This document shows, in pieces, positions 1-64,000 of a stretch of DNA of 64,000 nucleotides; within the stretch, counting starts at the first letter, position 1, and the number at the start of each line of letters is the position of its first letter. A program made the position numbers and the translations under genes. Source of the stretch: an uncultured Lachnospiraceae bacterium (lineage in GTDB: Bacteria; Bacillota; Clostridia; Christensenellales; UBA1242); contig CAYOOB010000003.1 of assembly GCA_964405555.1 (NCBI GenBank), positions 24,606 through 88,605 on the forward strand. Direction: 5' to 3'. Below the pieces are notes generated by a model. The model saw only the letters and a program-made list of their open reading frames with translations, was not told where the DNA came from and did not search any database.

Positions 1-45
1 TATCTTTAACTTAATATCGTCAAGTCCATAAACTATTTTTCTCAT
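1..45 (-). CDS. 5' end (15 codons, MRKIVYGLDDIKLKI...) of a gene running off the left edge; product unknown
   Basis: ATG at 43-45 on the minus strand, with AAGGAG (complement of 51-56) 5 nt upstream. The frame is open to position 1. Confidence 0.35.
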   Translation of the reverse strand, partial: MRKIVYGLDDIKLKI

Positions 46-138
46 AAATTCTCCTTATGCGAATTTTTGACAACTTGTTTAAATTTTATTCCAAAATTTG
101 TTCTAATGTAACTTTTTGAGAAATAAAATAGGTTTGAG

Positions 139-1671
139 ATGAAATTTTTGGAGGGGTTTATGGCTTTTGAAAGTAATAAATTTAATGTGGTTAGGAAGAA
201 ACATCTTGAAAAATCCACATTCGCCGTGGAGTGTAATGTGGAAAGCGGGGTGGAGATTGAGAAAATTTTGTCTGTTTGCCACACTGCACAGGCAACCGAT
301 GCCGAAATTTTAAACGGAGTTATCAATTATGCTGGCAACATTGACCTATGCATTCTCTATCTGACTGTGGATGGCGAGATTGGCACGCTGAATTCTTCTT
401 GTCCGTTCACATCGAGGTTTGAAGATGAGGCTATCAGTGTGGGAGATAAGGTTGGCATTAAGGTTGATGTGGAAGACTATGCGGTGGAGAGTGTAACATC
501 TTCTAACATCAAAATAAGTTGCACTTGTCAGCAGTCTGGTATACTTATTTTTGAGCGTGAAGTTGGAACAATTTCTTCTGGCGATGACGATATTTGTCAA
601 AAAACAGACGAAATTATAATCAACACTCTTGTTGGCGAAGCGAAAGAAACTTTTCCGGTGGAAAGCGAGTTTTCAATTAAAGAACCGGTAAGAAAAATTA
701 TTTGTTCTGACAGTCAAGTGAGTGTTAAATCGGTGGAAAGTGGAGTGAATTTTGTTTCGGTTGGCGGTGAAGTTGTTACAAGACTTTTATATCTCACTGA
801 AAACGATCGCTTTGAAACTTCATATATAACCGAAAACTTTAAAGAAGAAGTGGAACTTGAAGGGGTAACTCGAGAGTCTGTCAGTGAGGCGTCTGCATAT
901 ATCAAAAGAAGTGATGTTAAAATTCAAATCGAAACTTTGGAGAAAGGTGTGGATGTTAAGGTGAGCGTTCCTGTGGAAGTTCGAGTGATTTCCTACATTG
1001 AAAGAGCGGAAACAGTTGTTACAGACATTTACAGCACAAAATGTAATTTGCAAGTTGATACCTCTTCTTTTGAAATGACTGAGTGTTCCACAACCGACCT
1101 TTTTGAAGAAAAGATTGATGGAACTCTAATCTTGGATGAAGATAAGCCTCGTGTTGACAAGATTATGTTTGTTGGTGGAAGTAATTTGTTTGTTACAAAC
1201 AGTTATATTAAAGGCGGAGAGGTTTTTGTTGAAGGTGTGACAAAAACAAATGTGGTTTATCTTAATGATGAAACAAATTCGCTTAATAGTGTGGTTGTTG
1301 AAGTGCCATTTGTTGTTTCTGACAAAATTGATGCCTCGGAAGATGCACAAGTAAGTATTGATGTGACAATGTCGGATGTGGATGTTGTTGTAAAAAAAGG
1401 AAGAGAATTCCTTTTTGATGCTAAACTTAAAGTTAATGTTTCATACTTTGATGAAAAAATTGGTGCTGTCATTTCGGAAGTTACAACAACAGAAGAATTG
1501 GCAGAGAGAGATTGTTCTGTTGAACTTGTTTTTGCACGTGCAGGTCAATCGGCTTGGGATATTGCAAAAAGCATTAAAGTGAGAGAGGAAACAATTATAT
1601 ATCAAAATCCAAATTTAAGTTTTCCTCTTGTGCAAGATGAAAATGTTATTGTTTATTATAAAATTAGATAG
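139..1671 (+). CDS. DUF3794-like repeat protein (sporulation-associated neighbourhood); product call tentative
   Basis: Long 510-aa ORF with coding-like composition. Recurrent beta-rich modules (..GVINYAGNIDLCILYLTVDG.., ..VGGEVVTRLLYLTENDRF..) resemble the DUF3794 pattern as I remember it. It lies next to spoIIR-sleB-ypeB. Confidence 0.4.
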   Translation: MKFLEGFMAFESNKFNVVRKKHLEKSTFAVECNVESGVEIEKILSVCHTAQATDAEILNGVINYAGNIDLCILYLTVDGEIGTLNSSCPFTSRFEDEAISVGDKVGIKVDVEDYAVESVTSSNIKISCTCQQSGILIFEREVGTISSGDDDICQKTDEIIINTLVGEAKETFPVESEFSIKEPVRKIICSDSQVSVKSVESGVNFVSVGGEVVTRLLYLTENDRFETSYITENFKEEVELEGVTRESVSEASAYIKRSDVKIQIETLEKGVDVKVSVPVEVRVISYIERAETVVTDIYSTKCNLQVDTSSFEMTECSTTDLFEEKIDGTLILDEDKPRVDKIMFVGGSNLFVTNSYIKGGEVFVEGVTKTNVVYLNDETNSLNSVVVEVPFVVSDKIDASEDAQVSIDVTMSDVDVVVKKGREFLFDAKLKVNVSYFDEKIGAVISEVTTTEELAERDCSVELVFARAGQSAWDIAKSIKVREETIIYQNPNLSFPLVQDENVIVYYKIR

Positions 1672-1837
1672 AATATATTATAATAATAAAAAGCCAAAAA
1701 CCTATAAATTTAGAAAAATAGTAATATAAAACAAAAAAAATGAAAATTTTCACAAAAATCGCATATTTTTTGCGATTTTTTTAATTTTTTTCTGATAAAA
1801 ATCAATTTTGAAATAATTTTTTATCGATGAGGTTTTT

Positions 1838-2356
1838 ATGAAATATATTCTTTCTTTTATTGGAGTTGCTGTTATTTGTTGTGCAATTTTTCTTTGCGGT
1901 GGCAATACTGATGCAAACGAAGAATATATTCGTATTCATATTGTGGCAAATTCCAACAGCACGCAAGACCAAAATATAAAGTATGTGGTTAAAGATGCTA
2001 TTGTAAATTTTCTTATTCCATATCTTGCGGAAGCAGAAAGCAAGGAAATGGCGGGAGAGATTGTTGAACAAAACTTAACTAAAATTGCCGAAGTTGTAAG
2101 TTCGGCATTAAAGGCGGAGGGGGCAGACTATGGTGCTAATGTGTATTTAACCAAAGAAGAAATTCCAACTCGAAGCTATGAAACTCTAGTGTTGGAAGAG
2201 GGAGTGTATGATTGCTTAAAAGTGGAACTCGGTGACGGCGAGGGAGATAATTGGTGGTGTGTGGTTTTTCCAGCAGTATGTTTTCTTGATACAAAAAATT
2301 CTTCAAATTATGAGTATATTTCTAAAATTTGGGACATTATATCTAGTGTAATTTAG
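1838..2356 (+). CDS. spoIIR: stage II sporulation protein R (SpoIIR)
   Basis: N-terminal signal/TM segment, then IRIHIVANSNSTQDQNIKYVVKDAI and GEGDNWWCVVFPAVCF, which match the conserved SpoIIR motifs (LRLHV.ANSDS..DQ..K; G.G.NWWCV.FP). Confidence 0.85.
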   Translation: MKYILSFIGVAVICCAIFLCGGNTDANEEYIRIHIVANSNSTQDQNIKYVVKDAIVNFLIPYLAEAESKEMAGEIVEQNLTKIAEVVSSALKAEGADYGANVYLTKEEIPTRSYETLVLEEGVYDCLKVELGDGEGDNWWCVVFPAVCFLDTKNSSNYEYISKIWDIISSVI

Positions 2357-2393
2357 ATTTTTTCAATCTAAAAATCAACTAAATGGAGGAAAT

Positions 2394-3116
2394 ATGAAAA
2401 AAAATTTAAGAAAGAGAGTTGTTGCGTTGGCTTTTGCATTTGTTTTTGCTTTTATGTCTGCGGGCTCGCTGGTGCTTATCTCTACAATGTCGATGGGAAA
2501 TCAAATTGAGGTTGCTGATGCTGTTTCTCTCACAACAAGCGAAATTAAAACAATTCAAACAAAACTTAAGCGTTGGGGTTATTATACTGGCTCGGTGGAC
2601 GGCATTTATGGAACTCTAACAAAGCAGGCGGTTATCTATTTCCAAAAAGTGAACGGTTTGCAAGTGGACGGTATTGTTGGAACAGAAACTGCAACAGCAC
2701 TTGGAATGACACTTTCAAGTAGTTCATCAAGCAGTTCTTCTTCCAGTGATGATACTTCTGTTTCTAGCAACGACCTTTATCTTCTTGCCAAATGTGTTTA
2801 TGCGGAAGCACGTGGCGAGATTTACACTGGTCAAGTTGCGGTGGCAGCGGTTGTTTTAAACAGAGTGGAGAGTGCAGATTTTCCAAACACAATTGCTGGA
2901 GTTATCTATCAACCTTATGCATTCACTGCGGTGAGTGATGGACAAATCAATCTTGAACCAGACGAAACCGCTTATAGTGCAGCCAGAGATGCATTAAATG
3001 GCTGGGATCCTACATACGGAGCATTATATTATTACAACGCTTCAACAGCAACAAGTTCTTGGATTTACTCCAGAACAACCACAGTTGTGATTGGAAATCA
3101 TGTGTTCGCAATTTAA
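2394..3116 (+). CDS. sleB: spore cortex-lytic enzyme SleB (PG-binding domain + Hydrolase_2 domain)
   Basis: Signal peptide. PG_binding_1-like IQTKLKRWGYYTGSVDGIYGTLTKQAVIYFQKVNGLQVDGIVG. Catalytic-domain motifs LLAKCVYAEARGE..GQVAVAAVVLNRV..FPNTIAGVIYQPYAFTAV. RBS GGAGG precedes the ATG. Confidence 0.9.
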   Translation: MKKNLRKRVVALAFAFVFAFMSAGSLVLISTMSMGNQIEVADAVSLTTSEIKTIQTKLKRWGYYTGSVDGIYGTLTKQAVIYFQKVNGLQVDGIVGTETATALGMTLSSSSSSSSSSSDDTSVSSNDLYLLAKCVYAEARGEIYTGQVAVAAVVLNRVESADFPNTIAGVIYQPYAFTAVSDGQINLEPDETAYSAARDALNGWDPTYGALYYYNASTATSSWIYSRTTTVVIGNHVFAI

Positions 3117-3131
3117 GAAAGGAGGTGAAAT

Positions 3132-4616
3132 ATGAGCGAAAAAATGACGCAAAATAATGAAGTTGAAAATACTCAAAACCCTAAAACCAAACATGACGAA
3201 AGTAGATATACTGAAAAGAATTATAACGGCAAGAACAAGAAAGATGAAGGTAGGAACAGGAAAGATGAGGGGAAGAAAAAGTCGTATAAAGGAGCAGTGA
3301 TTGGACTTTCAATTGCAACAGGAATTTTGGGGTTAAGCACAATTGGGCTTGGAGTGGCTTATAGCATGAGTATGACAGAATCGGCTTCTTATGCCACACA
3401 AATTGAAAATATCTACAAGAAAAATTATTATGAATTGGTGGATAATGTGAATAGTGCAGACACTAAAATAAGCAAATTGTTGGCATCGGATGACGAAACA
3501 TATCAGGCAAAAATGTTGACAGAACTCTCGCAAGAGGCGAAGGATATGCAGTCTAATATTGCAAGTTTGCCACTTACTGGCGAAAATGTTTTGCAGGTTG
3601 TTCGTTTTATAAATCAAATGTCTGGCTATACACAAACTCTTGAAGAAACAATTGCCGAGGGTGGAGAACTATCGGATGATGACTTGGAAACCTTAGCCGA
3701 AATGCACGAAGCATTAACTGAAATGAAAAAATATTTAAACCAGATGTCGCAAAAGATGTTTGAAGGATATAGTATTCTGCGTGCGTCATCAACAATGAAT
3801 GGAGATCTCGACCAATTTACATTAGACTTTGCACAAATAAAATCGACTGATGCTGATTATCCAACAATGATATATGACGGACCATTTTCGGATAGTGTGG
3901 TGAATGCTGAAATTAAAGGTTTGACAGGAAGTGAAATTTCAAAGGATGATGCATACTCCAAAGTTGATGAGGTTTTCAAAAATATAAGTAGTTTGAAATA
4001 TGAGGGGCAAACAGATGGTAAATTTGTGACTTACAACTTTTCTCTTGAGAATACTGACGGACAAGATTTGTTTGTTCAGGTAACAAAAATTGGCGGGCAC
4101 GTTTTGACAGTGAGTGGACACATTGAAAGCGACAATACAACCATAAATTTAACACAGGCTGAGAAAATAGCATTAGATTTTGCAGAAAATAATGGTGTTG
4201 AAAATGCCGAAGTTGTGTGGAGCGAAGAGGTGCAATCACAGGTATATTTCAATATTGCTCCAACAGAAAATGGTGTTGTGCTATATCCAGACCTTGTGAA
4301 AGTTAAGGTTGATTTGGAGAATGGTAACGTGATTGGTTATGATGCAATTTCATATTTCACCAATCACACTGACCGCAATTTAGTTGCAAGTGGAATTGGA
4401 ATTGACCTTGCAAGAGAGAGTGTGGATAGTTCTTTCACAATTGTAAATCAAAGACTGGTACTTGCACCATTAGACTATAATCGTGAGGTGCTTTGCTATG
4501 AGTTTGAGGCAACACGTGATGGTGCAACATACTATATTTTTATAAATGCAAGCACAGGAGAGGAGGAAAATATCTTGAAAGTTGTTGAAACCACCGATGG
4601 AAGTAAACTTATGTAA
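3132..4616 (+). CDS. ypeB: germination protein YpeB (SleB partner, PepSY-type C-terminal repeats)
   Basis: Lies 15 nt downstream of sleB (conserved sleB-ypeB operon). N-terminal TM anchor, ~450-aa ectodomain, C-terminal PepSY-like segments. RBS AAGGAGG. Confidence 0.8.
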   Translation: MSEKMTQNNEVENTQNPKTKHDESRYTEKNYNGKNKKDEGRNRKDEGKKKSYKGAVIGLSIATGILGLSTIGLGVAYSMSMTESASYATQIENIYKKNYYELVDNVNSADTKISKLLASDDETYQAKMLTELSQEAKDMQSNIASLPLTGENVLQVVRFINQMSGYTQTLEETIAEGGELSDDDLETLAEMHEALTEMKKYLNQMSQKMFEGYSILRASSTMNGDLDQFTLDFAQIKSTDADYPTMIYDGPFSDSVVNAEIKGLTGSEISKDDAYSKVDEVFKNISSLKYEGQTDGKFVTYNFSLENTDGQDLFVQVTKIGGHVLTVSGHIESDNTTINLTQAEKIALDFAENNGVENAEVVWSEEVQSQVYFNIAPTENGVVLYPDLVKVKVDLENGNVIGYDAISYFTNHTDRNLVASGIGIDLARESVDSSFTIVNQRLVLAPLDYNREVLCYEFEATRDGATYYIFINASTGEEENILKVVETTDGSKLM

Positions 4617-4686
4617 AAACGATAAAAAATTGAAAATATTATACAAAAATTAATAAATACAGACAAAAAATAAAAACACTTTAACT

Positions 4687-4722
4687 TTTTGTGGTTAGAG
4701 TGCTTTTTTTTTATACTATTTA
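4687..4722 (+). terminator. rho-independent terminator after ypeB
   Basis: Stem cactttaac (4687-4695) pairs with gttagagtg (4704-4712), 8/9 bp, followed by a T-run. Confidence 0.5.
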
Positions 4723-4819
4723 AACGAGTTTCTTGATAAGATTTTGAGCCTAAAACAAGACTTTGGTTAATTTGATAGTTGCTTCTAAAATTATTGATCA
4801 ATGTTTTTATTTTCAAAAC

Positions 4820-5863
4820 TTAACCATTGTAATCATCTTTATTGTTGGATGTAAAATTGGTATTACTTTCAATGTTAACATCAAAGTTAGCATCAAAATT
4901 ATGCTGTAAAGATTTTTCACTGTTGGTGTCGACATTGTTATTATTGTTGTTATCGGTGTTATTGACATTGTTATGATTGGTGTTCTTTGTGTTTTTTGGA
5001 TTGTTTTTGTTATTATTTAAGTTATTACTGTCGTTATCATTATTAATACCGACTTCATTATTGTTAGAATTATTAACGTTATCATCTTGTTTGTCATATA
5101 TTTTATGTTTATTTTCATCAGAGTTTTCCTCTTCGTGCGAGGTGTTTTCATAATCAATGTTTTCAAAAATTGATTCTTCGTAATTTAAATCTTCTTGGTG
5201 TTTTTGTATGCTTTGTTGTTGTGTCTGTTTCTTTTTCTCCTTATCTAAGTATGCTGAATGGATGATGATATAAATACCAATTCCAACTGCTGACAAACCA
5301 GCAATTACACCTGTAACACCGTTGAAGTAGGCGGTGTCATTTGCACCTGTTGCAGAAAGAATGGCAACTTGTGTAAGCACAAGAGCAAATATTGCTGAAA
5401 CAAGATTGCATAATCTAAGGCTTGAAAGAAGAATGTCATTCTTTTTTCTTATTTTGCAAAGATGATATATGGCAATTCCAAGTTCTATGAATGAACATAA
5501 AGCTACCAAAATTGACGATATCAATGAGTAAAAGTAGTCTTGCGGTGAAAAGAACAATCTGCCCATGTAAATTCCAAAAGTAAGTCCGGCAATTAAAATT
5601 AGCACACCCATAATCACACTCTTAGACTCTTTGTTTATAGATTCTGCTGTTTTGCTGTGGTTAGAAATAAATATTTTTTTACTAAAACCTATTAATAATG
5701 TGTAAATACCACTCAAGCAATATAGAAATGATGCTTGATATAAACCAAATAATATTTTAGCAACAGACCACAAAAAATTATATATCATTGTTATAAACGT
5801 GATAAATTTTGTTCTTATTAATTGGTCGGTTTTTATTTGTTTTATACTTCTCTTTAATTTCAT
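4820..5863 (-). CDS. polytopic membrane protein with Asn-rich low-complexity C-terminal tail; function unknown
   Basis: 347-aa ORF. About 6 hydrophobic segments fill the first ~200 aa. The C-terminal ~140 aa is dominated by N/D/K (..NNVNNSNNNEVGINNDNDSNNLNNNKNN..). Confidence 0.6.
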   Translation of the reverse strand: MKLKRSIKQIKTDQLIRTKFITFITMIYNFLWSVAKILFGLYQASFLYCLSGIYTLLIGFSKKIFISNHSKTAESINKESKSVIMGVLILIAGLTFGIYMGRLFFSPQDYFYSLISSILVALCSFIELGIAIYHLCKIRKKNDILLSSLRLCNLVSAIFALVLTQVAILSATGANDTAYFNGVTGVIAGLSAVGIGIYIIIHSAYLDKEKKKQTQQQSIQKHQEDLNYEESIFENIDYENTSHEEENSDENKHKIYDKQDDNVNNSNNNEVGINNDNDSNNLNNNKNNPKNTKNTNHNNVNNTDNNNNNNVDTNSEKSLQHNFDANFDVNIESNTNFTSNNKDDYNG

Positions 5864-6240
5864 ATAGTATATATATTTTACTATTTTTATTAATATAATT
5901 CAATTAATTTTAAATAATATTTCATAATTTTTTTTATAATAATTTTAATTTTATTAAAGTTGATATTGTGAAGGTGAGTGGCGTGGCGAAAAATTAAATA
6001 AAAAATAAAGCACTATAACGAGTTGAGGTTATATGCTTATTAGTGAGTGGTTTTTAGAAAATGTTTGTTAATGCTATTTTGGTTTTTAAGTATGTTTGCG
6101 ATAATTTGATTTAAGTGGTTGAATTTAAATTTTTGTTATTTATAATCTAAAAAAAGTTGATACGTAAAAAACTTGATGTTTTTAATGGTTCTTTTGATTT
6201 TGTGTTTATGATGATTAAATTTAAAATTATTATATTGCAT

Positions 6241-6268
6241 AAAAAAAACCGAGTTTACTCGGTTTTTG
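6241..6268 (-). terminator. terminator downstream of spoVG (hairpin usable in both directions)
   Basis: Stem accgag (6248-6253) / ctcggt (6258-6263) with loop ttta. An A8 run lies on one side and a T-run on the other. Confidence 0.65.
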
Positions 6269-6271
6269 GTT

Positions 6272-6547
6272 TTATTCTTGTTCTGCAGAAGCAAGTGCTT
6301 TTTCATATTCGGCAAGGATTTTCTCTTTAAGCATTTCTCTAACTTCTGTTTTGATTGGATGAACGATGTCTTTATGATCTCCTTCTTTTGTTATTCTGCT
6401 TGGCATTGAAAGAAAATATCCATCCTTTCCGCTGATGACTTTGATGTCATGAACAACAAGTTCATCATCAATTGTGATTGATGCAACTGCTTTAAGTTTT
6501 TCGTTGCCATTGTTTACAATTCTTATTCTAATGTCCGTAATATTCAA
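6272..6547 (-). CDS. spoVG: septation protein SpoVG
   Basis: MNITDIRIRIVNNGNEKLKAVASITIDDELVVHDIKVISGKDGYFLSMPSRITKEGDHKDIVHPI is near-canonical SpoVG sequence. Confidence 0.92.
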   Translation of the reverse strand: MNITDIRIRIVNNGNEKLKAVASITIDDELVVHDIKVISGKDGYFLSMPSRITKEGDHKDIVHPIKTEVREMLKEKILAEYEKALASAEQE

Positions 6548-7010
6548 GTTTGTGTACCTTCCTTTTATTAAATCTAAACCTATATGGTCAGTAAAATTAT
6601 ATCACAATTGGATATTTTTGTAAAACAATTTAATCAAATTGTCAATAAAATTTGTAAAATCATATTAATTAATGATGTTTTTTATTAAATATCGTTAAAA
6701 TTATGTACTTTATTTGTTTTAATGTGCGTTTATTTGCGTAATTTTTTGCCTATTGTGTAACAGTTTTTGTTTATTGAGTAACAATATTTGTCTATTTTGA
6801 TTATATTGTATATATTCTTGGAGGTTTTCTCTAAAAAAAACTTTTTGTAGTTTTGAAGATTTCTGGCGATTTTTTAATTTCTTTTAAATTGTTAAAAAAA
6901 GTGTGTTTTATAGAGATTTTAGTTTTGTTTTTCAATTTTTTATATTAGATTCTGTTTTATGAATTCTTATTTTGTGCTTTTTAAAATTTCAAGATTTGGG
7001 AGATGTTAAA

Positions 7011-8300
7011 GTGCGTGATGGTATAAAAAAAATTTATTTGCTTGGTATTGGCGGAGTTTCAATGAGTTCGCTTGCTGTGATGCTAAAAGAACAAAGTTAT
7101 GATGTGTCTGGTAGTGATGAAGCTTATAGCAGAGGGGTGGAAATTTTAAAAAATAACAATATTGGTGTTGATTTTGATGTTAACTATCAAAAAATTGCAA
7201 ATGCCGATTTGGTTGTTTTTTCTTCCGCAATAAAGGAAGATGACCCACGCATGATTTTATGTCGAAAACTTGGGAAAAAGGTTTGGCAAAGGGGTGAATT
7301 GTTGGGAGAAATTAGTAACAGCTACGAAAAGGTTGTTGCTGTTTCTGGTTCTCATGGAAAAACCACCACAACGGCAATGATATTTGAAATTTTGAATGTT
7401 GCAGGGTTAAATCCTTCTTTGCATTTGGGTGGATATCGTGTTGAAAATGGAAAAAATTATCATCTTGGAGGCAAAGAGTTTTTTGTTACAGAAGCGTGCG
7501 AATATCACAACAATTTTTTGTTTTTACACCCATACATAAGTGTTATAACAAACATTGAAAAAGAACATATAGATTTCTTCAAATCTTTTTCTAACCAACT
7601 TAAATCTTTCGAGAAGTTTAAAGTGCAGTCTAAAAATGTTGTAGACAATTTTGAAAATTATAATGCCACAAACATTAGACATGACAACAATGGAAGATTA
7701 ATGTTTTGTTTGAGGCGAGGTAATAAAAAAATTATGGATTTATATATGAACATAAGTGAAGATGTTAATGTGCAAAATTGTATATATGCTCACATTGTTG
7801 CTAAAAAATTGGGTATTCCTGACTGTTTGATAAAAAGGGGATTGGAAAGATTTAAGGGTGTGAAAACACGTTTTGAAAGGAAAAAATGTGCATATTTTGA
7901 TGTGTGTATATGCGATTATGCACATCATCCCACAGAAATTATGAACTCCATTCTAAGTGCGAGGAAGATTTTTAAAGATAAAAAAGTTGTCACTGTTTTT
8001 CAACCTCACACTTATTCACGCACAAAAACACTACTGCCAGAATTTTTGAAAGTTTTTCGTGACCAGCCGTGTCCGATTTTCTATAAAACCTATTCTGCAA
8101 GAGAAAGTGAAAGTGATGGGTTAACCGCCTTGCAATTTACAGAAAAGTTGCAAAAAATTAATAAAAATGCGAAATATTTTGACAATTTTTGCGATTTAAA
8201 GTCTTTTTTATTGAATTTTCCTAAAAAAGATACTGCATTACTATTTCTTGGTGCGGGTGACTTGCCAGAGATTTTACACAAAAATTCTTTTGTTGAATAA
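7011..8300 (+). CDS. murC: UDP-N-acetylmuramate--L-alanine ligase (MurC)
   Basis: IYLLGIGGVSMSSLAVML (Rossmann N-domain) and VSGSHGKTTTTAMI (Mur ligase P-loop). I prefer the GTG at 7011 because GGGAG lies 8 nt upstream. The track ORF begins at TTG 6972. Confidence 0.85.
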   Translation: MRDGIKKIYLLGIGGVSMSSLAVMLKEQSYDVSGSDEAYSRGVEILKNNNIGVDFDVNYQKIANADLVVFSSAIKEDDPRMILCRKLGKKVWQRGELLGEISNSYEKVVAVSGSHGKTTTTAMIFEILNVAGLNPSLHLGGYRVENGKNYHLGGKEFFVTEACEYHNNFLFLHPYISVITNIEKEHIDFFKSFSNQLKSFEKFKVQSKNVVDNFENYNATNIRHDNNGRLMFCLRRGNKKIMDLYMNISEDVNVQNCIYAHIVAKKLGIPDCLIKRGLERFKGVKTRFERKKCAYFDVCICDYAHHPTEIMNSILSARKIFKDKKVVTVFQPHTYSRTKTLLPEFLKVFRDQPCPIFYKTYSARESESDGLTALQFTEKLQKINKNAKYFDNFCDLKSFLLNFPKKDTALLFLGAGDLPEILHKNSFVE

Positions 8301-8309
8301 CATGATAAT

Positions 8310-9035
8310 ATGATAAAGAATTTTCGTGACACCACCATTTTTTACCGCTTTTTTGATAAGAAGAGTGAAGTTGTGAATGTCTATCTTCACGGCTGGGGAG
8401 CGGATATGAAAAGTTTATTGTTCTGCAATGAATACATAAATAAACAGAGTTCGTTGTTTATTGACTTTCCTCCATTTGGGCGAAGTTCAAAAACACTTGC
8501 ACATTGGACAATATTCACTTATGCAAATATGGTGATGTCAATATGTCATCATTTAGGCATAAAGAAAATAAACTTGATTGGTCATTCATTTGGTGGGAGA
8601 GTGGCAATCATTCTTTCTGCACTATGCAAGAATGAGGTAAATAAACTTGTTCTTGTTGACAGTGCAGGCATCAAACCGAAACGAAAACTTAAATATTACA
8701 TAAAAATTTGGACTTATAAAATAAGAAAAAGGTTGGGGCTTGACATTACAAAATATGGCAGTCGTGACTATCTTATGCTTGATGAAAATATGAAAAAGAT
8801 TTTTGTTGGGGTGGTTAACACTCATCTAGACGACTTCTTGCCACTTATAAAAGCAAACACCTTAATTATCTTTGGAAAGAACGACACCACAACACCAATT
8901 TATATGGCAAAAAAATTGAAGCGGAAGATAAAAAATTCACAAATGATTTTGCTTGAAGATGCTGGGCATTTTCCTTTCATTGACAGGCGGTTGGAGTTTA
9001 TTGCAGAACTTTCAAAATTTTTATCCGTACCATAG
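8310..9035 (+). CDS. alpha/beta-fold hydrolase
   Basis: Nucleophile elbow GHSFGGRVA, a late ..DAGHFPF.. His motif, and a ~240-aa size typical of the fold. Confidence 0.7.
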   Translation: MIKNFRDTTIFYRFFDKKSEVVNVYLHGWGADMKSLLFCNEYINKQSSLFIDFPPFGRSSKTLAHWTIFTYANMVMSICHHLGIKKINLIGHSFGGRVAIILSALCKNEVNKLVLVDSAGIKPKRKLKYYIKIWTYKIRKRLGLDITKYGSRDYLMLDENMKKIFVGVVNTHLDDFLPLIKANTLIIFGKNDTTTPIYMAKKLKRKIKNSQMILLEDAGHFPFIDRRLEFIAELSKFLSVP

Positions 9036-9217
9036 AAACGAACATCTGCTCTAAAATTCAAAAATCGGCTTTGAAATGTCATAATTAGCGTATTAGAAAA
9101 AGAAAAATTTTATTTAAAAGAAGAATTTATTTAAAGGAAGAACTTATTTAAAGGAAGATTCTTTATTGAAATTTTTAATAAAAAGCAAAAGCAATAATTT
9201 TTTAAGTTGGAGGATGT

Positions 9218-10621
9218 ATGTTTGTTTTGTTTGCAGTTTTAATTTCTGTTTTATTTTGTGTAATTGATTTACTATATTTTAAATTGTATCAATTGGAAAA
9301 TTACAATATATCCAAATACGTAAAAAAAACACTACATTTTAATTTTGCATTAGGTAAGAAAAATCTATTAGTTTACACAAAAAGAATAAAAAGATTGATT
9401 TTTTGTGATTTTTTTCTAAAATTTTTGATTTTTTTGTTGTTTTTTGGCACAATTTTAAATTTTTGGATAAATTTTTCTATTGTTTTGTTTTTAACAATTT
9501 TTTCGCCTATTTTTGTTTTATTAACATTTTTTGTTATGCTTCCGTGTGAAAATTATATAAAAAAGTGTTACATAAAGAAAGCCAAGAACAAACTTAAAAA
9601 TATGAACTGCAAAACAATTGCAATTACAGGGAGTTATGGTAAGACCTCCACAAAGAATATTTTATATCAACTTTTAAGTGAGGAATTTGAAACGACTGCC
9701 ACTCCAAAAAGTTACAACACACCAATGGGAGTGTGTAAAACCATTCTTGAAAACTTGAAAGAAACTGACGACTTTTTTATTGTGGAGTTTGGTGCAAGGG
9801 CTCAGGGAGATATTGATGAACTTTGTAAATTGGTGGGAGTTGACTTTGGAATTATCACGCCAGTTGGAGATTGTCATTTGGAAACATTCGGCAGTTTGGA
9901 GAATATTGAAAACACAAAATACGAACTATGTTCAAATGCCAAAGATTTGGTGGTTTTTAATGGCAAAAGCAAGTCCACAAAGCGAATGTATCAAAAATAT
10001 CCACGCCGAAAATATTTGGTGTGTTTGGAGGGGAGTTTTGCGTATGCCAAAAACATACAAAACACGGTGGAAGGTTCAAAGTTTACAATGGTATTGAATG
10101 GTAGTGAGTTTTCATGCAGAACAAAACTTTTAGGAAAATCTAATATAGATAACATTGTGGTGGCAACTGCCATGGCATATCTTCTTGGCGAAAGCATTGT
10201 CAGCATAGTTAGAGGGATTGCTAAACTGAAACCAACTCCGCACCGCCTTGAATTGATTAAAGGCAGGTTTGTGAATGTGATTGATGATTCATACAACAGT
10301 AACTATGATGGATTTATGCAGGCTCTTGAAACACTGAAATGTTTTTCTGGAAAAAAAGTGGTTGTTTCGCCAGGTGTTGTGGAGCTTGGAAATGCACAGT
10401 TTGAAGTCAATAAGAGAATTGGTGGTGAGGTTGCCAAGGTTGCGGATGTGTTTGTGATAATGAATCAAACTAATAAAAAGGCACTTCAAGAAGGAGCGGG
10501 TGATGCTTGCGAGGTGTATTTTGCGAACACAAGAGATGAGCAAAAGAAAATACTTCAAACAATCTTATTAAAGGGCGATGTTGTGCTTTTTGAAAACGAC
10601 CTCCCTGATAATATAAAGTGA
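9218..10621 (+). CDS. MurF-like Mur ligase (UDP-MurNAc-tripeptide--D-Ala-D-Ala ligase-like) with N-terminal transmembrane region in place of the usual N-domain
   Basis: P-loop ITGSYGKTSTKNIL. C-terminal HRLELIKGRFVNVIDDSYNSNYDGFMQALETL matches the MurF HR.E...IDDSYNANP motif. The first ~115 aa are 3-4 hydrophobic helices. Confidence 0.65.
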   Translation: MFVLFAVLISVLFCVIDLLYFKLYQLENYNISKYVKKTLHFNFALGKKNLLVYTKRIKRLIFCDFFLKFLIFLLFFGTILNFWINFSIVLFLTIFSPIFVLLTFFVMLPCENYIKKCYIKKAKNKLKNMNCKTIAITGSYGKTSTKNILYQLLSEEFETTATPKSYNTPMGVCKTILENLKETDDFFIVEFGARAQGDIDELCKLVGVDFGIITPVGDCHLETFGSLENIENTKYELCSNAKDLVVFNGKSKSTKRMYQKYPRRKYLVCLEGSFAYAKNIQNTVEGSKFTMVLNGSEFSCRTKLLGKSNIDNIVVATAMAYLLGESIVSIVRGIAKLKPTPHRLELIKGRFVNVIDDSYNSNYDGFMQALETLKCFSGKKVVVSPGVVELGNAQFEVNKRIGGEVAKVADVFVIMNQTNKKALQEGAGDACEVYFANTRDEQKKILQTILLKGDVVLFENDLPDNIK

Positions 10622-10832
10622 CAATATAAAGTGAAGTAGAATATTATATTTGTTCGAAAAAATTAACAAAAATAGAACTCCTTAATTTGCTAAACAATTT
10701 TTGTTATCTTTTTTGACATTTAGTTTTAATATTTGATATACTTCTTGTAAGAAATAATGTTTTTTATTTTATTATTAAATTGTTGGCATAAGTTTTGATT
10801 TTGCAATTTCATTTCTTATAAGGAGGAAAATT

Positions 10833-11723
10833 TTGAGTAAAAGAGAAACTATTTTACAAAAAGGAGAAAATATCTTTTCATCAGACAATGAACAAGAACG
10901 ACTGAAAGTTCAACAACAAATGTTGTATGATTATGATATGCAAATTATAGAAAAATTTATTGATAAAAACAAACCAATTTGTGTTTTAGATTTGGGGTGT
11001 AATAATTGCCAAGTGGGGCTGAGTAGGTTGGAAAAGTTTAACACTAAGGCATATATTGGGGTGGATGTTATTGACAATTCTGAGATGTTAAGCGAAAATA
11101 ATAATTTAAAGAACGCATATTTGAAGGGTGCGGAGTTTTCTTATTGTGTCGCAAATTTAGAAGAAGATACTTTTGAAGATAAACTTTTACAAAGTATGGC
11201 AAAGTGCGGAGTTGAAAAGTTTGATGTTGTGTTTTGTTTTGCGATATTTGCTCATTTAAAAGAGCCAGCAAAAGTATTGACAAAAGTAAAAAAATTTTGT
11301 AATTCAAACTGCTTGTTTTTTATAAGGAATATTGATGATGGATTTAACATTTGTTCAGGCTCTAAGTTGGTGGAAAGAGGGATTAAATTCTTAGATAAAA
11401 CTAAATTTACAGGATTTAGATATTCTGGTAGACAGGTTAATGAAATATTAATTGATGCGGGATTTAAAGAGATTAATCTTGTGAAGACAGGAATCGACAC
11501 AATAGGCATGAACAAAGAGAAAAGGTTGGCTTTATTTCACACTATATTCGATTTTATATTAATATCACTTCGCAAGGAGAAAGATTTAAAAATTTTGAAC
11601 TCACAAAATGAAAAAAGATTGAACTGGCTGGAAGAGATGTACGAAGAAATTGGTAAAGAGTTTTTGAAGGATAGATTTTTCTTACATTTTGGGTTTATGT
11701 TCTATGTTGCAAGGATAGGATAA
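10833..11723 (+). CDS. class I SAM-dependent methyltransferase
   Basis: Motif I VLDLGCNNCQVG and post-I IGVDV. TTG start with AAGGAGG upstream. Confidence 0.6.
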   Translation: MSKRETILQKGENIFSSDNEQERLKVQQQMLYDYDMQIIEKFIDKNKPICVLDLGCNNCQVGLSRLEKFNTKAYIGVDVIDNSEMLSENNNLKNAYLKGAEFSYCVANLEEDTFEDKLLQSMAKCGVEKFDVVFCFAIFAHLKEPAKVLTKVKKFCNSNCLFFIRNIDDGFNICSGSKLVERGIKFLDKTKFTGFRYSGRQVNEILIDAGFKEINLVKTGIDTIGMNKEKRLALFHTIFDFILISLRKEKDLKILNSQNEKRLNWLEEMYEEIGKEFLKDRFFLHFGFMFYVARIG

Positions 11724-11788
11724 CATAAAATCGACTTTATAAAATAAAAAATCAAAAAAAATAATAACACAATAAAAAAAGGAAAAGT

Positions 11789-12337
11789 ATGAAAGAGCAG
11801 TTTGAGATAAAACTTATTGAAAAAGACTATATTGAAGATATTCTCTCTCTTCAAGAGGAAGTTTTTTTAGAGGGGTATACCGAAGATAGGCTAAGGCGCA
11901 ACACTATAAACAGTTTTAACGAAGCTTTTGAAGATGGGCATATTGCTTATGGAGTGTTTCATTGTGGTAAACTGATTGCTTTTGCTATTATGCAAATCAA
12001 TCCTAAATCAAAAATATTATCATCACTAGAGATGAAAAACCTCTACGATAAGTGTGAAATTAAAGTCGATAATAATTCCAAAAATTCCAATTATGCAGTT
12101 ATAAAACTTGTCATTGTTGAAAAGGAATATAGAGGGAATGGGCTTCAAGTTACTTTCTTACAAAAATTTGAAGAAAGATTGAAAGAGTTAAAAATTCCGC
12201 TTGTTATAGCATCGGTATCTCCTCTTAACGAATATAGTTTAAAAAATTTTCTTATAATGGATTATAAGGCATACATAACTAAAAAACTTTATGGAGGATT
12301 TGATAGGGTTATTGTCTTTAAGAAAATTGATTTATAA
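11789..12337 (+). CDS. GNAT-family N-acetyltransferase
   Basis: VIVEKEYRGNGLQVTFL matches the acetyl-CoA-binding motif A (..R/Q-x-x-G-x-G/A..). The 182-aa size fits. Confidence 0.6.
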   Translation: MKEQFEIKLIEKDYIEDILSLQEEVFLEGYTEDRLRRNTINSFNEAFEDGHIAYGVFHCGKLIAFAIMQINPKSKILSSLEMKNLYDKCEIKVDNNSKNSNYAVIKLVIVEKEYRGNGLQVTFLQKFEERLKELKIPLVIASVSPLNEYSLKNFLIMDYKAYITKKLYGGFDRVIVFKKIDL

Positions 12338-12414
12338 ACAGATTTGATTTTTGTTATATTAGACAATAGATTAAAAAATAAAGAGATAGTAAATGGCAAG
12401 TACGGCATCAAAAA

Positions 12415-12449
12415 AACACCAGCATTTTTTGCGTGGTGTTTTGTTTTTA
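12415..12449 (+). terminator. terminator after the GNAT gene
   Basis: aacacca (12415-12421) pairs with tggtgtt (12434-12440), followed by ttgttttt. Confidence 0.45.
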
Positions 12450-12673
12450 TGGGGTGGAGTGATTTTTGACGAACTGATTTATTTTTTTAATATAATCAAA
12501 TTCTTTAAATATTAAATTCTTTAAATATTAAATTCTTTAACTGAGTGATTTCTTTTACAAACGCTTTTAAATTGTTCTAAATTTATTATTTTTTGAATTG
12601 CTTATTCAATTTTGTATTGGTTGTTTTATGTTAGGCTAACCAATAAATTTGAGGTAGCAAAAAATACAAAGAA

Positions 12674-12844
12674 CTATGATTTCTTTGCTTTTTTGATGCA
12701 TTTTGTGCAGGCTTTAACACGCTTGCCGTCAATTTCTGCTGTTTGCAAATTTACATTATATTTTCTTGGGGCTTTGTTGTTTGCATGGCTGACTGTTTTG
12801 CCGTCCATTTTTCCTTTCCCACATATCTCACAAACTCTGCTCAT
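12674..12844 (-). CDS. rpmB: 50S ribosomal protein L28
   Basis: Hand translation of the minus strand gives MSRVCEICGKGKMDGKTVSHANNKAPRKYNVNLQTAEIDGKRVKACTKCIKKAKKS (56 aa). This is the canonical L28 N-terminus. AAGGAG lies upstream. It sits divergent from asp23-yloV, as in other Firmicutes. It is below the size cut-off of the supplied ORF track. Confidence 0.88.
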   Translation of the reverse strand: MSRVCEICGKGKMDGKTVSHANNKAPRKYNVNLQTAEIDGKRVKACTKCIKKAKKS

Positions 12845-13347
12845 TTTTCTTCTCCTTTAACAATAATCGACTTTCATTTTAGCACAATCGAAAAGAAAAA
12901 TCAACTGTTTTGGCAATATTTGTTATTAAATTTTTGTAATTTGACATATCATATTGTAACTCCAGTTGATATGCTTTGGGTTGAAGTAACAAAAATGTGT
13001 GGTTTATATTACGATAAATGTTGAGTTGAGTGTAAATTACAAACATTTTCTATTGTGCTCTTACTTAAGTTCGCCTAAAATTTCTTCAAAAATATCAAAT
13101 AAATGTTAAAATTATATTTAATTTACTTGTAAATTTTTTGTAAATGTTGTAAAATATTCCTATTGGAAGGAGTTTCTGATTTTTAGTTCTGTAATGTTTG
13201 ATTAATTGTGATTGTTGTTGCGATTTTATAGGCGGATAATGAGAGAGTGAGCATTTAATAAAATTACTTAATCAAGCAAAACCAAAATTAAACAATCGAG
13301 ATTTTCCAGATTTTCCAATTTAGAAAAAAATAAACAGGGGGCATCCT

Positions 13348-13698
13348 TTGACTGTCGACACAAACAATTATTATGGCAAAATTTCAATCAGCGACAATGC
13401 AATTCGCACTGTTGCTGGTTTTGCTGCGTTAGATTGTTATGGAGTTGTTGACCTCGTTGCCAAAAACTTCAAAGAAAGTGCAAGGGAACTCTTCAGAAAA
13501 GAAAGATATTCTAAGGGAGTGACTATAAGCCACATAGACAATCGAATTTTCATTGATATACACTGCATTTTAAAATACGGTGTTTCTATCAGTGCCGTGG
13601 CTGAGTCGCTTAAAAAATCAGTAAAATATTCTGTCGAAAATTTCACAGGTATGATTGTTGACACTGTGAATGTTCACGTCGTTGGCGTGTGCGTATGA
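13348..13698 (+). CDS. Asp23/Gls24 family envelope stress protein (YloU-like)
   Basis: GKISISDNAIRTVAGFAALDCYGVVDL is the Asp23 family signature. It precedes the DAK2 gene, as in the conserved yloU-yloV pair. Confidence 0.8.
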   Translation: MTVDTNNYYGKISISDNAIRTVAGFAALDCYGVVDLVAKNFKESARELFRKERYSKGVTISHIDNRIFIDIHCILKYGVSISAVAESLKKSVKYSVENFTGMIVDTVNVHVVGVCV

Positions 13699-13725
13699 TG
13701 ATGCGTATGAGAATAGGAGCATAAG

Positions 13726-15360
13726 ATGCAAAAATCCATTAATGGAGCGACCTTTAAAAAAATGGTCCTCGCAGGTGTAAGTCTGCTTGAACAAAATAAA
13801 GAATATATTGACTCTTTAAATGTGTTTCCAGTTCCTGACGGAGATACTGGCACAAATATGTTTTTAACCATGAAATCGGCGGTGGGTGAGATTAATAAAT
13901 GTATGAACACCGACCTTTCTTCGTTGTCGGAAGCTTTTTCAAAGGGTGCTTTGAGAGGTGCAAGAGGTAACAGTGGTGTTATAACTTCGCAAATTTTTAA
14001 AGGTTTTTGTTCAATAACCAAAAATTGTAAAGAAATTTCAACCAAAGATTTTGCAAAGGCAATGCAAGAGGGTGCAACAATTGCGTATAAGGCGGTCACC
14101 AAACCTAAGGAAGGCACAATTTTAACTGTCATTCGTGTTATGGCAGAAAATGCTGTGAGTTTGGCAAAGAAGCATGATGATTTTGAAGTGTTCTTAAAAA
14201 AGGTTATCGACACAGGTGAAGAAATTTTGAGACAGACACCAGAAATGTTGCCTGTTTTGAAAAAAGCAGGGGTTGTGGACTCTGGTGGTCGTGGAATTTT
14301 GGTGATTTTCACAGGGTTCTACCGTTTTCTTATGGGCGAAGAAGATTTGGAATACACCTTTGTTGATGACACAAAGCCTCAATCAGTGGATGATGTTATT
14401 GCAGATATCAACAATCTTGGCGATATTGAATTTGGTTACTGCACCGAATATATGATAATTCAGATGCACAAGAAAACCACAGAGGCAGACATAGACAAAC
14501 TCCGTGAAAGACTTATGGAGATTGGAGATTCTGTTATTTGTATAGGAGATTTATCGCTTGTTAAGGTTCACGTCCACACAAATGAACCGAACCGTGCACT
14601 TGGCTATGCCCTTGAACTTGGCGAACTTTATAACCTCAAAATTGAGAATATGAGAGAGCAAAATCGTGAACTCAAAAAGAAAGCACAAGCAACAGAGGAA
14701 ACAAAAGAACTTGGCATGATTGCGGTTGCACCGGGTGATGGGCTTATGAACATCTTTAAAGAGTTGACGGTGGATGAAATCATTGTTGGTGGTCAAACCA
14801 TGAATCCAAGTGCAGAGGATATTGCCATGGCAGCGGATAAGGTTCCGGCAAGAAACGTTTTTGTTTTTCCAAATAACAAAAATATAGTTTTGGCAGCAGA
14901 ACAAGCAAATGATGTCACAAACAAAAACCTAATTATAATACCAACAAAAAGTGTTCCAGAGGGTATTTCTGCGGCTATAACGTTCAATCCTGATGCCTCT
15001 GTTGAAGAGAATAAAACAGCAATGCTTGAAGCAATAAAAAGTGTGCGTTCTGGCTCGGTTACTTACGCAGTGAGAGATACTCACGTTGACGGTTTCGACC
15101 TCACAAAAGGCGAGATTATCGGTCTTGATGACAAAGCAATTCTTTCAAAAGGAAATCTTGTGAGTGAAACAACTGAAAAACTTATTGAAGCAATGTTTGA
15201 TGATTCAATCATGAATATTACATTGTTCTATGGCGAAGATATTCGTGAAGATGAGGCAAATTCGTTGCAAGAATCTTTGGCGCAAAAATATCCTGATTGT
15301 GAAGTCACCATTGCAAACGGCGGACAACCAGTATATTATTACCTTGTAAGTTTGGAATGA
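13726..15360 (+). CDS. yloV: DAK2 domain-containing protein YloV
   Basis: N-terminal DhaL/DAK2 motif LNVFPVPDGDTGTNM..GARGNSGVI, ~545 aa, and conserved rpmB/asp23/yloV synteny. Confidence 0.85.
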   Translation: MQKSINGATFKKMVLAGVSLLEQNKEYIDSLNVFPVPDGDTGTNMFLTMKSAVGEINKCMNTDLSSLSEAFSKGALRGARGNSGVITSQIFKGFCSITKNCKEISTKDFAKAMQEGATIAYKAVTKPKEGTILTVIRVMAENAVSLAKKHDDFEVFLKKVIDTGEEILRQTPEMLPVLKKAGVVDSGGRGILVIFTGFYRFLMGEEDLEYTFVDDTKPQSVDDVIADINNLGDIEFGYCTEYMIIQMHKKTTEADIDKLRERLMEIGDSVICIGDLSLVKVHVHTNEPNRALGYALELGELYNLKIENMREQNRELKKKAQATEETKELGMIAVAPGDGLMNIFKELTVDEIIVGGQTMNPSAEDIAMAADKVPARNVFVFPNNKNIVLAAEQANDVTNKNLIIIPTKSVPEGISAAITFNPDASVEENKTAMLEAIKSVRSGSVTYAVRDTHVDGFDLTKGEIIGLDDKAILSKGNLVSETTEKLIEAMFDDSIMNITLFYGEDIREDEANSLQESLAQKYPDCEVTIANGGQPVYYYLVSLE

Positions 15361-15395
15361 TTTTACTTAATAAAAAATATAAAACACAAAAAAAA

Positions 15396-15422
15396 ACTCA
15401 ATTTAACGATTGAGTTTTTTTG
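15396..15422. terminator. bidirectional terminator between yloV (+) and the 15511 gene (-)
   Basis: Stem actcaat (15396-15402) / attgagt (15409-15415), flanked by an A-run and a T-run. Confidence 0.6.
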
Positions 15423-15510
15423 TGCATAATTATAATACATTCATTTTAATTTGTTATATTAGATTTTAAAAGATTTTAACTATTAATTTGATTTATTTTA
15501 GTAAGTTTAA

Positions 15511-16047
15511 TTATATTTCAATACCTTTTTTAGCTTGTTCTTTTTGTGAACTTTCACGCTTTTTTCTTGCGTTTTTTCTCCATTCACGATCTTCTAAGTC
15601 ATAAGCAACTTTGCTGGTTATAATTGCACTTACAGCAGTTACAGGATATAGGGAAGAGGTCGTCGATCCTGCTTTTATGAGATTTTGACCTGTGATATAC
15701 GCATTTTTCAGTTTTTCGGATACATCTTCATAAGTTGTCATATATGTTTTTTCACTTAAATCATCAATATTTTGAACAGCTGTTTCGTATTCGCTTATAG
15801 TTAATTCTCCATTTAAGTATTGGTTATACAAATTGGAATTCTGGTCTTGTTTATATGTTTCGTTTGCTTCATTATAATTAGATTTATCAACTGCTTTGTC
15901 TGATTTTGCCATACCTCCCCAAATAAGTCCAAGTGACACTGGCACAAGCAAAAAGGTACTAACAACAAAAGTGACACAACATATTTTCAAAGCCTTTATT
16001 TTTTTTAATATTCTATTTGATTTTTTATTTTCAGTTTTTTCTTTCAT
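15511..16047 (-). CDS. membrane protein, paralogue 1 of a tandem pair; function unknown
   Basis: The start is set at MKEKTENKK by alignment with the paralogue start MEEKDEKKNK. The two share the long block SNYNEANE.YK..Q.SNL.NQY..GELT.SEYETAVQN.DDLS..TYMT.YEDVSE.LKN.YITGQN. Confidence 0.6.
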   Translation of the reverse strand: MKEKTENKKSNRILKKIKALKICCVTFVVSTFLLVPVSLGLIWGGMAKSDKAVDKSNYNEANETYKQDQNSNLYNQYLNGELTISEYETAVQNIDDLSEKTYMTTYEDVSEKLKNAYITGQNLIKAGSTTSSLYPVTAVSAIITSKVAYDLEDREWRKNARKKRESSQKEQAKKGIEI

Positions 16048-16104
16048 TTTTTTGTCAACGCTCCACATTTATGTATGCTTAATAGTTAAATTTTGTTATT
16101 ATAA

Positions 16105-16641
16105 TTATATTTCAATAACTTTTTCTGCTGATTTTTTATTTAAATTCTTATTTCCTTTTGATTCTTTTTGAGAGTCTTTATATTTAAGAATTTCATCATC
16201 ATTACAAACTTTATATGCTGCAAATCCTGTTAAAGTAGGTATAACAAGAACACTGGAAGTTATAATTGATGCGGTCATCATGTTTTGACCTGTAATATAC
16301 GAATTTTTCAGTTCTTCGGAAACGTCTTCATATTTTGTCATATATGTGTATTTGCTTAAATCGTCAACATTTTGAACTGCCGTTTCGTATTCACTTAAAG
16401 TTAATTCTCCACTAGTATATTGGTTATGTAAATTAGAATATTGCTCTTTCTTATATGCTTCGTTTGCTTCATTATAATTGGATGCGTTTACAGCTTTCTC
16501 TGACTTGGCCGATCCTCCTAAAATAAGCCCAAGTGACACAGGTATAGACAAAACAGCAACAGAAACAAAAGTGGCACAACATAATTTTAATGCTTTAAAC
16601 ACTTTCAATCTTTTGTTTTTCTTTTCATCTTTTTCTTCCAT
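16105..16641 (-). CDS. membrane protein, paralogue 2 of a tandem pair; function unknown
   Basis: AAGGAG RBS. Same architecture as 15511-16047: Lys-rich N-terminus, TM, conserved middle domain, hydrophobic segment, Lys-rich C-terminus ending ..IEI. Confidence 0.65.
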   Translation of the reverse strand: MEEKDEKKNKRLKVFKALKLCCATFVSVAVLSIPVSLGLILGGSAKSEKAVNASNYNEANEAYKKEQYSNLHNQYTSGELTLSEYETAVQNVDDLSKYTYMTKYEDVSEELKNSYITGQNMMTASIITSSVLVIPTLTGFAAYKVCNDDEILKYKDSQKESKGNKNLNKKSAEKVIEI

Positions 16642-16867
16642 CTTTATTCTCCTTCCATGTTGGGTATTATAACATACTAATATTTAAATGTCAATAGTGG
16701 TCTTTAGCCATATCTTTTTGTTTTTAAAACTAAGCTGTGAATTTATGTAAAAATATGTATAATTATTTAGAAAAATTTATTTTTATTAATTTTTTCATAA
16801 AATTATTTGACTTTTTGTCGAAAAATGTTTAAACTATAATCAAGTAATAAGGAGGCTTGCGGAAAGA

Positions 16868-17977
16868 GTGGTTATTGTGGTTGAAATTGGTTCATCAAAA
16901 CTGTCTTGCATCGTGGCACAGAGGGGTGTGAATGGCATTTTCAACATCAAGGCAAAAGCGCAGGTGGAGTATGCGGGTTTTCTTGAAGGTGAGTTTGTTG
17001 AGAAATCATTGCTTGAAGATGCGGTTGCAAGTCTTTTTGCACAAGTAAAGTCGGTTTATCATAGAAATATGGAAAAAATTTTTGTTGGTGTTCCAGCTGA
17101 GTTTTCCAAAGTTTATTCCGCTCAAGAACAAGTGTCTTTTATGTTTAGGCGGGCTGTTAGGCAAGGTGATATTGATGAACTTTCCAGAAAGGCATCCAAT
17201 CACATTCAAGTTGATGGTATGGAGATTTTGGCTGTAACTCCAATCGGATTTGAGCTTGATGAAAGTAGGAAAACCAATTCGCCAAAGGGTGTCAAAGCTA
17301 ACAAAATTTCTGCTGAACTGTCGGTGGTTTTGGCACAATCGTCATTTATTCAGACCTTTAACAACATCTTTGAACGTTTAGGTATTGAGCAAGTGGAGTA
17401 TTTAAGCGAACCTTTGTGCGAAGCAATGTTTATTTTAGAAAAAGAAGAAAGAGAACGAACGTGTATTGTTATTGATGTTGGGGCAAGGTCCACAAGTATG
17501 GCATTTGTTAAAGGAGATGGGTTGACAAACTTAACCTCGTTTTCAATGGGCGGTTCTTACATAACAAGTGATTTGTCTTCGGCTTGTGGAATCTCTTATG
17601 AAGATGCACGGCAACTCAAAAGGCAAATTGTGCTTTCGCTTAAAGGGTCAGATAGCGATTTCTACGATTTGATAACTTTGGGTGGACGTGTCACGAAAAT
17701 TCCCTTGGCATTTGCAAACGAGGTGGTGTGCTATCGGCTGGATATAATTGCCAAAACGGTAAACGAATGCATTAGGTTGTTTGCAAAAGAGTATGTTCCT
17801 TACTATCCGATTTATCTTTGTGGTGCTGGAATAAGTAAAATTAAGGGTGGTAAAGATTATTTCGCAAAATGTATTGGCAGAAATATATCTTATGGATCTC
17901 CGCCAATTCCAGCATTTGATAAACCAGAAAATGCCAGTCTGTTAGGGCTTCTAAATTCTGCACTTGAAGAAAATTGA
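16868..17977 (+). CDS. ftsA: FtsA-like actin-fold cell division protein
   Basis: Lies immediately upstream of ftsZ. Contains VVEIGSSKLSCIVAQ (phosphate-1-like) and IVIDVGARSTSMAF (phosphate-2-like). It is divergent from canonical FtsA, so the call rests on position plus motifs. Confidence 0.6.
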   Translation: MVIVVEIGSSKLSCIVAQRGVNGIFNIKAKAQVEYAGFLEGEFVEKSLLEDAVASLFAQVKSVYHRNMEKIFVGVPAEFSKVYSAQEQVSFMFRRAVRQGDIDELSRKASNHIQVDGMEILAVTPIGFELDESRKTNSPKGVKANKISAELSVVLAQSSFIQTFNNIFERLGIEQVEYLSEPLCEAMFILEKEERERTCIVIDVGARSTSMAFVKGDGLTNLTSFSMGGSYITSDLSSACGISYEDARQLKRQIVLSLKGSDSDFYDLITLGGRVTKIPLAFANEVVCYRLDIIAKTVNECIRLFAKEYVPYYPIYLCGAGISKIKGGKDYFAKCIGRNISYGSPPIPAFDKPENASLLGLLNSALEEN

Positions 17978-18094
17978 TAAAATAATGGAAAATTATACAT
18001 TAAAAATTTCTAAAACAACATAAAAAATCTTGCAAACTTACTTCTATGTAAGTTAAAATATAACAATAGATTGAGGAGTAAAAGGAGAAAAAAT

Positions 18095-19279
18095 ATGGAA
18101 AACAGATCTTCGATAGTAAAAATTAAGGTTCTTGGTGTTGGAGGTGGCGGAAACAACGCTGTTAACAGAATGATTGACGCAAATGTGGCATCTGCTGAAT
18201 TTATCGCTATCAACACTGATAAACAGGCTCTTTTAATTTCTAAGGCTGAAAAACGCTTGCAAATTGGAGAGCGTTTAACAGGTGGTAGAGGTGCAGGTGC
18301 AATTCCTGATATTGGAAGAAAAGCCGCAGAAGAAAGTAAGTCTTCTATCACAGAAATTTTGAAAGGAACCGACCTTGTTTTCATCACAGCAGGTATGGGT
18401 GGTGGAACTGGCACTGGGGCTGCTCCTGTTATTGCTCAAATTGCTAAAGAACTTGGAATTTTGACTGTCGGAATTGTTACAAAACCATTCTTGTTCGAAA
18501 GTGCAAAGCGTATGGATAATGCAGAAAGAGGTATTGCAGAATTAAAAAAATATGTTGACACCATTGTTATTATTCCAAATGAAAGACTTTTAACAATTTT
18601 ACCAGAAAAAACAACTTTGGTTGATGCGTTTAGATATGCCGACGATGTGCTTCGTCAAGGTATTCAAGGAATTGCAGATTTGATTGTATTTCCAGGGTTG
18701 ATTAACCTTGATTTTGCTGACGTTGAAACAATTATGAAAGGTCGTGGGTTGGCACACATGGGAATTGGTCACGGTAAAGGTGAAAACAAAACCTTGGAGG
18801 CTGTTCGTCAAGCGGTTGCTTCACCACTTATTGAAACAACAATAGAGGGAGCAACTGGTGTTGTGTTGAATGTTAAGGGTGGAAGTGATATAACTCTTCG
18901 TGAGGTTACAGAGGCAGCAAATATGGTCAGAGAAGTTATTGACCCTGGTTGCAACCTTATCTTTGGAAGCAGTATTGACCCAGAAATGAGAGATGAAGTT
19001 GAAATCACAATCATTGCAACTGGTTTTAGAACTATGGACAATCAGGTTGAAGAAGAGGAAGAACCAGAGGAACAACCAGTGAAAGAAGAAGACAAGTTTA
19101 AAGGTTTTAATCCATTTGGATATAATGCACAACCACAACCTCAGCCACAACCACAACCACAACCACAAAGCGAGGTTAACTTGCAACAGAACGAAAATAC
19201 TTCTCGTGTGGATGTAAATCCAAACATCAATTCTATTCCACCTTGGATTGAGAAAATTAGGAATAAAAACAGAAAATAA
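18095..19279 (+). CDS. ftsZ: cell division GTPase FtsZ
   Basis: [17 protein letters not shown] and the tubulin signature [16 protein letters not shown] prefer the ATG at 18095 (AAAGGAG 7 nt upstream) over the track TTG at 18071. The C-terminal linker contains (PQ)n. Confidence 0.95.
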
Positions 19280-19367
19280 ATCATATTTTAATTTTCTGAA
19301 TTGTAAAATAAAACTATAAATTGTAAATTGTTTGCTATGAATTTGGCAATAAAAACAATGTAACAAA

Positions 19368-19398
19368 AAACAACCATAATTTTATGGCTGTTTTTTTA
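19368..19398 (+). terminator. terminator after ftsZ
   Basis: caaccata (19371-19378) pairs with tatggctg (19383-19390) with one mismatch, followed by T7. Confidence 0.55.
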
Positions 19399-19831
19399 TT
19401 TCAACAAATTGGCATAATTTCGAAAGTTGTTAAATTATTGTTCGAAATTTTTTAATTTTTTACTAGCAACAGCATTCAAAAGGAACGTCTTTATTATATT
19501 TTTCATCACAATAAACATTTCCTTTGCCAGTCTACTTTATGTAATACGAATTGTCTTTCTTTTCAAGGAATTCTATTTTTCTGCTTTTATATCCTCATAT
19601 TCATGCACATATAGTGTCCAACCTTTTTTATCTGAAAATGTAAATGTTTAATTTTATAAATCTTGTATGGATAATTTGCCAATATTAATTCTTTTTTATA
19701 TAGGGTAGGTTGCCAAAGTTCTCCGTCAACTCTTTTATCTTATGTAAAGATTTCAATATTAAATTTGAACTTTTTTTATTGTTGCTTTATCAATTTTAAA
19801 AGTTAAATTAGCAAGTTTTAAATATTTTTCT

Positions 19832-20212
19832 TTAGTTGTCGTCACATATTTCTTCTGTATTTGAAGTTTCATTTTTGTGTTTTGATTGATTTTTTTGTTT
19901 TTTCTTCATTAGTTTTTTAGTAATTATATGTAATGTTATTTGAAATATAAAAAGTCCAATTGCAACCAACAACATTATAAGCCCAACATTAAAATAATTA
20001 TCTTTTACATCATATATAACAGAACTTTTTACGCTCATAAGTGATATTCCAGTCACAAATAAAACAAAGAATGTGACTGAAACAATAATTCCAAGAATTT
20101 TTAGCAAAATAACTTGCCATCTTTTTAATTTTTCTTCGGGAACAATTAATAATGCAAAATTTGCGAATAAACTTAAAAATATATCGTCTAAAAGTATTGT
20201 TAAAATTTCCAT
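19832..20212 (-). CDS. small membrane protein with Lys-rich tail; function unknown
   Basis: 126-aa ORF with 3 hydrophobic helices and a GGAG-type RBS (complement of aactcct 20216-20222). No recognisable motif. Confidence 0.45.
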   Translation of the reverse strand: MEILTILLDDIFLSLFANFALLIVPEEKLKRWQVILLKILGIIVSVTFFVLFVTGISLMSVKSSVIYDVKDNYFNVGLIMLLVAIGLFIFQITLHIITKKLMKKKQKNQSKHKNETSNTEEICDDN

Positions 20213-20633
20213 AATAACTCCTTTTTAATTATAACATAGAGAGAGGAAAGGTTGTCAAATATTTTGCATTTTTTTTGTATAATGTAAAGATTTTATAGTC
20301 CTTAATAAAAACAATTAAGGGTTATGAACATGAAAAGTATGTTGTGAGAATTACAAAACAAGATTACACAGAAGTAAAAATTAATATTAAAATCAATTAA
20401 TAGGAAATAAATTTGCAAGAAATAACATTAACAATAAATTGATTAGAAAGCAAAATGTATTAAAAACAAGATGAATAAGAAAATAAATTAATTAGAAAGA
20501 ATTAATTGGAAGGTTATATATTGTTTAAAGGGTATCTAAAAATGACAAAAATACTGCAGAAACCTATATTTTTGCTATTTTTTTTATATGTGTTTAGGTG
20601 TTGAATTTAATAAAATTGTTTTGAGGTGAGATT

Positions 20634-21434
20634 TTGAAAATTGTTGTGGAATATGTCTTGCTGGAAAATTTACTTATCAACCTCATAATTTTAAAAACTA
20701 CCTCTCTTCTTTTAAAGGAAAGGAGTAGGCTTTGTTTATTGTCGGCGTTTTTTGGAGGATGTGTCACTGTTGCTATGCCAGCAATGATGTTGTCGAAGTT
20801 GGGGTATGTCCTAATTGAAATTGGTTTGTCAATGATTGTAATTTGTATTTCTTTCAAGTTTAAGACACTCAAAAAGTTTCTTGGAATATTCTTAACATAC
20901 TTCATTACTACTTTAATTTATGGTGGTGCCTGCTATTATTTTGAAAACTTGTTTGGTTTTACCTCGCTATTGATTGTGCTTTTGGTGGTGGTTTGCGTTT
21001 TTGTGATTATGAAAGTTTTTATCAAACTGCTCCACAGACGAAGAAATATTGAAAATTTTTGTTTTGATGTTGAGATTGAAATTGATGGAAAGAAAACAAA
21101 ATGGAAGGGTTTTCTTGATAGTGGAAATCTACTGCATGATCCTATCACAAATAAGCCGGTAAGTTTGATTAATTACAAGGTTTTTTCTTCACTGTTCAAA
21201 GAAATCAAGATTGAGGATGTGTTATTCAAAAGCGAAAGATTAAAGAAATTAAAATCGGCTCACTACATCTCATTTAACACATTAGGCGGAGGTGACAAAA
21301 TTTTGGTTTTTCAAGTGGATAGTTTGTGTGTGGCAGGTAAGCATTTGCAAAAAGCAACATTAGGGCTAAGCTTTAAAAATTTCAAACAAGCATTTGGGAG
21401 TGATATTATATTGAGTGGTTCTTTGGCAAGTTAA
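20634..21434 (+). CDS. spoIIGA: sigma-E processing peptidase SpoIIGA
   Basis: Five N-terminal TM helices and the aspartic protease motif FLDSGNLLHDPITNKPV (D-S/T-G-N..DP.T..PV). It lies directly upstream of sigE. Confidence 0.88.
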   Translation: MKIVVEYVLLENLLINLIILKTTSLLLKERSRLCLLSAFFGGCVTVAMPAMMLSKLGYVLIEIGLSMIVICISFKFKTLKKFLGIFLTYFITTLIYGGACYYFENLFGFTSLLIVLLVVVCVFVIMKVFIKLLHRRRNIENFCFDVEIEIDGKKTKWKGFLDSGNLLHDPITNKPVSLINYKVFSSLFKEIKIEDVLFKSERLKKLKSAHYISFNTLGGGDKILVFQVDSLCVAGKHLQKATLGLSFKNFKQAFGSDIILSGSLAS

Positions 21435-21554
21435 ATGAAAGTTAAACAGTTAAAGTATGTTATGCTTAATTTATAAAAATGAATTTTTTAATTGATTTAA
21501 GTGTTGTTGTTTTGAGAAAATTGTTAATTAAAAGATAAATTTGTTGGAGGAAAA

Positions 21555-22286
21555 ATGAACGAATTTTTTATTAAGATTAAACTTATGCTTTGGAAGTTTT
21601 TTAATCGTGAAGACTCAAAATGTGCCGAAGATATTATGTGTTATATTTGTGGAGATAAAGCTTTGCCACAACCACTTCCAGCCGAGGAGGAGGCGCTGTT
21701 ACTTGACGAAATAAAAAATGGTAATTTGCAGGCACGTGACAAACTGATTGAGCATAATTTACGTTTGGTTGTTTATATTGCCAAGAAGTTTGAAACCTCT
21801 GGAATTGAATTGGAAGATTTAATTTCAATTGGTGCAATTGGACTTATCAAAGCGGTAAAGACATATAAACTCGACAAAAATATCAAACTTGCCACTTATG
21901 CAAGTCGATGTATTGAAAACGAAATTTTGATGCAACTCAGAAAAAGCACGAGAATCAGAAATGAAATCTCTCTGGATGAACCACTTTCTTCTGACGGAGA
22001 TGGTAATGAACTTCTTCTTGCAGATATTATTTCAGTGGACGAAGACAGTGTTTCAAAAAACATAGAAACCACGGCAGAGAAACAAATTTTAATGGAGGTA
22101 ATATCTAAATTGGATAGTCGAGAGCAAATGATTATGTATCTTCGTTTTGGACTTCTGGGATACGAAGAAAAAACACAAAAGGAGGTGGCGGATATGATGG
22201 GTATAAGTCAAAGTTATATCTCACGAATTGAGAAAAAAATTTTAAATAAACTACGAAAAAAGCTTGAAAAAACAGCAGAAAATTAA
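21555..22286 (+). CDS. sigE: RNA polymerase sporulation sigma factor E (pro-sigma-E)
   Basis: Pro-sequence followed by [48 protein letters not shown]. Region 4 is [23 protein letters not shown]. Confidence 0.92.
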
Positions 22287-22718
22287 AAATTTAATAAAAA
22301 ATAAGTATTAATTGATAAAAAATATAAAATAAAATTATTTATAAAAATAATTATTGAATATTGACAATAGGATAAAAAACAAAATAAATAAAATAAATTA
22401 AAATTTATAAAAAAAGGAAAATAGATTATGGTAAATAAACAAAAAAATAATAAAAATGACAATAAAATAACAAAAACTCAACAATCTGACGATAAAATAC
22501 ACAAAAAAATTATAAAATTGATTGTAAAACAAAAAATTTAGAAATAAAAAATTAGAATAAAAATATATAAATTTATATTAATTAATAAATAATAAAAAAT
22601 AATATAATTAAAAAAATAAAAATAAATAAAAAAATAATAAAAAATAAAATAAAAATAATTAAAAAAATAATAAAAAAATGTCAAAAAAGCACTATTTTTG
22701 GCAATTTTTTCTTATTTT

Positions 22719-22748
22719 GCATAGTTTTATGCAACAAGGGGCAAGATA
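22719..22748 (+). promoter_or_regulatory. candidate forespore (sigma-F/G type) promoter of sigG
   Basis: GCATA (22719-22723), a 15-nt spacer, then GGGCAAGATA (22739-22748). This resembles the B. subtilis sigma-F consensus GYATA-15-GGnnAnAHTR with one mismatch (consensus recalled from memory). It sits about 23 nt before the RBS/ATG of sigG. Confidence 0.35.
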
Positions 22749-22770
22749 TTCTTTAAGAAAAGGAGGTTCT

Positions 22771-23544
22771 ATGTCCAATAGGGTTGTTATTTCGGGAGTA
22801 AACACTTCAAACTTACCAAAACTTAAAAATGAAGAAGTTATGGAACTTCTCAAAAAAGTTAAAAATGGAGATGAATTTGCACGAGATAAATTTGTTGTGG
22901 CAAATTTGCGATTGGTACTTTCTGTGGTGCAAAGATTTTCGGGGCATAGCGACAAGTCTGATGATATGTTTCAAGTTGGATGTGTTGGACTTCTGAAAGC
23001 GATTGATAATTTTGATGAAACGCTTAATGTACGCTTTTCGACTTATGCGGTTCCTATGATTGTTGGAGAAATTAGAAGATATTTGCGTGACAACAATTCT
23101 GTTAGGGTCAGTCGCTCCATTCGTGATATGGCATACCGTGCATTGCAGGCAAAGGAGGAATACATTAAACAAAACAACGCAGAACCCACTTTGGAGCAAA
23201 TATCTAAAATGTTGGACGTGCCTCTTGTAGATGTTACTTTTGCACTTGACGCAATCAGTGAAACAATATCTTTGAACGAACCAATTTATAATGATGGAAA
23301 CGACACTATAAGAATGATGGATCAAATTGCAGACGATAAAAATTGTGATGATGAACTTGTTGAGAAACTTTCTTTAAATGATGCGATAAAAAATTTGTCT
23401 GAGCGAGAAAAAGAAATTTTGCTTATGAGATATTATGTTGGCAAAACACAAATGGAGGTGAGCGAAGAGGTTGGTATATCACAAGCACAAGTTTCAAGAT
23501 TAGAAAAAAATGCGTTGAAGGCAATAAAAAATTTTATTGAGTAA
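22771..23544 (+). CDS. sigG: RNA polymerase sporulation sigma factor G
   Basis: MSNRVVISGVNTSNLPKLKNEEVMELL..ARDKFVVANLRLVLSVVQRF..VGCVGLLKAIDNFD..YAVPMIVGEIRRYLRD. I prefer the ATG at 22771 (AAAGGAGG 5 nt upstream). The track start at 22678 lies in an A/T tract. Confidence 0.92.
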   Translation: MSNRVVISGVNTSNLPKLKNEEVMELLKKVKNGDEFARDKFVVANLRLVLSVVQRFSGHSDKSDDMFQVGCVGLLKAIDNFDETLNVRFSTYAVPMIVGEIRRYLRDNNSVRVSRSIRDMAYRALQAKEEYIKQNNAEPTLEQISKMLDVPLVDVTFALDAISETISLNEPIYNDGNDTIRMMDQIADDKNCDDELVEKLSLNDAIKNLSEREKEILLMRYYVGKTQMEVSEEVGISQAQVSRLEKNALKAIKNFIE

Positions 23545-23805
23545 ATTCAATAAAATTTTTTATTGCTGTGTGTTGTTTAAAATTTTTTATTCTTTTTAGG
23601 TTTGATTTATAAAGCAATTTAGATTTTTAATGTGTTTATAATTTTTTTTTGAAGGTTTTATTATAAGGTTAATATTTATGGGTTTTATTTTATTAGATTT
23701 ATTTTTTTTGATTTTTTTGTTTTATGTAAGTTCTTTATTTATTTGATTTTGTTAATTATTGTTTTATATAAGTTCTTTATTTGTTAAAATTATGTTAAAA
23801 GGTTT

Positions 23806-24417
23806 TTATTTGTTAAAATAGTTTCCGTTTTGATTTCCTAAATAAATACCTTCGGATATATTACTGTGGTTGCGTATGTTTGCAGTGCCTGACAGTATTG
23901 CATCTCCATGAATTTGAGCATATCCAGAAACTTTTGCATAACCGCCAACTGTGGCATTATCATAAACTTCCGCTCCATCATAAACGATTGCGTGACCAAC
24001 CACTTTTGCATTTCCTCTCACACAAGCGGAGTTGTATATAATAGCATTACCGCCAACAATGGCATTTTCACTTATTTCTGCCAAACCACCAACACTTGCA
24101 TTGTTTTTAACAATTGCAGAATTTTCCACTGTGGCATCTTGGCATACGATGGCATCGTCATAAATCCAGCATGAACCGCTTTGAGATAAGTTTTTACCAC
24201 TCTGTATCCAGCCACCAAGCTCGCCCTTTTTAACTAAAATCTTACCACTTGGATCCTTGATATCTTTTATTGCTTGAATGCGATATAATGTTATAAGTTT
24301 GTTTTCGCCATTCATATTTCTGGCATATATCTTTTTGCGATGGCTAAGAAGAAAGATGTATTTTTCTTCATTTCCAAAAGTTAATTTTATATTTTTCATT
24401 TTAGACTGTGTTTTCAT
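23806..24417 (-). CDS. YdcK-like left-handed beta-helix (hexapeptide-repeat) protein
   Basis: N-terminal LYRIQAIKDI..GELGGWIQSGKNLSQSGSCWIYDDAIV, followed by about 8 imperfect hexapeptide-type repeats (ATVENSAIVKNNASVGG..NAIVGGNAIIYNSACVRGNAKVVGHAIVYDGAEV..). Start set at the ATG with GAGGAG upstream. Confidence 0.5.
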   Translation of the reverse strand: MKTQSKMKNIKLTFGNEEKYIFLLSHRKKIYARNMNGENKLITLYRIQAIKDIKDPSGKILVKKGELGGWIQSGKNLSQSGSCWIYDDAIVCQDATVENSAIVKNNASVGGLAEISENAIVGGNAIIYNSACVRGNAKVVGHAIVYDGAEVYDNATVGGYAKVSGYAQIHGDAILSGTANIRNHSNISEGIYLGNQNGNYFNK

Positions 24418-24555
24418 ATTAAACTCCTCACTTAAAATATACCACAATAATATTTGTTTGTCAATAATAGAATTTAAGCAAAGTTGCGGATAATGAAATA
24501 TAAAAATTTTTTATTATTTATTCATTTTTTGACAAAATGCGACATATTTTAAACC

Positions 24556-24852
24556 ATGGAAACGTCGTTTTTAGAACTGAGATGCAAAGAAGTTGTTGAT
24601 GTTGTGGATGGGAGAAGGCTGGGGCATATTGTGGACGTTATTTTTAATTTGGAAAATGGATGTCTTCAAGGAGTGGTTGTGCCTGGCGAAAAGAGTTTTT
24701 GGAATGTGTTTAAAAGCGGAACCGAACTTTTTATATCGTTGAGTCAAATTGTAAAAGTGGGAGAGGATGCTGTGTTGGTAGAACTTTTTGCTAATCAAAA
24801 CTCCAATTCTCCATACATTGCAAGTGCGGGAGTAAGAAAGAAAAATAAATGA
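24556..24852 (+). CDS. ylmC: YlmC/YmxH family sporulation protein (PRC-barrel)
   Basis: LRCKEVVDVVDGRRLGHIVDVIFNLENGCLQGVVVPG matches the YlmC/YmxH signature (L..KEVIN..DG..LG...D..ID...G.I..II.PG). Confidence 0.8.
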   Translation: METSFLELRCKEVVDVVDGRRLGHIVDVIFNLENGCLQGVVVPGEKSFWNVFKSGTELFISLSQIVKVGEDAVLVELFANQNSNSPYIASAGVRKKNK

Positions 24853-24940
24853 ATTTTAATCAGTAAAATTATAAGATTAAGGAAGAATATAAAACCTTCA
24901 AAAACCACAATTCATTTTTGTAATTGTGGAAAGTCTGTTT

Positions 24941-25062
24941 TGATAAATAAGTTATGATAAATAAGTTATGATAAATATGTTATGATAAATATGTTATGAT
25001 AAATATGTTATGATAAATATGTTATGTTATGATAAATATGTTATGTTATGATAAATAGGTTA
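24941..25062. repeat. 14-bp minisatellite, about 8 copies (tgataaata[at]gtta) with two 5-bp tgtta insertions
   Basis: Read directly. Units start at 24941, 24955, 24969, 24983, 24997, 25011, 25030 and 25049. Confidence 0.95.
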
Positions 25063-25117
25063 AGGTAAATTATAATTCTTTGGTTTATTAAGATTTTATA
25101 AAATTAAAAAACAACTA

Positions 25118-25441
25118 TTAAAGTTGTTTTGGTTTTTCCATATAATTCACTTTTTTGCCTGTTCTTGTTGCATAAGCAATTTCACTTTTTGTGCTTTCTC
25201 CAATGTAACCGTCTTTATTTATCACAAAAATTTCGTCTGCCATATCAATTTTTCGCTTGTGCATATCATCAAGCATCTCTTTTGTTCCTTCGCTCCAAAC
25301 CTCGTTATCTCCAGAATGTCCAAAAAGACCAACAGAGATTACAATGCAACCTTCAAGAGTTAATCGTTTTTGCTCTCTGAAGAAATCGTCTTTAAATCTT
25401 GTGCTACCACACAATGTTACAACTTTATATTTTCCAACCAT
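25118..25441 (-). CDS. small protein, possibly nucleoside 2-deoxyribosyltransferase-like/DUF4406-like fold
   Basis: 107 aa with RBS GGAGGA. The pattern VVTLCGSTRFKD...LDDMHKRKIDMADEIFVINKDGYIGESTKSEIAYA resembles that family as I recall it. The product call is weak. Confidence 0.35.
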   Translation of the reverse strand: MVGKYKVVTLCGSTRFKDDFFREQKRLTLEGCIVISVGLFGHSGDNEVWSEGTKEMLDDMHKRKIDMADEIFVINKDGYIGESTKSEIAYATRTGKKVNYMEKPKQL

Positions 25442-25510
25442 GTTTTCCTCCGATTTTTATATTTTATTTCTGTTATGTTTTTATATATTTTGCTATTTTG
25501 CAATAATGTT

Positions 25511-25954
25511 TTACATTTCTGTTATAAGTTTGATGAAATTGGTTACATCTTTAAATTGGCGATAAACTGAAGCAAAGCGGACATACGCAATTTCATCCAC
25601 TGCTTTAAGTTTTTTCATTACCATTTCACCAATCTCTTGTGAAGGTACTTCTTGTCTTAAAGAGTTTTGAATGCTCTTTTCGATTTCATCTGCCATGGTG
25701 TCGATTTGCGATATGGAAACAGGGCGTTTTTCGCACGCCTTAATCATTCCACTTTTTATCTTTTCTATATTAAATGGTTGACGACTTCCGTCTTTTTTTA
25801 CAACTAAAATTGGAACTGTTTCAATGGTTTCATAGGTTGTGAAACGTTTGCCACAACCAAGACATTCTCTTCTTCTTCTTATTGAATTTGTTTCATCTGT
25901 GCTTCTTGAATCTAAAACTTTGCTTTCTTCGCAACCGCAATAAATACATTTCAT
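25511..25954 (-). CDS. nrdR: transcriptional repressor NrdR
   Basis: [42 protein letters not shown] (zinc ribbon) plus an ATP-cone. Start set at 25954 with AGGAGT upstream. The track start at 26017 adds 21 unlikely residues. Confidence 0.92.
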
Positions 25955-26036
25955 AAGTTTACTCCTCGTTTTCATTTTAACACAATATTTTGTATTCTTA
26001 CAAGCAATTTTACACAATTAATGGAAAATTTTCTTT

Positions 26037-26087
26037 TTGTTGGGAAGTTTAAATTGTTGGGAAGTTCAAATTGCTGGGAAGTTCAAA
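26037..26087. repeat. 3 x 17-bp direct repeat (ttgytgggaagttyaaa) in the nrdR/feoA divergent intergenic region
   Basis: Units at 26037-26053, 26054-26070 and 26071-26087, with 1-2 substitutions between them. Confidence 0.9.
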
Positions 26088-26364
26088 ATAGTGTAAAGTC
26101 GAGAGTAAAATTGAATGCAAAGTTGGGTTTTTATCCGAAATTCTAAATATAGAGGCTCTTATACTCAACAAGAAATCGTTGTTAAATGGTTCTATATGGA
26201 AAGTTGAAAAAAATTAAATTAATATATAAGGCATTCCCTTTGTTGGGTTTTCATCATCATCTCCATCCACAATAGTAATACAATTACATAATCATCATGC
26301 CATTAAGTTATAATTGAGTTATAGGTTAAGTCATATATATTTGGACAAACTCATAAAATGCTCT

Positions 26365-26589
26365 ATGACAACCTTAAATCTTGCAAAGAAAAATCAAAAA
26401 TATCGTATTGTGGGTTATGTTGGGCAGTTGGATGGAGTTTCTCGTCGTCTGCTTGAACTTGGCTTTACTGAGGGCGAACAAGTGAAAGTGATTTCAACTT
26501 CATTGCAAAAGAAAGTCTTTTTGATTGAAATCCGTGGATATATTTTGAGTGTACAGACAAGTCTTCTTCAAAGAATAGAGGTTAAGTAA
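26365..26589 (+). CDS. feoA: ferrous iron transport protein FeoA
   Basis: LNLAKKNQKYRIVGYVG..RRLLELGFTEGEQVKVI is an SH3-like FeoA pattern. It lies upstream of feoB. Start set at the internal ATG (MTTLN). Confidence 0.8.
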   Translation: MTTLNLAKKNQKYRIVGYVGQLDGVSRRLLELGFTEGEQVKVISTSLQKKVFLIEIRGYILSVQTSLLQRIEVK

Positions 26590-26697
26590 AAAAATAAATT
26601 AATTTTTTGTTTTCTTCTAATTTGAAGAATTATTTTATTTGGTGTTTTAGTAGTATTTTTTTTGATGATTAAAATGATGCTTCATGGTGCGAGGTGT

Positions 26698-29052
26698 ATG
26701 GAAGAGATATTATTGGTTGGAAACCCTAATGCTGGCAAAACCACACTTTACAATAGTTTGACTTCTTCAAATGAACATATAGGTAATTGGCATGGGGTGA
26801 CAGTGGAAAATAAAGAAAAGTGCTTCAAGATTGATGGGCAAGATTTTTCATTGGTGGATACTCCGGGGATATATTCACTTTGTCCGCTTTCGTTTGAGGA
26901 GCAGGTGACGGTTAAGACTATTTTTGATGGTTATGAACGCAAAAAGGTTATAAACATCTGCGACCAAAATAATTTGAGAAGAAATCTCTATTTAACTCTT
27001 TGTCTTTTGGAAAGAGGTTGTGATGTTGTGCTGGTTGTGAATGAAATAGACAAAAAACCAATCTTTAAAATTGATTGCCAAAAATTGAGTGATTGTTTGG
27101 GTATTGATGTTGTTATGGTTAATGCTGAAAAGAAAATTGGTATTGATAAATTAAAGGGAGTTTTGTTAGAAAAATTTAAACGAGAAACCAAACCTAAAAA
27201 CGAAGTTTTAGATATAGATAATTTTGATGTTTTAGATAGAAAAATAAAAAACAAAAATGTTGAAAATGAGTTTAGGAAAAATTTATTTTATGATAAAAAT
27301 TACAACAAATTAGGTTATTTGAAGAATATTAAAATTGATAGAGCAACATTAAAAAATATTAAAGAAAAACTTAAAAACGGCACAACAGAGAAAGTTGTAA
27401 ATAATGAAGAAAAAATTAAAAATGATAAAAAAGGGTTAAAAATTAGCGAAAAAACGCAAAAAAATCAAGAAAAAACTGCAATTTTTGATGATTTTTATTC
27501 AAACATCAAACTTTACGAAAAAGATGAAAAGTATTTTGCTGAACTTGGAATCAAAGATTGTCAAGGGATTTTTTCTTGTGTGCCTGAAAATTCTATGCAA
27601 ATTTTAGCAAATCTCCGATATGATTTTATTAACACAATTATTTCTAAATGCACTACCAAAACTGAGGCGGTTTATGGAAAAAGTAAAATTGATAAAATTA
27701 TTTTAAATAAGTGGTTGGCTTTTCCTATTTTTGTGCTTATTTTGTCTGGAATATTTTATCTTACTTTCTTTTCTTTGGGTGGTTGGCTTTCTGATTTGCT
27801 TGGAAATGCTTTGCAAGTTTGTATATCGCCAATTTTAAACATGATTGAAAGTGCATTTGGACAGTCTTCGGCAATTTACAATCTTTTTAATGTGGCAATC
27901 TTTGGAGGGGTTGGAATGGTGCTATCCTTTTTGCCTCAGGTTGTGTTGTTATTTTTCTTTTTGTCTGTGCTGGAAGACAGTGGTTATATGTCGAGAGTGG
28001 CTTTCATTTTTGAAGATATCCTTGGAAAAATTGGACTGTCTGGCAAAAGTGTGTACACTCTTTTAATGGGGTTTGGCTGTTCAACCACTGCCATAATGAC
28101 CGCTCGCAATATGGAAGATAAGAATGCTAAAATTAAAACAGCAATACTGTGTCCATACATGAGTTGTTCGGCAAAAATTCCAATCTACACTGTGATTGGT
28201 GGGGCATTTTTTGGTGTGAATAACATCTTTTGTATTGTCGGGCTATATTTTTTGGGAGTGGCTGTTGCAATTCTAATTTCAACAATTTTTGAAAAAACTG
28301 TGTTAAAAAGCAAGAAACAGAGTTTTATTTTAGAATTTCCTCCATATCGCAAAATGTCTTTTAAGCGAGTTGGAAAGGTGTTGTGGAAGAACAGCAAAGA
28401 GTTTTTGGTTCGTGTTGGAACGGTTATGATTGCAATGAACATTATAATTTGGGTGCTTTCATCTTTTAGTTTCACATTTAAGTATGTTGCCAACGGTGAT
28501 GGTGTGAGTATGCTTGAAACAATTGGAAAAATTTTATCGCCAATTTTCAAACCTCTTGGCTTTGGAAGTTGGGCAATTGTGGCATCACTGCTTGCTGGAT
28601 TGGTGGCAAAAGAGGTGGTGATTTCTTCTATTGCTATGTTTAACGGCATTGATGCCAGTGTATACAAACTTGTTTCGCAATCTATAATTATTTCGACAAG
28701 TGCGGTCTACTTTGCTTCAAATGCAAGTGTGATTTCATTTTTAGTGTTCTGCTTGCTATACACTCCATGTATTGCTTCAATCTCCATGTTAATTCAAGAA
28801 ATTGGTGCGAAGTGGACGTTTATCAGTGTGTTAATTCAACTTTTTACCGCTTATGTGGTTTCTTTTGTGATTTACAATATCTTTTTCGCCTTTGAAGTGT
28901 TCGGTTTTGTGAAACCATTCGTGACGTTAGTCACAATTATCATAATTTTAATTGCGGTCTATTTTATAGTGAAAAAGTTGAAAAATGGAAATGTATGTGC
29001 ATATTGTGAAAGTTGCAACAAAAAATGTTTAAAAAAGCAAAAAAAACATTAA
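26698..29052 (+). CDS. feoB: ferrous iron transporter FeoB (with Lys/Asn-rich insertion after the G-domain)
   Basis: G1 GNPNAGKTTLYN, G3 DTPG, G4 NEID, then the polytopic gate domains (..LSFLPQVVLLFFFLSVLEDSGYM..). Cys-rich C-terminal tail. The start is ambiguous (26662-26698). Confidence 0.9.
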   Translation: MEEILLVGNPNAGKTTLYNSLTSSNEHIGNWHGVTVENKEKCFKIDGQDFSLVDTPGIYSLCPLSFEEQVTVKTIFDGYERKKVINICDQNNLRRNLYLTLCLLERGCDVVLVVNEIDKKPIFKIDCQKLSDCLGIDVVMVNAEKKIGIDKLKGVLLEKFKRETKPKNEVLDIDNFDVLDRKIKNKNVENEFRKNLFYDKNYNKLGYLKNIKIDRATLKNIKEKLKNGTTEKVVNNEEKIKNDKKGLKISEKTQKNQEKTAIFDDFYSNIKLYEKDEKYFAELGIKDCQGIFSCVPENSMQILANLRYDFINTIISKCTTKTEAVYGKSKIDKIILNKWLAFPIFVLILSGIFYLTFFSLGGWLSDLLGNALQVCISPILNMIESAFGQSSAIYNLFNVAIFGGVGMVLSFLPQVVLLFFFLSVLEDSGYMSRVAFIFEDILGKIGLSGKSVYTLLMGFGCSTTAIMTARNMEDKNAKIKTAILCPYMSCSAKIPIYTVIGGAFFGVNNIFCIVGLYFLGVAVAILISTIFEKTVLKSKKQSFILEFPPYRKMSFKRVGKVLWKNSKEFLVRVGTVMIAMNIIIWVLSSFSFTFKYVANGDGVSMLETIGKILSPIFKPLGFGSWAIVASLLAGLVAKEVVISSIAMFNGIDASVYKLVSQSIIISTSAVYFASNASVISFLVFCLLYTPCIASISMLIQEIGAKWTFISVLIQLFTAYVVSFVIYNIFFAFEVFGFVKPFVTLVTIIIILIAVYFIVKKLKNGNVCAYCESCNKKCLKKQKKH

Positions 29053-29328
29053 AAACATTATCTTAAGACCTAAAATATTACAAAAACATAAAAAGTTATT
29101 AAATAAATATTGGGACAAGAGGTAACAAAAATTGGGTTTATAAAGTTAATAGGAAAAACAAGAAAAATATAAGAAAACCTGAGAAAATATAAGAAAAACT
29201 ATAGAAAATACAAAAAAACATAAGGAAACAAGAAGAAATTAACGAGAGAATAAGAATAAATTTAAAACAATAGAATTTTCATTTTGAAATAATTTGATTT
29301 AAATTTTGTTTTATGTTATATTCATATT

Positions 29329-30636
29329 ATGGTTAAACCAATTGTTGCCATAGTGGGCAGAGCAAATGTTGGAAAATCAAGTTTTTTCAATAAAGTTTGC
29401 GGAAAAAGAATAAGTATTGTGGATGATGTTGCGGGGGTCACTCGTGACAGGCTTTATGCTGACACCACTTGGAGTGGAAAAGATTTCACTTTGGTGGATA
29501 CTGGTGGCATAGAGTTGGCAAGCGAGGATGTTTTTCAAAAGGAAATTATTGAGCAAGTGATGCTGGCAATCGAAAATGCTAATGTGATTGTCTTTATGGT
29601 TGACGGAAAAACTGGTGTAACTCAAAGTGATGAAGATGTTGCTAAACTTTTAAGAAAACAAAAAGTTCCAGTTGTGCTGGTTGTGAACAAGCTTGATAAC
29701 TTTGATGTTTCATCCACTTATGAGTTTTACACTCTTGGTTTGGGTGAGCCTATGCCAATTTCTTGCACTCAAAGCAAGGGTATTGGTGATGTGCTGGACA
29801 AGGTGGTGTCATATTTTCCTGAAAATGTGCAAACAGAAGAAGTTGCAGGAATTAAAATTAGTCTTGTGGGCAGACCAAATGTTGGCAAAAGTTCTTTAAT
29901 CAACCGCTTGCTTGGTAAGAAGCGTGTGGTTGTAAGCGATATTGAAGGCACAACAAGAGATAGCGTAATTATTCCTTTTAAGTGCAATAAGAAGATATAT
30001 AATTTAATCGACACTGCAGGGCTTAGGCGTCAGCGTGCAGTGGAAAAGCAGTCGGTGGAAGGTTATTCTGTTTTGCGAAGTATGTCGGCAATTGAAATGA
30101 GTGATGTTGTTTTAATTGTGCTTGATGCCACCAAGGAGGTTGCAGAACAGGATGTTAGAATTGCTGGCTATGTTCATGAGGCTGGAAAACCGAGTGTTGT
30201 GGTTGTTAACAAGTGGGATGAAAAGAGTACCACAAAAGAGAACTTCACAAAAATTTTAAAAGACAAACTTTCTTTTATGTCATATTTTAAAGTGTTGTTT
30301 GTTTCGGCACTGACAGGGCAAGGACTTTCGGAAATTATGAAAACGGTGGATGTTGTCTATGAGAACTCTTCAAGAAGAATATCAACCGGGCTTTTAAACG
30401 ACATTTTGCACGATGCAATTTTAAATTTTGAACCACCTGCAAAGAATGGCAAAAAGTGTAAGATTATGTTTGTGACACAGCCGTCCACAAACCCACCGAG
30501 ATTTGTCTTTTTCTGCAAAGACCCAACTTTAATCAATTTTTCTTATGAAAGATATTTGGAAAATCGACTGCGTGAGAAGGTAGATTTTTCGGGAACACCA
30601 ATAGAATTGGTGTTTAAAGGTAAGGAGGAAGAATGA
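29329..30636 (+). CDS. der: ribosome-associated GTPase Der (EngA)
   Basis: Two tandem G-domains (GRANVGKSSFFN..DTGG..NKLD and GRPNVGKSSLIN..DTAG..NKWD) plus a KH-like C-terminus. Confidence 0.95.
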   Translation: MVKPIVAIVGRANVGKSSFFNKVCGKRISIVDDVAGVTRDRLYADTTWSGKDFTLVDTGGIELASEDVFQKEIIEQVMLAIENANVIVFMVDGKTGVTQSDEDVAKLLRKQKVPVVLVVNKLDNFDVSSTYEFYTLGLGEPMPISCTQSKGIGDVLDKVVSYFPENVQTEEVAGIKISLVGRPNVGKSSLINRLLGKKRVVVSDIEGTTRDSVIIPFKCNKKIYNLIDTAGLRRQRAVEKQSVEGYSVLRSMSAIEMSDVVLIVLDATKEVAEQDVRIAGYVHEAGKPSVVVVNKWDEKSTTKENFTKILKDKLSFMSYFKVLFVSALTGQGLSEIMKTVDVVYENSSRRISTGLLNDILHDAILNFEPPAKNGKKCKIMFVTQPSTNPPRFVFFCKDPTLINFSYERYLENRLREKVDFSGTPIELVFKGKEEE

Positions 30637-31601
30637 CAGTTTATGTAGTTTATATATACTTGGCGGTTGCGTTGATTGTTGGTTATTTTATTGGTAACAT
30701 CAACTTTGCTCGCATATTCTCAAAGAAACTTTCAAATAAAGATATCACAAAGGTTGGTAGTAAAAACCCGGGCACGATGAATGTTCTGCGAACGCAGGGT
30801 TTTGCTAGGGCAATGCTAACACTGGTGTTTGAAGCAATTAAAGTTGGTGTGCCAGCATTGGTGTGTTATTTTCTCTTTGAGCAATTCTTCACAGGGTATG
30901 GACAAATTTCCTATTTTATTTCAAGTTTTGGTGGAATTTTGGGGCATTGTTTTCCTGTTTTCTATAAGTTTAAAGGTGGAAAAGGTGTTGCTTGCACATT
31001 TGGAATGTTTTTGTTTAATCCACAATTTTGGTGGCTGTCATTAATTATGTTTGTTGTTTGTTTTGTGCTGTTTTTGTTCTGCGAATATGGATATATTGTC
31101 AATTTGTTTTTCATATTGGTTATGTCGGTGTACGCAACTTCCTATTTGGTTTTAGAACAATTATTGTGGTGGATAATTATCATTATTATTATTTGGTTGA
31201 ACTTCATTATGATTGTAATCTTGCATAGAGGAAATATAAAACGCACCATACAAGGAACTGAAAATAAGGTAAATCTTCGAGAAAAAATATTTCATAAAAA
31301 GAGATTTTCTTCTGAGGAAGTAAAAGAGGAAAAATCTGAAAATAGCGATAATAATTTGGATGTTATTGAAGTTGAAGGAAAAGAAGTTGAAGAGGATAAA
31401 TCGCAAGTAGAAAAAGAGGGTGTTGAACACAAAAGAAATATTAAAGGTGATAAAAATGACTCCAACCAAGTTGAAATGGGAGTTGATAAGGATGTGAATG
31501 CAACAAATAAGAAAGGTGGTAGGAAAAACTTAAAAGAAGCAAAAGAGCAAACTGAACAGAAGAAAAACGGAGAGGGGGATGACTCGTCGGCAGTTTCTTG
31601 A
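30633..31601 (+). CDS. plsY: glycerol-3-phosphate acyltransferase PlsY with ~110-aa charged C-terminal extension
   Basis: GSKNPGTMNVLRTQG, HCFPVFYKFKGGKGVA and conserved der-plsY synteny. AAGGAGG RBS. The ATG overlaps the der stop. Confidence 0.85.
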   Translation: MTVYVVYIYLAVALIVGYFIGNINFARIFSKKLSNKDITKVGSKNPGTMNVLRTQGFARAMLTLVFEAIKVGVPALVCYFLFEQFFTGYGQISYFISSFGGILGHCFPVFYKFKGGKGVACTFGMFLFNPQFWWLSLIMFVVCFVLFLFCEYGYIVNLFFILVMSVYATSYLVLEQLLWWIIIIIIIWLNFIMIVILHRGNIKRTIQGTENKVNLREKIFHKKRFSSEEVKEEKSENSDNNLDVIEVEGKEVEEDKSQVEKEGVEHKRNIKGDKNDSNQVEMGVDKDVNATNKKGGRKNLKEAKEQTEQKKNGEGDDSSAVS

Positions 31602-31935
31602 TTACATTGAACAGGAGTATGGTGTTTTGCCAGACTATCATTTCAAAGAAGATTTTGATAGTGCAGTGTTTCGTCATAAAGATAACAGAAAATGGTTTGG
31701 ACTTGTGATGCAAGTGTCAAAATATAAACTTGTTGGTAACGAAAAACGGCTTGTGGATGTTCTAAACTTGAAGTGTGAACCATTGCTTAGGCAACCGCTC
31801 ATGCAAAATCGTGGTATTTATGAATGTTACCAGATGAATAAAGTCCATTGGATATCTGTCATTTTGGAAGAAGTTGAATTGGATGAAATTACATCTCTTG
31901 TGGAAATGAGTTTTGATTTAACAAAACACCGCTAA
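31579..31935 (+). CDS. MmcQ/YjbR family DNA-binding protein
   Basis: YIEQEYGVLPDYHFKEDFDSAVFRHKDNRKWFGLVM...VDVLNLKCEP matches the YjbR family pattern. GGAGAGGGGG RBS. It overlaps the plsY 3' end by 23 nt. Confidence 0.7.
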   Translation: MTRRQFLDYIEQEYGVLPDYHFKEDFDSAVFRHKDNRKWFGLVMQVSKYKLVGNEKRLVDVLNLKCEPLLRQPLMQNRGIYECYQMNKVHWISVILEEVELDEITSLVEMSFDLTKHR

Positions 31936-31957
31936 ATTAATAGTGGTGTTTTTTTGT
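31925..31957 (+). terminator. terminator after yjbR-like gene
   Basis: acaccgct / agtggtgt stem (one G-U pair), followed by T7. Confidence 0.6.
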
Positions 31958-32050
31958 TTTTTATGGGATTGAAGTAACAAGTGAGAGTGTTATAGGAAGC
32001 ATTTTTGCAGGTGTTATTGTTTTTATCTTTATATTATGTATTATATTTAT

Positions 32051-32453
32051 GTTCTGTATAACAACAATTTCGTTGACATATCACTTGAAAACTCGTATAA
32101 TGATGATAACTACCAAGAAATGGTAGAACTTGCAACCCTTAATCCATTCCGCTATCGCTCATATTACTACGATAATGAAACAGGTTTGTATTATCTTAAT
32201 TCAAGATACTATAGGGAATTATTGGAGAGACTTAACAATAAATAGCTTAGTTGCAGGCTTACTGTCGACTATTGGGTGGTATTTTGGTAATGCATCGGAA
32301 ATTTTGAAAAATCTTAACTTTAAAAGTTTATTTGCAGCAACTGCAGTTTGGTCAGAATTTATATTTTCCTATCTGACGGATTCAATAAGTACTTTGTTGG
32401 ACTATCTAGGAAAAATTTTTAGAAATTCATTATTTGGAGGCATGAAGTTTTAA
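32051..32453 (+). pseudogene. degenerate orphan Rhs/YD-repeat C-terminal toxin cassette 1 (core tip, then out-of-frame toxin tail)
   Basis: 32051-32212 is a 162-bp homologue of 33028-33189 and encodes ..ELATLNPFRYRSYYYDNETGLYYLNSRYY. Homology stops before the expected DPxxGRF. The frame then terminates, and the remaining ~75 codons continue in another frame (track ORF 32130-32453). Confidence 0.65.
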
Positions 32454-32920
32454 TGATGAAAACAAAATTTTGGAATCATAGACTGGAATTGTTTTTAGGT
32501 GGGACAATAGCCACCTTATTGTCCATAAGCATTTTTATAGTTGGCATAATTCTTACTATAATTAATAAAATTTATTTTCCTTTAATAATCATTGGCATAC
32601 TTATGATAATTATAATAATTTATTCCTATTTTATTGATAAAAGAATGTTGTCAAACGTTATTTTCTCTGATAATGGAATAGAATGTAGATGGCTAAAAAA
32701 GAAAGTTGACTTTGTTAAATGGGAAGAAATAACAGATGTAAAGGCTGTTCCTCACGGAATTGCAATACACAATTTATCTTTTATTGTTGGAAACAAGCAT
32801 ATAAATGTTGGATTATCAAAAAAAATGTATAATACTATAATGCTTATATGTCCTGAAACTAATCTCAAACTTCAAATAAAAAATTTAAAAGAGTTTAAAC
32901 ATCTTCATAAAAATGACTAA
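32453..32920 (+). CDS. putative immunity protein 1 (2-TM N-terminus + small soluble domain)
   Basis: Its ATG overlaps the stop of the toxin-tail frame (TAATG). Architecture and position are those of Rhs/CDI immunity genes. No motif-based identification. Confidence 0.5.
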   Translation: MMKTKFWNHRLELFLGGTIATLLSISIFIVGIILTIINKIYFPLIIIGILMIIIIIYSYFIDKRMLSNVIFSDNGIECRWLKKKVDFVKWEEITDVKAVPHGIAIHNLSFIVGNKHINVGLSKKMYNTIMLICPETNLKLQIKNLKEFKHLHKND

Positions 32921-32923
32921 AAC

Positions 32924-32963
32924 AAAGAGTCTTTTAGTGCACAATACTAAGAGACTCTTTTTA
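32924..32963 (+). terminator. terminator between cassette 1 and cassette 2
   Basis: Perfect 9-bp stem aaagagtct (32924-32932) / agactcttt (32952-32960), followed by a T-run. Confidence 0.6.
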
Positions 32964-33099
32964 TCATCAAATCAGAACACAACTTGTAAAATACATTTAT
33001 GACGCTTGGGGAAATTGCCGAACTTTTGTTCTGTATAATAACAATTTTGTTGACATATCACTTGAAAATGATTATAATGAAGATAACTACCAAGAAAGG

Positions 33100-33912
33100 G
33101 TGGAACTTGCAACATTTAATCCATTCCGCTATCGTTCATATTACTACGATGAAGAAACAAACCTCTACTACTTGAATAGTAGATACTACGACCCAGAGAT
33201 TGGAAGGTTTATCAATGCTGATGACATTACCACATTAGACATCACTCAAATTGCAATAAATGGACTTAATCTCTACGCATACTGCTTAAATAATCCAGTC
33301 AACGAAACTGACGAAGGTGGATATTTCTTAAGTTGGTTACTTGCTTTGCTTATCACTGCGGCTGTTTTTGCAGTTGCTAATACTGCTGTTCAACTAGTTA
33401 CAGATGTAGTAAATTATGCAATTACTGGCAGTTGGGATTCTGGTTGGGAAGATTATGTCGGTGCATTTATTGGTGGCTTCGCAGGGGGTATTACATTCTT
33501 TATATCAGGTTATAATTTAGGATTGGCTTTCGGAGTAATGTCTGGAATTGAAACTTTTTCAACTTCATTGTTAACAAATGCTACCGGAAAAACTAATTCT
33601 TCTTTTGGTTATATTCTTGCAGAATCTTTAGGTTCTTTTGCAATTAGTAGTATTTTGGGAGCATTATTTGGAGGAACTAAAATAGCAGGGATAACAATTG
33701 GAAAAAATAGTGCATTTGCTGTTTTTAAATCAGGGCTAACAAAATTAATAAATGGCACTGCATCAAAAATGTCTTTAAAAGTTATTTCTAAAGGGTTACT
33801 TTCTGTTCTGACATTAAAGTCTTCTGGAACACTATTATCGGGAGCTCTCAGCGGTATTTATGATTGGTTTAAATATCTAATAGGTAACAAATCTGGAGTT
33901 GGTTATGTCTAA
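33100..33912 (+). CDS. orphan Rhs/YD-repeat C-terminal fragment: core tip + glycine-rich hydrophobic toxin domain
   Basis: NPFRYRSYYYDEETNLYYLNSRYYDPEIGRFINADD...NLYAYCLNNPVNETDEGG is the end of the RHS repeat-associated core. The frame is open from 32938 and encodes KYIYDAWGN (a YD repeat), but it has no ATG. The only start is the GTG at 33100, with no obvious RBS. The following ~190 aa are G/A/S-rich hydrophobic segments. Confidence 0.7.
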   Translation: MELATFNPFRYRSYYYDEETNLYYLNSRYYDPEIGRFINADDITTLDITQIAINGLNLYAYCLNNPVNETDEGGYFLSWLLALLITAAVFAVANTAVQLVTDVVNYAITGSWDSGWEDYVGAFIGGFAGGITFFISGYNLGLAFGVMSGIETFSTSLLTNATGKTNSSFGYILAESLGSFAISSILGALFGGTKIAGITIGKNSAFAVFKSGLTKLINGTASKMSLKVISKGLLSVLTLKSSGTLLSGALSGIYDWFKYLIGNKSGVGYV

Positions 33913-34405
33913 AAATAAAGATAATACAATATTAACAATTAGAGCAAAAGGTATAGGTTTTATAATTTTATTTTGTATCTGTTCACTTTTTATAGTTGCA
34001 GCACTTTATCTAATTGTATGTTTCTTTATTCCCTCTGTAACTGATGTGTATCACAATTATATATATTTAATTATATCGGTTATAGCCTTAGCAATTGCCT
34101 CTCTTGAATTAGTTGAAATATTTAGAAAAGGACAGGTAAAATTTATAGAAAATAAATTTGTTTGTAGAGGACAAAATCAAAGAGTCTTTCCTGCAATAGA
34201 ACAAGATTGCAAAGATTTTGTAAGTTATAAATTAACATCAAAATATACTACCCAATGCCTTGAATTTACATTTACTGACGGCAAAAAAGTTTTATTCCAC
34301 ACACCTCAATTTGGGAAAAAACAAGTCATCCAAATCTTAAATGAAATAAAAAAACGTGGTGGTTTTCCAGAACAAGAAGTTAAAATAGAACATTATTATA
34401 TATAA
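33905..34405 (+). CDS. putative immunity protein 2 (2-TM N-terminus + small soluble domain)
   Basis: Its ATG overlaps the toxin stop by 8 nt. Same architecture as 32453-32920 but a different sequence. Confidence 0.5.
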   Translation: MSKNKDNTILTIRAKGIGFIILFCICSLFIVAALYLIVCFFIPSVTDVYHNYIYLIISVIALAIASLELVEIFRKGQVKFIENKFVCRGQNQRVFPAIEQDCKDFVSYKLTSKYTTQCLEFTFTDGKKVLFHTPQFGKKQVIQILNEIKKRGGFPEQEVKIEHYYI

Positions 34406-34406
34406 A

Positions 34407-34432
34407 AGAGAGGTTCCTATCCTCTCTTTTTT
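34407..34432 (+). terminator. terminator after cassette 2
   Basis: agagagg (34407-34413) / cctctct (34421-34427), followed by T6. Confidence 0.65.
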
Positions 34433-34598
34433 ATTCATATCATAAATTTTTTGCTTTTAATACTATTGAACTTATTACTAAATAATTTTCTTTAATATAT
34501 TTAACATCGATTTTATTGTATATATTTTTTTAATTGTTATGTTATATGTTGATATTTTATGTTATATTAAAAAGTCTTTGATAAACTTTTTCATATTT

Positions 34599-34805
34599 TT
34601 AATCTTCCAAACCGAGTAAATAGTCGGCACTAACTTTAAAATATTTTGCAAGAATTATTAGGTTGTCGCTTGTTATGTCGGCTTGTCCGTTTTCCCAACG
34701 ACAAAGTTCAGAACGAGAAAGTCCTGTTACCTTACTTAATTCAACAAAAGACAGGTTTTGCTCTTTTCTTAATTCTTTTAATCTGTCAGCAAAAATTCGT
34801 TTCAT
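34599..34805 (-). CDS. XRE-family HTH transcriptional regulator
   Basis: RLKELRKEQNLSFVELSKVTGLSRSELCRWENGQADITSDNLIILAKYFKVSADYLLGL is a classic HTH_3 domain. The start is either 34805 (MKRIFADRL) or 34847. Confidence 0.8.
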   Translation of the reverse strand: MKRIFADRLKELRKEQNLSFVELSKVTGLSRSELCRWENGQADITSDNLIILAKYFKVSADYLLGLED

Positions 34806-34905
34806 ATAAAAAATTTTATCATAATAAATGTTTAAATAGTTTGACATCTCATATATGAGATGATATTATATATTAACCATAATTAAATTTTATGCGAGGT
34901 GAACA

Positions 34906-35152
34906 ATGAATAAAAAATACCAAAGTTTTTGAAACTATTTTACAGGCATTTGATGAGAGGGAAGTGTTTGAACCTATTGTGATAGGTGATGATGTTGAAG
35001 AGAAAATAAACAAGTTGAAAGTACAGATGTCAGAAAGTGTGTTGGAAGAATTTGATGAATTATTGAGTGAAATTTTTGAACTCTATCGCAAAGAAGAAAT
35101 TGAATTAATTGATTTTGTAATAAATTTTGTTTCCGTCTTATATAGGGGATAG
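34906..35152 (+). pseudogene. small acidic ORF divergent from the XRE gene, split by a frameshift in an A6 run
   Basis: GAGGTG RBS plus the ATG at 34906 opens a frame that stops after 8 codons. Removing one A from the A6 run (34912-34917) joins it to the 34964-35152 frame, giving about 81 aa. Confidence 0.3.
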
Positions 35153-35204
35153 TTCTATTTATTCTTTGGAAGTCATAAAATATGGTATCCTTAGGAGGTT
35201 TTAA

Positions 35205-36683
35205 ATGGAAAAATATCAAGTATATGAGGATATCAAAACTCGCACCAACGGCGATATTTATGTGGGTGTTGTTGGTCCTGTTAGGGTTGGAAAGTCGACA
35301 TTTATTTCGGAATTTATGAAAAAACTCGTCATTCCAAATATTGAAAACAAGAATGTTCAACAGCGTGCCGTGGACGAACTTCCTCAAAGTGCAGACGGAA
35401 AAACTATCATGACAACTCAACCTCGTTTTGTGCCGTCGGAGGCGGTGAAAATTTCTGTGGCAGACAAGATTAATTTGAAAGTACGTATGATTGACTGTGT
35501 GGGCTATCTTGTGAGCGGAGCCATGGGTGTTACTGAAAACGACAAGCCAAGATTAGTAAAAACACCTTGGTCGGAAGAGGAATTACCTTTTGAAGTGGCG
35601 GCAGAACTTGGCACTAAAAAGGTTATTGAGGAACATTCCACATTTGGAATTGTTATGACAACCGATGGCAGTGTGACCGACATTGAAAGAGCAAACTATA
35701 TTTCCGCAGAAGAGCGTGTTATTGCCGAAATGAAAGCGTGTGAAAAACCTTTTGTTGTGGTGCTTAACTGTAAGAATCCAACTTCTGTGGAGAGTAAGAG
35801 GCTGGCTCAAAATTTAAGTGAGAAATATAAAGCTCAAGTGATTGCTATGAATGTTGCCGAAATGAAAGAAGGCGATATTGATAAAATTTTTGAAAAAGTG
35901 CTTTTGGAATTTCCTGTGAAAAGTATCAAGGTTTCCATGCCAAAATGGATTCAAGCATTGCCATTTTCTAATCCAATCATTTGCGAAATTGTGGAAGAAG
36001 TTAAAAGGTTTGCGAATAATATACGTAAAATTGGCGATGCCAACAAGGACGCAGTGGTGTTTACTGAAAGCGAAAGTTTTGACCCAATCACATTCTCCAA
36101 CATTGAAATGGGTGATGGGGTGATTAAATTTAATGTTATACCAAAAGAGAATTTATTTTATCATGTTCTTTCTGAGGAGTGTGGTTTTGCTATAAATGAT
36201 GATTACGAACTTGTTTCATATATCAAAAATTTGGCGATTGCAAAGGTGGAATATGACAAACTGAAAGATGCTCTTGACGAAGTGGAACAAAACGGCTATG
36301 GCATCGTGGTGCCAAGGCAAGAAGAATACACACTTCAACAACCAGAGGTGTTCAAACAGGGTGGAAAGTTTGGAGTGAAAATTAAAGCGTCAGCACCAAG
36401 TTTGCACATAATTAAGGTGGACGTGGAAACAGAGGTTACTCCACTTGTTGGAAGTGAAGCACAAAGTCAAGATTTGGTGGAATATCTATCCGGACAATTT
36501 GAAAATAACCCAGAGGGTATTTGGGAAACGAACCTTTTGGGTAAGAGTTTGTTCTCGTTGGTGGACGGCAATATTGGGTCTAAAATTGTTTCAATGCCAG
36601 CCGATGCACAAAGGAAGATGAGAAAAACATTAGGAAGAATTATCAATGAGGGTAAGGGCGGGGTTTTGTGTATTTTGTTATGA
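35205..36683 (+). CDS. spoIVA: stage IV sporulation protein A (spore coat morphogenetic ATPase)
   Basis: MEKYQVYEDIKTRTNGDIYVGVVGPVRVGKSTFI (Walker A) is near-identical to the conserved SpoIVA N-terminus. 492 aa. Confidence 0.95.
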   Translation: MEKYQVYEDIKTRTNGDIYVGVVGPVRVGKSTFISEFMKKLVIPNIENKNVQQRAVDELPQSADGKTIMTTQPRFVPSEAVKISVADKINLKVRMIDCVGYLVSGAMGVTENDKPRLVKTPWSEEELPFEVAAELGTKKVIEEHSTFGIVMTTDGSVTDIERANYISAEERVIAEMKACEKPFVVVLNCKNPTSVESKRLAQNLSEKYKAQVIAMNVAEMKEGDIDKIFEKVLLEFPVKSIKVSMPKWIQALPFSNPIICEIVEEVKRFANNIRKIGDANKDAVVFTESESFDPITFSNIEMGDGVIKFNVIPKENLFYHVLSEECGFAINDDYELVSYIKNLAIAKVEYDKLKDALDEVEQNGYGIVVPRQEEYTLQQPEVFKQGGKFGVKIKASAPSLHIIKVDVETEVTPLVGSEAQSQDLVEYLSGQFENNPEGIWETNLLGKSLFSLVDGNIGSKIVSMPADAQRKMRKTLGRIINEGKGGVLCILL

Positions 36684-36704
36684 TAATTTCACATAATAAT
36701 AAAT

Positions 36705-36802
36705 AGAAGAATAAAACCAGAAGAATAAAATCAGAAAAATAAAATCAGAAGAATAAAATCAGAAGAATAAAATCAGAAAAATAAAATCAGAAAAATAAAA
36801 AC
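36705..36802. repeat. 14-bp minisatellite, 7 copies (aga[ag]gaataaaa[cta]c)
   Basis: Read directly. Units occur every 14 nt from 36705, starting 22 nt after the spoIVA stop. Confidence 0.95.
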
Positions 36803-37118
36803 AGAGAAAAAAAACTACTAATTTTATAAAATTAACCGAATTATAAAAACTAAAAATGCTCACAAAAAAAATACTCATAAAGACAAAAAATAGTAAAAAA
36901 TATACTAAAAAAATAGTAAAAAAGTAATAAAAATTAAAAAAAATAGTAAATTTTGAAAAAAAACTAAACAAAAAGTGAAAAGATGAGCAAGATAAAAATA
37001 AATAGAGTAGTTAATTAATTGAAAAATTTTAAAAAATTTGATAAAACTTCAATTAAATATTTGACCCTGTTCTGTGCAATTTGGTATAATTATAGAAGAT
37101 TAACAAAAGGAGGAATTT

Positions 37119-37643
37119 ATGGCTAAAAATAAATCAAAAGACACTGGGTCAATAATATGGCCTGTGGCAACATTACTTTTGGGAGGATTGATTTTAGGTC
37201 TTCTTGCATTACCATTTATGAGTATTGAAATTTTGGGTAGTTCCACAAGTGTAAGCGGTTGGGAATTCATAGATTTCAGTGATGGTGCACCAACAGGATG
37301 TGCGGTTGTGCTTTTGCTTCTTGTGATTTTCGCTTGCCTCATGATGCTGTTATCAGTTGTTAAATTGTTGAATTGCATGGGAATAATCAAAGATTCAAAA
37401 TTTATCAATTTCTTGCTCGTGATTTGCGGACTTGCAGTTGCTGTTTTGGCAATAGTGAACATTTTCACAATCTCGTCTTATGCTTCGGGAGATTCTCTCA
37501 ACACTGGCTGGGGTGCTTTAGACGATGTAATAAGTTCTTTGATTGGCTCTGTTGTTAGTATAGGCTGGACTGGACTGATAATCAATGGTGTTGTTGGCGT
37601 TCTTGCTTTCATTTCAAGTGCTTTGGCAATTAAAGAGAAATAA
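37119..37643 (+). CDS. membrane protein (4-5 TM); function unknown
   Basis: AAAGGAGG RBS and a hydrophobic 174-aa ORF. Confidence 0.55.
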   Translation: MAKNKSKDTGSIIWPVATLLLGGLILGLLALPFMSIEILGSSTSVSGWEFIDFSDGAPTGCAVVLLLLVIFACLMMLLSVVKLLNCMGIIKDSKFINFLLVICGLAVAVLAIVNIFTISSYASGDSLNTGWGALDDVISSLIGSVVSIGWTGLIINGVVGVLAFISSALAIKEK

Positions 37644-37969
37644 TTAATAAATCAAAAAATATAATTCAAAAGTTTTTTATGTATAAATCAATTAGTAAAA
37701 AGGTGCTTTGCAATTATAGTAAAGTTCCTTTTTTTTACTTCCAAAATTATTAATAAATTATATGGTTTATTAACATCGATTATTTTTATAATTTTCGACA
37801 TATTTCATCTTTTAAATTAAGTATTTGTTTTGTGTTAAATATTTTGTTGTAATTTTATTTGCATGAATTTTTTTGTTGTGTTATCATATAAATATTGTTG
37901 AGAGTGCTTATTGTGCAACAAGGTTGTACTGATTTACATGGTGGCACGATCGTTATAAAGGAGATATAA

Positions 37970-38635
37970 ATGAATAAAAGTGTGCTTTGGTCTTCAATAG
38001 GCTTCACAATTTTGGGTGTTGTAAATTTGGTTTTGTGTGTTATTCTTGCCTCTTTGGGTGTTGTTGAAGTGCGTAGTATGGGGTATCTTTTTGCTATAAT
38101 TCAACTTGTGGTAACATGGCTTCCTGTCATTTTGAATAAATATTTTCATGTTGAGTTTGACTTAATTTTCTTAATAAGTTTTCATCTCTTTATTTTTTGT
38201 GGAATTTGCATAGGTTCGCAATGGGGAGTTTATCAAATGAATTCTTGGTATGATAAGGTGGTTCATACTGTGGGCGGATTTATATTGGCATTTCTTGGCT
38301 ACACTGTATATGCCAACACTAAAAATCAAAAACTTAATCTTTTTTGGGTGTTTGTTTTGGTTTTCTCTTTCTCGATGATGTGCGGTGGCGTGTGGGAAAT
38401 TTTAGAATATCTCACTGATGGTTTATTTAGCAACAATGCACAGAATTGGGCAGATTTCAGTGGTAATGCTCTTATTGGAAGGGAGGCTCTTGCTGACACT
38501 ATGTTAGATTTGATTTGTGATTTTGTTGGTTCTATTGTCTGCGGGATTGTGGCAGTGTTCTTGGAAAAGAAAAAGTCTAAAGAAGAAAATTTAAAAAATA
38601 GTGGTGTAATTGAAAAAAAAGAAACCGAAAAATAA
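37970..38635 (+). CDS. membrane protein (about 6 TM); function unknown
   Basis: AAAGGAG RBS and a 221-aa hydrophobic ORF with a Lys/Glu tail. Confidence 0.55.
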   Translation: MNKSVLWSSIGFTILGVVNLVLCVILASLGVVEVRSMGYLFAIIQLVVTWLPVILNKYFHVEFDLIFLISFHLFIFCGICIGSQWGVYQMNSWYDKVVHTVGGFILAFLGYTVYANTKNQKLNLFWVFVLVFSFSMMCGGVWEILEYLTDGLFSNNAQNWADFSGNALIGREALADTMLDLICDFVGSIVCGIVAVFLEKKKSKEENLKNSGVIEKKETEK

Positions 38636-38867
38636 TCCATAGAAGTTGAAGTGAAATAAGAAAAAGTTAAAAAAGCAAAGGGTATTAAAATAAGATAACA
38701 GGAAAAATGACATATATTTAACACATAAAATAATTTTAAGACGAAGGTCGTTAAAAAAGAAATGAGTTATGAATATGTCTATAAAAATGCAAAAACAGAT
38801 TGTTTATGCTTGACAAAATTAGACAAAATACCTATAATTTAAACTTGAAGAGGGTATAGGTGAGAAG

Positions 38868-39995
38868 ATGAATTGGAGTGAAATTTGGGATGATATTGTA
38901 ACATTCTTTAAGACGAATGTTTGGAATATTGTTCTTTTTGTTGCCGTTTTGCTTATAGGCATTATAATAATTAAGATTTTAATGAATATCGTTAGGCGTC
39001 TTTTAAACAAAACTCGCATGGAGAGAATAACAATTGGTTTTCTTTGTGCAATTTTAAAGATATGTTTTTGGCTTGTTCTGGTCTTGATTTTGTTAAGCAT
39101 AATCGGCATTGAAATTACTGGAATTTTAACCGCTTTGAGTGCCGTTGTGTTAGCAATAGGTTTGGCATTAGAAGATTTAATCGCAAATGTTGCCAACGGA
39201 ATTGTTATCATAACAAACAAGATGTTCAAGAAAGGCGACTACATTGAGGTGGACGGCAAAGAAGGTAGTGTTGTAAATATCAACTTTTTGTTTACTACAA
39301 TTGTGACGAGTGACAATAAAAAGATTATGATACCAAATTCCACAATAGTGGAAAATCCTGTGGTGGACTTTGATTCTAACGGAACAAGACGTGTGGAATT
39401 TAAATTTTATATTACATACGATAGCGATGTTGAAGTGGTAAAGAAGTTGATTATTGATTGTATGAAGAGTAATGGTAAAGTGCGATTGGTGCCAGAACCA
39501 TTTTGTAGGTTGAATGCTGTAAATCAAGGCGGTATGGAATTTATTGCAAGATGTTGGTGCGATTGTGAAGACTATTCGGATGTTTACTTTGATGTTTTGG
39601 AACTTGTTTATAATGAATTGAAACGCAATCAAATAAAACTTAAAGACCAAAAGGATGGTGTTACTTTGCCGTTCTCTAAAAATGGAATTCCAAAGAGAGT
39701 AGAAAAAGAGAGATTTGAAGATGACTCGATAGATTTGGAAAATATGAGTTTTTCAGAAATAATGGCAAGAAGTAAACAAAGAAATATGAAGAAACTTGAA
39801 AAAATGAGAAATAGAAAGAAAAATAAAAATACTAACCGTAAAAACGAAAATGTACAAATTGCAAGTATAGAAACTTCTACCAAAAGCAATGAAATAGGCG
39901 AGGGTGTCAACATTCAAACAGAACAAACAAAAAGAGAAGAAATAATTTCAAGTAATGAAGTGAAAAAAGATTCTCAAAACAATGATGAAAATTAA
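38868..39995 (+). CDS. small-conductance mechanosensitive channel (MscS family) with ~110-aa charged C-terminal extension
   Basis: TM3/beta-domain junction GILTALSAVVLAIGLALEDLIANVANGIVIITNKMFKKGDYIEVDGKEGSVVNINFLFTTIVTSDNKKIMIPNS is the MscS family core. Confidence 0.85.
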   Translation: MNWSEIWDDIVTFFKTNVWNIVLFVAVLLIGIIIIKILMNIVRRLLNKTRMERITIGFLCAILKICFWLVLVLILLSIIGIEITGILTALSAVVLAIGLALEDLIANVANGIVIITNKMFKKGDYIEVDGKEGSVVNINFLFTTIVTSDNKKIMIPNSTIVENPVVDFDSNGTRRVEFKFYITYDSDVEVVKKLIIDCMKSNGKVRLVPEPFCRLNAVNQGGMEFIARCWCDCEDYSDVYFDVLELVYNELKRNQIKLKDQKDGVTLPFSKNGIPKRVEKERFEDDSIDLENMSFSEIMARSKQRNMKKLEKMRNRKKNKNTNRKNENVQIASIETSTKSNEIGEGVNIQTEQTKREEIISSNEVKKDSQNNDEN

Positions 39996-40077
39996 AATTA
40001 ATAAAAAGACGCTACATAGAGAATTAAAGTAATATGAATTAAATATAAAAGTAAAATTATTATGATAATTAGTTAAA

Positions 40078-40110
40078 AAAACATCTTAATAAAGTTAAGG
40101 TGTTTTTATT
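40078..40110. terminator. bidirectional terminator between mscS (+) and 40145 gene (-)
   Basis: acatcttaa (40081-40089) / ttaaggtgt (40095-40103), flanked by A7 and T5. Confidence 0.5.
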
Positions 40111-40144
40111 TTTAATAATATGTATAAAGTGTTTGTCTAAATTT

Positions 40145-40768
40145 TTAATCAATTTTTTTGCCGCTTGTTACGTAGTCTAAAAATTCGTTCATATTTAATC
40201 CAACTTTTGGTTTTTTATATTCATAAATTTCGGTGCTATATTCTTTTATTGGTTTTATACATGATTTAGCATATTCAATTTGTTTAAATTTTTGCCACTC
40301 TATCGCGTTATCAATAGATTTAAACTCATAAATTCCTTTGTTTTTATAGTCAGAATGTTCGAATAGTTTCCAATTTTCATTTTCTTTATAAATAAGATAT
40401 GTATGAGCAAAGCCTGAATTTGATATATCTTCTTGATATGCTGAAATCCAAAACGTTTTAACTGAAAAACCTTTTTTCTCAAACCAATATCTTTCAATTT
40501 CAACTTGGTCATAACAATGTGCAATTCCATCTTTTAATATTTGGATAACAGGGCGTACCCTCCAATTATTACAAGCATCTTGAAATTCTTGTTTTGAACT
40601 ATCATACAACTTGTTGCCATTTTTGTCAATTATGCCATAATGAATATTTTCATCTAAAAATTTCATTAAATCCTCTGGTGTTTTTACATTATCTATATTC
40701 ACTTCTCGGTAATCCTTTTCTTTAAATTTTATTATAAGATTAAAGATAATAATTGTCAAATGATGCAA
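40145..40768 (-). CDS. hypothetical protein, possibly transglutaminase-like/papain-like cysteine peptidase fold
   Basis: Candidate Cys (..DGIAHCYDQVE..), His (..FAHTYLIY..) and Asp (..FEHSD..) appear in the order expected for a transglutaminase-like core. The start is uncertain: 40768 lacks an RBS, while an internal ATG at MKFLDE has AGAGGA upstream. Confidence 0.3.
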   Translation of the reverse strand: MHHLTIIIFNLIIKFKEKDYREVNIDNVKTPEDLMKFLDENIHYGIIDKNGNKLYDSSKQEFQDACNNWRVRPVIQILKDGIAHCYDQVEIERYWFEKKGFSVKTFWISAYQEDISNSGFAHTYLIYKENENWKLFEHSDYKNKGIYEFKSIDNAIEWQKFKQIEYAKSCIKPIKEYSTEIYEYKKPKVGLNMNEFLDYVTSGKKID

Positions 40769-40916
40769 TGAAAAAATTTCGATTAAACATTTTTAATTTA
40801 GTAACATTAATATGGTCTTTTTTATAAAATGTGGTGGTGGGGAGGTCTTTTTGCTTGATTTTAGATTAAAAATGTGTTAAACTTAATGTGCACTAAACTT
40901 TTATATGTTTTTAATT

Positions 40917-40992
40917 GACCTCGTAGTAAAACTGGATATTACGGCCCCCTCCTAAGGGGTTGTTCTGGGTTCGAGTCCCGGCGGGGTCACCA
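40917..40992 (+). tRNA. tRNA-Arg (anticodon CCT)
   Basis: Hand-folded cloverleaf. Acceptor gacctcg/cggggtc, D-stem gtaa/ttac, anticodon stem gcccc/ggggt, loop ctCCTaa. T-arm ctggg-ttcgagt-cccgg, discriminator A, encoded CCA. 76 nt. Confidence 0.85.
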
Positions 40993-40993
40993 A
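40949..40993 (+). repeat. attL: 45-bp direct repeat (3' part of tRNA-Arg from the anticodon loop to CCA+1)
   Basis: ctcctaaggggttgttctgggttcgagtcccggcggggtcaccaa, identical to 58325-58369. Confidence 0.9.
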
Positions 40994-41257
40994 TAGCAAT
41001 ACTTAATGGCTTGATTTTAGTTCTCAACATACTTCTACAAACTCAACCAATTCTAATATCCATATTAGAATTATTAACTTTAATATTGGGGGTGATTAGT
41101 ATAGAGAATAATAAATTGAGAAGAAATATCATCAACACACGCGGAGTATTAAGAATTTATTATCAAGTCTGTTAGGCATTGTTGTGTTGTGTGTTGTGCG
41201 GTGCAAATCCGCAATACTCCAAATATTATCAATGGTAGGCACTTAACCTACCATTTT

Positions 41258-41740
41258 TTATATAAAAATTTTTTCCATAACATCTATTGAGTTGTCAATA
41301 TCTTGACAATAGTGTGTGTAAATTTTTAGTGTTATATCACTGTTGGCGTGTCCTGCAAAATGGGGTTGATATTTAAGCCATGGGTATTTCTTTTCTACTT
41401 CATTTCTTTCGGACTTATTCAGTGTTTCAGGCTTAATAATTTCTCCTATTTGCATATAGCCCCAGATTACATGTTTGCCATTCTTATGATATTTATCATT
41501 GATAATGTCCTCATACCAGCCATAAAACAAAAATAAGTCGCCAACTCCCACTCCATTCTTTTCTAAATGAGCTTGAAAGCCTTTGATTTGCCCTAAACTA
41601 CCTTTAAAGTTTTCGCAATTAAAATAATTTTCTAATTGCGGGTCAAGGTGACAGTGAGTTTGTGGGTCAATGTGACAGTGAGTTTTTAAAAATGGTTTGT
41701 TTTGTTCTTTGACTTCAATAACTCTATTCAAAAATGGCAA
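41258..41740 (-). pseudogene. chimeric ORF: unknown N-terminal domain fused to the last ~32 codons of a tyrosine integrase (integrase remnant next to attL)
   Basis: The C-terminus ..AGHANSDITLKIYTHYCQDIDNSIDVMEKIFI carries the G-H-x(n)-Y-x-H catalytic-Tyr motif. It parallels the tail of the intact Int (..AGHSKALKTSDFYSHFIKNSDIHASEILNKIFE). The upstream 128 aa are unrelated and contain a 24-bp tandem duplication (41641-41688). Confidence 0.6.
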
Positions 41741-42052
41741 GTCACAAAAGGAGTTGCGACCTTGCCGTCATTTATAATTTGTATGAGGTGTAATATGAAT
41801 AAAAATGATGTTGTATTGAGAATAAGTCTAACTCAAATCAAACTCACACATTTAGGGTAATTTTTAGTTAAGGGTAAAAATAGCTATGTGAAAAAAGAGC
41901 ATACAAAAAAACATACTCTTTGGATGTAAGTTATTTTAAATATTTGACATATCTCATTTAAACGAATTATACTATCAACAAATATTTGAAATAACCAAAT
42001 AATTCAACATCTTTTGAAAGTTGTTTGACACATTTTCGGGACGGCGTTATTT

Positions 42053-42068
42053 CTCCTAAGCGGTTGGT
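42053..42068 (+). repeat. degenerate att-like site (14/16 match to the att core)
   Basis: ctcctaagCggttgGt compared with att ctcctaagGggttgTt, in the same orientation as attL/attR. Confidence 0.4.
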
Positions 42069-42387
42069 ATATCCACTTAATCCAGCGAAACGTTGATCTT
42101 CTCCAGAAAGTTGCAAAAAAACACATCTATATGGAGAAAATACATTGTTAAACTGTTAAATTTTGATGCGGTGTTCAAAATATTGGGGCGAATTTCTGAA
42201 ACTTAGGTGAACAAAATGAGAAGTCTTATTCATAAGTATCTTATTATGGAATTTGTGTTTTTACAGTAAATGATTTTTTTTATAAGTGTGTTTGATAAAA
42301 TTTTACAAAAAATTCATTTATTATATAAATTTGGAAGAAAAGTATGCTATAATGGTTTTAGTTTAATAAAGCGATAAAGGAGATTTT

Positions 42388-45300
42388 ATGCAAACGCTTC
42401 TAAATGATTTTTGTTTTTCAGAAGAAAAAGCTGGGCTACTTCTAGTTGATTTACCAACAGGAACTGGGAAAACTCACAATGCGGTTGAGTTTATATATAG
42501 AAATTATGAAAAAGTAAAAAATAAAATAATCTTTATTACTAATTTAAAGAAAAATCTTCCTATTGCCAAACTAAAAGAATTTTTTGAAAAGGACAATAGG
42601 CTTGATGATTTTGAAAAAGATGTATTGTTTATAGATAATAATGTCGATACACTTATAGATCACTTCAATGAAGTTGATAGTGGCAATAAAATCCCTTATG
42701 CTAAGTTTAATAAAAATGGAACCATATTCAATGTAAAACGCTGTATTAAAATTATCAATACATTGAAAGAAAGTTTAAACAATAAGAAACCAACCGATAT
42801 GGATGCATTTGTCTCAAAAGAAAATGCTTATTTTATGATTAATCAAGCAAGAGAAGATTTACGAGACAAATATGAAAAAGAGCTAAGAGAAGTTATTGAA
42901 GAAGTTCTGCGATTTGATAATGAAGGCAAACGAAGGTCTAAAGCACAAAAATTGGATTTAATAAAAAATGATCCAGATTACCAATGGATTTCAGTTCTCT
43001 ATCCAGCAGTAAACACAGACGATAAAAAGATTATATTTATGAGTACTGATAAATTTTTAGTTAGAAACTCTACAATCGTTGAACCATCATATAATATCAT
43101 TGACAACAAATCACTTCTTAACGAATCTATTGTTTTCATTGATGAATTTGATGCCAGCAAAGACATTATATTAAAGAACATCATAAATGAAAGTTTGGAT
43201 ACTAAAGTTAATATCATTGAGCTCTTTCGAATAATATATTCAGGTTTGGAAAACACTTCTTTTTCTAAGTTATTAACAGATGTTTCTGCAACATTAAAAA
43301 ATAAAATTGAGAAAAAAGAAAGAAAATATTACACACCAGATGAAATTATTGGAGAGTTTAGAGCAAGTGCGAAAGAGATAGCAGAAAAATATAATCTCGT
43401 AAATTATCATAAACTTGAGGAATCTGAAAAAGAGAGAGCAAATTTTCTTTTTCAAGACTACAAATTTCACACAATTTTAGGAGATGCTAAAAATTGCGTT
43501 TATCTAGACAATGATGAAGACTTTAAAATTAACTGGATAAAAAGAGCTAATGATATGAACATTTTGGAGAACCAAAATTTGTTTATGCTTTTGCAAGATA
43601 TTAAGTCTTTTTTAGCATATTTTCAAAATGGCATAAAGTTTATTGCAGATAACTATCGTAATCTAAAAAAAGAGCGTAAACAAGAAACAAATAATTTTTC
43701 TTATGAAGCATCAATTAAAACTGCACTTGCGGAATTTGGGATTGAAGGTAAATATTTGAATTATTTGACAAGTCAAATTATGAATACAAGAAAGGCTCGC
43801 TCTTATAAAATTGTTGATCTGAAAAGTGAACTAGACTTCTCGGTTTATGAAAAAGGGTTTAGATTCTACAATTTTATTGACAGTGATACTTTTGATACAC
43901 AGTCAAAAATCAATTTACTATCATTCAATATGTCGCCAGAGAAAATACTAATTTATTTATGTAGCAATGCCAAAGTTGTTGGAATTTCAGCTAGCGGTAC
44001 TCTTGAAACAGTAACTGGAAACTATGACTTGGGATATATAAAAAGGAAACTCGGCAAACTCTTTTACGAGATTGATGAAAAAGAAAAAGGAAGAATCAAT
44101 AATTTTATTATAAAACAACTAGGTAATTATAAAAATGTACAAATAGATATAGATAAATGCCAAATTACTAATAAAAACTACACTGATGTAATGTTAAAAA
44201 TTTTTGACGAACATATAAGTGAAAATATCTTAAACAAAATTTCGGAATATTCTACTGATGATTTTGTTAAAGCGAGATACTGTAAAATTGCTTATGCTAT
44301 TAACGAATTCTTTAGTCGCGGCATTAAGTCTTTTCTCTTTCTAACAAATGTGTCTATGAATAATAGTCTTGAGTTTAACTATAATTGCATAAATTATATT
44401 TTTGATATTTTAAAACCAAATGATTTAAGCAATGTATATTGTTATGCGTTAGAGGGATCTCTCGAAAAATTTGAAAATTTAAAACAAGCAGTAAAAGATA
44501 AACTTAAAAGTGGGAAACGGGTCTTTGTTGTTTCGACTTATCAAACATTAGGTGCCGGTCAAAATTTGCAATACGAGTATGATGACAATTATGAAGGTTT
44601 GTTAGAAACAATAAATGATAATACATATAGCAAAAAGCAAAAAGATTTCGAAGCATTGTTTTTAGATAAGCCTACTAATATGTTTGTTAATATGAATTCC
44701 AATCCAAATGAGGAACAACTTATTAAGTTTATTTATCAAGTAAAATGCTTAGAGGAAACAGGTTATTTCGATGTTGAAGAAGCTACGAGAGAAATTAAAA
44801 AAGGAATTAAAATACTGTACCATGCCTCTTCACAAGGTATTTCAACTCCCAGGTCAAAACATATTTATATGCACACTGCAAAGATAATTTTACAAGCGAT
44901 TGGAAGAATATGCCGTACAAATAATAAGAATAAAAATATATTTATTTCATTTGATTGTCAAATGGAATATGATTTAGCATATTGCAAAAATGAGCTTTTA
45001 AAAAGACCGATGAATTATGAATTGAAAGAGCTTCTAAATAAATGTGAGAATGTAAAAGAGGAAGTTGATAATTCGATTTTCAAAATCAATAATTCAAAAA
45101 TAAAAAAGAATTCAGATAAGATAGATTCTTTGTTGCATTTCAAATCCAATACTGATATTTCAAAATGGGAAGAATTGAGAGATATTGTATTAAAATATCC
45201 TTATGATAATGAAGGAATTCACAATGAATATGACATCTATTGTGAACTTAAAGAACCGAGTAGTTACTATTATTATAATAAGGATCAGAATGGAGAATAT

Positions 45301-45849
45301 AATATAACTTACGAAAAAGTTAATGATTATTGTATATCTGCAGATTTTGCAAATCTAAAAACCTTAATGTCAATCAAAGAAATAAAAACCTATTTTGAGG
45401 ATATGGGATATGCTACAACTCTCGAAAAATCCTCTTATATTTTATTACCTAATGTTTTTACGCGAATTTATCTTGGAGCCTTAGGCGAATCTGTTGGTGA
45501 ATATTTAATTAATAGGTTCCTTAATCAATACGATTTAAAACTTGAAAGAATAAGAGATGTCAATAGATACGAAAAGTATGATTTTGTTTTTGATAATGAT
45601 AAATATGTGGATTTTAAATATTGGAATGGGAATTTTGATAAAGATAGACAGAGAGAAGTTGAAAGATGTATTAGAAAACTAAATGAATGTGATGGAAAAT
45701 ATGGTTTCATAATTAATATACTAAAACCTAAAAATTATGATCCAAAACAATATGTTAGTCCAGATGAAAGGCTTACAATAATTCCATATCTATATGATCC
45801 TGAAACAAAAAAATGGAACCTAAAAGATCTTGAAAAATTGTTACATTAA
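42388..45849 (+). CDS. SF2 helicase (DinG/XPD-like motif set) fused to a C-terminal PD-(D/E)xK-like nuclease domain
   Basis: Motif I DLPTGTGKT (aa ~21), motif II VFIDEFDAS (aa ~250), motif III GISASGTL (aa ~532). Motif V-like VSTYQTLGAGQNL and motif VI LQAIGRICRT (aa ~835). C-terminal GALGESVGEY..YEKYDFVF..YVDFKYW (E...D...DxK, aa ~1030-1080). AAAGGAG RBS. Confidence 0.7.
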   Translation: MQTLLNDFCFSEEKAGLLLVDLPTGTGKTHNAVEFIYRNYEKVKNKIIFITNLKKNLPIAKLKEFFEKDNRLDDFEKDVLFIDNNVDTLIDHFNEVDSGNKIPYAKFNKNGTIFNVKRCIKIINTLKESLNNKKPTDMDAFVSKENAYFMINQAREDLRDKYEKELREVIEEVLRFDNEGKRRSKAQKLDLIKNDPDYQWISVLYPAVNTDDKKIIFMSTDKFLVRNSTIVEPSYNIIDNKSLLNESIVFIDEFDASKDIILKNIINESLDTKVNIIELFRIIYSGLENTSFSKLLTDVSATLKNKIEKKERKYYTPDEIIGEFRASAKEIAEKYNLVNYHKLEESEKERANFLFQDYKFHTILGDAKNCVYLDNDEDFKINWIKRANDMNILENQNLFMLLQDIKSFLAYFQNGIKFIADNYRNLKKERKQETNNFSYEASIKTALAEFGIEGKYLNYLTSQIMNTRKARSYKIVDLKSELDFSVYEKGFRFYNFIDSDTFDTQSKINLLSFNMSPEKILIYLCSNAKVVGISASGTLETVTGNYDLGYIKRKLGKLFYEIDEKEKGRINNFIIKQLGNYKNVQIDIDKCQITNKNYTDVMLKIFDEHISENILNKISEYSTDDFVKARYCKIAYAINEFFSRGIKSFLFLTNVSMNNSLEFNYNCINYIFDILKPNDLSNVYCYALEGSLEKFENLKQAVKDKLKSGKRVFVVSTYQTLGAGQNLQYEYDDNYEGLLETINDNTYSKKQKDFEALFLDKPTNMFVNMNSNPNEEQLIKFIYQVKCLEETGYFDVEEATREIKKGIKILYHASSQGISTPRSKHIYMHTAKIILQAIGRICRTNNKNKNIFISFDCQMEYDLAYCKNELLKRPMNYELKELLNKCENVKEEVDNSIFKINNSKIKKNSDKIDSLLHFKSNTDISKWEELRDIVLKYPYDNEGIHNEYDIYCELKEPSSYYYYNKDQNGEYNITYEKVNDYCISADFANLKTLMSIKEIKTYFEDMGYATTLEKSSYILLPNVFTRIYLGALGESVGEYLINRFLNQYDLKLERIRDVNRYEKYDFVFDNDKYVDFKYWNGNFDKDRQREVERCIRKLNECDGKYGFIINILKPKNYDPKQYVSPDERLTIIPYLYDPETKKWNLKDLEKLLH

Positions 45850-45927
45850 AAATAACTTCTTAGAAAATTTTTATAAATTTTTTGAATTGATATGTTATAA
45901 TTCTAATATATTTAGTGAGGATGAAGC

Positions 45928-46902
45928 ATGCTAAAAACCTTTTTTGATTTCTGTTCTGGAATCGGTGCTGGCAGACTCGGACTTGAGTATTGCGGGTTAA
46001 CTTGTGTTGGTCATTCTGATACAAGCAGGCTGGCAGACACAACATACAGACTGTTACATAATGCATCAACAGACAAAAACTATGGAAATCTTAAGAAACT
46101 TGGAAAAGACAATTTGCCAGATTTTGATTTGCTAATAGCTGGCTTCCCTTGTCAAACTTTTTCAGTAATTGGGAAACAGGCAGGATTTAGTGATGACCGA
46201 GGTCAAATTATTTTTCATTTGTCAAGAATACTTAGAGAAATGCAGCCGAAGTGTTTTATTTTAGAAAATGTAAAAGGATTAGTATTGCATGATAACGGTA
46301 AAACCATCAAAAAAATTATTGAAGAATTGAATAGATCTGGATATTCTGTTGCCTACAAAGTGATTTCAAGTTTGAATTGTGGAGTTCCTCAAATGAGACA
46401 AAGAGTCTACTTTGTTGGCATTAGAAAGGATATTTGTAACAGTATAAATGACTTTGCTTGGCCGAAGGATATAGCAAAACCAGAATTAAACGATTTTTTA
46501 CCAGATCGTAAACAGATACAACCTGAGTTTTTGAACATTTTAATTCATTATTTAAAAAATTCAACAAATAACGGGAAATATACAGTACAAGATTTGCAAT
46601 GCATGAATGGAAAAATTCTAGATACAAGGATGAACGACCTAAGGATCTATGATGGAAAAGTTCCTACTCTCAGGGCTCAACGCGATGGCATATATTATGT
46701 TTTTAATAATACAATTTATCAACTAACAGGATGTGAAGCATTAATATTGCAGGGCTTTTCCCAAGAATATGTGGATAGAGTTAGGGATAAAGTTTCTGAT
46801 AGGCATTTGCTGATGCAAGCAGGGAATGCAATGACGGTAAATGTAATAACATTGATTGGACAATGTTTAATAAATTATCTAAAGAAAAAGGAGAACAAAT
46901 AA
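45928..46902 (+). CDS. DNA (cytosine-5)-methyltransferase, specificity unknown
   Basis: Motif I FFDFCSGIGAGRLG, motif IV GFPCQTFSVIGK, motif VI ENVKGL, motif VIII QMRQRVYFVG, motif X AGNAMTV. Confidence 0.9.
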   Translation: MLKTFFDFCSGIGAGRLGLEYCGLTCVGHSDTSRLADTTYRLLHNASTDKNYGNLKKLGKDNLPDFDLLIAGFPCQTFSVIGKQAGFSDDRGQIIFHLSRILREMQPKCFILENVKGLVLHDNGKTIKKIIEELNRSGYSVAYKVISSLNCGVPQMRQRVYFVGIRKDICNSINDFAWPKDIAKPELNDFLPDRKQIQPEFLNILIHYLKNSTNNGKYTVQDLQCMNGKILDTRMNDLRIYDGKVPTLRAQRDGIYYVFNNTIYQLTGCEALILQGFSQEYVDRVRDKVSDRHLLMQAGNAMTVNVITLIGQCLINYLKKKENK

Positions 46903-47693
46903 TGGCAATTTGGAAAGATTTTGAAATAGAGTGTACTAATTATTTAAATTCACAATTTGGTAAATTCGCAAAATTTACTCATCTTGGAGATAGTGATTCT
47001 ACAGTTGCAGACATAAAAGTAAACACTAAAAATAAAAAAGAGTTTTATATTGAATCGAAACATTCTCCAGCACAGTGTGGACAATTTGTTTTAATTCCAA
47101 ATATTAAAACTCATAAATTTGATTATAGTTCGTTAAATGTAAACAAAATAAATAAGTACTCTTCACAGATAATAGAACATATGAATAAAAATTTTAAAGA
47201 ATTTAAGGAAGCTGGTACAGCTGGCAAAGAAATTAAATTTGAAGGGTGTGAGAATGTCTTCTGTGGTTGGATTATTGATTATCATAAATCGAAAAATGTA
47301 AAATTTTTCATGACCAACAATAATATTATACTTCCGATAGAACAATTTGCAGAATTTTTCACAGTTACAGCTAAATATCGTATAAAACGTAGCGGTTCAT
47401 CTCCTGTTGGGAACTCAAATATTATAAATGTCAAAAATTATGTTAAAGAACATTTCAATATTCAACACATTGAAGTTGTAGGAGATAAAATATTTGTTAA
47501 ATCAAATGAAGAATTACATAATAAAAGATTTGTGATAAACGGATATGAGTATATGTTGTCGAAGCGTGATGGAGTTTACGAAATAAGAAAACTATCTAAT
47601 ACTTTTAACGCGAATGTTATATTTTCTATTGAATTAAAACCTGGAAAGCAGGGGCTAACAGTTTCGCAATTTATTGCTTTATTAAATTTATAA
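46902..47693 (+). CDS. putative type II restriction endonuclease (PD-(D/E)xK-like)
   Basis: Its ATG overlaps the MTase stop (TAATG), which implies translational coupling. The N-terminal FEIEC...VADIKV...EFYIESKH fits E...D...ExK. No family-level identification. Confidence 0.45.
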   Translation: MAIWKDFEIECTNYLNSQFGKFAKFTHLGDSDSTVADIKVNTKNKKEFYIESKHSPAQCGQFVLIPNIKTHKFDYSSLNVNKINKYSSQIIEHMNKNFKEFKEAGTAGKEIKFEGCENVFCGWIIDYHKSKNVKFFMTNNNIILPIEQFAEFFTVTAKYRIKRSGSSPVGNSNIINVKNYVKEHFNIQHIEVVGDKIFVKSNEELHNKRFVINGYEYMLSKRDGVYEIRKLSNTFNANVIFSIELKPGKQGLTVSQFIALLNL

Positions 47694-47981
47694 TATACTC
47701 TCCAAAAAGCTGATATACTTTTTAACCGCAAATTTATATGTGGATAGATAATATTTACCAATTGGTAGGTCTCCAACAAGGAGGTTTGCCATTTTTTCAT
47801 TTTGTCCAGAATTTTTGAATAGATCAAGGAGGCTTTCACATTTGTCTTTTCTATATTCTTCATCTATGTCACAATCTTTTATAGCATGTTCAATACGTTT
47901 TATCCTGGAAACATAATCGCTACAAAGTTTTTTGGGAGTGTTGTTTTGTTTTAAATAACGAACAAAGTCAAACTCAAGCAT
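47688..47981 (-). CDS. 97-aa protein translationally coupled to the M.HhaI-like gene; function unknown
   Basis: Its ATG overlaps the MTase TGA (ATGCTTGA). Its 3' end overlaps the convergent 46902-47693 gene by 6 nt. Confidence 0.5.
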   Translation of the reverse strand: MLEFDFVRYLKQNNTPKKLCSDYVSRIKRIEHAIKDCDIDEEYRKDKCESLLDLFKNSGQNEKMANLLVGDLPIGKYYLSTYKFAVKKYISFLESIL

Positions 47982-48960
47982 TGTCGTGACCTACTTTCTT
48001 GCCGATTTCGATTGCGATGTATTGCAAAACGTCAATAACAACAGAATTACCAAATTGTTTATATGCCTGATTTTTGTTTTTAGCCATTTTGTAGGTGTCT
48101 GGGAATCCCATTAATCTTGCACATTCACGAGGATGTAGCTTGCGTGGTCTACCATTAACCAAATAGCCTCCAGTTTTAGCGAAAACACCACCGCCATTAG
48201 CAGACAAAGTAATTGCTATGCCTTTTGTACTGTAGATTCGTTCACCTTGGCCACCTTTGTTTACAATTCCCAGTCTAATAGACTTGTTACTAAATTGGGA
48301 ATCATCTTTTACATTGTAATAAGTATCTGATCTTTCAACATACAAATTTGAAACTATTGACTCATCATTTAGCAAGAAATCTTGAACGTGTTTAGATAGC
48401 GGGAATGGTTTTGGGAAATTAAAACGACCACAATTTAATTCTTTCCTAAAGCAAACCATGTATATTCTCTCTCTTTTCTGTGGTATGCCATAGTCTGTTG
48501 CATTTAAGACTTTGTAATCAAAGGAGTAGCCTAATTCTTCCATGGTGGCTTTCACAACTTGCAATGTTTTACCGTTATCGTGAGCGGCAAAATTCTTAAC
48601 ATTTTCCATAAAGACAACTTTTGGTTTTTTACATTTTACTATTCTTGCAACATCAAAAAATAGAGTGCCTCGACTATCTTCAAAACCTCGTTGTTTTCCA
48701 CTTATAGAGAATGCCTGGCATGGAAACCCAGCACATAATATATCGTGATCGGGGATAGTATTTTCATCCACCTTGGTAATATCGCCCTCTGGTATATCTC
48801 CAAAGTTTTCATTGTAGACTGTCTGTGCAAATTTGTCCCATTCGTTGGAATACACACATTTTGCTCCTAAAGATTCCAGAGCTAACCTAAAACCACCTAA
48901 TCCTGCAAATAAATCAATAAATGTGCAATATGAAAGAGTCTTCTCTTTTATTTCGATCAT
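47974..48960 (-). CDS. DNA (cytosine-5)-methyltransferase, M.HhaI-like (predicted GCGC specificity)
   Basis: From MIEIKEKTLSYCTFIDLFAGLGGFRLALESLGAKCVYSNEWDK through GFPCQAFSISGKQRGFEDSRGTLFFD, ENVKNF, QKRERIY and QFGNSV, it tracks the M.HhaI sequence as I recall it. This includes the target-recognition loops RLGIVNKGGQGERIYSTKGIAITLSANGGGVFAKTGGYL. Start set at 48960 (GGAGGT RBS). Confidence 0.85.
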   Translation of the reverse strand: MIEIKEKTLSYCTFIDLFAGLGGFRLALESLGAKCVYSNEWDKFAQTVYNENFGDIPEGDITKVDENTIPDHDILCAGFPCQAFSISGKQRGFEDSRGTLFFDVARIVKCKKPKVVFMENVKNFAAHDNGKTLQVVKATMEELGYSFDYKVLNATDYGIPQKRERIYMVCFRKELNCGRFNFPKPFPLSKHVQDFLLNDESIVSNLYVERSDTYYNVKDDSQFSNKSIRLGIVNKGGQGERIYSTKGIAITLSANGGGVFAKTGGYLVNGRPRKLHPRECARLMGFPDTYKMAKNKNQAYKQFGNSVVIDVLQYIAIEIGKKVGHDNA

Positions 48961-49243
48961 TTTAACCTCCGAATCTGTCATATTATAGCACACTGCGCTA
49001 TAAATTCCAACTAATTTCAACCAACTAATTTCAACCAAAAACAGTAAAAACTTATAATTTAATCTGTTGGTTTTCAAATGCAATAGTGTATAATCATATT
49101 GTGAGGAAATATATGAACAATAATAATGAAATTGACATTTTGGACTAGGACATATACAGAGAAGTGCTCCTATATAGTAGAGGGTTGCTTCAAAAAAGAG
49201 CTCGTTTGAATTAATCCTCTAAATTATTTAGGAGGATTTTTTT

Positions 49244-49489
49244 ATGATAGAAAACAAATTATTAACTACAGCAGACATAGAGAACATGTCGCTAAAACAG
49301 TTTCTAAAATACAAAGTTGACACTTCAGAAAGAATATTAATAGCAGCGCAAGAATTGCTTTGTGCCAATGAAGACTGGCTTTTAATTAACGAATTAGAAC
49401 ATGTGGAAACAGTAAAGGAACTATTTCATATTGTTAGACAAGCAAAAGAGGATCTTTGGTTCGATGTACAACGTAGAAAACGAGGTTAA
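49244..49489 (+). CDS. hypothetical 81-aa protein (island)
   Basis: AGGAGG RBS and coding-like composition. No motif recognised. Confidence 0.45.
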   Translation: MIENKLLTTADIENMSLKQFLKYKVDTSERILIAAQELLCANEDWLLINELEHVETVKELFHIVRQAKEDLWFDVQRRKRG

Positions 49490-49494
49490 TAAAG

Positions 49495-50160
49495 ATGCGA
49501 CAATTTATTTTTGAGTTTGAACAACCAGTTGTCATGCGACTAGGATTAAATCTTAAAGAACTGCTCTTTTTAGACTATATTTTACAGTTTGTAAATAGTG
49601 GCAATATGCGAAGTAAAAGAGTTGAAAGTAAATACTATTTTAAGTTAACATACAAAAAGATTATGGAAGACCTCCCTATTTTAAAAATTAAAGAAAGACA
49701 AATTCGCAACATGATAACAAAACTTGAGAATATGCATCTCGTTGAGTGTCTTTCAGAGTTAAGGAACGAAATGCACTTAAATGTGGATTTTGATGCTCTG
49801 TTCGGTAACAAATTGCCAGACGGTTTCGATCTTTCAGCAATTGGCTTCCACGATGAAGGTAATGGAGTGCTGACAATAGATTATTATGATATTAAAAAAA
49901 TAAAAATAATAACTGAATACACGCGCGTGAAAGATGTGGATAAAGATTTACTAACAAATCTATTCTATGAAAATATATCACACATAGTATCACCAACTAT
50001 CTTTCAAGGATTTATTAAAGATAAAGTATTTGTTGAAGAGATAAAAGATGAATATGTTTTGCTGTCTGTCACAAATGTTAAGTACGTAGGCAAAGAATAT
50101 GGCGAAAAAGTTAAATTTGCACTTGAGAAATCTTTAAAAAGCCTAGTATATAATGGCTAG
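49495..50160 (+). CDS. hypothetical 221-aa protein, possible winged-helix DNA-binding / replication-initiation-like function
   Basis: The N-terminal LKELLFLDYILQFV...YFKLTYKKIMEDLPILKIKERQIRNMITKLENMHLVE resembles wHTH modules of mobile-element Rep/DnaD-like proteins. This is a weak call. Confidence 0.3.
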   Translation: MRQFIFEFEQPVVMRLGLNLKELLFLDYILQFVNSGNMRSKRVESKYYFKLTYKKIMEDLPILKIKERQIRNMITKLENMHLVECLSELRNEMHLNVDFDALFGNKLPDGFDLSAIGFHDEGNGVLTIDYYDIKKIKIITEYTRVKDVDKDLLTNLFYENISHIVSPTIFQGFIKDKVFVEEIKDEYVLLSVTNVKYVGKEYGEKVKFALEKSLKSLVYNG

Positions 50161-50575
50161 CCCCAGGGGTGGTCAAATCTCTACGAGATACACGATCAGA
50201 ACGGGCGGGCAGCCGCACGCAAAAATTCGCGAAATCAAAAATCAAAAAATAATCAAAATTTTTATTGAAAATATGCTTAAATCACTTATTTCGCTAGCAA
50301 AAATGTACTTTTTGATTATTTACTTGAAATCAAAAATAATTAAATTTTAGTTAAACAAAATCAAAATTTAACCGGCAATTTTAATTTTAGCGACACGATT
50401 AAACGGGTTTTTTAGAAAGGTTTTGTGATTTACGATAATTTACTCAAAACAAATGCTTTCGTGCGACTGTGAGCGAATTTAAGGCAAATTAAAGCAAGAT
50501 TACAAAATTACAAGAAAACAAAGTTTCAAGGATACAAAGATACAAGAAAAATCTTTTATTTTATTCGGCTGTTCA

Positions 50576-50630
50576 CTGGACTTTATTGTGCTTTTGCGGT
50601 ATGTGTTTGATAGCAAAAGCACAAGTCCAG
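50576..50630. promoter_or_regulatory. long imperfect inverted repeat just upstream of xis
   Basis: ctggactttattgtgcttttgc (50576-50597) and gcaaaagcacaagtccag (50613-50630). 18 paired positions with a 3-nt bulge. It ends 27 nt before the xis ATG. Confidence 0.5.
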
Positions 50631-50656
50631 TTGGAAACAGCACACTGGAGGTATCA

Positions 50657-50875
50657 ATGCAAAGAATAAGGACTATCACTGAGACATTACAAATGTTGAA
50701 GAAAGAAGATCCAGAAACTTGTTTAAGCGAGTTTCTAATAAGGAAACTTGCAAACAACTACAAAATTCGTTCCATCAAAACTGGCAACAAAGTACTGATA
50801 GACTACGATTCACTATTGGCATTTCTTCAAAGCAAAAGTTATGAGTTGCCAATGGAACAAATCATTATTGAATAA
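50657..50875 (+). CDS. xis: excisionase-like small DNA-binding protein
   Basis: 72 aa with a GGAGG RBS, ending 11 nt before int. Contains an HTH-like segment (CLSEFLIRKLANNYKIRSIKTGNKVLIDYDSLLAFL). The call is mainly positional. Confidence 0.5.
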   Translation: MQRIRTITETLQMLKKEDPETCLSEFLIRKLANNYKIRSIKTGNKVLIDYDSLLAFLQSKSYELPMEQIIIE

Positions 50876-50886
50876 GGAGAAAAGTT

Positions 50887-52278
50887 ATGCCATGTATTAA
50901 AAAGAATGTGTTAGACACGGGTGCGATTTCATATCGCATCCAAGTCAAAGCGAAGAATGAAAGGACTGGAAAGTTTGAGGCGAAAGTGATGACTTGCAGG
51001 AAGCCAGCAGAACTCACAGAAAGGCAATATAAACGAGAACTGCAAAGAATAGCATTTGAATTCGAAGATAAGTTCCGCAAGTCTATGAATGGCTTGCTTG
51101 CCGTAGATAATGACATATTATTCATAGATCATGCCAACAAGTGGTTAGAAAAAGTTAAGAACACAAAATCGCTCAACTATTATGTTAAAGGTAAGGACAG
51201 TATCAAAAAGTTCTATGCTTACTTTGGGAATATTAAACTAAATCAAATCACACCAGTTATGGTCCAAGGGTTCTTGGATGAAATGAGTTTTAAAAAGGTT
51301 GAAAAGAAAAGTGCTGTGATGATAAAAGATATAACTCAATATCTTAAATCACACTGCATTAAACTTGTAGATGCAACAAACAAAACTGGCATATCAAGAT
51401 CAATATTCTTCTCTGCAACAAGTGGCCATGGAATAAGAGTTGAAAATGCTGAGAGAATATGCCAAGAGTTGGGGTTAAATTATGACGAGTATTTTAAGAC
51501 TGAAATTGTCTCTCATCCTTACGCAAAAGAAACAATACTAAAACTTAAACGAACATTAGCAACAATTCTGGCAGAGGCTAAGAGACAAAGATTGGTTGAG
51601 CATAACTTTGCGAGCAGAGATTATATCGCACCAATACAAGGCTACAAGAAAGAAATACAAATCTTAAACGACAAGGAGGCAAAGATACTGGCACAGTATT
51701 TGGACACTGAACCAAATCCTCGCTGGAAGATTGCTCTATTAACTATCTTGTTTATGGGGTTAAGGCGTGGCGAACTCGCTGGACTTGAATGGCAAGACAT
51801 TGATTTTGAAAACAAAACAATGACAATTCAAAGATCGGTGCAAGATATTGTTGGATTTGGACTTATAACAAAAGATCCAAAAACCGAAAACTCAAAACGA
51901 ACAATATCAATGCCAGATAAACTTATAACTTACTTGAAAGAATATCAAGCATGGTGGGACAATCAAAAACATTACTTGGGCGACCGCTGGAAAGATACTG
52001 ATAGATTGTTCTGCACAGAAGATGGTAAAACAATTTCACCAGGACTATTTAGAGTGTGGTTGCAAAAGACACTGATAAAAGCGGGACTACCAAAAGTATC
52101 TCTCCACTCACTTCGTCACACCAATATAACATTGCAACTAATCGCTGGCGTAGATATGAAAACGGTGTCTGCTCGTGCTGGACATAGCAAAGCGTTAAAG
52201 ACAAGCGATTTCTATAGCCACTTTATAAAGAATTCAGATATCCATGCAAGTGAAATATTAAATAAAATTTTTGAATGA
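50887..52278 (+). CDS. int: tyrosine-type site-specific integrase
   Basis: Catalytic residues in order: LRRGELAGLEWQDIDF (Arg), HSLRHTNITL (H-x-x-R), AGHSKALKTSDFYSH (His...Tyr). The N-terminal arm-binding-like domain is SYRIQVKAKNERTGKFEAKVMTCRKP. Confidence 0.92.
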   Translation: MPCIKKNVLDTGAISYRIQVKAKNERTGKFEAKVMTCRKPAELTERQYKRELQRIAFEFEDKFRKSMNGLLAVDNDILFIDHANKWLEKVKNTKSLNYYVKGKDSIKKFYAYFGNIKLNQITPVMVQGFLDEMSFKKVEKKSAVMIKDITQYLKSHCIKLVDATNKTGISRSIFFSATSGHGIRVENAERICQELGLNYDEYFKTEIVSHPYAKETILKLKRTLATILAEAKRQRLVEHNFASRDYIAPIQGYKKEIQILNDKEAKILAQYLDTEPNPRWKIALLTILFMGLRRGELAGLEWQDIDFENKTMTIQRSVQDIVGFGLITKDPKTENSKRTISMPDKLITYLKEYQAWWDNQKHYLGDRWKDTDRLFCTEDGKTISPGLFRVWLQKTLIKAGLPKVSLHSLRHTNITLQLIAGVDMKTVSARAGHSKALKTSDFYSHFIKNSDIHASEILNKIFE

Positions 52279-52442
52279 TTATTAAATAATAATTAAAAAA
52301 CTTTGAGCGTTGTTAAGATTTACAGTAAAATAATTAGAATTGAGATTCGTAGATCTCAGACAACTTGAAATTTAGTGAAAATTCTTGTATAATAATACAA
52401 ATAGTGTTATTAGGTACAAACATTGTTGTAATGGAGGAATTA

Positions 52443-55400
52443 ATGAACGAATCAAATGAAAGGGTACAGTTTATTTCTGATTATATTATCTCTTATGAAA
52501 ACAAAATTAAAATATTAAATAAAGAAGGGTTGTTTGATGCGGCAAAATTGTTTGAACTTTTTGCAATCAAGGTTTGTTCTTTATACTTTAAACAAGAATT
52601 TTTTAACCTAAATGTTAATACGTTTCAATATCCTTGTGTTGATTTAATATCTGAAGATAAGAATTTATTTGTTCAAGTTAGTACAGTTCAAGATGTACCA
52701 ACGAAAATTAAAAATACTTTAGAATCTATCAGAGATTCTAAACATGAAAACATAAAGGATATAAAGAACGTAATTTTCTTTTTGCTTAGCAATGATAGTA
52801 TCAACAATGTAGTGGATTATAAAGGTGAGAACAAAATTGGTAATTTTGAATTTATTAAAAAAGAAAATTTAATAACAACACGAGATGTCATTTATAAGGC
52901 AGAAGTGGATTTAGATTTTCAGTTAGGACTATATGATATTCTAAAAAAGGAAGAAGAAAGTGTTAAAACTAATTTAAAAAGTTTTAAAGAGGCATTAAGA
53001 GATAGTGCTACTTGTATTTCTTCTATTGAAGATAAGATCAACGGAGAATATAGTATTGATTTGTCTGAATATATAAATAATATTAGAGAACACAACCATA
53101 AAAATATTTTAATTGAAGGGAAAGCAGGCAGCGGGAAAACGGTTCTTTGTAAAAAGTTAGTTGAACAAGAAGAGATAGTGTTATTTGCAAGAGCTGAGAG
53201 ATTTTGTGAAGAAACTAATATAAACAGTATTTGGCATTTTAATTTAGATGAAACGCTAGAATATTTAAATAATAAAAAGATAGTTATATTTATAGATGCA
53301 TTAGAGTTTATTGCCGACAATAGAACTAAACTTGACATGTTAATGATGCTATATGAACGAACAAAAGATTATAGAAACGTATTTATAATTGTGTCTTGTA
53401 GAACTAGTGATAAATCAGCATTTATAAAATTGCAAAATGAATACTCTATTGTTAATTATGAGGTTGCAAACCTGAATCCAGAAATGCTAAAACCATTGGC
53501 GGATAAGTATTCAATCATAAGAGATATGCAGAATAACGATTTATACTCTGAGCTTTTAGGATCTCCATTTTACTTAAATATTATTATTTCAAATATGTCA
53601 ACACTGCAAAATATTTCAGACGAAAATCAACTTAGAGAATATATTTGGCAAAAGGTTATTAGTTTAAATGATAGTAATATTAGAGATGCTGTTAATAAAA
53701 TCGTTTTTGAAAGAGCTAAGAATTTTCTTGTTGGAGTACCTTGTGATGAAATAGATCCCGAGATTCTAAAAAAATTAGAATCAAATAATATAGTTACGTG
53801 TAATGATAAACGTGTCAGATTAAAGTATGATATTTTTGAAGATATATGTTTTGAGCAATATATCGACAAAGTTTTTTATGAATGCAAAGGTGATTATAAA
53901 ATATTTTTTGATAAATTAGAAAATATGGGTAGGTGTATATATAGACGATACCAAATTTGGATTGAAAATAAATTATTAGCAAAAAATAATAGAGACAAAT
54001 TTATTTATAGTTTATTATTTTCAAAAACTTTGCCTGATGAATGGCACAAACAAACTGAGATAGGGTTAGTTAAGTCAAGACATAGTGAAAGTTTCTTTAT
54101 TGAGAACGCGAATACTTTAATTAAAGAAAATCTTTTATTAGAATTTGTAAATATTACAAATTTGTATGGCTTTGAACTCGATGTACCTTTTTCTAGGGAC
54201 ATTTATTTAACCCTAAAAAATGCGGGAATTGGTAGAAAATGTTTAATTAATATTATAGCCGAAAACAATTTATATAAAACATGGACAGAGCCAGTTCAAC
54301 CATTAGAGAAGCTTGTAATTGACTATTCCCAAAATAAAGATTATGATGAAAGTACTGCAATAAATACAACAAAAATACTTGCTTATCTAATTGACGAAAT
54401 ACTGTTAAACAAGCCAAAAGAAAAATATTGGAGAGTTTTTGATTGTATAAAAGATAAACTAAGGGCTGTATACAAACTCGGAAACTATTGTAAAGATTGG
54501 ATTAATAATTTCTTCAACAAAGTAATAGATATGTTTAAGGGGCAAGATGACGATAAAGTAAGATTTGCTGAGGATGTAATAGAGAATATAATTAGTTATG
54601 AAAATTGTATATTGTCAAAATACATTCCTAATGAAGTATGTAACATTTTTGAATTATATTATACATTTAAGCGTAAACCTTCTAAAAATAACTTTTATAT
54701 CCCAGAAAACGAAAATAAAATATACTCATTGTATGGTTTGAATAAAAATGCAGAAAGTTATGACCATGAATCATTTAGGAAAGCCCCTCAAAATAGTAAC
54801 TTCGTATATATGTATTTTTGTTTTAACGGACTTCATGGACTAAAATGGATGGTTCAGTTTATTAATAAACTTGTGTTAAACTTTAAAAATAATAATAAAG
54901 GGTTACCAGAATTTACTGTTTACTTTGCAGAAACAAATAAAGAAAAGAAATATTTTGGATATTCGGATATGTGGCTTACAATGGTTCAAGAACATCAAGT
55001 TCCTACGCTTATTGCCGATATTGTGTATTCATTTAAAGAACTAATTAGGTTTTATATGAAAAATAATGACTTGTCAGTCACTCAAAAACTTAAAATTGCA
55101 AACAATATAAAAAATTACATTTATGAAAATTCGAACAATATTATATTGTTATCAATTATTTCAGAAGTTGGTATGGAATTTGAGCAGTTGTTACCAGGAT
55201 ATGCAATAGATTTAATTTCAAATATGGATATTGTTATCAATGATTTAACAAGATATTCTTTACAAATGCCTAATCCTTTAAGGAATAAGTTGGAAAATGA
55301 AATTATGATATCCGCGGGATTACCTTTTGGATTGAAACACAGGTACAAAGCGGTCAATAACAATATAAGTTTGCGAGAGTATGCCCGCAACTGCCAAATT

Positions 55401-57188
55401 GAACATGGAAAAAATATAAGGAAAAAAACTTTTGATATAATTGATTATTTATATAGAACAATTCCTGATGATCTTGAAAATTGTGAAAGGTATTTACAGC
55501 TCCAACAAATAGACATGAGAAAAGCCGAGGTACATAAGATTAATGATTCAACAATAGAGTCAATAACTGGTATGGCTAAACAGAAATCTGATAAACAAGA
55601 GAAATTAAACAGCAAATATATACCTCTGGTAAATAAATGTAATGACTTAAACAACAAAATAAAAGATAATACCATCATTCTTGATGACTATATCTCTTCT
55701 ATCAATTTATTGTTGTCTTATAAAGATGATCCATTATATTTTTCAATTGAGAATAATTTATTTGCATATATTTCTTTGGCTTTAAATGATCCGAATTTAG
55801 ACATTGTTAAGAGAGAAGAATATTGTAAATTGTGGATTGAAAATTCAAGTAAGTTAACTTTCAATGGATCAATGCTTGATTCTGAATTATTTACAATTTT
55901 GTTTAAACAAATTAACTTAGAAATTAATGGTATCTTAAAAAACGATATCAAACAAATTCTATTAGATCTAATTCTTTATGAAGGTCCTAATGGCAAGATT
56001 AGACAAATTGCGGTTTACGCAAAACAATATCTGAGAAATAATATACAAATTGCGACTTCTATTTTTTATACGATTTTAGCATTAGCAAAAGATGAAATGA
56101 ACCATCAAAAATATAACGCAAAGTATATAATAGAAAATAAATTAGAGGACAATTTTGTATTTAAACCTAATATGCAAGCGAAATTGGTTGGAGTAGATCA
56201 ATTTATTGAAAATGATGGTAAAAAGCTGTATTGTTCAAATGCTCAACAAATAATAAAGAAATATTTATACGATGAACAACAATTAGATTTAGACGACTTT
56301 AATTTATATGATTATGATATACATTTACTTAGCTATGCTCTTAACTGCGGGGTGACTCTAGATGGATCTATTTTTGATGACATTGTAAGACAATATATTG
56401 AATTTCTAATTCACTTTTGGCATGAAAACAAAGGGAACTATAGCAACCACGAAATTATCGGCGTGTATGAATTATATGAAGTACAGGAGTTTATACAAAG
56501 AGAAATATTGAGCAATTTAAATCAGACCAAAAAAGTATTAAGCTTAATGTTTGATAACATCGACTATTCTTTGTTTGAAAAAGAAACCGTAGAATTTTAT
56601 CTTGAAGTATTTGGTTGTTTATTGTCCTATTACTTTGATTCTTATGATAATGCTCAAAAAAGACAAAATTGTGAAGAAATAATAGAATTATTAGCAGAAA
56701 AAATTAATGCTATAAACGACGTAAATTTACGTATAAATTTAACAAAATGTTTGATGTTTTGTTTAACTCGATATGGTGGATCGGGTGATTGGAGCAACTG
56801 TAAAGCTTCGTATTCATATAAGGATAAGCTGTTCCTAAATAAAGTGTTCGCTAATTACGGATATTATCATTTGGGAGAATTGTTGGAAGTCATTTATAAA
56901 ATGCATTTAGATGAATTATTACCAGAAATTCTATTATCTTTAAAAGAATCGTTTGAAAAAGCACCACGAGAAAGGAAATATGAATGGGATACAGAATCTT
57001 TATATAAGATAATTCTTGATAAATCATTTATAATAGACTCCATAATAAATAAATCATTCTTTAAATTTGCCAGAGATATAAAAGAAGATAATGATTTAAT
57101 TGCTGCTTTTGAGTATATTTTAAACGTATTAGTAGAATATGGAAATGAAAAGGCCGCCGTCATTCTTGATGAATTTCGGATACACTAG
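52443..57188 (+). CDS. giant (1581-aa) P-loop NTPase: SMEK-like N-terminal domain + STAND/AAA-like NTPase + ~1250-aa uncharacterised C-terminal region
   Basis: Walker A IEGKAGSGKTVLCKKL (aa ~226), Walker B KIVIFIDALEF (aa ~280), sensor-like FIIVSCRTSDK (aa ~314). The N-terminal LFDAAKLFELFAIKVCSLYF..NLNVNTFQYPCVDLISEDKNLFVQVSTVQDVPTKIKNTLE resembles the SMEK-type domain of conflict-system NTPases (from memory). Start set at ATG 52443 (GGAGG 5 nt upstream). Confidence 0.65.
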   Translation: MNESNERVQFISDYIISYENKIKILNKEGLFDAAKLFELFAIKVCSLYFKQEFFNLNVNTFQYPCVDLISEDKNLFVQVSTVQDVPTKIKNTLESIRDSKHENIKDIKNVIFFLLSNDSINNVVDYKGENKIGNFEFIKKENLITTRDVIYKAEVDLDFQLGLYDILKKEEESVKTNLKSFKEALRDSATCISSIEDKINGEYSIDLSEYINNIREHNHKNILIEGKAGSGKTVLCKKLVEQEEIVLFARAERFCEETNINSIWHFNLDETLEYLNNKKIVIFIDALEFIADNRTKLDMLMMLYERTKDYRNVFIIVSCRTSDKSAFIKLQNEYSIVNYEVANLNPEMLKPLADKYSIIRDMQNNDLYSELLGSPFYLNIIISNMSTLQNISDENQLREYIWQKVISLNDSNIRDAVNKIVFERAKNFLVGVPCDEIDPEILKKLESNNIVTCNDKRVRLKYDIFEDICFEQYIDKVFYECKGDYKIFFDKLENMGRCIYRRYQIWIENKLLAKNNRDKFIYSLLFSKTLPDEWHKQTEIGLVKSRHSESFFIENANTLIKENLLLEFVNITNLYGFELDVPFSRDIYLTLKNAGIGRKCLINIIAENNLYKTWTEPVQPLEKLVIDYSQNKDYDESTAINTTKILAYLIDEILLNKPKEKYWRVFDCIKDKLRAVYKLGNYCKDWINNFFNKVIDMFKGQDDDKVRFAEDVIENIISYENCILSKYIPNEVCNIFELYYTFKRKPSKNNFYIPENENKIYSLYGLNKNAESYDHESFRKAPQNSNFVYMYFCFNGLHGLKWMVQFINKLVLNFKNNNKGLPEFTVYFAETNKEKKYFGYSDMWLTMVQEHQVPTLIADIVYSFKELIRFYMKNNDLSVTQKLKIANNIKNYIYENSNNIILLSIISEVGMEFEQLLPGYAIDLISNMDIVINDLTRYSLQMPNPLRNKLENEIMISAGLPFGLKHRYKAVNNNISLREYARNCQIEHGKNIRKKTFDIIDYLYRTIPDDLENCERYLQLQQIDMRKAEVHKINDSTIESITGMAKQKSDKQEKLNSKYIPLVNKCNDLNNKIKDNTIILDDYISSINLLLSYKDDPLYFSIENNLFAYISLALNDPNLDIVKREEYCKLWIENSSKLTFNGSMLDSELFTILFKQINLEINGILKNDIKQILLDLILYEGPNGKIRQIAVYAKQYLRNNIQIATSIFYTILALAKDEMNHQKYNAKYIIENKLEDNFVFKPNMQAKLVGVDQFIENDGKKLYCSNAQQIIKKYLYDEQQLDLDDFNLYDYDIHLLSYALNCGVTLDGSIFDDIVRQYIEFLIHFWHENKGNYSNHEIIGVYELYEVQEFIQREILSNLNQTKKVLSLMFDNIDYSLFEKETVEFYLEVFGCLLSYYFDSYDNAQKRQNCEEIIELLAEKINAINDVNLRINLTKCLMFCLTRYGGSGDWSNCKASYSYKDKLFLNKVFANYGYYHLGELLEVIYKMHLDELLPEILLSLKESFEKAPRERKYEWDTESLYKIILDKSFIIDSIINKSFFKFARDIKEDNDLIAAFEYILNVLVEYGNEKAAVILDEFRIH

Positions 57189-57213
57189 CGACAAAAATTA
57201 ATATATTCAATAA

Positions 57214-57245
57214 AAAGACGACTAAATAAAGCCGTCTTTTTTTTG
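57214..57245 (+). terminator. terminator after the giant NTPase gene
   Basis: aagacg (57215-57220) / cgtctt (57233-57238), followed by T8. Confidence 0.5.
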
Positions 57246-57252
57246 TATAAAT

Positions 57253-57298
57253 TGGTGTGAGTAAGAGGATTTGAACCTCCGACCTGTCGCTTAGGAGG
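57253..57298 (-). other. orphan 3' half of a different tRNA-Arg(CCT), inverted relative to the resident tRNA (fossil att site)
   Basis: The minus strand reads cCTCCTAAgcgac-aggtc-ggagg-ttcaaat-cctct-tactcac-a-cca. That is an anticodon loop, 3' anticodon stem, variable loop, complete T-arm, 3' acceptor and CCA. No complementary 5' half follows. Confidence 0.7.
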
Positions 57299-57388
57299 TA
57301 AATGTAATATCCTTAAAAACTTTGTTAAAACACTTGCAAAAGATTTTTATTTAAGTTAAAACACAAGACAACTTGAAAGGAGTTAGAT

Positions 57389-57754
57389 ATGAAAGCAAAG
57401 TTCCTGTGCGATATTTCTAATGCTCGATTGCTTAGGAATAAATTAGATAAAGACGAAGGTTTAGAATGTGAATATGTGATTGAACGAGTTGTGTATTTAT
57501 CCAAGCGAGACTTTATTCCTTTTCGTGAGCATCTTATGGAAGAAACACCGTTTGTGTCTTGTCACAAGGAAGATATGTTTATCGATAAGCAAGGCATTTG
57601 GCATGTTTTGATGTTCTGCTGTTTGCAGTCGGATATAATCTTGCTTGTAAACAGTGACAGCAAAGATTATGCCAAATATTGTAGCATTATTTCAAATGGA
57701 GGTGAGGAAGTTGAACCACGTTTTACAACTAGTCAGAGATATACTAGAAAATGA
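57389..57754 (+). CDS. hypothetical 121-aa protein (island right end)
   Basis: AAAGGAG RBS and coding-like composition. Confidence 0.45.
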   Translation: MKAKFLCDISNARLLRNKLDKDEGLECEYVIERVVYLSKRDFIPFREHLMEETPFVSCHKEDMFIDKQGIWHVLMFCCLQSDIILLVNSDSKDYAKYCSIISNGGEEVEPRFTTSQRYTRK

Positions 57755-57950
57755 AAAAAGAACTGCCGAGGAGCAGTTGCAACTAAATAAAATCTGTGAA
57801 CTTGAAGACAAGTTCATTAAAGGCTTTTCAAAAGAAAAGTGGAAGGAATATTTTGATTTAGACTTAGAAAAAGGTCAACTCCATAGCCTTGACCTTGATA
57901 AGGTTATTGAAATTACCTATAACATTTGCAAAGAGATTTTTAAATCGTAG
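57696..57950 (+). CDS. hypothetical small protein (start uncertain: ATG 57696 or TTG 57711)
   Basis: GGAGGTGAGG precedes the TTG at 57711. It overlaps the preceding ORF. Confidence 0.3.
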   Translation: MEVRKLNHVLQLVRDILENEKRTAEEQLQLNKICELEDKFIKGFSKEKWKEYFDLDLEKGQLHSLDLDKVIEITYNICKEIFKS

Positions 57951-57966
57951 AGGTTTGGTATGTGGG

Positions 57967-58131
57967 ATGCTGTTAATGTTGTCAGAAATCATTTCTGTCG
58001 TTTCTACACTATCAATGGAACAATATCGGCTGTATCTAAAAGCCTGGTATGAAATATGCGAATTTAGAAAAATTGAAGTTGATGAGTATATAAAAGTTGC
58101 AAATAAGTTATTTGTTGATATGTTTAAGTAA
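57967..58131 (+). CDS. hypothetical small protein (54 aa)
   Basis: Internal ATG of track ORF 57889-58131. No clear RBS. Confidence 0.25.
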   Translation: MLLMLSEIISVVSTLSMEQYRLYLKAWYEICEFRKIEVDEYIKVANKLFVDMFK

Positions 58132-58324
58132 GAACCTTCAAATTGTACCCAAACGGCAAAACTGCTCAAAAAGTCACCATTTCTGTACCGTGGAGTTGAA
58201 AGGATTTGCGTTTATGGTATAAAAGTTAGAAAAGTTGGTTGGAGTTTTGTAAATTGCGTGATATAATGTTTGTGAGAATTGCAAAAGTGAGCAATAGAAA
58301 AGTTAATTTAACTATATTTTATTG

Positions 58325-58369
58325 CTCCTAAGGGGTTGTTCTGGGTTCGAGTCCCGGCGGGGTCACCAA
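58325..58369 (+). repeat. attR: displaced 3' part of tRNA-Arg(CCT), 45/45 identical to 40949-40993
   Basis: The preceding sequence (..tatattttattg) cannot form the tRNA 5' half. Confidence 0.9.
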
Positions 58370-58652
58370 AAAACTTATCAAAAAGAATGGTGCGTTTTTT
58401 TAATTATTGTATTATGAGTTTTTGGGACTCGTGCAAAATTAAAAATTTTGCGTTTGCCTACAGCAAAAAAAACAGAACAAGTTGTGGCTTAAAGCAAGGT
58501 GAGGGGGAGCTCGTCTTTTACTTGATGGCGAGTATGAGTGGTTATTTAAAGATTTGATAAAAATAAAAATATTTGTAATGTTTTATAATATTTGATAAAA
58601 AATTGTTGACAGAACAACAATTTTAGAATATAATTAGTGTGTGAGGTTTAAA

Positions 58653-59105
58653 ATGGAAAATCGTTATGACAAATTTACATCTTTAATTACAAACATCAAT
58701 CGCAACATACAGAAAATTAAAAATGTTGAAATGGAAAGGTTGGGGTTGAAAGGTAAACAAGTTCAAGTTATGTTTAATCTTTTCAATCTAAAAGAAGGGG
58801 CAAGTTCAACAGAGTTATGTTCTTTGTGCGGAGAGGATAAAGGAGCAATTTCACGCACCATAAAAGAATTGGAAGAAGGTGGTTATGTTTTTGTTGACGA
58901 ATCGCCTTTAAAGAAATATAAAAATCCAATCAAACTTACAAAAAAAGGTGTTGAAATTGGAGAGATTGTTTCAGAGAAGATTGATAAATATTTTAATCTT
59001 GGAAGAAAGGGTGTTAATGAAAAAGACATCGATAAATTTTACGCAATGCTTACAATGATTTCAAATAATTTAGATGAAATTTGTGAAAATTATGATAAAG
59101 ACTAA
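58653..59105 (+). CDS. MarR-family transcriptional regulator
   Basis: LGLKGKQVQVMFNLFNLKEGASSTELCSLCGEDKGAISRTIKELEEGGYVFVDE is a wHTH MarR pattern. 150 aa. Confidence 0.75.
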   Translation: MENRYDKFTSLITNINRNIQKIKNVEMERLGLKGKQVQVMFNLFNLKEGASSTELCSLCGEDKGAISRTIKELEEGGYVFVDESPLKKYKNPIKLTKKGVEIGEIVSEKIDKYFNLGRKGVNEKDIDKFYAMLTMISNNLDEICENYDKD

Positions 59106-59390
59106 GTAAGATTAAACCAAAATAAACAAATTTAAAATATAAAACCTATAAAATTGGAATTAATAAATTTTGTAATAAATATTAATAAAAACCTCACTCA
59201 ATAAAAAACAAAATAAAAACAGAATAAAAAAAACTAAAAAATAATAAAAAAGACTGTAAAAATTGTTAAAAAACAATAAAAAAGTAAAAAAAATAAAGAA
59301 AATACAAAAAAATTAAAATATTAAAATAAGTGTAAAGAAAATTTAGAATAGAAATAGAAACAAATAAAACAAATTAAGTGAGGTGATTTT

Positions 59391-60239
59391 ATGATTAAAA
59401 TTGTTGTTGATTCAGCATCAGACATTGATCAAAAGGAAGCAGATTCGCTTGGAATTACATTAATTCCTATGCAGATAACTTTTGGCGAGGAAGAATTTTT
59501 GGACGGAGTTAATCTTTCACATAAAGAATTTTTTGAAAAACTTGTTGAAAGTTCCGACCTTCCAAAAACTAGTCAAATTAATGAGTTTCGTTTTGAAGAA
59601 TGTTTTGAAAGCTTAACGCAAAACGGCGATGAGGTTATTGCAATCTTACTCTCGTCCAAACTTTCTGGAACATACGATTGTGCAAAGAAAGCATCCAAAA
59701 GATTTGGAGATAAGGTTTTTGTTGTGGATAGTCTTAATGCGTGCATTGGCGAACGTATATTGGTTCAATACGCACTTAAATTGATTGAAGAGAGAAAACT
59801 ATCTGCGAAAGAAATTGTTAATGAACTTAATGAGAAGAAGAACAAAATTCAACTGCTTGCACTGCTAGACACATTAAAATATCTCAAAAAAGGTGGCAGA
59901 ATATCTTCTGTTGTTGCAATCACAGGAGAGGTATTCTCAATCAAACCAGTGGTTTCAATTGTTGGCGGTGTGGTGAAAATGGTTGGTAAAGCAATAGGTT
60001 CAAAAAAAGGAAATAATCTCTTGATGCAGTTGGTGGAAAAGTGTGGAGGAATTGATTTTGAAAAACCTTATGCTGTGGCATACTCTGGTCTTTCGGATTC
60101 GATACTTAATAAGTATTTACAAGACAGCGAACATCTTTGGAAAGGTAAAGCTGAAAAGGTGCCAACATATATGATTGGAAGTACAATCGGCACGCACGCT
60201 GGTCCGGGTGCTATTGCAGTTGCATTCTTTGGTGTTTGA
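59391..60239 (+). CDS. DegV family fatty-acid-binding protein
   Basis: MIKIVVDSASDI..LGITLIPMQITFGEEEFLDGVNLSHKEFFEKL..TSQ is the DegV N-terminal pattern. 282 aa. Confidence 0.85.
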   Translation: MIKIVVDSASDIDQKEADSLGITLIPMQITFGEEEFLDGVNLSHKEFFEKLVESSDLPKTSQINEFRFEECFESLTQNGDEVIAILLSSKLSGTYDCAKKASKRFGDKVFVVDSLNACIGERILVQYALKLIEERKLSAKEIVNELNEKKNKIQLLALLDTLKYLKKGGRISSVVAITGEVFSIKPVVSIVGGVVKMVGKAIGSKKGNNLLMQLVEKCGGIDFEKPYAVAYSGLSDSILNKYLQDSEHLWKGKAEKVPTYMIGSTIGTHAGPGAIAVAFFGV

Positions 60240-60564
60240 TTTTAACAAAACAAAAGATAAGATGGTATGGATAAGTAATAAGATGTAAAGTCTATGAAAT
60301 ATGCAGAATTTAGGCATAATGGGTAAAACTCGAACAGTAAATTGCAAGTGTATAATTTAATTAAATAAAGTGTATAATTTAATCAAACAATGAGTTAATA
60401 ATAAATTAACGACAAACTTCAACAAAATAATAAACTTCAACTAAATAAAAATAAAAAACTAAAAAATAATTCTGTAATTTAGTTGACAAGGTTCCCTCTA
60501 TATAGTGTAAAATGTTAGTAACAAAGCTATAAGTTTTGGAATAATTAAATTGGTGGAGGGTGAT

Positions 60565-61314
60565 ATGAAAAATTTATTAAAAGCAGTGCCTTTGGGGCTT
60601 GCTATGGTTGGAATTGTCACTTTTGCAGGTTGTGGAAATACAAGTTTATCTAAAGTTGACTTCACAAATGCGGAAGAAATAACAATTGAGGATTTTCAGG
60701 AATATATAAATTCTGATGATGTAAGTTTTGTGATGGATGGCTATAAACTCACAATGTCGTATAATGGAACTGAATATGGTGATGTTTACTACAAGACAAC
60801 TGATGCAGACACAGGCGAATATGAGTTCAAAGCGGAATTAACTTATCCTGCTGAGTTGATAGGTTCAGATGAAGATGAAGATTTTAAAATATATGTGACA
60901 GACGGATATCTTTATATGTCTGCGTTTGGTCAGGATGTTTATACTTCTTTAGATTCAGAATATGTATCGTCATTGTTATCAGAGTTTTCAGAATTGTTGG
61001 AATACAATGATGGTAGTTATTTATTTGAACTATATGTAGAAGATAGAGAAGAGGTTGAAATTCTTAAACTTGAAAGCGGAAATAAAACAATGTTCCAAAT
61101 CTCAATAGAGAACACGACTTCTGATTATTATACTGAAAGTGTAGTTATAAGATATTCTTTTAAGAAAGGTAGTTTAACCGGCATTTATATGCAGATAACT
61201 AACACTTATACTGACGGTTCTTATCTTACAGAAGAATATGAAATAGAATCATATTCAAAAACAATCAAATTTCCAAGCTTGAAAAATTATGTTGACTTGG
61301 AAACACTAGTTTAA
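60565..61314 (+). CDS. lipoprotein, function unknown
   Basis: Signal peptide with lipobox MKNLLKAVPLGLAMVGIVTFAGC. GGTGGAGGG RBS. Confidence 0.65.
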   Translation: MKNLLKAVPLGLAMVGIVTFAGCGNTSLSKVDFTNAEEITIEDFQEYINSDDVSFVMDGYKLTMSYNGTEYGDVYYKTTDADTGEYEFKAELTYPAELIGSDEDEDFKIYVTDGYLYMSAFGQDVYTSLDSEYVSSLLSEFSELLEYNDGSYLFELYVEDREEVEILKLESGNKTMFQISIENTTSDYYTESVVIRYSFKKGSLTGIYMQITNTYTDGSYLTEEYEIESYSKTIKFPSLKNYVDLETLV

Positions 61315-61500
61315 TTGTTTAATGTGAGTATACTAAAAACAGACTTAACTATGTCTGTTTTTATTTTATTATTACGTTTTATTATTAAGTTGTTACTTAA
61401 ATCTTTGAATTTAAAGTTTATTTTAATGTTCGACGGTGTTTATATGTGGTGTTTATACTTTGTATTTTATAAAAAAATTTGGAAACTTTTGCGTAAATGC

Positions 61501-61529
61501 TTGACATTAATGCGAATTTTGTTTAAAAT
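61501..61529 (+). promoter_or_regulatory. sigma-A type promoter of the rplM-rpsI operon
   Basis: TTGACA (61501-61506), a 17-nt spacer, then TAAAAT (61524-61529). The ~85-nt leader to the rplM ATG may correspond to the Firmicute L13 leader. Confidence 0.6.
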
Positions 61530-61620
61530 GTAATAGTCTTTGATTGAGAAGGCGATTTTTATTGTTAGCCCCATAAAAGTCAACTTCAAAACAAACAAAT
61601 AAATTTAATGGGAGATTATA

Positions 61621-62064
61621 ATGAAAACATACATGGCAAATCCAGTCAGTGTGGAAAGAAAATGGTATCTTGTTGACGCAACAGGTATGTCTTTGGGACG
61701 TCTTGCAAGTCAAGTTGCCGATATTTTGACTGGTAAAAATAAAACTATATACACTCCTCATGTTGACACGGGGGACTTTGTTGTTGTCATCAATTCAGAC
61801 AAAGTTGTTTTGACTGGAAAGAAACTTCAACAGAAAAAATATCGCTGGCACACAGGTTATGTTGGCGGTCTTAAAGAAATGGACTATGCAACATTTATGA
61901 AGAAGAGTTCCGACAAAGTGGTTGAAAAGGCAGTTAAGGGTATGCTTCCAAAAACAAGTTTAGGAAGAAAGCAAATCACAAGATTGCACGTTTATAAGGA
62001 TGCAGAGCACAAACAACAGGCTCAAAATCCAGAACCAATAACTTTAAAAGGAGCGGTTGAATAA
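61621..62064 (+). CDS. rplM: 50S ribosomal protein L13
   Basis: [41 protein letters not shown] is canonical L13. Confidence 0.97.
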
Positions 62065-62474
62065 TGGCAGAGAAGAAACAAAATAAAACTGGTTGCTTCG
62101 TTGCAACAGGAAGAAGAAAAAAGTCTATTGCAAGAGTGCGTTTAGTTGCAGGTAATGGCAAGTTTGAAGTTAATGGCAGAAACATTGATGATTATCTTCA
62201 ACGTGACACTTTGATTTTGATTGCAAAACAACCTCTCACACTCACTAACATGACAGATAAATTTGATGTTTTTGTTAATGTTGAAGGTGGTGGAATTTCT
62301 GGTCAGGCTGGTGCAATCAGTCACGGTATTGCAAGAGCACTTGTTAAAACTAATGAAACATTAAAGAAAGAACTCAAAGATGCTGGACTTCTCACTCGTG
62401 ACCCAAGAATGAAAGAACGTAAAAAATATGGACTTAAAAAAGCAAGAAAAGCATCACAATTCTCAAAGAGATAA
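62064..62474 (+). CDS. rpsI: 30S ribosomal protein S9
   Basis: [17 protein letters not shown]...[19 protein letters not shown]...[26 protein letters not shown] is canonical S9. Confidence 0.97.
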
Positions 62475-62477
62475 TCT

Positions 62478-62501
62478 GGGTGGCAGTTGCCACTCTTTTT
62501 T
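62478..62501 (+). terminator. terminator after rpsI
   Basis: gggtgg (62478-62483) / ccactc (62490-62495), followed by T6. Confidence 0.6.
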
Positions 62502-62903
62502 ATTGTGTTATTTTAATCTTATTATAAACTTTTAACTTATTATTTTTCAGCTGAACAAATATGGAATAATTTCACTTATGAAATATGGATAATTTTTCAT
62601 GTTTTAATTGCTTCGTTTTTTATTATATATCACAATCATGTTTAGATGTTGAAAATTATAGTTTTAGTTTTCTAATTTTTACTTGTGTGTAAACTTTATT
62701 AATTAGTGTCAACATATTATTAATTGTATAAATATATTATTAAATTGGTTAAACTGAAAGGTTAAAAATAAATTGTTAAATTAGTTGAAATTTTCTCATT
62801 ATTTAACTAAAATATATAATAGCAAATGATTTAGAGAAAGAAGTGTTTAAAATAAAAACATTTGCAAAAACTTTATGAATTTATTGTGAAAGGAGATTTT
62901 TTT

Positions 62904-63527
62904 ATGAAAGATTTAATAAAAATTAATTGTCATAGTTCGATTTGTATTGACGATAAATATTATTTCGATCCTTTTAATATAACCGAAGATAAGCACAATG
63001 CTGAAATTATTTTTATCACTCACTCTCATTTTGATCATTTAGATTTGAGTTCAATTAGGAAAATTATTAAATCCGACACTGTTATTGTTTGTACAAAAGA
63101 TAGTGAAGAAATTTTGAAAAAAGAGATTAGTAACAAAATCATTGTTGTTAAGCCAAACGAAGAGGGGATGGTTAAAAATATTCAATTTAAAACCTTTCCT
63201 GCATATAACATTGGACATCATCATTTTAAAGAACTTGGTTATGTTGGTTACACTGTCAAAATTTATGACTTAAACTATACTGTTTGTGGAGATACTGACG
63301 CAACAGAAGAGTTGAAGAGGGTGAAAACGGATGTTTTACTTGTTCCTATTGGAGGAACTTACACAATGAATCCTCGGGAGGCGGGTGAACTTGTTAATAT
63401 CATAAAACCAAAACTTGCCATACCAATGCACTATGCATACATTTCAGGAACATTGGGCAAAGAAGCAGAAATAGATTTTAAGAAAGTTGTTGATAAAAAT
63501 ATTGATATTAAAATCTTGATTAAATAA
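62904..63527 (+). CDS. MBL-fold metallo-hydrolase
   Basis: IFITHSHFDHLD (HxHxDH) and a later ..CGDTD.. motif. AAAGGAG RBS before the ATG at 62904. Confidence 0.8.
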   Translation: MKDLIKINCHSSICIDDKYYFDPFNITEDKHNAEIIFITHSHFDHLDLSSIRKIIKSDTVIVCTKDSEEILKKEISNKIIVVKPNEEGMVKNIQFKTFPAYNIGHHHFKELGYVGYTVKIYDLNYTVCGDTDATEELKRVKTDVLLVPIGGTYTMNPREAGELVNIIKPKLAIPMHYAYISGTLGKEAEIDFKKVVDKNIDIKILIK

Positions 63528-63745
63528 AAGCATTATATTGAAATTTTGATTAATAAGGGAATTGATTTTGAATAAATTAAGATTGAGATATTGATTAAAT
63601 AAAAGTATTGACATTAGAATTTTGATTAAATAAAAGTTATTAGAATTTTGAGCAAATAAAAGTTATTAGAATTTTGAGCAAATAAAAGTTATTAGAATTT
63701 TAAGCAAATAAAAGTATTGAGATTGAACTTTTGATTAAATAAAAA
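63516..63745. repeat. degenerate 26-31-bp tandem array seeded from the last 15 nt (including the stop codon) of the MBL gene
   Basis: ttgattaaataaaag occurs at 63516, 63591 and 63622 (the copy at 63731 is a variant, ttgattaaataaaaa). Three consecutive 26-bp units ttattagaattttgagcaaataaaag start at 63637, 63663 and 63689. Confidence 0.9.
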
Positions 63746-63775
63746 CCATAGACAAATACTATGGTTTTATTTTGA
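63741..63775. terminator. bidirectional terminator between the MBL gene (+) and the right-edge gene (-)
   Basis: aaccatag (63744-63751) / ctatggtt (63759-63766), flanked by A5 and a T-run. Confidence 0.65.
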
Positions 63776-63787
63776 ATCTATCATTTA

Positions 63788-64000
63788 TTATACCGTTGGT
63801 ATGTCGTTGATTGCTGTTGCGGTTGGATAGATTGGTAAGTCTTGTAAACCTGGGCAGGCGGTTTGAGTTGGTGCTTGACGGCATGGTGGAAGGGTTGGAT
63901 AGCCGTAAGATGGCACAAGCACATCCACAACACTGATTACTTTCACAATAACTTGAACGCATCCTGTCACTGTGAACACATTTGGGGTGGTGAATGTTCC
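63788..64000 (-). CDS. 3' end of a gene entering from the right edge; Pro/Thr/Cys-containing C-terminus, product unknown
   Basis: The frame is open from position 64000 to the stop at 63788 (..VFTVTGCVQVIVKVISVVDVLVPSYGYPTLPPCRQAPTQTACPGLQDLPIYPTATAINDIPTV). A terminator follows. Local GC is clearly higher than in the flanking sequence. Confidence 0.4.
   Translation of the reverse strand, partial: GTFTTPNVFTVTGCVQVIVKVISVVDVLVPSYGYPTLPPCRQAPTQTACPGLQDLPIYPTATAINDIPTV

Follow-up and report, generated by a model that had tools for sequence, protein, structure and literature searches.

The window (the whole 64-kb stretch of DNA analysed here) carries on a genomic island what we take, with a probability of about 0.7, to be a complete Type IIP restriction-modification (R-M) system of the HhaI kind (GCGC), extended by a second GCGC methylase and by methylation-sensing autoregulation through a 97-aa protein that we call S97. 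Its four genes are tightly packed, M1 and R on the plus strand and M2 and S97 on the minus strand, as follows:

45893 to 45901, plus strand: putative promoter of the M1-R operon, extended −10 TGTTATAAT, 26 nt upstream of the M1 ATG
45928 to 46902, plus strand: M1, 324-aa C5-cytosine DNA methyltransferase (Pfam PF00145, E=6e-65)
46902 to 47693, plus strand: R, 263-aa R.HhaI orthologue, predicted to cut GCG^C (PDB 6uke, PADLOC)
47688 to 47981, minus strand: S97, 97-aa all-helical protein, proposed regulator or DNA reader (family conservation, AF2 model)
47763 to 47791, plus strand: terminator-like hairpin and T-run, 3' of R and within the S97 coding region of the opposite strand
47974 to 48960, minus strand: M2, 328-aa M.HhaI orthologue, predicted G5mCGC methylase (PDB 10mh)

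The M1 stop codon TAA (46900 to 46902) shares one base with the R start codon at 46902 (TAATG), the stop codon of M2 overlaps the start codon of S97 in ATGCTTGA (47974 to 47981, minus strand), and the convergent 3' ends overlap by 6 nt, R ending at 47693 and S97 at 47688. The terminator-like hairpin, found by pattern scan only, consists of a 12-pair stem followed by TTTTTTCATT. The initial annotation had described two C5-cytosine methylases in such an overlapping arrangement, and the overlaps can be read directly, as can the m5C motifs of M1 and the M.HhaI homology of M2. It had also placed a 276-aa open reading frame (ORF) at the TAATG junction. The junction is real, but the 276-aa frame begins at ATG 46863, and a start at TAATG gives 263 aa. 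We assign the start of R to ATG 46902, which has GGAG 8 to 9 nt upstream and yields the length of most homologues.

To R.HhaI (258 aa; PDB 6uke), R aligned with E=8e-54 (residues 4 to 247 against 3 to 238) and 45% identity, with homology across all three domains; it also matches PADLOC REase_II PDLC03486 (E=1e-56). In R.HhaI, the catalytic residues are E7, D34, E46, and K48, in the motif SD-X11-EAK, and the bases are contacted by S28, S30, Q53, Q56, R155, K157, S159, G160, and S161 (PMC7026639). The catalytic residues are conserved in R as E8, D37, E51, and K53, within SDSTVAD...ESK. The earlier suggestion of a PD-(D/E)xK nuclease was right. A47 of R.HhaI is replaced by S in R; the contact of A47 goes through the main chain only. 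All base-contact residues are kept, as S31, S33, Q58, Q61, R160, K162, S164, G165, and S166, lying in SDS, QCGQ, and YRIKRSGS, and both the catalytic and the base-contact residues are invariant across 26 R homologues. By these alignments, R is an orthologue of the monomeric PD-(D/E)xK restriction endonuclease R.HhaI. We found no homologue of R in phages and a single, distant one in plasmids, where no methylase is annotated with it.

Over 322 residues, M2 shares 73% identity with M.HhaI (PDB 10mh, E=1e-158), and its recognition loops GKGGQGERIYS and ITLSA.GGG are identical to those of M.HhaI. M2 is thus, as the initial annotation had proposed, an M.HhaI orthologue, with GCGC as the predicted target. 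No exact copy of the M2 sequence turned up in public assemblies. We surveyed the best 80 related genomic loci, the original H. haemolyticus locus lying outside these 80. Wherever the locus was complete among them, R and M2 were convergent neighbours. Since an R.HhaI-sized nuclease gene is attached to it, M2 is, on homology and gene order, the cognate methylase and universal partner of R, and the module as a whole is a predicted complete HhaI-type GCGC R-M system. GCGC is depleted in the window, with 7 sites against 35 to 48 expected (observed/expected about 0.15). In Clostridia, Bacillales, and Pasteurellaceae, HhaI-family nuclease architectures form a nested series, from R/M2 through the addition of S97 and of M1 to the further addition of an HTH gene (C) and an R paralogue (R').

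The module lies between two copies of a 45-nt direct repeat:

40949 to 40993, plus strand: left island boundary, the repeat being the 3' part of tRNA-Arg(CCT)
58325 to 58369, plus strand: right island boundary, second copy of the repeat

The tRNA-Arg(CCT) gene occupies 40917 to 40992, and its 45-nt repeat matches 58325 to 58369 perfectly. Beyond 58369 follow the core genes MarR, DegV, rplM, and rpsI. The repeats bound a 17.4-kb island, integrated at tRNA-Arg, to which the R-M module belongs.

M1 has the full set of m5C motifs (FCSGIGAG at residue 8, GFPCQ at 72, ENVKG at 113, QMRQRVY at 155, and AGNAM at 298). Its identity to M.HhaI is 35%, and its recognition loops differ (DTRMNDLRIYDGKVPTLRAQRDG). 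M1 is an optional component, present in about 35 of the best 80 loci and missing from at least 45. All examined M1 orthologues of at least 65% identity lie directly upstream of R or of R'. In one relative (L094), the gene directly downstream of the M1 type of recognition domain encodes an R.HinP1I orthologue (1ynm, E=3e-100), and in Mycoplasmopsis gallopavonis this type likewise precedes a HinP1I-family nuclease; of 72,556 plasmid records, it is this M. gallopavonis one that matches M1 best (45.5%, the next being at most 34.7%). Since HinP1I-family (G^CGC) nucleases, too, have this recognition-domain type directly upstream, M1 very probably methylates GCGC as well, a target deduced solely from this association. 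The same recognition-domain type recurs with both HhaI- and HinP1I-family nucleases. A methylase of unrelated specificity was considered and rejected. We also sought the base methylated by M1 by tetranucleotide statistics, as an excess of GTGC/GCAC over GCGT/ACGC; all ratios were about 0.9 to 1.0 and carried no information on that base. Upstream of M1, the TGTTATAAT/TGCTATAAT element is kept in relatives that have no C gene (L001, L008, L009, L012, and L028).

M1 might instead be no working part of the module, having survived from a separate C-M1-R' system whose R' was deleted, so that a redundant or differently specific orphan became fused onto R. Nine relatives do carry M1-R'-R, with R' 33 to 36% identical to R and all HhaI recognition residues retained in the R' paralogues. 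Close relatives alternate in the presence or absence of R' (L017 versus L027, for example), suggesting repeated loss of R', and in many relatives an HTH (C) gene precedes M1 or R. No C gene was found in the window, where the 78 nt between the upstream helicase gene and M1 hold no ORF. We nevertheless consider a non-functional M1 somewhat unlikely, because about 25 loci lacking R' have kept an intact M1 whose recognition domain is strongly conserved, and the precise TAATG-type junction between M1 and R has been maintained. Besides, an origin of this kind and a present function for M1 are not mutually exclusive.

The second addition to the HhaI core is S97, together with the promoter that it shares with M2:

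48982 to 49010, minus strand: M2-S97 promoter, −35 TTGGAA (49010 to 49005), 17-nt spacer, −10 TATAAT (48987 to 48982)
48986 to 49000, no strand assigned: operator-like element TAGCGC-N3-G(C>T)GCTA, in the promoter spacer and abutting the −10 box

S97 has no match in Pfam, NCBIfam, or PADLOC. It belongs to a conserved family with 233 representatives, in which D22, S25, R26, K28, E31, LPIG (72 to 75), Y77, K88, and Y89 are invariant. The AF2 model (pLDDT 89.5) has seven helices. A Foldseek search of this model against PDB and BFVD gave no match below E=1, and a profile search against PDB sequences gave noise only (best E=0.017; an integrase N-terminal domain at E=1.2). The protein is mildly basic (pI 8.4), and we recognised no DNA-binding fold in it. 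In the literature on HhaI-type systems, we found no small regulator and no double-GCGC operator.

The M2-S97 promoter is the best sigma-70-like match in 45700 to 49300 (10/12, with TG before the −10 box), and its architecture is conserved in relatives. Its operator-like element is palindromic in layout (GCGCA-N-TGCGC), and the proximal GCGC spans −16 to −13, adjoining TATAAT. A 21-bp double-GCGC duplex reads TATAGCGCAGTGCGCTATAAT. In the window, the distal GCGC (48995 to 48998) is intact, and decay of the proximal one (48988 to 48991) has left GTGC on the gene strand; both sites are intact in the near-identical relative L001 (94 to 96% identity). With one of the two sites decayed, the switch proposed below may be impaired in the window.

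The element follows S97 closely. GCGC-N3-GCGC stands immediately upstream of TATAAT in 45 of 51 loci that carry S97 and in none of 24 that lack it (contingency 45/6/0/24; Fisher p=2e-14, kinship not being formally corrected for). Elsewhere in the loci, the double motif is almost absent, with a single exception. On neighbour-joining trees of R and M2, the states of S97 and of the element are interspersed; the two have been lost together many independent times. Where S97 is missing or degraded, all that persists of the element are products of C-to-T decay, GTGC and GTAC among them. S97 may therefore act through this element, and on these patterns we propose that it may provide methylation-sensing autoregulation.

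The element could also act without S97, if methylation at the extended −10, for instance by a direct effect on RNA polymerase, or binding of M2 itself tuned the promoter and S97 had another role, for example as a methylase cofactor. The position of the proximal GCGC beside TATAAT suits such a mechanism, and control of methylase promoters through methylation of cognate sites is already known, CfrBI being one reported case (PMC3874152). We regard this as unlikely, since none of the 24 loci lacking S97 has the element, which decays when S97 is lost or degraded although M2 persists. Another possibility is simple autorepression, with S97 binding the element in its unmethylated form and being blocked by methylation, in keeping with a palindrome in the promoter spacer, a typical repressor position. 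In such a circuit, the feedback would be positive and S97 would have no task after establishment of the system, and this reading fits less well with the occurrence of S97-like domains at the head of nucleases that have no nearby methylase; we hold it to be distinctly improbable.

Those nucleases bear on the proposed methylation-sensing role. HNH and GmrSD/NsnA-like nucleases with no methylase near them carry the S97 domain at their N-terminus, and distant S97-like genes adjoin other m5C methylases. We tentatively suggest, while thinking it rather less than an even chance, that S97 is the founder of an undescribed family of small helical readers of 5-methylcytosine (5mC) DNA, acting as a promoter sensor when alone and as a nuclease guide when fused. 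If so, free-standing S97 would detect methylation of the cognate sites clustered in the methylase promoter and switch the operon off when the genome has become protected; at the N-terminus of HNH and GmrSD-type nucleases, the domain would guide them to foreign DNA that is methylated.

That M2 is an orphan or serves the neighbouring 1153-aa DdmD-like helicase-nuclease, leaving the nuclease ORF to be guarded by M1 only, we consider highly improbable: M1 and the nuclease are indeed translationally coupled and the helicase-nuclease lies 78 nt upstream of M1, but the nuclease is the R.HhaI orthologue, every complete locus pairs R with an M.HhaI orthologue, at least 45 of these loci being without M1, and the DdmD-like gene adjoins the module in L001 only (1 of 80 loci). 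We rejected the DdmD-like gene as a functional partner. The initial annotation had seen no R.HhaI-sized gene attached to M2. The nuclease went unrecognised as the R.HhaI orthologue, and M2 was treated as a possible orphan or helicase-nuclease partner for that reason. Its statement that the protecting methylase was unclear can likewise be replaced, with M2 as the universal partner and M1 very probably protecting as well.

Putting these elements together, we propose the following model. R, a monomeric PD-(D/E)xK nuclease, would cut unmethylated GCGC, and M2 would methylate the inner cytosine of GCGC and so protect against R. M1, from the recognition-domain lineage that partners HinP1I-family nucleases, would be a second GCGC methylase and also protective. 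As the M1 stop overlaps the R start, every transcript encoding R also makes a methylase; M1 may thus serve as a safety device, or it may be the remnant of a once-separate C-M1-R' unit. S97 would be produced in a fixed ratio with M2, and its binding to the paired GCGC sites in its own promoter spacer would depend on whether these are methylated. A naive or under-methylated cell would then express M2-S97 strongly, and expression would be low after the sites are methylated.

The core of this result is ordinary: another HhaI isoschizomer system, which corrects the idea of an orphan M.HhaI. The nested architectures show that conserved accessory layers can be part of "simple" Type II systems. The 97-aa protein and its double cognate-site promoter element offer a concrete candidate for a bacterial 5mC-sensing feedback loop, and the case for 5mC sensing is strengthened by the S97 domain on methylase-less nucleases. 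To our knowledge, sequence-specific bacterial 5mC readers that control transcription are essentially undescribed. A new 5mC reader domain, if confirmed, would also be useful as a tool.

Among known systems, two methylases of one specificity are found in ScrFI, where two m5C methylases flank R, and in DpnII, with DpnM and DpnA. Our module resembles them in that two methylase genes, probably with the same target as the nuclease, flank a single nuclease gene. For ScrFI, a strand-specific division of labour has been argued at CCNGG, whereas GCGC is fully symmetric, so that this explanation does not apply to M1 and M2. Regulation of ScrFI is cited in PMC3874152 (ref 172). BsuMI, which the initial annotation had offered as a precedent, is a poor one, because R is a single monomer-type gene and no multi-subunit restriction complex is linked to M1 or M2.

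HinP1I-type systems (R.HinP1I, PDB 1ynm; SciNI of Spiroplasma citri) share the recognition-domain type of M1, through L094 and M. gallopavonis. The module, however, has no HinP1I-family nuclease, and its M1 is coupled to an HhaI-family one. Systems with C proteins likewise have a small candidate regulator gene inside the module, and many relatives have an HTH C gene; S97, in contrast, has no HTH or Pfam match and follows the methylase gene rather than preceding the nuclease gene, and the window has no C gene. In CfrBI and LlaDII, the promoter is controlled through methylation of the cognate site, according to PMC3874152 (refs 174 and 175). The module similarly has its own recognition site within the methylase promoter (GCGC at 48995 to 48998, and in paired form in 45 loci). 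It differs from CfrBI, as described there without such a protein, in having two sites in a fixed GCGC-N3-GCGC arrangement that abuts the −10 box and is linked to a small protein.

The closest comparison is with HhaI itself, from Haemophilus haemolyticus/parahaemolyticus, described as a "simple, compact" system of two genes in which R.HhaI cuts GCG^C and M.HhaI makes G5mCGC (PMC7026639). The two have in common orthologous R (45%) and M2 (73%, same loops), adjacent R and M genes, and avoidance of GCGC. They differ in host, a low-GC Clostridia-like genome for the window and Pasteurellaceae for HhaI, and in content, the module of the window having in addition the methylase gene M1 before R, the 97-aa S97 behind M2, and the paired GCGC element in the promoter.

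In the window sequence, four intact genes occupy 45928-48960:

45928-46902, plus strand: M1, C5-cytosine methyltransferase, 324 aa
TAATG start after M1, same (plus) strand: R, nuclease ORF, 263 aa
47688-47981, minus strand: S97, 97-aa ORF
47974-48960, minus strand: M2, C5-cytosine methyltransferase, 328 aa from the MIEIK start, with a GGAGG ribosome-binding site

Reading the sequence confirmed the tight junctions described in the initial annotation: TAATG joins the M1 stop to the nuclease start at 46900-46904, ATGCTTGA forms the M2 stop/S97 start overlap at 47974-47981 on the minus strand, and the convergent stop regions overlap by 6 nt (47688-47693). The TAATG start of the nuclease also held and gives 263 aa; the 276 aa assigned to it belong to an ORF that begins at 46863. 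The 263-aa form is likely the actual protein, because a GGAG precedes its start by 8-9 nt, the majority of homologues have this length and the R.HhaI alignment begins at residue 4.

M2 matched M.HhaI (PDB 10mh) over its full length (E=1e-158), with 73% identity overall, 64% inside the recognition domain and both recognition loops intact, as expected for the M.HhaI orthologue it had been proposed to be. The statement that M2 has no attached gene of R.HhaI size proved wrong: R aligns with R.HhaI (PDB 6uke, 258 aa) over residues 4-247 with 45% identity (E=8e-54). The catalytic residues of R.HhaI are E7, D34, E46 and K48, and its base contacts are S28, S30, Q53, Q56, R155, K157, S159, G160 and S161 (PMC7026639). 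All four catalytic residues are conserved in R (E8, D37, E51 and K53), and the base-contact residues are all kept within SDS, QCGQ and YRIKRSGS; none of these positions varies among 26 aligned homologues. Since an R.HhaI orthologue adjoins an M.HhaI orthologue, the pair is complete and the module is, as judged from sequence, a complete HhaI-type system.

As relatives we took the best 80 loci encoding an R homologue from a scan of one genome per species, and placed the window proteins on them by tblastn. They are mostly from Clostridia, and also from Bacillales, Victivallaceae, Selenomonadaceae and the Pasteurellaceae member Avibacterium gallinarum. On every complete contig, R converges with an adjacent M2 orthologue (72-86% identity), which speaks against M2 being an orphan methylase. 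The simplest layout, R/M2 alone, is found in about 25 of these loci, and around it lies a nested series: R/S97-M2, then M1-R/S97-M2 (the layout of the window), then M1-R'-R/S97-M2. The last occurs in nine loci (L016, L021, L026, L027, L032, L038, L039, L040 and L057), where R', a paralogue 33-36% identical to R, lies between M1 and R. R' has 272-290 aa with a 10-aa insertion in the third domain, and none of its catalytic or GCGC-contacting residues has been lost. Two further layouts of this superfamily were seen: in L096, a tandem pair of m5C methylases lies behind a C-type HTH gene, and in L097 an R-like gene (28% identity) and an M.HhaI-like methylase (56% identity) are divergently arranged. 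The 34-kb Clostridium estertheticum plasmid pCF016-34 carries a 36%-identical HhaI-family nuclease homologue annotated as hypothetical (L119, 5001-5792), with no annotated methylase within 5 kb, and a second matching place.

M1 contains the full set of m5C catalytic motifs. Its recognition loops, DTRMNDLRIY and PTLRAQRDG versus GKGGQGERIY and ITLSAYGGG in M.HhaI, are strongly conserved among 39 M1 orthologues, and all close orthologues examined lie directly upstream of R or R'. At locus L094, the stop of a 52%-identical M1 relative with the same loop motifs abuts a 252-aa orthologue of R.HinP1I (PDB 1ynm, E=3e-100). HinP1I cleaves G^CGC. Among 72,556 plasmid-collection records, M1 is matched best by a sequence from Mycoplasmopsis gallopavonis (45.5% identity; next at most 34.7%); this second, independent case lies immediately upstream of a HinP1I-family nuclease. 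The HinP1I-family nuclease of Spiroplasma citri is paired with a methylase bearing M.HhaI-type loops. The M1 recognition-domain type partners GCGC nucleases. Two m5C methylase recognition-domain lineages thus each partner GCGC-cutting nucleases of two families, and both lineages are represented in the module. Given these pairings and the HhaI recognition residues kept in R', we consider M1 a second GCGC methylase with a probability of roughly 0.8, its target being assigned by association. Tetranucleotide statistics of the window gave no signal for which cytosine M1 modifies.

An HTH controller-type gene (C) precedes M1 or R in many loci. None precedes M1 in the window, where only 78 nt separate M1 from the upstream gene. 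On neighbour-joining trees, very close relatives differ by gain or loss of R', so M1 may have originated in a separate C-M1-R' unit. The following features may bear on transcription of the module:

45893-45901, plus strand: extended -10 element TGTTATAAT upstream of M1, conserved in C-less relatives; it probably drives the M1-R operon
49010-48982, minus strand: M2-S97 promoter, the best sigma-70-like site of the region
47763-47791: terminator-like hairpin inside S97, from a pattern scan

We aligned the 120 nt preceding M2 from the different loci. The M2 promoter consists of a near-consensus TTGAAA/TTGACA, 17 nt and TATAAT, and its spacer carries TAGCGC-N3-GCGCTATAAT, that is, two GCGC targets at a distance of 7 bp, the second directly adjoining the -10 box. 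This paired element was present in 45 of 51 S97-carrying loci but in none of 24 S97-less loci (Fisher p=2e-14), and elsewhere occurred only once in about 1 Mb of loci. On R and M2 trees built by neighbour joining, loci of the two S97/element states are intermingled (for example L050/L058, L076/L077, L022/L054-55, L034/L060 and L030/L078), so many independent joint losses or gains, rather than a single clade, account for the association. In loci with no S97 or a degraded copy (L018, L033, L023, L030, L042 and L053), the element position reads GTGC, GCAC or GTAC, the products expected from deamination of a methylated inner cytosine. S97 is a small protein genetically tied to the double cognate-site element of a methylase promoter.

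In the window promoter, the distal GCGC (48995-48998) is intact, and the proximal one (48988-48991) has become GTGC by a C-to-T change that also creates a TGnTATAAT extended -10. Both sites are intact in the near-identical locus L001. The C-to-T change, which arose independently in L040 as well, could have strengthened the promoter or let it escape its regulator.

S97 had no match in Pfam, NCBIfam or PADLOC, while its family is conserved, with 233 representatives in a 1.8-billion-protein library. The AlphaFold2 model is confident and all-helical (pLDDT 89.5), and neither PDB nor BFVD yielded a structural neighbour. The domain also stands at the N-terminus of larger proteins, namely one HNH_2 nuclease, one GmrSD/NsnA-like protein and several that are HNH-like; no methylase lies near these fusions in the two visible neighbourhoods. 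More remote free-standing members are found just upstream of other m5C methylase genes (L125, L129) or in prophages, between terminase and portal genes. In three such prophage loci (L126-L128), a 101-aa member lies between the large terminase and portal genes (3501-3806 in L126 and L127), with no methylase nearby.

We propose that the M2-S97 promoter, strong and still unmethylated, would fire when the module enters a naive cell, and that M2 would then methylate the genome and both promoter sites. S97, produced at a constant ratio to M2, would recognise the methylated element and lower transcription, an effect transiently relieved by replication. The weaker M1-R operon would supply R, never without M1: because the stop codon of M1 overlaps the start of R, R is not translatable from this operon unless M1 is made too. 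More speculatively, the convergent 3' overlap and the hairpin inside S97 may add transcriptional interference. The direction of the methylation dependence is the least secure step, and S97 might instead bind the unmethylated form of the element. Alternatively, methylation might act directly on RNA polymerase at the M2 promoter without S97, an effect reviewed for CfrBI (PMC3874152).

GCGC is among the two most depleted tetranucleotides of the window: 7 sites are present versus 35-48 expected, and the module itself has none, which fits long exposure to a GCGC-cutting enzyme. GGCC is depleted as much (O/E 0.12-0.14), with no GGCC system visible within 64 kb, and counts of CGCG, GATC and CCGG are reduced too; several restriction systems with 4-bp targets have probably acted on the host over a long time.

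A 17.4-kb island lies between two identical 45-nt direct repeats, one formed by the 3' portion of tRNA-Arg(CCT) at 40949-40993 and the other at 58325-58369. It holds the GCGC module, two small ORFs and the following genes:

41258-41740, minus strand: truncated Nmad3 ORF, 160 aa (Pfam, E=7e-23)
42388-45849, plus strand: helicase-nuclease, 1153 aa (PADLOC DdmD, E=4e-33, positions 238-1107 of 1190)
50887-52278: tyrosine integrase, mid-island, not next to the tRNA
52365-57188, plus strand: STAND protein, 1607 aa, with a SMEK N-terminal part (NCBIfam, E=2e-11) and an Avs4-like body (PADLOC, E=1e-30)

Housekeeping genes follow the island. The module thus belongs to the cargo of a mobile defence island. 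The mid-island position of the integrase suggests a composite or tandem island; the gene directly downstream of it is the one for the Avs4-like STAND NTPase. The Nmad3 ORF has a C-terminus resembling a tyrosine recombinase end (…HANSDITLKIYTHY…) and a 24-nt tandem duplication (41636-41683), and is probably the decayed remnant of a gene fusion beside the attachment site. M2 had also been suggested to serve the neighbouring helicase-nuclease. That protein matches DdmD and, among the best 80 loci, lies beside the module only in L001, from a 94-96% identical Clostridia MAG. As no DdmE/Argonaute-like ORF is adjacent, it is a solo DdmD-like defence gene, separate from the module and no partner of M2.

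The literature searched contained no description of the architecture with two methylases, S97 and the element. The core is a further member of a well-known kind, and the orphan-M2 hypothesis is corrected accordingly; as far as this literature shows, two GCGC methylases of different lineages together with S97 and its promoter element make the module an undescribed variant.
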